Assembly: GCA_040326155.1 (NCBI GenBank) | Contig: JBEQLE010000059.1 | Span: forward strand, 4,457-28,558 | Origin: Leptospirales bacterium | Lineage (GTDB): Bacteria > Spirochaetota > Leptospiria > Turneriellales > JAOUFE01 | Length of the DNA stretch: 24,102 nucleotides | Reading direction: 5' to 3' | Shown here: positions 1 to 24,102 of the stretch, piece after piece | Layout: every line of letters begins with the position of its first letter | How positions within the stretch are numbered: the first letter of the stretch is position 1 | Program-made: the position numbers and the translations under genes | Notes under the pieces: generated by a model | What the model was told of the DNA's origin: nothing | Database searches by the model: none | Seen by the model: the letters and a program-made list of their open reading frames with translations, nothing else

Positions 1-1
1 G

Positions 2-958
2 TACGATACAGATATTGGTAACATGAGGATTGTCGGCCCAGGTCAAAATGCGGGGGTCTATCGTGTACCCGACACAGACCAGGCGGTTGCAGCGGTTACA
101 GATTGTAATTCGTTTTATGTATCGATTGACCCATACGAAGGGGCGAGACATGCTATTGCCGAGTCTTTTCGAAACCTGGTCGCTTCGGGGGCTGTTCCAG
201 CGGGTGTGACGAATTGTTTGAATTTTGCGAATCCATATAAACCCGAAAATTATTATTTTTTTGAAAGAGCCGTCAAAGGGATGTCTGATGCTTCCGAAAC
301 TTTGAAATTGCCGATTACCAGCGGGAATGTCTCTTTTTATAATGAATCTGCCGAAGGCCCGGTATTGCCCACGCCCACCATAGGTATGGTTGGTTTATTG
401 GACGATTACCGAAAAGCTATTACGGGTATATTATATCCTGATCGTGATCTTTATTTGGTTGGTCATTTTCGTCCGTCTCTGGAAGGGTCCCAATATGGAT
501 TAATCGAGTTTGAAAAAAACGGGGTTCGGTTGCCCGAACTTGATTTAAGCAAAGAGGTAGAAGCTGCGCAATTGATTCACGAGGCAAATTCTGCGGGGTT
601 GGTTGACGCAGTTGTGGATCTGTCCATGGGTGGTCTAATTTTCGCTCTTCTGAAAATGCTGTTTGCAGGTAAAGATAAAGAGGACGTTTTGCCCGGTTTT
701 ACATTTTCGTTGTCGGGTGAGTTGTCGTCCATACAGGGCGATACTTTATTCTGGGGTGAAAGCGCTCATACTTATTTAATAGCAGTTCAAAAATCGAATT
801 CGGAAAATTTCGAAAAAAGCGCTGAAAAAAACGGTGTCGCGATTTCGAAACTGGGTTCTTCGAACGATTCGGGCATACTTCTATTGAATGAAATGGAAAT
901 TGATGTAACCGATATTTATACCGCCTGGGACAGCTCCCTGGCTGATGTGTTGCATTGA
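2..958 (+). CDS. purL: Phosphoribosylformylglycinamidine synthase subunit PurL, C-terminal part (5' truncated by window edge)
   Basis: Frame is open from base 2 (YDTDIGNM...). PurL C-terminal motifs include DPYEGARHAIAESFRNLVASGA, TNCLNFANP, PITSGNVSFYNE, PTPTIGMVG and DLSMGG. Confidence 0.95.
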   Translation, partial: YDTDIGNMRIVGPGQNAGVYRVPDTDQAVAAVTDCNSFYVSIDPYEGARHAIAESFRNLVASGAVPAGVTNCLNFANPYKPENYYFFERAVKGMSDASETLKLPITSGNVSFYNESAEGPVLPTPTIGMVGLLDDYRKAITGILYPDRDLYLVGHFRPSLEGSQYGLIEFEKNGVRLPELDLSKEVEAAQLIHEANSAGLVDAVVDLSMGGLIFALLKMLFAGKDKEDVLPGFTFSLSGELSSIQGDTLFWGESAHTYLIAVQKSNSENFEKSAEKNGVAISKLGSSNDSGILLLNEMEIDVTDIYTAWDSSLADVLH

Positions 959-972
959 CTTTTATGGTATTT

Positions 973-1644
973 TTACCAGTAATCCCACGGGTTGAAGCGC
1001 TCCAGGCGGAAGTCCTTGTGTTTAGGAGCCTCGGTGGGTAAAACAACACCCGCGTATAATTTAATGCCCAGCCAATAGAACGCTGCTTCATGAAAAGCCG
1101 AATGGCTTCGAGCCTGGTTCTGCAATCGAACATTACCCCTGGTACGAAACGGAAACCATACCAGCTTAGCCGAAGGAAGCCGCGATCGCGGGCGCAATGG
1201 CTGAACCCCTGACGGCAACGGCCCGGACTTCCCGAAACAAATCATTTCCAGTTTATCTAAATTCGATTCGAGGGCCAGGCGCACCAGATGAGTCATTGTG
1301 CAATACATCAAACCCGCAGTCATTCTAATGAAGAATTCATCTTCGCCATATAAGCAAAGCTTATGGCGGTGCATTTCTTCGACCCCCAGATGTTCTTTTG
1401 CGAGCGCCTGCAACTTCTTGAATTTTGGTTTTTCCCAGAAACGCTGGCAATAGCCGATATTTTTTCGTGCATCGGTCCGCTTGATCAGACGAAACAGACA
1501 ATATCGTACCACCCACGAATAAGTCTTATCTTTATGCAATGCGATGCGGACGATTCTCTTCCAGATTTCGCTTTTCAATCGAACTTCCAGAATATTGTCA
1601 GGTTGGATAGGCAGTTGTTCATACGGCGTATTATTGTTGATCAT
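973..1644 (-). CDS. Tandem ribbon-helix-helix-like protein, paralogue 1 (possibly DUF1564-like); alternative start at 1680
   Basis: Two strand-helix-helix patterns: LEVRLKSEIWKRIVRIALHKDKTYSWVVRYCL and HKLCLYGEDEFFIRMTAGLMYCTMTHLVRLAL. Clear paralogy to 4984..5544 supports that it is coding. Confidence 0.65.
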   Translation of the reverse strand: MINNNTPYEQLPIQPDNILEVRLKSEIWKRIVRIALHKDKTYSWVVRYCLFRLIKRTDARKNIGYCQRFWEKPKFKKLQALAKEHLGVEEMHRHKLCLYGEDEFFIRMTAGLMYCTMTHLVRLALESNLDKLEMICFGKSGPLPSGVQPLRPRSRLPSAKLVWFPFRTRGNVRLQNQARSHSAFHEAAFYWLGIKLYAGVVLPTEAPKHKDFRLERFNPWDYW

Positions 1645-1651
1645 ACCAGTG

Positions 1652-1680
1652 TAATAGGCAAAAGTGCTGTTTTTTTTCAT
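1652..1680 (-). promoter_or_regulatory. Putative sigma28-like promoter, ATGAAA-N15-GCCTATTA, 7 nt before the ATG at 1644
   Basis: Resembles the sigma28 consensus TAAA-N15-GCCGATAA. The same motif and spacing recur at 4948..4976 (+) and 23658..23686 (-). Confidence 0.45.
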
Positions 1681-1755
1681 CTGCTTCGTGGTATTTTTGT
1701 TTCACAAAAAAATCCGAGAGATTTAGGAAGGGGGAGATGGTAAATTACCCACCTG

Positions 1756-1787
1756 TCGTAGGTACACGATTAATCGCGTACCTACGA
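1756..1787. repeat. GTAG-type REP-like palindrome
   Basis: TCGTAGGTACACGATTAATCGCGTACCTACGA is a 32-bp palindrome with one mismatched pair and GTAG/CTAC ends, lying in an intergenic region. Confidence 0.7.
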
Positions 1788-1841
1788 GCCACGGAAATAT
1801 AAAAGGGGAAGCGTAGAACCGCGCCGAAGGCTCGGGTCGCA

Positions 1842-1891
1842 GCGGGGGGAAAATCGATAAAACGGGCGGAGAATTTACCCGTTTTCCCCGC
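1842..1891 (-). terminator. Hairpin downstream of the LOG gene, possible intrinsic terminator
   Basis: AAAACGGG (1859-1866) pairs with CCCGTTTT (1878-1885). Outer GCGGGG/CCCCGC pair. About 30 nt past the stop at 1922. Confidence 0.4.
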
Positions 1892-1921
1892 ATAGTGAAG
1901 TTTAGTTTGAGCTGACTTTTA

Positions 1922-2737
1922 TTATGGAATAAAATTACCGGTTGGGCCGGACCCTTCCATATACAAATTGTTTAAATACTGAGTGAGATAATCGTAAGCT
2001 TCATCAACGGTATCGGCGAAAAAAACAAACTCCATGTCGGACTCATCGATTACTCCCCATTCAACAAAAGCGTCGAAGTTGATGAGACTATTCCAGTACT
2101 CCTTGCCGTAAAATACGATGGGCATGGGCTTGTTCAACTTGTGAGTTTGCTTGAGAGTTAGCAGTTCGAAAATTTCATCAACGGTGCCAAAGCCACCAGG
2201 AAAAACAGCGAGAGCTTTTGCCAGGTAGGTGAACCAGTATTTGCGCATAAAAAAATAGTTAAAATCGAAAGAGAGCGAGTGGGTTATATAGCGATTCGGA
2301 GACTGTTCAAAGGGCAACGCAATGTTTAAACCGATCGAAGTGCCGCGAGCCAGGTAGGCTCCACGGTTTGCCGCTTCCATAATTCCCGGACCGCCGCCTG
2401 AAGCGATTAAAAAACGGGGGGACCCTTTCGGAAGACTTTTGGACCATTCTGTCATCCGGTAAGCAAGTTGGGTGGCTTCCACGTAATAGTTGGCCAACTT
2501 TTTCATCTTGTCCAGCCGTTTGGTCTCCACTTCGGTAAGATCTTTCTTTTCGGCCTCGGCTAAAACTTTTCGCATTTCACGTGGGGACTTTGCCCTCGCT
2601 GAACCGAAAAATACTAACGCATCGGTAATTTTCTTTTGCTCAAATACTTGAAGTGGGTGAAAATATTCCGATAATATCCTGATGGAACGTGCCTCGGAAG
2701 ACTCTAAAAATTCTTTATCAAAATACGATTTATCCAT
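1922..2737 (-). CDS. LOG-family (TIGR00730-like) nucleotide phosphoribohydrolase; alternative start at 2758
   Basis: Signature motifs VFFGSAR, SGGGPGIMEAANRGA, SIGLNIALPFEQ, YFFMRK and PGGFGTVDE. Confidence 0.93.
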   Translation of the reverse strand: MDKSYFDKEFLESSEARSIRILSEYFHPLQVFEQKKITDALVFFGSARAKSPREMRKVLAEAEKKDLTEVETKRLDKMKKLANYYVEATQLAYRMTEWSKSLPKGSPRFLIASGGGPGIMEAANRGAYLARGTSIGLNIALPFEQSPNRYITHSLSFDFNYFFMRKYWFTYLAKALAVFPGGFGTVDEIFELLTLKQTHKLNKPMPIVFYGKEYWNSLINFDAFVEWGVIDESDMEFVFFADTVDEAYDYLTQYLNNLYMEGSGPTGNFIP

Positions 2738-3305
2738 GGGGCTTCTACGTTTTTTCATTCTATTGACTATTTTTATCGTCCCCCTTTATCGGCAACAACA
2801 AATTTATTCTGCCGTAAGACAGGTCCACTGGAATATATCCGATCATCAATGGGAAAAACGCAAGTTGAGAAACCACGGTCCCTACCTGGTCGAGGGAAAA
2901 GGGGGAATGCAGGTTTTAATTGGCGAGAGCGAGATCTATGTACGAAACTCCCTTGGCGAACCCACCCGGCGCAGCTATGGAAAAAATGACGTGTTGTATT
3001 ACCAGCGAAGAACCTACCGGGGTGAAATCTGGCTACGCAAAGGATTCGTCGTGCGAATTATTTTCTACGCACAAAAACACATTTCACAATCGTTTCACTG
3101 GAGAACCGCAATGGGACTGCGCCAGTTGATGGTACAAGATAAGTCCCAAGAAGAGGCCGTGGACTTTATTTTAGAATTTTACGAGCAACCGCGTCACCTG
3201 GTAAAAACGAACACCCTAAACATACACTCGCGGGGAATTTTGTTTCAATGGGAAGGCGATATTCTGCGAAAAGTCGAAATATTCGAACCCTGGGATTATT
3301 ATTAG
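2736..3305 (+). CDS. Hypothetical protein with an N-terminal signal or anchor sequence
   Basis: 189-aa ORF from MGLLRFFILLTIFIVPL fills the gap between the LOG gene and mazG. No family recognised. Confidence 0.6.
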   Translation: MGLLRFFILLTIFIVPLYRQQQIYSAVRQVHWNISDHQWEKRKLRNHGPYLVEGKGGMQVLIGESEIYVRNSLGEPTRRSYGKNDVLYYQRRTYRGEIWLRKGFVVRIIFYAQKHISQSFHWRTAMGLRQLMVQDKSQEEAVDFILEFYEQPRHLVKTNTLNIHSRGILFQWEGDILRKVEIFEPWDYY

Positions 3306-3329
3306 ACTGTTATCGATTATTCGTTTGGA

Positions 3330-4253
3330 TTACTCGTTTTTTTGTTTTCCCAGTTTTTCGTGTTTTTTCACATCACTCCAGGCAACTTCCCATTCGTCCA
3401 GCGAAGGAAAATCATGGTTGCTTAGCCGTTCGCGAAAAACCGACTCCATTTTTTCAAATCGCGATTGAAATTTTCGGTTAGCCTTTTGTAAAGCAAATTC
3501 GGGGTCAATATAGTAATGACGGGCAAGCTGGGCGATTACAAATAAAAGATCACCGACCTCTTCTTCGGCTCTCTCTTTTTTCGCAGCCATCTTATTGTCG
3601 TGACCATGTTCATCACCATTATCGCGAAGAATGTCTTTAAAGTCTGTGGCGTTTGACGGCAGCTCGGCCAAAAACTCCTGATACTCCTCTTGAACTTTAT
3701 CGTGTAACGCGTTCGTTCCCTCCGGCGCAACCCAGTCAAAGTTCACCCTGGAAACTTTGTGCCCCATACGATACGACTTCAAAAGCGCCGGTAGGGCTCC
3801 GGGAATTCCCGAAAGCATAGATTCGTCACCCTGGTTTTTACCCTCTTTTTCTTTTCGCTTCAGCGCCTCCCAGTTCGAAAGAACCTCGTCAGCGTTTTTA
3901 CCTTCGGCGTCGCCATACACATGAGGATGGCGAAAAATCAATTTTTCAGTCGCCGCCAGTGCGACATCGTCCAAATTGAAATGGCCGACCTCGCTTGCCA
4001 TCTGAGAATGAAACACAACCTGAAACAAAAGATCGCCAAGCTCCTCTTTGAATTCTCGAACAGTCGCAGGTTTTTTCGGGTCAAGATTTTCAATTGCACC
4101 GGCGACTTCATAGCTCTCTTCAATTAAATTTTCAACCACACTCAGGTGGGTCTGTTTCACATCCCAGGGGCATCCTTCGTCGGGGTCTCGTAAATCGTTT
4201 GCAAGTTTCTGAATTGCTTTTAAAGGGTCATCCAGGGGCGGTGGTTGTTTCAT
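3330..4253 (-). CDS. mazG: Nucleoside triphosphate pyrophosphohydrolase MazG (two-domain)
   Basis: Motifs LRDPDEGCPWDVKQT, EESYEV, EELGDLLFQVVFH, KLIFRHPHVYG and EEEVGDLLF...PEFALQKANRKF. Confidence 0.95.
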   Translation of the reverse strand: MKQPPPLDDPLKAIQKLANDLRDPDEGCPWDVKQTHLSVVENLIEESYEVAGAIENLDPKKPATVREFKEELGDLLFQVVFHSQMASEVGHFNLDDVALAATEKLIFRHPHVYGDAEGKNADEVLSNWEALKRKEKEGKNQGDESMLSGIPGALPALLKSYRMGHKVSRVNFDWVAPEGTNALHDKVQEEYQEFLAELPSNATDFKDILRDNGDEHGHDNKMAAKKERAEEEVGDLLFVIAQLARHYYIDPEFALQKANRKFQSRFEKMESVFRERLSNHDFPSLDEWEVAWSDVKKHEKLGKQKNE

Positions 4254-4325
4254 GGTTTACGAACGCAAAAAACAGACAATACGAAAAGTAAAAAACCAAT
4301 AGGGGGAAAGCTGGTTTTAACCCTA

Positions 4326-4859
4326 TTAACGTGATTCTCTTTTTGTTTCAAAGAAACTTATTTCGATTTTATTGTTTGCTACACGGTTCTTAAAATACAT
4401 TTTAATAATTTTAATAATCAAATTATTGTCTTCGATATCAATAGGGTGCAAGGAATTAGAAAAAACCAGAGCGGAGACCGTTTTAATTTCGTAAGAAAAA
4501 ATTTGCTTTTCAGTTTGCTTTGTTGAAATTTCGTAATTTCGAATTATTTGATCTTCTTTGGAATCAATATTTTCCGAAATAACAACGCTGTATTTTCCAT
4601 TGTTTAACGGGATCATCTCTTCAGATTTTTCCATCGTTTTTATCTGGTTTATAGCCAGAATTAACTGAAGTTGAAGCGACTTGTTGTTTAATTGCCCGGA
4701 AATAATTTCCAGAATTTTATCTTCATGGTATTTTATAACTTTACTTTCAATGAAAATTATACTTTGCGTTTTGTTTATACACTTTTCAGTTTGCTGTTTT
4801 GTACTGGTATTACAATTAAATAGTAGAAGTAATATGGACATTCCTAAGTATTTCTTCAT
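4326..4859 (-). CDS. Hypothetical lipoprotein
   Basis: MKKYLGMSILLLLFNC is a spirochaete-style signal II. An AAGGAG RBS lies before the ATG. Visibly more AT-rich than its neighbours. Confidence 0.7.
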   Translation of the reverse strand: MKKYLGMSILLLLFNCNTSTKQQTEKCINKTQSIIFIESKVIKYHEDKILEIISGQLNNKSLQLQLILAINQIKTMEKSEEMIPLNNGKYSVVISENIDSKEDQIIRNYEISTKQTEKQIFSYEIKTVSALVFSNSLHPIDIEDNNLIIKIIKMYFKNRVANNKIEISFFETKRESR

Positions 4860-4893
4860 TTATGCTCCTTAAATGTTATCACTGAATTATGCT

Positions 4894-4922
4894 ATTGTTC
4901 AGGCATTTAGGCATTATGTCAA
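4894..4922 (-). promoter_or_regulatory. Putative sigma70 promoter of the lipoprotein gene
   Basis: TTGACA-N17-AACAAT on the minus strand, about 35 nt upstream of the ATG at 4859. Confidence 0.4.
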
Positions 4923-4947
4923 TAAAAATGGAAAAAACAGACAAAAA

Positions 4948-4976
4948 ATGAAAAAATTCCCAACTTTTTCCTATTA
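4948..4976 (+). promoter_or_regulatory. Putative sigma28-like promoter, ATGAAA-N15-TCCTATTA, 7 nt before the ATG at 4984
   Basis: 4948..4986 matches 1680..1642 (-) at 31 of 39 nt, including third codon positions. Confidence 0.45.
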
Positions 4977-4983
4977 CACTTAT

Positions 4984-5544
4984 ATGAAGAATGTAACTAC
5001 GTATCGAAAACTGAAGATTCCCATTGACAATGTTTTAGAAATTCGGCTGCCTCCTTTGTCCTGGAATAAAGTAAAATGGGTGGCAATCTGTACATTCAGA
5101 ACCCATTCCTGGGTTGTCCGATATGCTGTTTTTCGGATGATTAAACGAAACGGGCAATTTCATCCGGATGGCGAAAATGCGGGGTTGCGCTCTGCTAAAA
5201 TTGCAAAGTTAAATGATCTGGTGCGAGGCGAACGAGCCAATAGTCAAAAGAAACATAGACATCGACTTTGTTTATACGGCAAGGATGAGTTGTTTATTCG
5301 AATTGCTGCTGCGAAAATGGGATGTACGATGTCTCATCTAGTTCGTCTGGCGCTGGCGATGTATCTGGATGATTTGGTGAGCAAGTTTTATATTGGGCGC
5401 TCCCGGGGCCGTAATGGCAGGTTCAGTGGTCCGGCGTGGAAGTGCCTGGGGATTAAGATTTACCGTGGTGTGAGATTCCACACCACGGTTATAAGACACC
5501 AGCATTTCGAGTTCATCTACTACAAACCCGGCGATTACTGGTAA
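4984..5544 (+). CDS. Tandem ribbon-helix-helix-like protein, paralogue 2; alternative start at 4948
   Basis: Shares DN(V/I)LE(I/V)RL, SWVVRY, H(R/K)LCLYG.DE.FIR, CTM.HLVRLAL, LGIK.Y.GV and the terminal P.DYW with 973..1644. Confidence 0.65.
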   Translation: MKNVTTYRKLKIPIDNVLEIRLPPLSWNKVKWVAICTFRTHSWVVRYAVFRMIKRNGQFHPDGENAGLRSAKIAKLNDLVRGERANSQKKHRHRLCLYGKDELFIRIAAAKMGCTMSHLVRLALAMYLDDLVSKFYIGRSRGRNGRFSGPAWKCLGIKIYRGVRFHTTVIRHQHFEFIYYKPGDYW

Positions 5545-5741
5545 TACCCGACCCGCTCTGGAAAATTCCGGGGTACTTACCCACACCGTCGCTCCCATAC
5601 ATATATACGAGAACCCGTCACAGGTCAGAAATGCACCACTTGCAATACCCGGAAGAAGCGCGATTGCTACCGTAATGCGACGTCGTCACCCATCTTAATA
5701 CAATACTCTTTACAGGGCGAATGGCGGGGGTGGTTTAACCC

Positions 5742-6629
5742 ATGGGGCTTTGGAAGGCGGTTGTTGATTTTTCGAAAATGGTGAAGCTTTCGCACACTGT
5801 TTTTGCGCTGCCCTTTGCTTTGGTTGCCGTGGTTATTATTTATAAAAACGGAGCGAGCTTGATCGGGGTGAAAGAAGTCATTTATATTGTACTTGCTTTT
5901 ACCGGGGCCAGAAGTTTTTCGATGGCTTTTAACCGGATTGTCGATGCGCGTATTGACGCTCGAAATCCCAGGACGGCGAACCGGGAGATTCCTTCGGGGG
6001 TGCTAAGTGGTAACCAGGTTTGGGTGTTTGCTCTTTTGTCGCTTATCGTGTTGTGGGTTTTTGCCTGGCTTTTAAGCCCCGTGGCTTTTTATCTGAGTTT
6101 TCCCGTACTTGCACTTCTTGCCGGGTATAGTTATGCGAAACGCTTTACATGGTTTTGCCATATCTGGCTTGGTGCTGTAATCGGGTTGGCTCCCATCGGG
6201 GTCGATATTGCTCTTACCCAGTCGCTTACTTTGACCTCCGGAATTTTATTTGGCATACTTACGACTTACATTGCTGGGTTTGACATTCTTTATTCGATTC
6301 AGGATGTCAATTTTGACAGGGAAAATGGTCTGCAGTCGATACCCGTTCGGTTTGGTATACATGTTTCGTTGTGGATTTCCACATTTTTGCATCTGCTTGC
6401 CTGTGCTGGTTTTTTTCTATTCTGGCAGATGGAAGGGTTTGGGATGATTTTTCTGGGAGGGGCGGTTTTATTAACCCTACTGGTTTTTGCCGAACACTTT
6501 GTCGTCGGTTGGGGAAAGAATGTAAAGAAAGATAGAATTCCAATGGCATTTTTTCACTTTAACAGTAGTATAAGTATTTTATTTCTGGTCTCGGTATTGG
6601 CCGATGTTTTTAGTGGTGCGAGTTTATAA
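5742..6629 (+). CDS. ubiA: UbiA-family polyprenyltransferase (MqnP-like)
   Basis: Motifs VKLSHTVFALPFA, NRIVDARIDARNPRTANREIPSG, YSYAKRFT and GFDILYSIQDVNFDRENGLQSIP. Multiple TM helices; adjacent to ubiX. Confidence 0.9.
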   Translation: MGLWKAVVDFSKMVKLSHTVFALPFALVAVVIIYKNGASLIGVKEVIYIVLAFTGARSFSMAFNRIVDARIDARNPRTANREIPSGVLSGNQVWVFALLSLIVLWVFAWLLSPVAFYLSFPVLALLAGYSYAKRFTWFCHIWLGAVIGLAPIGVDIALTQSLTLTSGILFGILTTYIAGFDILYSIQDVNFDRENGLQSIPVRFGIHVSLWISTFLHLLACAGFFLFWQMEGFGMIFLGGAVLLTLLVFAEHFVVGWGKNVKKDRIPMAFFHFNSSISILFLVSVLADVFSGASL

Positions 6630-6630
6630 T

Positions 6631-7281
6631 ATGAGTAACATGAGCAATATGAATAAAACGAAAAAGAAATTTTTAATAGCATCGACGGGGGGTTCCGGAA
6701 GCGGTTATCTTTTGCGTTTGTTGTATCACCTCGCCGATGTTGAAGCAGAGGTTCACTGGGTCGCCACCGATAATTTTAGCCTGGTTATGCAATCCGAATT
6801 TGATACCGATTTTTCTTCTGCGAAAGATGATGAAATAATAGATAACGTATATCGCTTGTTTAACTCGACTCCGGTTGAAACCTCACTCAAAATAAAAGTA
6901 TTTTCCCCTGATGATCTCGGGGCGCCACCTGCCAGTGGTTCGGCGAATTATGACGGAATGTGTATTTTACCTTGCAGTATGAAAACCCTGGGGGCCGTTG
7001 CTTCGGGGCTTGCGTCTAATCTTATTGAAAGGTCTGCGGATGTCTCTTTAAAAGAGCGTCGTAAGTTGATTTTAGCTGTGCGGGAAACACCCTATAATCT
7101 GGTCCATATAGAAAATATGAAAAGGGCTACGCTTGCGGGTGCCACTATAATGCCGGCTTCGCCTGGTTTTTACCACAAGCCAAAAACTATTGAAGACATT
7201 TATGATTTTCTCGTCGACCGAATTTTTATTCACCTGGGAATAGATAAAAGAATTATCGCGCCCTGGGGTGAATCAACGTGA
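6631..7281 (+). CDS. ubiX: Flavin prenyltransferase UbiX
   Basis: Motifs TGGSG, ASGS, PCSMKTL, NLIERSADVSLKERRKLILAVRETP and PASPGFYHKP. Start could be 6631, 6640 or 6649. Confidence 0.93.
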   Translation: MSNMSNMNKTKKKFLIASTGGSGSGYLLRLLYHLADVEAEVHWVATDNFSLVMQSEFDTDFSSAKDDEIIDNVYRLFNSTPVETSLKIKVFSPDDLGAPPASGSANYDGMCILPCSMKTLGAVASGLASNLIERSADVSLKERRKLILAVRETPYNLVHIENMKRATLAGATIMPASPGFYHKPKTIEDIYDFLVDRIFIHLGIDKRIIAPWGEST

Positions 7282-8637
7282 AATATAACGAAAGTAACCG
7301 CGCTCTTTTTTATAAGCGCGAACCAGAGCCTCGGCTTTTTCCATGTCAATATTAAAAAGTTTTCTGGCGGCTATGGCTCGCATTTCTTCGGTTTCATAAC
7401 TTGTGTGAATTGTCTCCAGAACGGCATAGATGAGCCCTCGGTGACTGAATCCTTCTGCTGCAATTTTTTTCAGTTCAAAATAGTTTTTTTCGGGGTGAAG
7501 TTTTTGAAGACCAGCAAAAACAATTTTTGAAATTGGCTTGTGGGTAGAGTCAGACTCTTTCACGACCTCCAGTAGAGCGTTTTCCATATGGTCGACCTGA
7601 GCTTCGGTAAATTCATATTTTTTTAATATTTCATAGGTTGCCGTTTTCGGCGGAAGCTTACGGAGTTTCCTTGCCCTTGGAATTGAAATTACCGGACCTT
7701 TTGGCAGAAGTAATTTACCCAGTTCAATGCGCGCAGCCTTCAGAGTTATTCCTTGAATGGCAGCATATGTTGATTCTATTTTTGACCTTTGCGTTCTTGT
7801 TTTTGCTTTTACATAATCACCTTTTAGTTTTTTATCCCACTTTTTGGCAAACTCGGGAGATTCTGAACCGAGAACTTTCAAGACTATTTCCTTGTCTTCT
7901 GGTTTTAATTCGGGGTGCTCGTATAAGATCATCATTTTTTCTTCAGCTTTGGCTTGCGAAGTTTGTCTTGCCGATTTGTATAGTTCGGTAACTGCCTGCT
8001 CTTTTTTTTCGAGCGGAGCATCGGAGACTATATATTCTGTTAAAATGGATTCGGCCTCTCTCGAAATTTCGAGACTATGTTCGTCGGCGTTTTCTTCCAC
8101 GGTAATTTGTTGTGCAATCGAATGTAATATTATTTCCGCATCTTCGGGTTGTTCATATAACACAGAGTTGAGGGTGTCCAGAGACCGATAGTCTTGTATT
8201 TCACCCAGAACCTCAATCTCTTTCGCGGTAACTTCCCCGTATTCTTCGTAGTTCTCATCGACCTCGTTTAAAATGGTATATTCAATGTCAGACTTCGCGC
8301 CTTCGTCTTCTGTGTCATCGGAGTGTTTGTGAAGAGAGCTTATAGCCGCCTCCCTGTTCGCTTCATCTTCTGAGTTGGCCTGTTCCATCAGGATTTCTCT
8401 GGATTGCTCCGTATTTACATCACCTAATTCATCTATAATATTTTCGTGAAGGTCCGGGTCTTTTTCAGGAGGATCTTTTTCAAGGGCGTTTCCCATCGCT
8501 TCGACGCTTTTTTCATCACCCTCCAGGGCTTTTTCTTTAGCCTTTTCGAGGCTTTCGCCATCTTTAATCTGCGGGGCTGCGCAATAAACTCCTGCAAATA
8601 GAATAAAAATAATGGCAAGTATGGACAGTTTTCTCAT
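7273..8637 (-). CDS. Hypothetical lipoprotein with HEAT-like helical repeats
   Basis: Signal MRKLSILAIIFILFAGVYC. HEAT-like units IIDELGDVNTEQSREIL, NREAAISSL and IEVLGEIQDYRSLDTL. Acidic N-terminal half, basic C-terminal half. Confidence 0.7.
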   Translation of the reverse strand: MRKLSILAIIFILFAGVYCAAPQIKDGESLEKAKEKALEGDEKSVEAMGNALEKDPPEKDPDLHENIIDELGDVNTEQSREILMEQANSEDEANREAAISSLHKHSDDTEDEGAKSDIEYTILNEVDENYEEYGEVTAKEIEVLGEIQDYRSLDTLNSVLYEQPEDAEIILHSIAQQITVEENADEHSLEISREAESILTEYIVSDAPLEKKEQAVTELYKSARQTSQAKAEEKMMILYEHPELKPEDKEIVLKVLGSESPEFAKKWDKKLKGDYVKAKTRTQRSKIESTYAAIQGITLKAARIELGKLLLPKGPVISIPRARKLRKLPPKTATYEILKKYEFTEAQVDHMENALLEVVKESDSTHKPISKIVFAGLQKLHPEKNYFELKKIAAEGFSHRGLIYAVLETIHTSYETEEMRAIAARKLFNIDMEKAEALVRAYKKERGYFRYISR

Positions 8638-8810
8638 AATATAGTATCGATATTTTTTCTGAATTTATGACAAAGAATAGTCATGTATGGGATTGAACAG
8701 CTTAAAAGTATAACGATATAGAATAATTTTGTTTCAATAATTGTTGAAATTATCCGATTACTTTATAAGTAAACCGTATCGAGACTGCGAAGCTTCGCTT
8801 AAAAAATAAT

Positions 8811-10013
8811 ATGAAAAAACAAAATAAAATATATGCTGAGGTGTTAGAACCTTCTGCGATGGAACAATTTGAAAATGCAATGGCGCAACCATTTTCTGTA
8901 AAAGGGGCTTTAATGGCCGATGCACACACGGGTTACTCCATGCCAATCGGTGGTGTTGTAGCCACAAAAGATGCAATTGTGCCAGCGTGGGTTGGTTATG
9001 ATATTGGATGTGGAATGTGCGCCGTACAACTTTCTGTTAATAAAGATGGATTTGATTTTCAAGAAATTTACGATCAAATTTACAGACAAATTCCGGTCGG
9101 GTTTCATCACCACAGCACTAAAAAAACAGTTCCAGATTTGCCACATACCGATGTAGTTGCCAGGGGTTTAAAAAAGGGAGAGTATCAAATTGGAACGCTT
9201 GGCGGCGGTAACCACTTTATTGAAATTGGAGAGGGAAAATCTGGCAGCCTCTGGATTGTAATTCATTCCGGCTCAAGAAATTTAGGACACTTTGTAGCTT
9301 CGTATTATATGAAATTGGCATATATTGAATCTATTGATACGACTGAAATCGGACAAGTTTTTGACGATAAAAAAAATAGTACAATTTTCAAAGAAAAGAA
9401 TCCAGTTGCCTATGCAAAAGCCCGGGAAGAATATATTCAAAAGGAAGTCGAAAAAAGTCATGCCAAATCCAATTTTGAAGGACATTTTCATTTTGATGTA
9501 AATAACGAAAATGGAAAGAATTATATTCTGGATATGCAATATTGTCTAGAGTATGCGCTTCAAAATAGAAAAGCGATGATAGACAAAGTCAAACAGATTA
9601 TGGGTGTAGATAAGGAATTAACATTTATAAACCGAAACCATAACCATGCAGAGTTTGACGGTAAATTCTGGATTCACAGAAAAGGTGCTACTCACGCAGA
9701 AAAAGAGATGTTGGGAGTTATACCAGGCAATATGCGTGATGGTTCTTTTATTGTAAAAGGCAAAGGAAGTGACGACTCTTTGTGTTCAAGTTCGCATGGT
9801 GCCGGAAGAGTTCTTGGGAGAAAACAGGCAAAACGCACACTGTCTATGGACGATTTTAAAGAACAAATGCAGGGAAAATATGCAAAGGTTGTCGATGATA
9901 CTCTGGATGAAGCTCCAAACGCATACAAGAATATTTATGAGGTTATGGAATTACAAAAAGAGTTGGTTGAAATAATTGACCATGTAAAACCCATTGTTAA
10001 TATTAAAGGTTAG
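8811..10013 (+). CDS. rtcB: RNA ligase RtcB family protein
   Basis: All main motifs present: DAHTGYSMPIGGV, VGYDIGCGM, GTLGGGNHFIE, HSGSR, HNH, HRKGAT, IPGNM, SHGAGR and DEAPNAYK. Confidence 0.96.
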   Translation: MKKQNKIYAEVLEPSAMEQFENAMAQPFSVKGALMADAHTGYSMPIGGVVATKDAIVPAWVGYDIGCGMCAVQLSVNKDGFDFQEIYDQIYRQIPVGFHHHSTKKTVPDLPHTDVVARGLKKGEYQIGTLGGGNHFIEIGEGKSGSLWIVIHSGSRNLGHFVASYYMKLAYIESIDTTEIGQVFDDKKNSTIFKEKNPVAYAKAREEYIQKEVEKSHAKSNFEGHFHFDVNNENGKNYILDMQYCLEYALQNRKAMIDKVKQIMGVDKELTFINRNHNHAEFDGKFWIHRKGATHAEKEMLGVIPGNMRDGSFIVKGKGSDDSLCSSSHGAGRVLGRKQAKRTLSMDDFKEQMQGKYAKVVDDTLDEAPNAYKNIYEVMELQKELVEIIDHVKPIVNIKG

Positions 10014-10055
10014 CGCTGAAATAACTTTCCCCGGATTCAATTTTTATAAAATAAT

Positions 10056-10625
10056 TTATACCAGGACCGGCGTGCGAGAATTATCGGGGGACTTTTCGAG
10101 GGAGGGTTGGGGATTAATCTGGTTCATGAAATCTCGCAGATCTTCTTTCGTTTTTTTAGATAGAAGGTTTTCGAGCTCTATTATTCCTTCGTCGCTGATG
10201 GCAAAGGGCATATAGTGGTATAGTACCTGTCTCCCTTCGCACTGGGCGGCCAGCTGGTACTCTTTGCAATCGCGGATGGGTTTTGCGGTGCAAAGACAAT
10301 ATTCGGTCCATTTATCGAATTTATTCTGAAATTTTTCGGTAAAGGTTTTCTGGCGCAGATTAAAGTCTACTCGGTTGTCAAAATAGTTTTCAAAATTTTT
10401 ACGTGATTCAATGGAGTATAATTCGCCAATGCCTTTTTGATAGCATTCAAGGCAGATGGCAAAATCCATGAGAATATCGTTTTGTGAAATTGCTTTTTCA
10501 ATAATATACTGGATTCCCTCATCGAGTAAAAATCGGTCGCATAAAGGGCAGTGTGTGTGCGGTTCGCCGGTTGCGGCGTTGTATAATATCTCGGGGATAT
10601 CAGAGTAGTGTTCACAAATTTCCAT
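10056..10625 (-). CDS. Hypothetical Cys-rich protein (possible Zn binding)
   Basis: 189-aa ORF from MEICEHY with CPLC, CLEC and CLC...C. No family recognised. Confidence 0.7.
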   Translation of the reverse strand: MEICEHYSDIPEILYNAATGEPHTHCPLCDRFLLDEGIQYIIEKAISQNDILMDFAICLECYQKGIGELYSIESRKNFENYFDNRVDFNLRQKTFTEKFQNKFDKWTEYCLCTAKPIRDCKEYQLAAQCEGRQVLYHYMPFAISDEGIIELENLLSKKTKEDLRDFMNQINPQPSLEKSPDNSRTPVLV

Positions 10626-10745
10626 AATAAATGTCGTCCGGACGGAGTCCTTGTTTTTTGATATCGTTTTTAGTGATAAGTACGAGGTCAACGATTAATC
10701 TTTATGTAAGCCTTTAAAACAGTGATGATTACAATATTAATATGC

Positions 10746-10974
10746 TTCACCGGGAATTCAATTTGCTTCGCTTTGATGGGTAAGCAGAAATATCACATTG
10801 AAAAACAGGAATTGACTTCCGGTGAATCCTGCATGGGCAACCCAACCCAATGTCATGCTTTTCGTATGCTGCACTCCTGCTTGCCAGGTTATTCACCGTT
10901 ACGCACTATAATAATGGCGGAAGCAAGGGGTTATGTGTTATAATAGTGGCATTATTGCCTGTTTCCCATAACAA
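10746..10974. other. Structured intergenic segment, candidate ncRNA or regulatory leader
   Basis: Several nested or alternative inverted repeats: 10746-10762/10811-10826, 10820-10831/10885-10898 and 10803-10809/10968-10974. No Rfam family recognised. Confidence 0.3.
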
Positions 10975-11092
10975 ACACAATAATTTCTTAAAATAACTTG
11001 ACATTATGCGCAATCATTTTATATGTGTTTTATCTCGCCAATAATTTTGGTGATAAATACGGATTATAATAAAATAGAGTGAGGTTGTTTCA

Positions 11093-14000
11093 ATGGAATA
11101 TTTAAAGTATGTAAGCCGGATAACGGCATTTGTTTTAGTTGTTTTGCCGGGGGCAATATTTGGGGCGGTGAATTCAAACGGTTCATTCTCTCATAGTGTA
11201 AAAATTGAGATACCGGAAGGAAGAAATAAAATGCACCCTTCTGTGAGTTTAGTGTATAATTCTAATGGCAGTAATGGACTGGCTGGTATTGGGTGGTCGA
11301 TTAGTGGCATACCCGCCATCAGTCGTCAAGTGGGAAATAACGGCTTACAGTATCACGGTAATGGAACGTATTTTGGAATTCAAGGTGAACTTGTCGATGT
11401 TTCTGGGGACCAAACCGTTTTTCACAGCAAAGAAGAATCTTATTATAAATATGAACCAATATATGGAACTTGTGGATTAGAACCAAAGGAACCATGTGGA
11501 TGGAAAGTAACAGCTCCAAATGGATATATTATGTATTTTGGTCAAGATGTAGACGGTAAGACCGGGAATTCCAGTATACTGGCAGATAACGGACTTGGAT
11601 ATATAAAATGGGGAATGAGAATGGTCGTTGACTTACATGGTAACGCCGTTGTCTATGAATATGATAACTCAGACGGTTTACTTCTTCCTGAAAGAATCTT
11701 ATACACAATCGGCCAGAGCACATCACGACTTCGTTCCGTTACTTTTCAGTACGAACCTCGAAACGATATAGAAAATCGATTTTTAAGTGGTGCTTACCAA
11801 ACCATGTCTAAGAGATTGAAGTCAGTTCAAGTCTCGAGTAATGTATATTGTGTTTTGGGATTTTGTACAAGTGGCGATTTAATACGTAAATATAATATTC
11901 ATTATAACTACAGCTCTTCTACAGGCAGAAGTGCTGTAACAAGAATTCAAGAGACAGGAAAAGATGGTGTTACATTAAAGCCCGCTCAAGATTTTATATG
12001 GTCTCACTCTACTGTGGATATTTCTGAAGCGAACACAAGAAACCTGGCCGGTGAATACTCTAATTCTAAAGCTTCAGATATAAACGGTGATGGGTTGACA
12101 GATTTTATACGCTATCATGATACAGGAACTCAGACAAATATTGCGTATAGTATAACAAGTACAAATGGCTCAGAAAATCAGTCCGAGAATTTTGCTTTTA
12201 GTTTAACTGGCTGGGAACTTAAGATTGCAGACATGAATGGGGACGGCAAAGGCGACCTTATTTTCGCAAAAGGAACTTCAGTTAAATATGCTTTATGGAA
12301 TGATATTTCGTGGGGAACCCTGGTTGACGCTCGTGTTGGAGATGAAAACGCCGTCGGATGGCAAATAAACGCAAGCGATTTAAACAAAGATGGTTTAACT
12401 GATCTGTTATATTATTACAATTATTATCCGGATCATGAAACGGCTTGCACGACATGCCAAAATAAAACTTCTATCCAGGTTCAAAAAAATACAGGGCAGG
12501 GTTTTGAAACTGCGCTGACTGTTTTTGATGATGCAACCCTTAATGCACAATGGAATTTTAGTGTTGTAAACTTAAACGAAGATTATGACGCCGACATAGT
12601 TTTATTTAATATGATAGATGGTATAAATGTAAAATATCTGCTCAGCCAAAACGGAGGTTTTGCGCCAATTGCGCAAGCATACCAGGTTTCGGACCCGGAT
12701 AATTATTGGCAGGTAATTCCGGCTGATTATAATGGGGATGGCAAGACAGACCTTATCTATATGAAACAAGATTATAATCCTGATACTAAAGACAATCAAA
12801 TTACATTTGGATTGCAAATAGACAATGGAGCAGGGTTTAATAGTTTTAACGAGATTAAAATTTTAGCAAAAAACGGATATTATACGCTATATCCTTTAGA
12901 TATTAACTCAGACCGGCGAGCCGATTTGTTAATAAAGGACAATAAAGACGACAAATGTGATATCGACTATACTTTATTAGAAAATCGTGCAAGTGGATTT
13001 ACTCCCGAACAAAACTATAAAATCCAAGAAAGCCTGGGAGGTGATTGTAGTTTATCTATAAAATTAGGTGAGTTTAATGGAGATGGGACAATTGATATTA
13101 TTCACACTGTATCTGATGGAACAAATGAAGTAAAGATGTTATCTGGTGCAGGTACACAGGCAATTGCAAGTGATAAAATATTTGAAATTAGAAATAATAT
13201 TGGTAGCATACAAAAAGTTTACTATGAAACATTGGTAGAGCATGCCGGGGCTATTGATTTGCAAACGAATCAATGTGGCGGCGCAAGTGGTGTCGGTTAT
13301 TTCGCACCATGTGGTATAGCGTATAAGAATCCAGGATTTTTGGTGAACAAGATCTCGGTTTCCGATGGCCGGGAAAATGAATTTTTCGTCAGTTTTCTTT
13401 ATTTCAACCAGCGGTTTAAACCGGGCAGGGGAAGTCAGGGTAAAGCTTTGGGATTTCAAACCTTTACTACAATTGATGAATTCGTAGGTAGTTATAATGT
13501 AAAAAATTTCCGACAAGATTCAAGTTATGCAAAAATGTTCGATTATGAAGAAGAGTATAATGCGAACAATCAATTAATGAGTCGTAAGTCATTTATTTAT
13601 TCACAAGATCATTCTACTATTTTCCAGGGTACTGAAAAAACGATCATGGAAAAAGAAGTATTTAAATTGTATGAAGCAGGACAATTTTCTTTAAGCAATA
13701 CAAAAGTATACAACTACAACGATTATGGGCAGGCTGTTTCCGCTATCGATATTGCTACAGGGACAGAAACAGTAGAGTTCGAATATAAATATGAAATGGA
13801 TCTAAATTTATGGATTCTTGATCGTAAAATTGAAGAAAAGCAAATAGTACAGGGTACCGTTTTAAAATGGGATAAATTTACTTATGCAAACCACAACATG
13901 GTTTTAGAAGAACGGTATTTGAATACAACTGATTCATTTTTGTCGACAACATTTGGTTATGACGAATATGGGAATATAATTCAAAAAACAGATACAAATG

Positions 14001-17000
14001 GCAATTCTACAAGTGTTAAATATGACACTGAATATTTTACACTACCTTTCCAGGAAGTCAATGCTCTGGGGCACACCATTACTTATGAATATGATCCATT
14101 GTATATTGCGCCTTTGTCTTTAACGGATAATAATGGAAATGTTACGACAAGTGAATATGACAGCTTTTATCGACTTGTAAAGTTAATCTATCCTGGCGGT
14201 CAGTATTCTAAAGCGGTCGATTATATGCCAAATGAAGGAAATCCAAATGAACAATATATTGAAGTTCGATATACAGATAGTTCACCGGAAGGTTTTAGTT
14301 ATGTGCGTCACTATTATGACGGACTTACCAGAATTTACAATAAAGCTGCCAAGGGCGTAATCTTAGAAGAAAATGGAAATATTGTACATCGTGACGTTGT
14401 CACTGAATACGAGTTTTTTGGTCGGGGTAACGAAGATTATAATAAGATTTCTTTCCCTTACGTTCAAGGGCTTCAGGAACCGGCTTATAAAACATTCCAG
14501 TATGACTCTTATGGAAGAATGACAAAAATCGTAAGTCCGAACGGGACCTCTTCGCGTATAGTTTACAAAAACAACGAATTGGAACAATACGATGCGAACA
14601 ATAATATGGGTCGGGTAGTTGTTGATGCACGGGGCAGGGATATAGTTCGAGAAAACTATAAAGGATCCACTTTACTTTCCAGTATAGAGTATACATATCA
14701 GTCTTTAAAGCAAATTACAAAAGAAGCTGATGGGCATATTTCTACGGTTACATATGATACCCTGGAACGGACGAATAAAATTGAAGATGATACGACCGGA
14801 ATATGGAGATTTAAGCAAGATGCCAATGGTAATTTAATTGAGCAAATGGACCCGATGGGTCAAAAAACATACAAGCAGTATGACGCTTTAAATCGCATGG
14901 TACGTAAATCGTATAGCGGCAATTCTCACGACGACGACGATGATGATGAATCTGATTCAGATGATGAACATGAAGACCATGCGGACGACGACGACGATGA
15001 TCACTTTGCATTTACCAATAACACAATTTTCGGCAACCCTCATTTTGGACGTAACAAATCTACATATTATGTGTATGATGATGTTACTCAAGCCAACTCC
15101 ATTGGTAAATTAAGTCATGTATATGACGCCTCCGGAAAAACAAGTTACAGTTATGACGTACGCGGCAATTTGAATAACATGATAAAAGAAATTGGTACTC
15201 AACAATTTGCTTTTTCAGCCAAATACAATGGAGAAAAAAAAGTAACTCAGGTTACTTATCCAGATGGTTCCACTATAGGAAATATCTATAGCAATGCAGG
15301 TTATTTACGCCAGGTTCGTTGGTATGATGCAAAAGAGCAAGGTGATGGACACCCTGTCGTAACTTATGCTGGTCCAGATAAGGACTATAAATTGGTACGA
15401 ATCTTAGGAAACGGCGGTAAAGATATTATCACTTACAATCCGCTGACTTTAAAACCGGATAGTGTTCAAACCATATTAAAAGATACAGATGGAGAGAACA
15501 TTGTCGTGCGTGATATTGACTACGAAATGGACGGCAACGGTAACATGTTATCGATTAAAGATAATTTGAACCTTGAGTCTTCGCAGTTCTTTCAGTACGA
15601 TGGTTTGGATCGTGTTGTTGGCGCACAAGGCGCATACGGAATAAAGAACTACCAGTATTCACCAGGTGGCAATTTATTAGTTAAAGGTCAGAAACAACTT
15701 TTCTATGAAGATAAACTTCATCCACAAAGTGTTACTTCTGATAGTCTGGGCAATGCGTACAATTATGATGAAAATGGAAGTCTGGTAAAACATAATGATC
15801 GTATTTTTAAATACAACAAAGATCGCCAGATGGTTCAAGTTAATCGGAAAAAAGAAGGTAAAATTGCCGAGTTTATTTATGGCCATAACGAAAACCGGGC
15901 AGTGAAAAAAACAAAAAACGGTAGCTTAATTTACTATTTTCACTTTTTATCGAATACAGAGCCATTATTTGAAATTCAAGTTTTTGATAAAGGTCACAAG
16001 AAAAAAAGCCACGGTAATGGTAATGGTAACGGTTATGACCAGGAAGACGAGTATGAGAAGCCGGGTATAATGCATACCAACTATGTATATGGAATGTATA
16101 ATGAATTGGTCGCTCAGGTGACAAAAAGTTCAACGAGCTTATTAGCTTTAAGTAAAACTTCCGATGCAGTGGCTGTCGAAATGGTAAATGCAAATGGCCC
16201 GGTCGGTTGGACTCAAAAAGCATTCATGATTTCGGCGATATGGTTTACTGACATTGGGAATATAAAAAATTCGGTGTTGGCATTTTTCTTTTTAGCGATT
16301 ACCATGTTTTACATTGTTTTTACTTACCAGTCCATAGCAAAACGAGCTGCCCGTCAATTGGGTCTAGCTAGAAAAATATACTATTTCAGTACGCCGATTA
16401 TTTTTACTGCCTTTTTCTGGTTTTATGGAGCCGGCTGCGGCGTCATCAATGAGGCAGGCGCTACAGATGCAGAATATTGGGAAACGATACCGTCCCATAT
16501 TCCGGAGGATATCAGCGATGTCAGCGAGCCTTCCGGGAATTCGGAAGTGGCTGAGCATGGAGGTTTTCCTGTGCTGGGTGCATACTTTTTTCATCCCGAT
16601 CATCTTGGCAGCGTTCGATTTGTCAGTGATGCCAGTGGTAGTTTGTTGACGCATATAAACTATACTCCCTATGGTGAAATCGACCGGGAGCAATCTGCCG
16701 GTCCCGATATTTTACGCCACAAATACACCCACCAGGAGGAAGATCGGGAAACCGGACTCTACAATTACAATGCCAGAATGTATGACTCAAATTCTGGAAG
16801 ATTTACGAGCGCCGACACGGAACTTCCTGGAGAAGGGAAAATGTCTCAAGGATTTAACAGGTATATGTATGCTATGGGCAATCCGGTAAAATATAGCGAC
16901 CCAACCGGGCATTGCTTTGCAGCGGGAGATACTGACGTTGGCGGTTCTTGTTCAACCGTTCCTGGTCATAACTATACTGGACCTACGAAAAGACAGGCCA

Positions 17001-17560
17001 ATAGTATGGGGACTTGCGTCTCGGCTATTGATTGTATCTCTCGCGGCCATGATAATGCAAATGCTGCTCTTTTTCCGGGTTTAAATCCTGGAAAACCGCT
17101 GGGCCAGGGTACTGGGGCTAACATATCAATGTTAATGAATAATATAACGGCTGATGTATTGTGGATTGTGGGGGGAGCGTTGGCAATCACACCACTTGGT
17201 TTTGTTTATGATGTTGTCGCCGGGGCAAATTGGTTTAGTGAAAATACACCTCAACCGGCTTCTGGGGATATCGTAGGTTGGATTGCTTATGGTATTGCGG
17301 GGGTTCTTGTTACAGCTGTATATGCTATTGCCGCTTTTGTATACGATACAGTCATTTTTGCCCTGGGACGGGTACTGTTTGCAATCAATATAGCTTTCTC
17401 AGCCGTTCTACTGGCTATGAATGTTATAGTCGGTTTTATCGACGGTATAGGTAAATTCTTTACGGACCCGCTAGCAACAATCAATGCCTTTGTTGATGAA
17501 GTGGACGATTTCTTTACCGGTATTGGTGACGCCATAGAAGACTTTTTCACTGGCTGGTGA
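11093..17560 (+). CDS. Secreted SpvB/FG-GAP/YD-repeat Rhs protein (fused TcB-TcC-like) with PLA2-like C-terminal cargo
   Basis: Sec-like signal, then SpvB-like NGSFSHSVKIEIPEG...SLVYNS...GIGWS. Multiple D.NGDG..D FG-GAP repeats and YD repeats. Rhs core motifs HPDHLGS, YTPYGE, YTHQEEDRETGLYNYNARMYD and NRYMYAMGNPVKYSDPTG. GAGG RBS upstream. Confidence 0.93.
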   Translation: MEYLKYVSRITAFVLVVLPGAIFGAVNSNGSFSHSVKIEIPEGRNKMHPSVSLVYNSNGSNGLAGIGWSISGIPAISRQVGNNGLQYHGNGTYFGIQGELVDVSGDQTVFHSKEESYYKYEPIYGTCGLEPKEPCGWKVTAPNGYIMYFGQDVDGKTGNSSILADNGLGYIKWGMRMVVDLHGNAVVYEYDNSDGLLLPERILYTIGQSTSRLRSVTFQYEPRNDIENRFLSGAYQTMSKRLKSVQVSSNVYCVLGFCTSGDLIRKYNIHYNYSSSTGRSAVTRIQETGKDGVTLKPAQDFIWSHSTVDISEANTRNLAGEYSNSKASDINGDGLTDFIRYHDTGTQTNIAYSITSTNGSENQSENFAFSLTGWELKIADMNGDGKGDLIFAKGTSVKYALWNDISWGTLVDARVGDENAVGWQINASDLNKDGLTDLLYYYNYYPDHETACTTCQNKTSIQVQKNTGQGFETALTVFDDATLNAQWNFSVVNLNEDYDADIVLFNMIDGINVKYLLSQNGGFAPIAQAYQVSDPDNYWQVIPADYNGDGKTDLIYMKQDYNPDTKDNQITFGLQIDNGAGFNSFNEIKILAKNGYYTLYPLDINSDRRADLLIKDNKDDKCDIDYTLLENRASGFTPEQNYKIQESLGGDCSLSIKLGEFNGDGTIDIIHTVSDGTNEVKMLSGAGTQAIASDKIFEIRNNIGSIQKVYYETLVEHAGAIDLQTNQCGGASGVGYFAPCGIAYKNPGFLVNKISVSDGRENEFFVSFLYFNQRFKPGRGSQGKALGFQTFTTIDEFVGSYNVKNFRQDSSYAKMFDYEEEYNANNQLMSRKSFIYSQDHSTIFQGTEKTIMEKEVFKLYEAGQFSLSNTKVYNYNDYGQAVSAIDIATGTETVEFEYKYEMDLNLWILDRKIEEKQIVQGTVLKWDKFTYANHNMVLEERYLNTTDSFLSTTFGYDEYGNIIQKTDTNGNSTSVKYDTEYFTLPFQEVNALGHTITYEYDPLYIAPLSLTDNNGNVTTSEYDSFYRLVKLIYPGGQYSKAVDYMPNEGNPNEQYIEVRYTDSSPEGFSYVRHYYDGLTRIYNKAAKGVILEENGNIVHRDVVTEYEFFGRGNEDYNKISFPYVQGLQEPAYKTFQYDSYGRMTKIVSPNGTSSRIVYKNNELEQYDANNNMGRVVVDARGRDIVRENYKGSTLLSSIEYTYQSLKQITKEADGHISTVTYDTLERTNKIEDDTTGIWRFKQDANGNLIEQMDPMGQKTYKQYDALNRMVRKSYSGNSHDDDDDDESDSDDEHEDHADDDDDDHFAFTNNTIFGNPHFGRNKSTYYVYDDVTQANSIGKLSHVYDASGKTSYSYDVRGNLNNMIKEIGTQQFAFSAKYNGEKKVTQVTYPDGSTIGNIYSNAGYLRQVRWYDAKEQGDGHPVVTYAGPDKDYKLVRILGNGGKDIITYNPLTLKPDSVQTILKDTDGENIVVRDIDYEMDGNGNMLSIKDNLNLESSQFFQYDGLDRVVGAQGAYGIKNYQYSPGGNLLVKGQKQLFYEDKLHPQSVTSDSLGNAYNYDENGSLVKHNDRIFKYNKDRQMVQVNRKKEGKIAEFIYGHNENRAVKKTKNGSLIYYFHFLSNTEPLFEIQVFDKGHKKKSHGNGNGNGYDQEDEYEKPGIMHTNYVYGMYNELVAQVTKSSTSLLALSKTSDAVAVEMVNANGPVGWTQKAFMISAIWFTDIGNIKNSVLAFFFLAITMFYIVFTYQSIAKRAARQLGLARKIYYFSTPIIFTAFFWFYGAGCGVINEAGATDAEYWETIPSHIPEDISDVSEPSGNSEVAEHGGFPVLGAYFFHPDHLGSVRFVSDASGSLLTHINYTPYGEIDREQSAGPDILRHKYTHQEEDRETGLYNYNARMYDSNSGRFTSADTELPGEGKMSQGFNRYMYAMGNPVKYSDPTGHCFAAGDTDVGGSCSTVPGHNYTGPTKRQANSMGTCVSAIDCISRGHDNANAALFPGLNPGKPLGQGTGANISMLMNNITADVLWIVGGALAITPLGFVYDVVAGANWFSENTPQPASGDIVGWIAYGIAGVLVTAVYAIAAFVYDTVIFALGRVLFAINIAFSAVLLAMNVIVGFIDGIGKFFTDPLATINAFVDEVDDFFTGIGDAIEDFFTGW

Positions 17561-17583
17561 GAATCAGCGTTTATAATCGGTCT

Positions 17584-17679
17584 ATGGTAAAAAGATATAA
17601 AGTCTTATTAGCACTTTTCTCTTTCATGGTTCCCCTCTTTATGGCAACGGCTGTAGAGAAGGGGACCCATGAGCATTAG
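17584..17679 (+). CDS. Possible 31-aa hydrophobic peptide (MVKRYKVLLALFSFMVPLFMATAVEKGTHEH)
   Basis: Small ORF between the Rhs and radical SAM genes. No clear RBS, and it overlaps a hairpin, so it may be spurious. Confidence 0.2.
   Translation: MVKRYKVLLALFSFMVPLFMATAVEKGTHEH
17624..17672 (+). other. Long RNA hairpin between the Rhs and radical SAM genes
   Basis: TCATGGTTCCCCTCTTTATGGC-AACG-GCTGTAGAGAAGGGGACCCATGA forms about 21 pairs including G-U. No immediate U-tract. Confidence 0.6.
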
Positions 17680-17719
17680 GTTTTACTGACGAACTATTAT
17701 TCGTTATTCTGGATCAACA

Positions 17720-18802
17720 ATGAAGTATGATTTACAATTTAAAGAACATCTGGAAGATCTTTACTTAAACAAAGCAAATTCTAATGCGTCTAATGTTTTT
17801 CTTGAGTTTGAATTAACCGGAAAATGTAGAAATAAATGTTTTTTTTGTGGTAACTTTTCGCAATCTCATGGTCCAGAGCTCAATTTTAAACAGTTAAAAA
17901 AGTTTATAAAAAAATTTTCTACTTATTATTTGCGTAAAGGAAAGCGGCCTATACTCTCTTTCTGCGGGGGGGACCCGGCGCTATATTCTTATTTTGACGA
18001 GCTGCTTTTATTTCTCGACAGATCGAAATTACCGTTTGTTATAAAAGGGAATCCTTCTACCATTGATGAAGACCATGTTTATCTACTGCAAAATCATGGC
18101 TGCATGGCTGTCAAGTTTACCTATCTCGGAGATAAAAAACTTCATAATGAAACACGGGGAAACGAGACGGTAGCAGATTTAATAGAAAAGACAAAGATGT
18201 TTCAATCTATGGAAATGCCGGTGTTGTGGAATTTGAGTGTTGGTAAATTTAACATGAATTCTATTGTAGAGTCGTTACCTTTTATACATGAAGCTCGACC
18301 GGACGCAATTATGATTGGGCGTCTGGCTAATATTGGAAAAATAAAGGATACAAAAGAGGAAAATCAAAACAACGAAATGACGGCTCCGGAATTTAAGAAA
18401 TTCTTAATGACGCTGTTAAATTATTACTATAAGAACTATGAAAATGGTTTTCATCTATCGTTTAAAGAAAAGTTATGGGTTCCACTACTTGCCGAGATGG
18501 GACTTCTGGACATAGAAAAATTAGATATTCCCCCCGAACACCTGGGCTGCGACGCTTACTGCCGTTCTTTTAATGTAAATAGCAGCGGAGATATCTCTTT
18601 ATGTGGGCTTTTATCTACAGATCAGCCTGCTGCGCTCAGCGAATTTGACATTGAAAAGGTATTAAAATTACGAACCCTTTCGATGAAAAACAATTCTTAT
18701 TGTCATGATTGCAAATACGGCCCGTACTGCCAGGGATGTCGCGCGATAGCATTGGCCAACACCGGGGATGTTTATGCAAAAGATCCTCATTGCTGGTTAT
18801 AG
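17720..18802 (+). CDS. Radical SAM protein with SPASM domain
   Basis: CRNKCFFC (CxxxCxxC) and GGDP. SPASM cysteines GC...GDISLC...CHDCKYGPYCQGCRAIA...GD...DPHCW. Confidence 0.92.
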   Translation: MKYDLQFKEHLEDLYLNKANSNASNVFLEFELTGKCRNKCFFCGNFSQSHGPELNFKQLKKFIKKFSTYYLRKGKRPILSFCGGDPALYSYFDELLLFLDRSKLPFVIKGNPSTIDEDHVYLLQNHGCMAVKFTYLGDKKLHNETRGNETVADLIEKTKMFQSMEMPVLWNLSVGKFNMNSIVESLPFIHEARPDAIMIGRLANIGKIKDTKEENQNNEMTAPEFKKFLMTLLNYYYKNYENGFHLSFKEKLWVPLLAEMGLLDIEKLDIPPEHLGCDAYCRSFNVNSSGDISLCGLLSTDQPAALSEFDIEKVLKLRTLSMKNNSYCHDCKYGPYCQGCRAIALANTGDVYAKDPHCWL

Positions 18803-18900
18803 ACTTTCTGTAATAAAGGTGATGGTGCTAATAATTTCCGGCTAAAATGAGTTTTACGGGTTGCCGTCGTGACTATGGTGTTTTATACGTCTTACTGACC

Positions 18901-19143
18901 ATGCAACGCAGACGAACTACATACAAAGCTCAGGCGCAGACCAGAGTAGCGAAACGTCCATTATTCGGGCTGGGTTCTTTTGATCGGGCAAATTACAAAT
19001 ATGGTGATTATCGTAAAAAAATCGACCCCGAGTTTCGTCCGTCATCGACTGGCCTGTTCTTGAAAACATTCAGGACAATTATGTCTTGCTCTATTTCTTT
19101 AGTTGTACTATTTGTTCCGTTTCGCAGCGTCGAGGGATTTTAG
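18901..19143 (+). CDS. Possible small basic protein with a hydrophobic C-terminus
   Basis: 80-aa ORF (MQRRRTTYK...SISLVVLFVPF...) fills the gap before the convergent TerB gene. No family recognised. Confidence 0.35.
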   Translation: MQRRRTTYKAQAQTRVAKRPLFGLGSFDRANYKYGDYRKKIDPEFRPSSTGLFLKTFRTIMSCSISLVVLFVPFRSVEGF

Positions 19144-19150
19144 GTAAACC

Positions 19151-20122
19151 TTACCGGGTTTTCAACTTCGCGTCAATAAAATCTTTATGGCTGAGTAATA
19201 AAGAGTGTGTGACGACTCTTAAATAGTTTTCTTCGTCAATATGAAACTCGTTGTCCGAACGAGCGATTACAAAAAGCTGCTCCAGAAAATCTTTTTTTTG
19301 CTCATAAGAACACGACTCAGTAATAATACGACTTAAATGGGTAAGTTCGTAATGGGTATCGGGAATTTTAACAATAGATTCTGTAATGTTCTTTGACTCG
19401 GTTTTGGAAGCTTCGCACTCTTTCTCGACCAATTTCTTCAACTCGGAAAGTTCTTTGGAATGAAACTCGTTATCGCAGTAAATAATTAACATGGCAATTC
19501 CAAGTTTTGCCGAGACAAGGGTTATATCGATTTTCGAATGTTCCTCCATGTTATTTTTTAAATGGGGGGCAATCGGGTTGGAGGCGTATTCTGCTGCGAG
19601 AGAATCAATACCGTACTCGTTTCCTTTGTCTTTTAACCCTTTTCTTATTCCACCCACGGCGCGGCTAAAATAAGAAATATCTGCATCATTCACCTGTTTT
19701 TTAATATAATTTAAAATCTCTTTTTCTTCGTCCTGAACGATATCGTCCGCTTCAACCATATCGTTAATGGCTTCCATAAATTCTGCTTTCTGGGCTTTCG
19801 ACTGAATTTCACTTACCAGCGTTTTGACCATATTTTCAATCTCTTGTTTGGATGGTTTCACCTGGCGGTAAAAATCAATCTCTCTCCACTCTGTTTCGGA
19901 GAGGCATCGGCCAAAGGCATAGTCCTTAATTAAATTCAGTTCAGATGTTTCGACATTGTCATCGAGGTAAGCTGTCGCCATCAAGAGTTTTAAAAACAGC
20001 ACCTGAGCGTCTCTGTCACTTGCATCTTGTACATATTCCGGGTTCTTGAAAATCTGCCCCAGTGGACTTTTCTTAGATGGTGAAATTAATTTTTGTACAC
20101 GGTCTTTAATACTTTGAAACAT
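19151..20122 (-). CDS. Tandem TerB-family protein
   Basis: Two TerB-like repeats: AYLDDNVETSELNLI / MVEADDIVQDEEKEIL and YCDNEFHSKELSEL / IARSDNEFHIDEENYLR. A GAGG RBS supports the start at 20122. Confidence 0.85.
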   Translation of the reverse strand: MFQSIKDRVQKLISPSKKSPLGQIFKNPEYVQDASDRDAQVLFLKLLMATAYLDDNVETSELNLIKDYAFGRCLSETEWREIDFYRQVKPSKQEIENMVKTLVSEIQSKAQKAEFMEAINDMVEADDIVQDEEKEILNYIKKQVNDADISYFSRAVGGIRKGLKDKGNEYGIDSLAAEYASNPIAPHLKNNMEEHSKIDITLVSAKLGIAMLIIYCDNEFHSKELSELKKLVEKECEASKTESKNITESIVKIPDTHYELTHLSRIITESCSYEQKKDFLEQLFVIARSDNEFHIDEENYLRVVTHSLLLSHKDFIDAKLKTR

Positions 20123-20367
20123 ACGGTCCTCTCTTTTGTCGTAGGCTTTTACGCATATGCAGTTTGTAAAGGACATTCCAGAGAAGTAGTCCGGTAGCAT
20201 TCCGAAGTGCGACCCAATGGTGTTTATTACCTTAACTTTTCGTAAATACCCGGGTCTTCGTCTGCCTGTTTTTTTGTTTTTTTTTGCCGACCTAATTACT
20301 CTTTGAAAACATTCAAAGGTTGAACAAGTGTAACTGTGAAAAATTTAAAGGCTCTTGTTATACGACA

Positions 20368-21453
20368 TCAATAAAAACCATCTGTAACACATCGAACACG
20401 TTTAATATTTGATTTTGCGTCATAATTAACGAGGCCATTAGTCATATCGATATACCACTCTTGTGTAAAATTGGTTACGTTTAATGTTGTGGACGTCATA
20501 TATAGCCCACTCGCGGTATTTGGGAATGCGGATTGATCAATGGCAGGGTTTGCGTTGGTATAGTCCACAATGCTTTTTAATTCATTTATATTCGGCAGCT
20601 TCCAGGTATAACCGTTTAAACTTAAGGAGTTGCAATAGCTTAGACCCGCTGTCCAGGTAACCACTTTTATGGTTCCCGAGGTGCAGTTTGAACCTGACAA
20701 GCCCGCGCTGCATTTTTGCCAGAGAAGGTTTGTTGACTTATCAAATACCGTACCATCTGACATATCAAGATAATCATTGGAGGAATCATAGGAACCCGAT
20801 ACGCATCGAAGGTTACGGCTATTTCCCTTTACTTCACTTGATGTCCAGCCAGTACTCGGGAAGACTACCATGGCATTCAATGTATCTGTGGGATCGGTGG
20901 TTGATGACCAGTCCCATGAGACTGCCACTATATTCGGAAAATAGGCTATATTAACTGCGGGAGAATATTCGCTATAATCTACAATAGTCCCAAGTTCCTG
21001 AATCGTGGGCATTTGCCAATTGGTTCTTCCGCCATACCCTGCACCTGCATTTAGTGCATTTAGAGCGTTGCATTGTGTACTCGCAGCGGTCCAGATATAG
21101 GTTGTATCGGCTCCTCCTGTACAATCTACGCCCGATTGTCCTTCGACACAGGTTGTCCATACCAGGCCGGTTCCGTTGTCTGTTGTGGTGTATTCGCCGG
21201 TAGCCTGATATTGGGTCGGGCCGGTAAAGTCGGCCGCGCGACCTTTTTGGTATTCACCATCCTGGCCGGTTCCCGAGCATGTTTCAACGGCTCCGGCCGT
21301 ATCCCAGCACTGGGTTTGCCCGGTGGCAAGAGGCGCAAGATACGATGCGTTTAGAATATCATCAACAAACTCGTTGGGAATACCCATAGGACAACGAAGT
21401 TGAAAAACACTGATAAAAAATATTATTGAAATGAACAATTTACCGGATTGCAT
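20368..21453 (-). CDS. DUF1566 (Lcl-like) double-domain protein, probable lipoprotein
   Basis: TGQTQCWD...GTGQDGEY leader. Two repeats of D..T.L.W..C..G.SG..C...W..A...C...W..P.I.EL..IVD...RCV. Signal peptide ends in Cys21. Confidence 0.88.
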   Translation of the reverse strand: MQSGKLFISIIFFISVFQLRCPMGIPNEFVDDILNASYLAPLATGQTQCWDTAGAVETCSGTGQDGEYQKGRAADFTGPTQYQATGEYTTTDNGTGLVWTTCVEGQSGVDCTGGADTTYIWTAASTQCNALNALNAGAGYGGRTNWQMPTIQELGTIVDYSEYSPAVNIAYFPNIVAVSWDWSSTTDPTDTLNAMVVFPSTGWTSSEVKGNSRNLRCVSGSYDSSNDYLDMSDGTVFDKSTNLLWQKCSAGLSGSNCTSGTIKVVTWTAGLSYCNSLSLNGYTWKLPNINELKSIVDYTNANPAIDQSAFPNTASGLYMTSTTLNVTNFTQEWYIDMTNGLVNYDAKSNIKRVRCVTDGFY

Positions 21454-22933
21454 ATTCTACTCCTGCTCCAATTCGAAAATATCCCAGGTTCTGATTGGAA
21501 TATAGAAAGCTTCCCATTGCCGCAGACAGGTTTATTTTCCATTTTCGGCTTTTTGTAAACCAGAAATACTGGTTAATTCCAATTTCGGGAGTGAAGGCGA
21601 CGTTATTAAAAGATGAACCGGTACTTGGTTCGCCATACACCTGGTAGTGAATATAAAAACCAATAAAAGGTGAAATTTCGTACCAGGAAGCAATCGTAAA
21701 AGGGCGATCTATTCGAAACCCCCCTCCTATAGATAACATATTAATGGTTACGGTTTGCGTGTTGTTTGTATGTAAAAGATAAAATTCCCCTGTTCCATAA
21801 AATAGCTGAACGGCAAACCCTGGTTGAATACCCCCGATCAGCTTCCAACCGGGTACAATTCCAGCTTCTGCATAGAATAGGCCTCCCAGATCGTCATATG
21901 GAAAACCCTCGCCTGCGTTGATGGCTGCGGGGTTTCCATCGGGGTGAATAAAACTGAAACTCTGTAGAAACGGATAACCGGCGGTAAGCCAGAACCTGGC
22001 GGTGGGACCGTCGGAGGAAAGCGGTTTCTTCGGGGGCATATGGAAAACAAATTTATAAAGAACTTCTTTTTTATTTTTTCCGGGCTTTCTTTTGGCAATG
22101 ATCATTTCATATTCGGTGTCATCTTCATTGAAGGTGCAGGTGTTTTTAACGCAGAGTTTTTTATTCATCGCCGCATAAGGTTTAAAAGTTTTACCCCAAA
22201 GAGTATATTCATATTGAACTTCAGAAACCCTGCGCACAAAGCGGATATGGTATGTAAATGTATCAATGTCAAATTCCGGTTTTAATTTTACTTTTACTTT
22301 TTTGTCTTGGCGAAGGGCCGTAATCGAAAAATCATCCAGAAACCCTTTAGGTGGGTTTTTAGTGCGGGCAATCAGTTTTTCAAGTTTCGCGTCACGGTTG
22401 CCGCGTCCCGGTTTTAGCGGCGGAAGGTTTGCAATGAATTCTTTCACTATAATTTTGGAAAGACTCTCTATTTTCGAAAATATGGTTCCGTCAATTTCGG
22501 CATACTCACTTTTAATTAAAATAGACTTATTGGAAATAGCGTCAACACCTTCGACCTGGATAAGAGCTGTGTATTTCTTGCCTTTCTTTTTAATTATATA
22601 GCGGCCGATAATTGCGGCTTCGCAGTTGAGTTTTAAGGCGAGCCGGGTAGCTTCTTTATCTGTAAGCTCTTTGAGTTTAATATTCGGGTTGATCTTCTTC
22701 AGGAGGGCGGCGTCCATGACCTCAAATCGCCCTGTAGCCAGAAGGTGAGCTTTCAGATTTTCAGCAATCGAAGAACTCATCCAGTCGTAGTCTTTATTAC
22801 CGATTACATTATCAAAGGGAATAATAAGAATTCGGGGTTTTACTTTGCCTGCTGCATGAACAGAACCCACGCCCAAAAAGAAAACAAAGGTAAATAACAC
22901 AAAAACACGAATTTTAATAAGAATATTTTTCAT
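21440..22933 (-). CDS. Secreted protein: TolB-N/FlgO/CsgG-like N-terminal domain, cadherin-like beta-sandwich and C-terminal outer-membrane beta-barrel
   Basis: Signal peptide ends in VHA. ILIIPFDN...DYDWMSSSIAENL motif, LKPEFDIDTFTY motif, and amphipathic beta strands ending RIGAGVEYAIR. Overlaps the DUF1566 gene by 14 nt. Confidence 0.65.
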   Translation of the reverse strand: MKNILIKIRVFVLFTFVFFLGVGSVHAAGKVKPRILIIPFDNVIGNKDYDWMSSSIAENLKAHLLATGRFEVMDAALLKKINPNIKLKELTDKEATRLALKLNCEAAIIGRYIIKKKGKKYTALIQVEGVDAISNKSILIKSEYAEIDGTIFSKIESLSKIIVKEFIANLPPLKPGRGNRDAKLEKLIARTKNPPKGFLDDFSITALRQDKKVKVKLKPEFDIDTFTYHIRFVRRVSEVQYEYTLWGKTFKPYAAMNKKLCVKNTCTFNEDDTEYEMIIAKRKPGKNKKEVLYKFVFHMPPKKPLSSDGPTARFWLTAGYPFLQSFSFIHPDGNPAAINAGEGFPYDDLGGLFYAEAGIVPGWKLIGGIQPGFAVQLFYGTGEFYLLHTNNTQTVTINMLSIGGGFRIDRPFTIASWYEISPFIGFYIHYQVYGEPSTGSSFNNVAFTPEIGINQYFWFTKSRKWKINLSAAMGSFLYSNQNLGYFRIGAGVEYAIR

Positions 22934-23091
22934 ATGGAAATCAATTTGCCTCAAGTTTCTGAATGCGGCTTAGTATACTATATCTAGCATAAACATTAAT
23001 TTCTATGTTATGTCAACAACGTTTCTTTGCAAATAATTAAACAGTTTATGTGAAAAACGAGATTTGCATTTTCCCCTCCCTGAACAAGAAG

Positions 23092-23137
23092 TAAATTCTA
23101 TAAGGAAAGCAGGAATGGGGGATAAGGAAGGCAGGAA
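23092..23137 (+). repeat. Purine-rich direct repeat, copy 1
   Basis: 44 of 46 nt identical to 23827..23872. Internal 22-bp period GATAAGGAAGGCAGGAATGGGG. Confidence 0.9.
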
Positions 23138-23171
23138 AAGATAAAGAAATTTCCGCACTCTTTCTAAACTC

Positions 23172-23222
23172 TATTCCTATATTCCTTATATTCTTCCTGT
23201 ATTCCTTACACTGTATTCCTTG
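23172..23222 (-). repeat. Inverted, degenerate AGGAAT-unit array (TATTCCT units)
   Basis: Four TATTCCT units plus a TTCCT unit, complementary in composition to the AGGAA(T) units of copy 1. Ends just before the GxxExxY stop codon. Confidence 0.7.
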
Positions 23223-23226
23223 CACC

Positions 23227-23604
23227 CTATTTTATTTCATAGATTACTCTTTTTACTTCGATAACCGCTTTATTAAAATTAATAATTAATCCATGTTTTA
23301 AATTTAAAGCTTTTAAATAAGAACGCACTATACTAAAATAGACACTATGAATACAGTTTACGGCTTTCAATTCAACGACGATTGTTTTTTCGATTAACAG
23401 ATCAAGACGATGTTCACCAACGCGCAACTGATCATAATAAATTGGTATTCCCTTTTGTTGTTCTATCTGGATATTGTTTTTAATTAACTCTATCACCATC
23501 GCTTTTTCATAAATCGATTCCAGAAAACCCGGACCAAGTTTCTTATGTACATTTATAGAAGCTCCGATCACAAGTTCCGTCAATTCTGATAATTCCAAAT
23601 CCAT
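23227..23604 (-). CDS. GxxExxY protein (PD-(D/E)xK nuclease fold)
   Basis: VHKKLGPGFLESIYEKA, RLDLLIEKTIVVELKAV and YLKA...GLIINF. A GGAG RBS supports the ATG at 23604. Confidence 0.93.
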   Translation of the reverse strand: MDLELSELTELVIGASINVHKKLGPGFLESIYEKAMVIELIKNNIQIEQQKGIPIYYDQLRVGEHRLDLLIEKTIVVELKAVNCIHSVYFSIVRSYLKALNLKHGLIINFNKAVIEVKRVIYEIK

Positions 23605-23657
23605 AACAACTCCCAAACAAAAGATTAACGCTCGATTATTTCGTACGTCTAATCCTA

Positions 23658-23686
23658 TAATAGACGATTTTTCCGTTTTTTTTCAT
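23658..23686 (-). promoter_or_regulatory. Third copy of the ATGAAA-N15-GTCTATTA promoter-like motif
   Basis: Same spacing as the motifs before both RHH genes, about 54 nt upstream of the GxxExxY start. Confidence 0.4.
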
Positions 23687-23719
23687 AATTCAAACATAAA
23701 TCGATAAAAAGTGCTGGGT

Positions 23720-23876
23720 AAAGGAATAAATTCGATAAGGAAGGCAGGAATGGGGGATGAGGAATTCAGGAATGGATTGTGACAGGTTTTCTCGCTATTT
23801 CAGTATTAAATTCTACTCCAAAGGAATAAATTCGATAAGGAAGGCAGGAATGGGGGATAAGGAAGGCAGGAATGGA
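23720..23876 (+). repeat. Purine-rich direct repeat, copies 2 and 3 (57 bp, 100-bp period)
   Basis: 23720..23776 and 23820..23876 are identical at 54 of 57 nt, with a 43-nt unique spacer. Confidence 0.92.
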
Positions 23877-23888
23877 GACAAAGAAGCC

Positions 23889-23920
23889 ATGAAGAGATGA
23901 AGAGATGAAGAGATGAAGAA
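23889..23920 (+). repeat. 8-bp tandem repeat (ATGAAGAG)x3 plus ATGAAGAA
   Basis: Read directly from the sequence. Confidence 0.9.
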
Positions 23921-23998
23921 AACATTATGAATAGTGTAAACATAAAAACTTTAGAAAAAGGATGCAGATCAAATAAAAAACGCAAGGGGTAGCGTAAA

Positions 23999-24024
23999 CC
24001 CGGGCGGGGCTTGCCCCGCTTGGG
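23999..24024. repeat. GC-rich REP-like hairpin
   Basis: CCCGGGCGGGG-CTTG-CCCCGCTTGGG, with a GTAG tetranucleotide about 10 nt upstream. Confidence 0.55.
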
Positions 24025-24102
24025 TGATACCGTATTAAAAATTGTGTCTAAAATAGGCCGTCCTTAAAAAGTTGAAATGCAAACAACAACCAAAAAAGGA
24101 CG

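Follow-up and report, generated by a model that had tools for sequence, protein, structure and literature searches.

A radical SAM/SPASM enzyme gene linked to a tryptophan-ending Rhs-type protein in a Leptospirales bacterium

The mycofactocin maturase MftC, which requires a separate leader-binding partner, MftB, acts on MftA by oxidative decarboxylation of its C-terminal Tyr. The Trp-cross-linking SPASM enzymes SuiB/StrB, WgkB and DarE act on Trp in peptides; they depend on a conserved partner residue (Lys), and a leader-binding domain is present in most of them. The anaerobic sulfatase-maturating enzyme anSME modifies a full-size protein while this is still in the cytoplasm, ahead of Sec export. 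Among the Rhs proteins, Tse5 is described, in the section of the paper cited, as a cocoon with an encapsulated pore-forming C-terminal toxin and as a type VI secretion effector (PMC10684867).

In the window, the whole 24,102 nucleotide stretch of Leptospirales DNA that was analysed, a Rhs gene is followed on the same strand, after a gap of 159 nt, by the gene for a complete radical SAM/SPASM enzyme. The preliminary description had reported this arrangement, and the ORFs and HMMs agree with it. Relatives of the enzyme adjoin small peptides that end in Trp and the Rhs toxin ends in Trp too, therefore the enzyme probably modifies the tail of the toxin. Our preferred reading, put at roughly 60%, is that the enzyme, which lacks a leader-binding domain, modifies the Trp-ending tail of the Rhs protein's hydrophobic cargo and does so ahead of export. 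The features are listed in Table 1.

Table 1. Positions of the features within the window.
Feature	Position	Strand	Basis
Rhs-type protein, 2155 aa	11093..17560	+	ORF translation, Pfam and NCBIfam matches
Hydrophobic insertion, ~aa 1720-1815, directly N-terminal to the Rhs core	16250..16537	+	Translation, hydropathy scan (segment 1724-1749)
Rhs-associated core domain, aa 1857-1940	16661..16912	+	TIGR03696, 69 bits (cut-off 32.5)
C-terminal cargo, 215 aa	16913..17557	+	Pfam search, AF2 model
Tail AIEDFFTGW, last nine residues, C-terminal Trp	17531..17557	+	Conserved FFxGW, co-fold interface
31-codon remnant of a 212-aa gene	17584..17679	+	ORF list, comparison with L008
Stable RNA hairpin between the genes	17623..17673	+	z -2.9
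Radical SAM/SPASM enzyme, 360 aa, 'C-terminal-Trp tail' clade	17720..18802	+	Translation, HMMs, alignment, tree
CX3CX2C motif, C36-x3-C40-x2-C43	17825..17848	+	Nearly invariant in alignment A1
SPASM region, seven-Cys pattern C277-x12-G-x4-C295, C328-x2-C331-x5-C337-x2-C340, C358	18548..18793	+	Alignment; TIGR04085, 25.9 bits (cut-off 27)

The Rhs protein, its cargo and the region between the genes

From N to C terminus, the Rhs protein has a signal-like hydrophobic segment (TM-like at aa 6-28 in a hydropathy scan), SpvB (PF03534, 53 bits), FG-GAP repeats (FG-GAP_3, PF13517, 64 bits), a YD/RHS shell (RHS_repeat, PF05593, 98 bits), the core, and the cargo, with the bit scores from Pfam. The hydrophobic insertion consists of two hydrophobic stretches separated by a basic loop and is also kept in the C150 paralogue and in the related Rhs protein P0015. 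The core is closed at aa 1936-1940 by DPTGH, which is presumed to be the self-cleavage site by analogy with Rhs/TcC proteins, where self-cleavage at this type of site is established. Judged by its repeats, its core and a DPxG-type motif before a variable domain, the protein is a Rhs / YD-repeat cocoon toxin, apparently of the BC-fusion type.

After DPTGH, the four Cys and the long tail noted in the preliminary description were found, the tail being hydrophobic. The Cys are within the first ~70 aa of the cargo and are followed by a hydrophobic helical region; only two of the four are retained in the C150 paralogue. No Pfam families were matched in the cargo at E<=5 and comparison of the fold of its AF2 model gave no specific match, so that no similarity to any known family was detectable by sequence and fold searches. 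The model has a mean pLDDT of 69.7 and helices at residues 79-103, 106-123, 132-196 and 198-226 of 227. The cargo is probably membrane-inserting and may be membrane-active. An FFxGW tail is common to the Rhs proteins of the window, C150 and the metagenome contigs L008 and L009, and its AIEDFFTGW form here is the proposed site of enzyme recognition or modification.

There is no intact ORF of at least 60 aa between the Rhs and enzyme genes in the ORF list. In the close relative L008, a 212-aa gene with a signal peptide is intact. Positions 1117-1724 of L008 are absent from the window in the blastn comparison, amounting to a ~600 bp deletion with its junction at about 17677-17699, and a tblastn search found no further copy of the gene in this genome. 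The earlier statement that no immunity ORF follows the Rhs gene is true for the window, where there is no intact immunity gene directly 3' of Rhs and just the 31-codon remnant before the enzyme, but this is partly because ~600 bp of the 212-aa gene have been deleted. Comparison of both pairs of genes revealed no conserved small ORF 3' of the enzyme gene. The C150 pair has an unrelated 22-bp hairpin at the place equivalent to that of the window hairpin, with a z of -4.28. A stable intergenic hairpin is thus present in both pairs and could act as a transcription terminator.

The enzyme and its clade

The radical SAM/SPASM enzyme is complete, with its catalytic motifs intact. Those listed in the preliminary description (GGDP, PFVIKGNP, LLQNHGC, KEKLWVPLLAEMG and GCRAIALANTGDVYAKDPHCW) are all present in the translation. 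The match to Radical_SAM (PF04055) is 40.1 bits against a Pfam cut-off of 29.5. All seven SPASM Cys are invariant in 11 aligned sequences, with the spacing CX2CX5CX2C one residue off the consensus CX2CX5CX3C.

The best NCBIfam match is to TIGR04340, the ACGX-system maturase, over the full length (E 1.8e-30) and at 106.3 bits against a cut-off of 400. Other members of the clade score 93 to 148 bits, and the true members L006, L007 and L017 score 460 to 540. A tree separates the 16 clade members from eight true ACGX enzymes with support of 100/100, placing the clade as sister to the ACGX-system maturases. The ACGX-repeat peptide (TIGR04341) was not found at E<=0.1 in the genome, which is 94.7% complete, nor is there such an ORF beside the enzyme gene. 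The HMM check thus bears out the suggestion of an ACGX-type maturase as far as the nearest family is concerned, but membership of the ACGX system itself is rejected on the score, the separate clade and the lack of any ACGX-repeat peptide match at E<=0.1 in the 94.7% complete genome.

Weaker NCBIfam matches are to AhbD (56 bits), the NirJ family (31-44 bits) and WgkB (37.5 bits). TIGR03962 (MftC) has no match to the window enzyme at E<=0.01 and scores 25 to 39 bits, against a cut-off of 265, for the enzymes of L003, L005 and L093. In profile comparisons the nearest solved relatives are SkfB (3.4e-13), anSME (PDB 4k37; 6.3e-11, residues 34-341) and SuiB (3.4e-6), which are peptide- or protein-modifying SPASM/twitch enzymes. 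The anSME family model TIGR03942 scores 21 bits, against a cut-off of 349.

The alignment to TIGR04340 begins at residue 29 and the radical SAM motif at residue 36. Since just ~28 residues precede the radical SAM core, there is no room for a leader-binding domain. No PqqD-type domain was matched in the enzyme by Pfam or NCBIfam, and no gene for a leader-binding partner adjoins it.

The clade is rare, with 10 proteins among 5.8 billion. Within the tree, a Rhs-linked subclade (100/99) is sister to a LamG-linked enzyme (91/85), and both are nested in a 96/93 group together with peptide-linked enzymes.

Recurrence of the pair and the terminal Trp

Two copies of the enzyme gene, and no more, are present in the genome; each is 104 to 159 nt downstream of a Rhs gene of the same type and in the same orientation. 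Between the two pairs the Rhs proteins are 56.5% identical and the enzymes 63%. A related organism, represented by the metagenome contigs L008 and L009, has pairs of both types as well. The dS is ~0.24, with a dN/dS of 0.12 to 0.13 for the enzymes as against 0.29 to 0.32 for the cargo. Repetition at a second locus of the genome and in two metagenome contigs makes the pairing more than chance; the recurring Rhs partners that a gene-neighbourhood analysis had been proposed to look for were seen. The Rhs cases represent one or two evolutionary events, not four.

Nine Rhs ORFs with the core motif were identified in the genome, seven of them with a complete C-terminus. Two of these seven end in Trp, and both have the enzyme gene. 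Of the other five, whose last residues are K, E, F, R and Y, none has such an enzyme gene within 2.5 kb. The Rhs paralogues have mutually unrelated cargo domains, with the C126/C150 pair as the one exception. The enzyme is specifically linked to this type of Rhs protein.

The terminal Trp extends beyond the Rhs proteins. At all ten loci with sequence beside the enzyme gene the candidate substrates, 15 out of 15, end in Trp. They belong to five classes: four Rhs proteins ending FF[TKS]GW; four NHLP precursors ending ISW, VLW, VSW and MLW (TIGR03793, 82-105 bits, cut-off 50.9); two Arg-rich peptides with double-glycine leaders, ending RGW and RSW; four Nif11 precursors ending CGW (TIGR03798, 50-54 bits, cut-off 32.3); and one LamG protein of 1419 aa ending GGW. 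The background of Trp endings is ~1.6-3% overall. In this genome it is 48 of 3029 ORFs of at least 150 aa (1.6%), and in the six non-Rhs loci 6 of 74 ORFs end in Trp, a figure that includes four of the candidates. For the NHLP and Nif11 precursors, HMM matches gave confirmation irrespective of the last residue. The two L005 peptides were picked by a search for W-ending ORFs and are therefore not a blind choice; this search also gave the L093 protein, which is independently present among the ORFs of at least 110 aa. The five classes share no conserved partner residue. In L003 and L005, the clade enzyme is the sole tailoring enzyme beside export genes.

Two related proteins end otherwise. P0015, of 2140 aa and 41% identical overall to the window Rhs protein, ends in ..GIFGC, and the fragment P0016, a relative of the cargo, ends in ..FFNGLF. 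P0015 may be the partner of the enzyme P0007, in which case there is an exception to the Trp rule within the Rhs subclade. Across the ten loci, the substrates of the clade appear to be defined by a free C-terminal Trp.

Tail modification, alternative explanations and known systems

A co-fold was made of the enzyme together with SAM, three 4Fe-4S clusters and the C-terminal 45 residues of the Rhs protein. Its score was 0.72, against 0.02 for the best of three controls, from runs of 0.00, 0.72 and 0.77, so that one of the three runs gave 0.00, and the fold of the tail itself is uncertain. Among solved complexes 116 of 157 attain the mark that was passed, and among mismatched pairs 2 of 215; runs agree in at least 1% of contacts and the partner pLDDT is at least 32. 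In the predicted interface, tail residues 219-227 (AIEDFFTGW) face barrel and SPASM residues of the enzyme. The co-fold supports binding of the tail by the enzyme without showing it, and its passing may be an echo of enzyme-peptide structures already solved.

Tail modification as the preferred reading starts from four observations: the two genes are linked, the enzyme belongs to its own clade, the candidate substrates follow the Trp rule, and the catalytic motifs are intact. The cargo is the most probable substrate of the enzyme. In this lineage, an enzyme of the clade would have been recruited to a Rhs protein of the BC-fusion type. The Rhs protein would be made in the cytoplasm, where the barrel of the enzyme would take in the last cargo residues (..DFFTGW-COOH) and use a 5'-deoxyadenosyl radical on the terminal Trp or on a residue just before it. 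Modification would have to precede Sec export and encapsulation. The modified protein would then leave through Sec, the shell would close and the core would cut after DPTGH, leaving a 215-aa hydrophobic helical cargo with a modified C-terminus inside the cocoon. As to the chemistry, our first guess is that the C-terminal Trp is oxidatively decarboxylated, our second a cross-link between Trp and a residue at -2 or -3, and our third epimerisation. Oxidative decarboxylation is placed first because the residue must be the last one, by analogy with MftC.

It could be that the enzyme acts in trans on Trp-ending precursors elsewhere and that its position after the Rhs gene is incidental. Two ORFs on contig C11, before three B12-type radical SAM genes, end in PAPASW, and the loci L094 and L095 combine a clade enzyme, ApyD-like B12 radical SAM genes and Trp-ending Nif11 precursors. 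The C11 enzymes are distantly ApyD-like (23-27% identity to those of L094 and L095), but this likeness is at the generic family level. Both enzyme copies are directly 3' of Rhs genes on contigs other than C11, their linkage has outlasted divergence down to 56-63% identity and recurs in L008 and L009, and the enzyme is present only with Trp-ending Rhs paralogues. Elsewhere it adjoins its candidate substrate. Action in trans is considered unlikely. The same was concluded, at a slightly lower probability, for the earlier proposal that the Rhs shell or body is a giant leader and that the cargo is modified more widely, at its Cys or by epimerisation along the aliphatic tail. The pairing is conserved, and the cargo is hydrophobic like the proteusin-type cores epimerised in NHLP systems and like the NHLP cores beside members of the clade. 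However, an enzyme without a leader-binding domain, with ~28 residues before its core, does not need such a leader, and members of the clade are found with four further, unrelated N-terminal contexts whose one common feature is the terminal Trp. In addition, the C150 paralogue keeps just half of the cargo Cys, the predicted co-fold contacts are restricted to the last nine residues, and a closed, exported shell would be out of reach for a cytoplasmic Fe-S enzyme.

The matches to haem- and cofactor-type SPASM enzymes (AhbD, NirJ) and the hairpin between the genes would fit functionally unrelated neighbours, with the enzyme acting on something other than protein, for instance a cofactor or lipid, and with Trp endings that are coincidental or reflect another property, for example an export signal. 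This is as improbable as the giant leader, given Trp endings in 15 of 15 candidates from five unrelated classes over a background of 1.6-3%, an association within the genome of 2/2 as against 0/5, and a co-fold that passes its controls; moreover, the peptide-export clusters of L003 and L005 have no tailoring gene besides that of the enzyme. Those peptide loci also bear on whether the enzyme protects its producer, inactivating the toxin tail in the cytoplasm in place of a classical immunity protein. There, exported products have a clade enzyme as their one maturase, a setting that suits activation rather than neutralisation. The lack of an immunity gene after Rhs in the window, with the L008-type 212-aa gene lost, agrees with protection, but BC-type cocoon toxins generally need no immunity gene because the cargo is enclosed (for Tc toxins, see PMC6868009). 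Protection of the producer is very improbable.

If the enzyme does modify the tail, the clade would work leader-free on substrates that range from peptide cores of 20 residues to proteins of 1400-2150 aa, what the cocoon delivers would be a membrane-active protein that has been chemically modified, and a protein-toxin system would have taken over an enzyme of peptide maturation. It is possible, at a little under even odds, that all this holds and that this is the first polymorphic (Rhs/Tc-type) toxin with a radical SAM-matured warhead and the first radical SAM clade, leaderless, that is keyed to a free C-terminal Trp.

The ACGX system shares with the window enzyme a compact size of ~340-360 aa, the lack of a leader-binding domain, the full SPASM Cys set and a C-terminal GCRxxA...KDPxCW motif. 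There too the enzyme adjoins its presumed substrate gene; for example, in L007 this is an ACGX peptide with ACGS/ACGT repeats. The Trp-tail clade differs by ~22 extra N-terminal residues and by having Trp-ending rather than ACGX-repeat neighbours. Distant members of the clade are housed in the NHLP/Nif11 systems of Desulfobacterales-type genomes (TIGR03793 and TIGR03798; exporters TIGR03794, TIGR03796 and TIGR03797), where precursors have double-glycine sites and are served by C39-peptidase ABC exporters. In contrast, the window has no leader peptide, nearby C39 exporter or double-glycine site, and its 'precursor' would be the Rhs protein. MftC is likewise a SPASM radical SAM enzyme for which the substrate residue is the very last and aromatic, but the sequence similarity is weak and the presumed substrate here ends in Trp and can be a protein of 2155 aa. 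anSME is similar in size and also without a leader-binding domain; it oxidises an internal Cys or Ser of the sulfatase motif, whereas the clade is associated with a C-terminal Trp.

On the toxin side, Tse5 has a hydrophobic membrane-targeting C-terminal fragment and release by self-cleavage, as set out in the section cited (PMC10684867), and the window Rhs protein appears to share both. That section mentions no modifying enzyme, and the window protein has in addition a signal peptide, SpvB, FG-GAP and a linked radical SAM enzyme. The TcA-type translocator profile PF18276 has no match in this genome, nor in any of 14 control genomes. The order of parts in the Tc-toxin BC cocoon (TcB-TcC), as a fused B-C component, is that of the window Rhs protein, with SpvB, FG-GAP propeller, YD shell, core and variable cargo (PMC6868009). 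The window protein differs from this cocoon by the hydrophobic insertion before the core and by its radical SAM partner gene.

The Rhs-enzyme pairs

Two genes for the enzyme, and no more, are present in the window genome. The one on contig C150 encodes a protein 63% identical to that of the window and starts 104 nt after the gene for a 2136-aa Rhs protein, which is 56.5% identical to that of the window over its full length, cargo included. Both types of pair are also present on metagenome contigs L008 and L009, from a related organism. Between the two organisms dS is approximately 0.24; the enzymes have a dN/dS of 0.12-0.13 and the cargo one of 0.29-0.32, which indicates that both genes have been maintained.

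An internal control was available in the window genome, where there are 13 SpvB hits, most of them in SpvB/FG-GAP/Rhs proteins of 2100-2600 aa. Among the large YD-repeat ORFs on the SpvB contigs there are nine with the core motif, seven of which have a complete C-terminus. Two of these seven end in Trp and the enzyme follows both. The remaining five, with K, E, F, R and Y as their last residues, have no clade enzyme gene within 2.5 kb. The cargo domains are mutually unrelated, except for those of the two enzyme-paired proteins (contigs C126 and C150). SpvB/Rhs proteins were noted on contigs C117, C147, C77, C2, C83, C103, C125, C36, C139 and C95; on C103 the Rhs gene is followed by an abutting 112-aa ORF, in a classic immunity-like position.

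Recurring Rhs partners of the enzyme's homologues, proposed as a check in the preliminary description, are found in the C150, L008 and L009 pairs, although the members with 39-44% identity adjoin no Rhs genes. Several lines of sequence evidence say that the pairing is real, with the Rhs cases representing one or two evolutionary events.

No immunity ORF had been seen after the Rhs gene, and there is indeed no intact gene between the two ORFs. There is, though, a gene remnant: 608 bp of L008 are missing from the window, a stretch that accounts for the greater part of a gene whose 212-aa product has a signal peptide, and no copy is present elsewhere in the genome. The pair on C150 and L009 never carries this gene. 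The L008 protein is beta-strand-rich, its sole Pfam-level match is weak (DUF3575, E 0.013), and its single-sequence model has a pLDDT of 34, too low for use. A role as an accessory protein, of outer-membrane or immunity type, is possible.

Both pairs have a stable hairpin between the genes, about 22 bp long and different in sequence (z -2.9 in the window, -4.28 on C150); on C150 it is followed by a U-rich run. From 17300 to 19300, which includes the region before the enzyme gene, a search of the + strand returned no sigma-70-like promoter, and the sole terminator-like match is weak, at the Rhs stop codon. Leaky terminators in peptide operons set a high ratio of precursor to enzyme. It is possible, by analogy, that these hairpins are leaky terminators, an argument that cuts both ways.

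Features of the window, of loci with Trp-tail clade enzymes (L003-L005, L093-L095) and of contig C138 of the window genome. Positions are those of the window unless a locus or contig is named.
Feature	Position	Strand	Details
..[DE]YW family ORF	973-1680	-	
..[DE]YW family ORF	4873-5544	+	
Rhs ORF	11093-17560	+	2155 aa, fused B-C type Rhs protein
Hydrophobic insertion	16250-16537 (aa ~1720-1815)		two hydrophobic stretches flanking a basic loop, immediately ahead of the Rhs core
Rhs-associated core, TIGR03696	aa 1857-1940		69 bits, cut-off 32.5
DPTGH	aa 1936-1940		end of the Rhs core
Cargo motif	16970-17060 (cargo aa ~20-50)		
212-aa gene region	17584-17699; L008 1024-1662		between the Rhs and enzyme genes
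Remnant of 212-aa gene	17584-17679		first 31 codons kept
Radical SAM/SPASM enzyme ORF	17720-18802	+	360 aa, complete, co-oriented, 159 nt after Rhs
L003 precursors			three tandem NHLP precursors, TIGR03793 96-105 bits (cut-off 50.9); ends ..ISW, ..VLW, ..VSW
L004 precursor			one NHLP precursor; end ..MLW
L004 enzyme gene	L004 9770-11337		broken
L005 peptides			two Arg-rich peptides directly upstream, ..QIFGG double-glycine site; ends ..RGW, ..RSW
L093 LamG-domain protein and two radical SAM genes	L093 3072-10183		LamG protein of 1419 aa with repetitive P[WHY]VDL tail, end ..GGW; second radical SAM gene beside that of the clade
L094 and L095 precursors			two Nif11 precursors each, TIGR03798 50-54 bits (cut-off 32.3); end ..CGW
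NHLP precursor and B12 enzyme	C138 16688-19192	-	151-aa precursor with (N/A)-rich repetitive core, adjoining 678-aa B12-binding radical SAM gene
NHLP precursor	C138 18737-19192	-	end ..VANTV

The Trp-tail clade and its neighbours

Every one of the motifs quoted for the enzyme in the preliminary description is found in its translation. The cysteines are arranged as C36-x3-C40-x2-C43 and seven more in a SPASM pattern, all of which are invariant among relatives. The suggested resemblance to ACGX-system maturases holds in part. TIGR04340 is the best NCBIfam model, matched over its full length (E 1.8e-30), but the score is 106 bits against a cut-off of 400. True ACGX enzymes, at loci L006, L007 and L017 in gut-type genomes, score 460-540 bits on this model, and an ACGS/ACGT-repeat peptide precedes one of them; no ACGX peptide was found in the window genome. 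In a maximum-likelihood tree the 16 relatives of the window enzyme are split from 8 ACGX enzymes with support of 100/100. On sequence grounds, the low TIGR04340 score and this separate branch place the enzyme in a sister clade of the ACGX maturases, the Trp-tail clade.

The clade is rare, with 10 proteins found in a search of 5.8 billion. With scoring limited to the 5-10 top first-look candidates of each genome, no further members were found in 60 relatives of the window genome, and the single positive genome was the window genome itself both in its class (1/190) and in its phylum sample (1/401). Likewise, in the phylum of G061, a genome from another phylum with a member, one of 401 sampled genomes was positive, G061 itself. 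Members with 39-44% identity occur in Desulfobacterales-type genomes (5/401 of that order, 1/401 in the sample of the G061 phylum).

Ten loci have flanking sequence; at every one the candidate substrates end in Trp, 15 of 15 in all, and these fall into five unrelated substrate classes. Locus L010, where the contig begins inside the enzyme gene, was excluded from this count. Four of the 15 are Rhs proteins ending ..FF[TKS]GW. As background, 48 of the 3029 ORFs of at least 150 aa in the window genome end in Trp (1.6%), and at the six non-Rhs loci 6 of 74 do so, four of them being candidates themselves. For the NHLP and Nif11 precursors, HMM matches gave a confirmation that does not depend on the last residue. 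The L005 peptides were picked through a search for W-ending ORFs and hence are not blind; the L093 protein was also returned by that search and appears too among the L093 ORFs of at least 110 aa.

At L003, which also holds three NHLP export genes, all over cut-off, and at L005, with C39-ABC, HlyD and outer-membrane export genes close by, there is no tailoring enzyme other than that of the clade. Between the hydrophobic cores of L003 and the Arg-rich cores of L005, the cleavage site and the final Trp are all that is shared. The L094 and L095 loci also have YcaO/TfuA-like and ApyD-like B12 enzymes. The L004 enzyme gene, in a complete-chromosome MAG, is split over three frames with an in-frame TAG, and reflects either a pseudogene or assembly errors. 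At L093 two radical SAM genes come after that of the LamG protein: an anSME/DynA/cyclophane-like gene and the member of the Trp-tail clade. Judged by its sequence, the LamG protein appears to be a further full-size protein whose tail is modified in the manner of a peptide.

Relatives of the cargo vary in their endings. The database protein P0015, a 2140-aa Rhs of the same architecture that is 41% identical, ends ..GIFGC, while P0016, a fragment, ends ..FFNGLF and P0017 ends ..LFDW. It may be that P0015 is the partner of the enzyme P0007, in which case the pairing would gain one case and the Trp rule one exception. The NHLP precursor on C138 was considered as a substrate and rejected, given its non-Trp ending and a B12 enzyme of its own; the two make up a separate peptide cluster. 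A search of the window genome for Nif11 leaders gave none. A multicopy family of about 190-235 aa ending ..[DE]YW, with two copies in the window and about 20 more in its genome, makes up a sizeable fraction of the Trp-ending ORFs in that genome. Neither Pfam nor NCBIfam has a match for it, and it may be encoded by a repeat element.

Within the clade, the Rhs-linked enzymes (those of the window and C150, with the database proteins P0004, P0005 and P0007) form one group (100/99), with the LamG-linked enzyme as its sister (91/85). These are nested in a 96/93 group with the NHLP- and GG-peptide-linked enzymes. The lower branches hold the Nif11-linked pair and three enzymes without known context. 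The topology is consistent with, but no proof of, a peptide maturase having later been recruited to large proteins.

The Rhs protein and its cargo

The Rhs protein has a hydrophobic, signal-like N-terminus and matches SpvB at 53 bits, FG-GAP at 64 and RHS repeats at 98. The insertion just before its core is kept in the C150 paralogue and in P0015, with like segments in some other paralogues. An acidic run, DDDDDDESDSDDEHEDHADDDDDD, is also present in the Rhs protein, this observation covering aa 1280-1303 besides the insertion. A membrane hairpin within an Rhs shell protein would be unusual.

The cargo, 215 aa after DPTGH, carries 4 Cys close to its N-terminal end, beyond which come long hydrophobic stretches, in agreement with the four Cys and long aliphatic tail first ascribed to it. 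It has no Pfam match at E<=5 and nothing better than E 0.26 in a PDB profile search. Among 1.84 billion representatives there are only four relatives: the C150 paralogue, P0015, P0016 and P0017. An AlphaFold model from six sequences (mean pLDDT 69.7) has its first 45 residues disordered, then four long helices. Foldseek against the PDB returned nothing at E<=0.001; the top rows, alpha-pore-forming toxins at E 0.7-1, have no evidential value. In a wide VIA-align search the best Z was 7.3, all matches being generic helical hairpins with no specific fold match, and the best score in a protein atlas search was 0.76.

By analogy with Tse5, an Rhs enclosing a pore-forming fragment (PMC10684867), we infer that the cargo is a membrane-inserting toxin. 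The motif [YF][TS]G...C..[IVL]D[CE][IM]S..HD, also written with optional Cys, is present in 5 of 5 cargo homologues. It resembles a parvovirus-type or small phospholipase A2 signature. The Pfam and PDB profile searches lend no support to a phospholipase A2 identity, which is a possible lead.

A candidate maturation step and its parallels

The radical SAM motif begins at residue 36 of the enzyme and the ACGX model alignment at residue 29. There is no leader-binding domain in the enzyme and none is encoded nearby. As the N-terminal contexts varied, the enzyme probably reads the substrate tail itself. For co-folding, the C-terminal 45 residues of Rhs (alignment A2) were combined with the enzyme (alignment A1) in the presence of SAM and three 4Fe-4S clusters. 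The score was 0.72 (three runs: 0.00, 0.72 and 0.77), compared with 0.02 for the best of 3 controls, and such a mark was attained by 116 of the 157 solved complexes and by 2 of the 215 mismatched pairs. Agreement between runs was at least 1% of contacts and the partner pLDDT at least 32. In the model the last nine residues, AIEDFFTGW, alone touch the enzyme, where they meet the ends of the barrel strands, the N-terminal segment specific to the clade and the region of the first SPASM Cys. The outcome supports binding but does not show it, and solved enzyme-peptide complexes may partly explain the pass.

Most likely, the Rhs protein would be translated in the cytoplasm, where its free ..FFxGW end would be bound by the enzyme for radical chemistry at the terminal Trp or an adjacent residue. 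Export, folding and self-cleavage of the Rhs protein would follow, leaving a modified hydrophobic cargo within the shell. Less probably, the enzyme would act in trans on peptides encoded on contig C11 of the window genome, where two peptides ending PAPASW lie ahead of three B12-type enzymes.

For modification of the Rhs tail, the possible chemistries can be ranked by analogy, with oxidative decarboxylation ahead of a short cross-link and this ahead of epimerisation. Decarboxylation would come first because the modified residue must be the last. MftC oxidatively decarboxylates a C-terminal Tyr. Terminal decarboxylation would remove the terminal charge, suiting a membrane-active tail.

The second-best solved relative of the window enzyme is anSME, a compact SPASM enzyme without a leader-binding domain that acts on a full-size protein before Sec export. 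It is thus a precedent for the window enzyme acting on a full-size protein before export, and the present case would add to the short list of peptide-type maturases that do act on full-size proteins. For radical SAM enzymology, this is a small and well-defined clade with a simple substrate rule, a C-terminal Trp, across five unrelated scaffolds. Since the rule is simple and spans these scaffolds, the chemistry of the clade should be approachable through short synthetic or fused tails.

Rhs and Tc-type toxins have been studied as self-contained proteins, each with a shell, a protease and a cargo. A dedicated radical enzyme editing the cargo would give these toxins a maturation step, one that to our knowledge nobody has looked for. 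No paper was found in the literature that links radical SAM enzymes with Rhs or polymorphic toxins, or that describes the Trp-tail clade. Rhs cocoons and SPASM maturases are each of a known kind. The novelty lies in their linkage, in a clade of maturases that a C-terminal Trp defines, and in the apparent action of this clade on peptides as well as on very large proteins.

Follow-up and report, generated by a model that had tools for sequence, protein, structure and literature searches.

A conserved transmembrane hairpin and lipobox-like cysteine precede the core of spirochaetal Rhs proteins

A TcB/TcC-type Rhs protein with an insert before its core

The window (the whole stretch of 24,102 nucleotides of Leptospirales bacterium DNA that was analyzed) carries a gene whose 2155-aa product contains, in this order, an SpvB domain, an FG-GAP propeller, an RHS shell, an Rhs core, and a variable C terminus, and is by these domains a TcB/TcC-type Rhs polymorphic toxin. 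Pfam recognizes RHS_repeat (PF05593, 3e-28), FG-GAP_3 (PF13517, 1.8e-17), FG-GAP (PF01839, 2.4e-12), and SpvB (PF03534, 3e-14) in the protein and gives no match to a PAAR domain, and TIGR03696 (Rhs_assc_core) matches at 3.7e-19, with 69 bits against a cut-off of 32.5. The gene and its parts are as follows.

11093..17560, + strand: whole gene of the 2155-aa TcB/TcC-type Rhs polymorphic-toxin protein, P0001 (open reading frame list, translation, Pfam, TIGR03696)
11093..11170, + strand: probable N-terminal Sec-type signal peptide, about residues 1-26, without Cys (hydrophobic segment at residues 6-29, Kyte-Doolittle 1.95)
11174..11677, + strand: SpvB domain, residues 28-195 (Pfam PF03534, E 3e-14)
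12050..13192, + strand: FG-GAP/VCBS beta-propeller, with approximate limits near residues 320 and 700 (strongest Pfam stretches 494-555 and 539-555, from FG-GAP_3 and FG-GAP)
13715..16120, + strand: RHS/YD-repeat shell, from an approximate start near residue 875 through its final strand, which closes at about residue 1676 (RHS_repeat, YD_repeat_2x, TIGR01643)
16121..16582, + strand: 154-aa insert ahead of the core, residues 1677-1830 (unmatched in solved Rhs, Tc, and teneurin structures)
16271..16327, + strand: TM1, SVLAFFFLAITMFYIVFTY, residues 1727-1745, proposed stop-transfer anchor (Kyte-Doolittle 19-mer maximum 2.09; AF2 helix)
16328..16375, + strand: basic loop, QSIAKRAARQLGLARK, with a net charge of +5 over residues 1746-1761, a candidate n-region on the cytoplasmic side (charge count)
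16376..16435, + strand: TM2, residues 1762-1781, weakly hydrophobic, signal-peptide-like h-region (AF2 helix, alignment)
16436..16438, + strand: Cys1782 (TGC), lipobox-like cysteine (conservation)
16439..16582, + strand: acidic linker after Cys1782, residues 1783-1830 (10 D/E and 0 K/R in 48 residues)
16583..16912, + strand: Rhs-associated core, residues 1831-1940, ending in DPTGH (TIGR03696 over 1857-1940)
16913..17557, + strand: variable C-terminal (toxin) domain, 215 aa, with several hydrophobic helices (no Pfam family; hydrophobic segments at residues 2020-2124)

The N-terminal sequence, MEYLKYVSRITAFVLVVLPGAIFGAV, has no lipobox Cys; its hydrophobic segment is also found in homologues, and we infer the cleavage site of the signal peptide rather than taking it from a prediction tool. 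D-x-N-x-D-G motifs occur in the propeller region at residues 329, 380, 429, 545, and 603. The shell ends on YVYGMYNELVAQV (residues 1664-1676, nt 16082-16120), and the core starts with YFFHPDHLGS (residues 1831-1840, nt 16583-16612) and closes with DPTGH at residues 1936-1940, a motif of the form DPxG[HLN]. Asp1908 (nt 16814-16816) and Asp1936 (nt 16898-16900) are invariant across 34 sequences (D579 and D607 in alignment A1), and we take them to be the aspartyl-protease pair of the Tc/Rhs literature, with a predicted catalytic role in self-cleavage. A cleavage mutant, D1369N/D1391N, is on record for Tse15. Beyond the core, the C termini of homologues are polymorphic and mostly hydrophobic or Gly/Ala-rich, with HExxH in some.

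At the position of the 154-aa insert, the insert-free Rhs paralogues of the same genome have about 7 residues, and between the same aligned landmarks teneurin-2 has about 41 residues versus 213 in the Leptospirales protein. The preliminary description of this DNA, which had placed about 150 aa between shell and core where the linker is normally short, is borne out, as is its succession of TM1, basic loop, TM2, Cys1782 (16436-16438), and acidic linker, for which the translation confirms all coordinates. Within these parts, the basic stretch KRAARQLGLARK comprises residues 1750-1761, TM2 has a conserved (S/T/A)-P near its start and a G-A-G end, and the linker contains a conserved W/P motif (residues 1790-1809, nt 16460-16519). 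Low-complexity inserts occupy the same pre-core site in two other paralogues, on contigs C7 and C47.

In the AF2 model, residues 1330-1680 form beta-strands with a pLDDT of mostly 82-93, and the predicted shell and core match solved Rhs, TcB-TcC, and teneurin shells with Z scores of 20-29.5 (VIA-align), 385-425 of model residues 1-609 aligning to the solved chains. TM1 and TM2 are predicted as helices (residues 395-420 and 427-450 of the model, respectively), both separate from the beta-strands of the shell, in a hairpin whose pLDDT is only 45-66. The 20 residues that begin 8 after the Cys (model residues 461-480) have a pLDDT of about 87-90, like the folded parts, and the C-terminal toxin domain is modeled as all-helical at a pLDDT of about 30. 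Release of a free core-plus-toxin fragment, which the preliminary description had suggested, seems unlikely on these grounds, because all solved relatives have the core built into the shell as its plug and the segment after the Cys is confidently predicted; for the same reasons, the more likely effect of lipidation at Cys1782 would be to tether the cocoon as a whole.

A hairpin and cysteine kept across spirochaetes

Leptospira species and related spirochaetes supply 52 distinct homologues with the same hairpin module; it occurs in many Leptospira species, named pathogenic ones among them. The Cys follows TM2 directly in 51 of the 52 distinct inserts, a count that overstates independence, the homologues being related by descent, and that leaves aside the 35 of 95 homologue matches in which the core motif was not located. 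The single exception, a paralogue on contig C125 (locus L006), keeps the hairpin without the Cys and reads ISLHAQG. A profile search with the insert alone retrieved at least 56 protein clusters at 50% identity, and all 52 new representatives that cover the position keep the Cys, so that the conservation across homologous Rhs proteins to which the preliminary description had looked is found in both sets. Because hairpin and Cys recur in this way, the alignments indicate that the pre-core insert is more than chance.

Proteins with the module are only 15-25% identical across the insert and come from two Leptospiraceae genera as well as other spirochaete families. In insert alignment A2, where mean column identity is 31%, only the Cys and the Gly just before the core are invariant; by column, G124 is invariant, G87, W91, P108, G119, and P121 are nearly so, and the part before TM1 is poorly conserved. 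That poorly conserved part, together with a site that tolerates other inserts (contigs C7 and C47), is what one would expect of a neutral or decaying insertion carrying a chance look-alike of a lipobox, but the persistence of the module at such low identity in at least 56 clusters, across genera and families, leaves this explanation scarcely credible, and on the sequence comparison it is strongly disfavored.

Of all Cys columns, just that of Cys1782 is shared by every one of 21 full-length proteins (21/21). The remaining Cys columns come as clade-specific pairs, and Cys1782 thus has no universal disulfide partner. Two other roles for this part of the protein, HINT/intein-like Cys autoprocessing and MYXO-CTERM/PEP-CTERM sorting signals, were dropped because only about 45 residues separate the Cys from the core and the sequences have no motif in common ahead of TM1.

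A candidate internal lipobox

The loop between TM1 and TM2 is net positive in 49 of 51 family members, and the 15-residue stretch that follows the Cys has a net charge of zero or below in 49/51, which upholds the positive-inside arrangement of basic loop and acidic side proposed earlier; since the 15 residues before TM1 are themselves mildly positive (mean net +1.25), the contrast is modest. TM1 is the more hydrophobic of the two segments in 50/51. Biological-scale insertion energies sum to a negative (inserting) value for TM1 in 43/51, and for the 19-residue stretch that leads up to the Cys they are positive (non-inserting) in 51/51. The uncharged run before the Cys measures 12-24 residues and, in 12 Leptospira proteins, just 12-14, an h-region too short for a stable transmembrane helix. 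Judged by these properties, TM2 is closer in character to the h-region of a signal peptide than to a helix that stays in the membrane, and the Leptospirales protein has the n-region (net +5) and short h-region of a lipoprotein signal.

Residue -1 to the Cys is Gly in 24, Ser in 13, Asn in 11, and Ala, His, and Asp in 1 each of the 51 sequences (G/S/N/A in 49/51); at -3, 36 of 48 tabulated sequences have F, L, V, I, or M, the first three being the usual ones; and the Cys is mostly followed by Gly or Ser in the insert homologues. For verified spirochaete lipoproteins, one account reports Asn, Ser, and Cys at -1 and calls the Leptospira lipobox unusually flexible (PMC4758666). Among 270 crude N-terminal lipoprotein candidates of the same genome, the -1 residue is Ser in 16%, Ala in 15%, Gly in 13%, and Asn in 11%; usage around the insert Cys is similar, and by this measure its context fits spirochaete lipoboxes. 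The Leptospirales protein's own site, W-F-Y-G-A-G-C, is non-canonical at two positions, and the Gly at -3 and Tyr at -4 of this clade count against the lipoprotein reading: the site lacks the canonical Leu at -3 and fails the PROSITE lipobox pattern at -4. The paralogue on contig C83 has L-A-G-C at the same site.

Classical lipoproteins have their Cys within about the first 15-35 residues. Because Cys1782 is internal, at position 1782 in a chain of 2155 and with TM1 in front of it, we do not file the protein as a classical lipoprotein but only as a possible functional equivalent. Phrase searches of titles and the beginnings of abstracts found no precedent for an internal lipobox or an internal signal peptidase II (SPase II) site, and no title listed in searches joining Rhs or the Leptospira RHS repeat with the lipobox concerned this feature.

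Lipoboxes of a conventional kind occur elsewhere in the family. All 3 complete insert-free SpvB-Rhs paralogues of the genome, on contigs C77, C117, and C147, have an N-terminal lipobox (IFSNAC, LLFNNC, and LFLNAC), and in all 5 complete paralogues with the hairpin the N-terminal signal contains no Cys. Of 20 further full-length representatives that carry the insert, 18 likewise have no lipobox-like Cys at the N terminus. SpvB-Rhs proteins with an N-terminal lipobox exist elsewhere as well (for example, P0045, P0047, P0049, P0057, and P0063; "LFVSSC"). Within the genome, the putative N-terminal and internal lipoboxes are thus complementary. No clean case of a natural split gene starting exactly at the TM2 n-region was found among the short profile matches, of which P0106, P0110, P0136, P0137, and others begin at or before TM1 and have the look of truncated gene calls or of cassettes left as orphans; locus L026 is a frameshifted gene.

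Two hydrophobic helices joined by a basic loop, with TM1 strong in 43/51, could instead form a permanent, uncleaved hairpin by which a periplasmic cocoon is anchored to the inner membrane. Conservation of the Cys would then have some different cause, such as thioether lipidation that is not followed by cleavage, another S-acylation, or packing at the helix end. The Cys-free hairpin of the contig C125 paralogue and the lack of precedent for internal SPase II cleavage in the titles and abstract beginnings searched speak for such an anchor. It would leave unexplained an unpaired Cys that is preceded by small residues and kept in 51/52 inserts, the 12- to 14-residue h-regions and non-inserting TM2 scores, and the fact that insert-free paralogues have an N-terminal lipobox instead; we regard it as possible but, on balance, unlikely.

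Processing enzymes, delivery systems, and gene neighbors

The genome encodes LspA (TIGR00077, 109.5 bits, above the curated cut-off) and three Lgt-like genes that score 41.6-85.3 bits, below the cut-off of 118.9; a divergent Lgt is reported for Leptospira (PMC4758666). Downstream of the Rhs gene, there is no recognizable immunity gene; the gene is followed by a 40-aa hydrophobic open reading frame (17557-17679), which is not conserved at the sister locus, and then by a radical SAM gene.

No T6SS sheath protein (VipB/TssC) was found in the 94.66%-complete genome by a search for which the Escherichia coli control was positive, and with neither a PAAR domain (Pfam) in the protein nor TssC in the genome, the protein does not qualify as a T6SS Rhs effector. 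Searches for TcA (VRP1, TcA_TcB_BD) gave no match in the same genome and were silent in the control genomes too. The earlier remark that neither TcA nor a T6SS is seen in this DNA agrees, for the T6SS, with the sheath search of the genome, and for TcA it is matched by a lack of hits in searches whose controls were also silent.

The same results, together with the predominance of hydrophobic or Gly/Ala-rich C-terminal domains in the family and the known ability of Rhs cages to hold toxin domains within them (structural matches include Tse5, RhsA, and TcB-TcC), could suit a hairpin that is not embedded in the membrane of the producer at all. Such a hairpin would pack on or inside the cocoon and act later, either as an intramolecular chaperone of the toxin domain or as a device for insertion into the target cell that replaces the TcA or T6SS translocator. 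We consider this improbable, since the N-terminal Sec signals imply that the hydrophobic TM1 should stop in the Sec channel; moreover, the basic loop and lipobox-like Cys, which are signals of membrane biogenesis, would go unexplained, and the low-complexity inserts at the same site suggest an exposed loop, not the interior.

Proposed mechanism and significance

Starting from the observed anatomy and conservation of the insert and its fit to spirochaete lipoboxes, we favor, at a probability of roughly 0.5, a reading in which the insert combines an internal stop-transfer segment (TM1) with a type II signal peptide that lipidates the protein at Cys1782 and is probably cleaved there, anchoring the whole cocoon by its plug end. 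The N-terminal Sec signal would export SpvB, propeller, and YD-shell to the periplasm; TM1 would halt translocation, leaving the +5 loop in the cytoplasm; and TM2 would restart export, now of the linker, Rhs core, and toxin domain. Lgt would add diacylglycerol to Cys1782, and LspA would probably cut between Gly1781 and Cys1782. The core would then plug the shell, and the two conserved Asp residues would release the toxin inside. The outcome would be a toxin-loaded cocoon with a lipid tether about 8 residues from its plug end and its propeller/SpvB end facing away from the membrane; after the cut, the shell chain would retain the TM1-TM2 hairpin as a second anchor unless it is trimmed.

Two points weigh against parts of this scheme. 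The hairpin left on the shell chain after cleavage would fit poorly with transport to the outer membrane, and the hydrophobic toxin domains might themselves stop in the Sec channel. The fullest version, in which this protein family would hold the first natural internal signal peptidase II site, so that one Sec-exported chain becomes three (a hairpin-bearing shell, a lipidated core, and a self-cleaved toxin) and the plug-end lipid displays the loaded cocoon gate outward on a membrane surface, giving spirochaetes, including pathogenic Leptospira, contact-dependent toxin delivery without TcA or T6SS, is speculative, and we think the odds are clearly against it.

Stand-alone TcB/TcC-type Rhs proteins raise the question of how they act with neither a TcA injector nor a T6SS, and lipoprotein biogenesis is thought to act on N-terminal signals only. 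An n-region, h-region, and lipobox-like module exactly at the shell/core junction makes both Rhs delivery and internal lipidation experimentally accessible. The hairpin and Cys may be a new way of tethering a toxin capsule to a membrane. If the lipidation reading is true, large Rhs proteins would be redefined as membrane- or surface-anchored lipoproteins, which is relevant to envelope biology and antigen discovery. If the Cys is not lipidated, the module is still a previously undescribed insertion of a membrane hairpin into the Rhs fold.

Comparison with known systems

The closest relatives are the TcB-TcC cocoon and fused TcB/TcC-type Rhs proteins, which share the domain order, a core with two conserved Asp residues, and a variable C terminus; the predicted shell matches TcdB2-TccC3 at a Z score of 25.9 over 423 residues and the YenB/C complex at 27.1. 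Unlike TcB-TcC, the Leptospirales protein has its 154-aa module of transmembrane hairpin and Cys before the core, without a counterpart in solved structures. A "TcdB/TcaC" class of polymorphic toxins with signal peptide, SpvB, integrin-like propeller, and RHS has been described, spirochaetes included, and the available part of that account makes no mention of a hairpin and Cys module (PMC3482391).

With spirochaetal lipoprotein signals, the substrates of Lgt and LspA, the module shares a basic n-region, a short h-region, a small residue or Asn at -1, the Cys, and a Gly/Ser-rich or acidic tether. It differs from classical signals in that the Cys, at 1782, lies behind a transmembrane helix, so that processing would halve the protein rather than remove a short leader. 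The SitA toxins of myxobacteria are likewise lipobox-anchored polymorphic toxins delivered without T6SS or TcA, by outer-membrane exchange (PMC5562445). SitA differs in that it lacks an Rhs shell and carries its type II signal at the N terminus in the ordinary way. Exchange of the TraAB type is not known to occur in spirochaetes.

Teneurins and T6SS Rhs effectors with N-terminal transmembrane helices are also membrane-associated YD-shell proteins and fall within the range of fold matches given above (Z of 20-29.5), but their transmembrane segments are N-terminal and without a lipobox, unlike the pre-core hairpin. N-terminally lipidated SpvB-Rhs proteins combine the same Rhs architecture with a lipobox Cys, but at the N terminus and without a break in the chain; their lipid would therefore sit at the SpvB end, whereas a lipid on the internal Cys1782 would sit at the plug end.

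Architecture of the Rhs protein and its pre-core insert

The largest ORF of the window encodes an Rhs protein in which Pfam recognizes SpvB (residues 28-195, E 3e-14) together with FG-GAP repeats and RHS repeats (RHS E 3e-28), and NCBIfam an Rhs-associated core (residues 1857-1940, E 3.7e-19). The approximately 215 residues C-terminal to the DPTGH motif contain several hydrophobic segments and match no Pfam family. It is a polymorphic-toxin protein of the fused TcB/TcC Rhs type, a class that an excerpt of PMC3482391 defines by a signal peptide, SpvB, an integrin-like propeller, and RHS, with spirochetes among its hosts; there are about 23 RHS-core matches in the genome. The RHS shell region includes a 26-residue run (residues 1279-1304, window 14927-15004, + strand) composed almost entirely of Asp, Glu, and His (HDDDDDDESDSDDEHEDHADDDDDDH), at whose position the sister paralogue has a short acidic patch only. 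Between shell and core lies a 154-aa insert with a transmembrane (TM) hairpin and a Cys, arranged as follows.

Features of the Rhs gene and its pre-core insert
11093-17560, +: Rhs gene, largest ORF of the window, 2155 aa
16082-16120, +: last shell strand YVYGMYNELVAQV, residues 1664-1676
16271-16327, +: TM1, residues 1727-1745
16328-16375, +: basic loop QSIAKRAARQLGLARK, net +5, residues 1746-1761
16376-16435, +: TM2, residues 1762-1781
16436-16438, +: Cys1782, codon TGC
16439-16582, +: linker with 10 D/E and no K/R, residues 1783-1830
16583-16612, +: core start YFFHPDHLGS, residues 1831-1840

A TM hairpin with a Cys ahead of the Rhs core, as recorded in the preliminary description, is confirmed, and the coordinates reported there are all correct. 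In insert-free Rhs paralogues of the same genome, the corresponding strands are separated by only about 7 residues. For teneurin-2, the spacing implied is about 41 residues against 213 in the window protein, from sequence matches with solved structures that extend over the core and an upstream repeat only. The junction accommodates other insertions too, since two further paralogues (contigs C7 and C47) each have roughly 170 residues of Lys/Gly/Asn/Thr-rich low-complexity sequence at this point ahead of the core.

Residues 1330-2155 were modeled with AlphaFold2 from an alignment of 34 sequences (mean pLDDT, 64.9). The model has a shell of confident beta structure (pLDDT mostly 82-93), an insert of three helices that include TM1 and TM2 (pLDDT 45-66), a confident stretch beginning 8 residues past Cys1782 (pLDDT about 87-90), a confident core, and an all-helical, low-confidence C-terminal domain. 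Model residues 1-609 match Rhs, TcB-TcC, and teneurin chains in VIA-align (Z scores of 20-29.5), with 385-425 residues aligned and the insert left unmatched.

Conservation and distribution of the module

A word-indexed search with residues 1560-1950 returned 95 proteins, of which 21, from spirochete MAGs and named Leptospira species, have a hydrophobic segment no more than 220 residues upstream of the core, and 39 with a regex-located core-like motif have none, a count that leaves out the 35 on which the core-motif regex failed. Conservation of the Cys, which the preliminary description had proposed to check, is borne out in these 21 proteins: it follows TM2 in all 21 aligned proteins and is the only Cys column common to them over their full length, the remaining Cys columns being clade specific and paired. 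The insert is present in 27 of 401 genomes of the phylum, counting the window's own, including 23 of 75 in one family (13/19 and 10/20 in two genera, 0/30 in a third) and 3 genomes of two further families.

With duplicates and loci lacking the insert removed, 52 distinct inserts remain (33 genomic and 19 from database proteins), and the Cys directly follows TM2 in 51 of them (48 by filter and 3 more by eye), although these are related sequences and not independent events. The sole exception is encoded in the window's own genome (contig C125, locus L006, - strand); this paralogue keeps both helices and has ISLHAQG instead of the Cys. Its TM2 ends in ISLHA before QG, resembling a signal peptidase I site, and its linker to the core is much shorter (about 17 residues).

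Two columns of the insert alignment are invariant, those of the Cys and the final Gly, and identity between clades is only 15-25%. An insert-only profile from this alignment, scored against 1.84 billion representatives (E <= 0.001), retrieved 56 clusters, with members that by name include Leptospira weilii, L. alexanderi, and L. barantonii; the Cys is present in 52/52 new matches covering its position, and a 53rd new protein starts past it. A conserved pair of Cys residues (motif C-K-x-[IV]-x-x-D-C-x-x-Y-[YFW]-K-N) also occurs in many Leptospira homologues, some 25-40 residues ahead of TM1; it fits a disulfide in an extracytoplasmic segment.

Likeness to a lipoprotein signal

Across inserts, the residue preceding the Cys is G (24), S (13), N (11), or A, H, or D (1 each), that at -3 is mainly F, L, or V, and that after the Cys mainly G or S. 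An excerpt of PMC4758666 reports Asn, Ser, and Cys at -1 in verified spirochete lipoproteins and describes the Leptospira lipobox, Lgt, and Lsp as atypical. Residue usage is similar in 270 candidates from the window's genome, identified by a crude scan for N-terminal K/R, a hydrophobic run, and a Cys; the window's own site, Y-G-A-G-C, is noncanonical at -3 and -4. The genome encodes LspA, above the curated cutoff, and three Lgt-like genes with scores below cutoff.

Ahead of TM2, the loop carries a net positive charge, and the 15 residues following the Cys a net charge of zero or below, each in 49/51 sequences; the segment ahead of TM1 is mildly basic too. An uncharged run of 12-24 residues precedes the Cys (12-14 in twelve Leptospira proteins). 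When a biological hydrophobicity scale is summed over 19-residue windows, TM1 scores as inserting in 43/51, the 19 residues ahead of the Cys score as noninserting in 51/51, and TM1 is more hydrophobic than TM2 in 50/51. Because the pre-Cys segment scores as noninserting and TM1 as inserting, TM2 would behave more like a signal-peptide h-region than a stable anchor. This bears on the main rival explanation, a plain uncleaved anchor, which is possible but less likely. Points against cleavage at a lipobox are that a literature search found no precedent for an internal signal peptidase II site, that the window's own site is noncanonical, and that the segment ahead of TM1 is mildly basic.

In the window's genome, three SpvB-Rhs paralogues that are complete and insert-free (2370-2609 aa; contigs C77, C117, and C147) are predicted to be giant lipoproteins because of their spirochete-type N-terminal lipoboxes (IFSNAC, LLFNNC, and LFLNAC). 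The N-terminal signal is Cys-free in 5/5 complete hairpin-bearing paralogues of the same genome, and of 20 further full-length representatives with the insert, 18 have no lipobox-like Cys at the N terminus and two have a Cys mid-h-region. Five of the first 21 homologues fit a loose N-terminal lipobox pattern, with a Cys that falls inside the hydrophobic stretch and that close relatives do not share. Some insert-free Rhs proteins from other phyla also have N-terminal lipoboxes. Given lipoboxes in insert-free proteins and Cys-free signals in hairpin-bearing ones, lipid anchoring seems to be a recurrent theme of the SpvB-Rhs architecture, and the internal Cys seems to be another place where the lipid could attach.

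We consider a membrane hairpin plus lipobox the best explanation, with a probability of roughly one-half. After the putative cleavage, the shell chain would keep the TM hairpin; unless this is trimmed, the protein would be expected in the inner membrane. Release of a free core-plus-toxin fragment through Lgt/LspA processing, as originally proposed, is unlikely because the core plugs the shell in all solved relatives. The preliminary description saw neither a T6SS nor TcA; likewise, neither a T6SS sheath gene nor the TcA family was found in this 94.66%-complete genome (TcA searches had no positive control). The C-terminal toxin domains of the hairpin-bearing family are mostly hydrophobic, and their own passage through the Sec channel might stall, a further point against this reading. 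A latent role of the insert, as a chaperone or a device for insertion, is a minor alternative and improbable.

Neighboring genes

A radical SAM protein with a Cys-rich C terminus is encoded at 17720-18802 (+ strand; PF04055, E 5.6e-10), and its sister copy lies at 8879-9949 (- strand) of contig C150 (seen in locus L002, 2-769). These are the only two copies in the genome (63% identical), and each immediately follows one of the two sister Rhs genes, on contigs C126 and C150. The gene was not detected in four Leptospira genomes in which the Rhs C termini are different. The protein may modify, or protect against, the Cys-containing toxin domain of the sister Rhs proteins.

The stop codon of the Rhs gene overlaps the GTG start of a 40-aa ORF at 17557-17679 (+ strand). 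With its one hydrophobic helix, the product could be a small immunity protein of the membrane, but the sister Rhs gene is followed by no similar ORF. At locus L026 of genome G092, a hairpin-bearing Rhs gene is broken by a frameshift within TM1 and by a second break upstream; its stop codon is overlapped by an ORF of 98 aa, an arrangement frequent among immunity genes. Elsewhere in the window, paralogous ORFs at 973-1680 (- strand, 235 aa) and 4873-5544 (+ strand, 223 aa) have a block in common (HRHKLCLYGEDEFFIRM.../HRHRLCLYGKDELFIRI...) and terminate in WDYW/GDYW, and a third ORF (2682-3305) ends in PWDYY.

Comparison with known systems

We place the window protein in the TcB/TcC-type Rhs family, as a member with a new conserved pre-core module. 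By its sequence features, this module would work like a classical lipoprotein signal, yet it lies internally and thus falls outside that class, which is defined as N-terminal.
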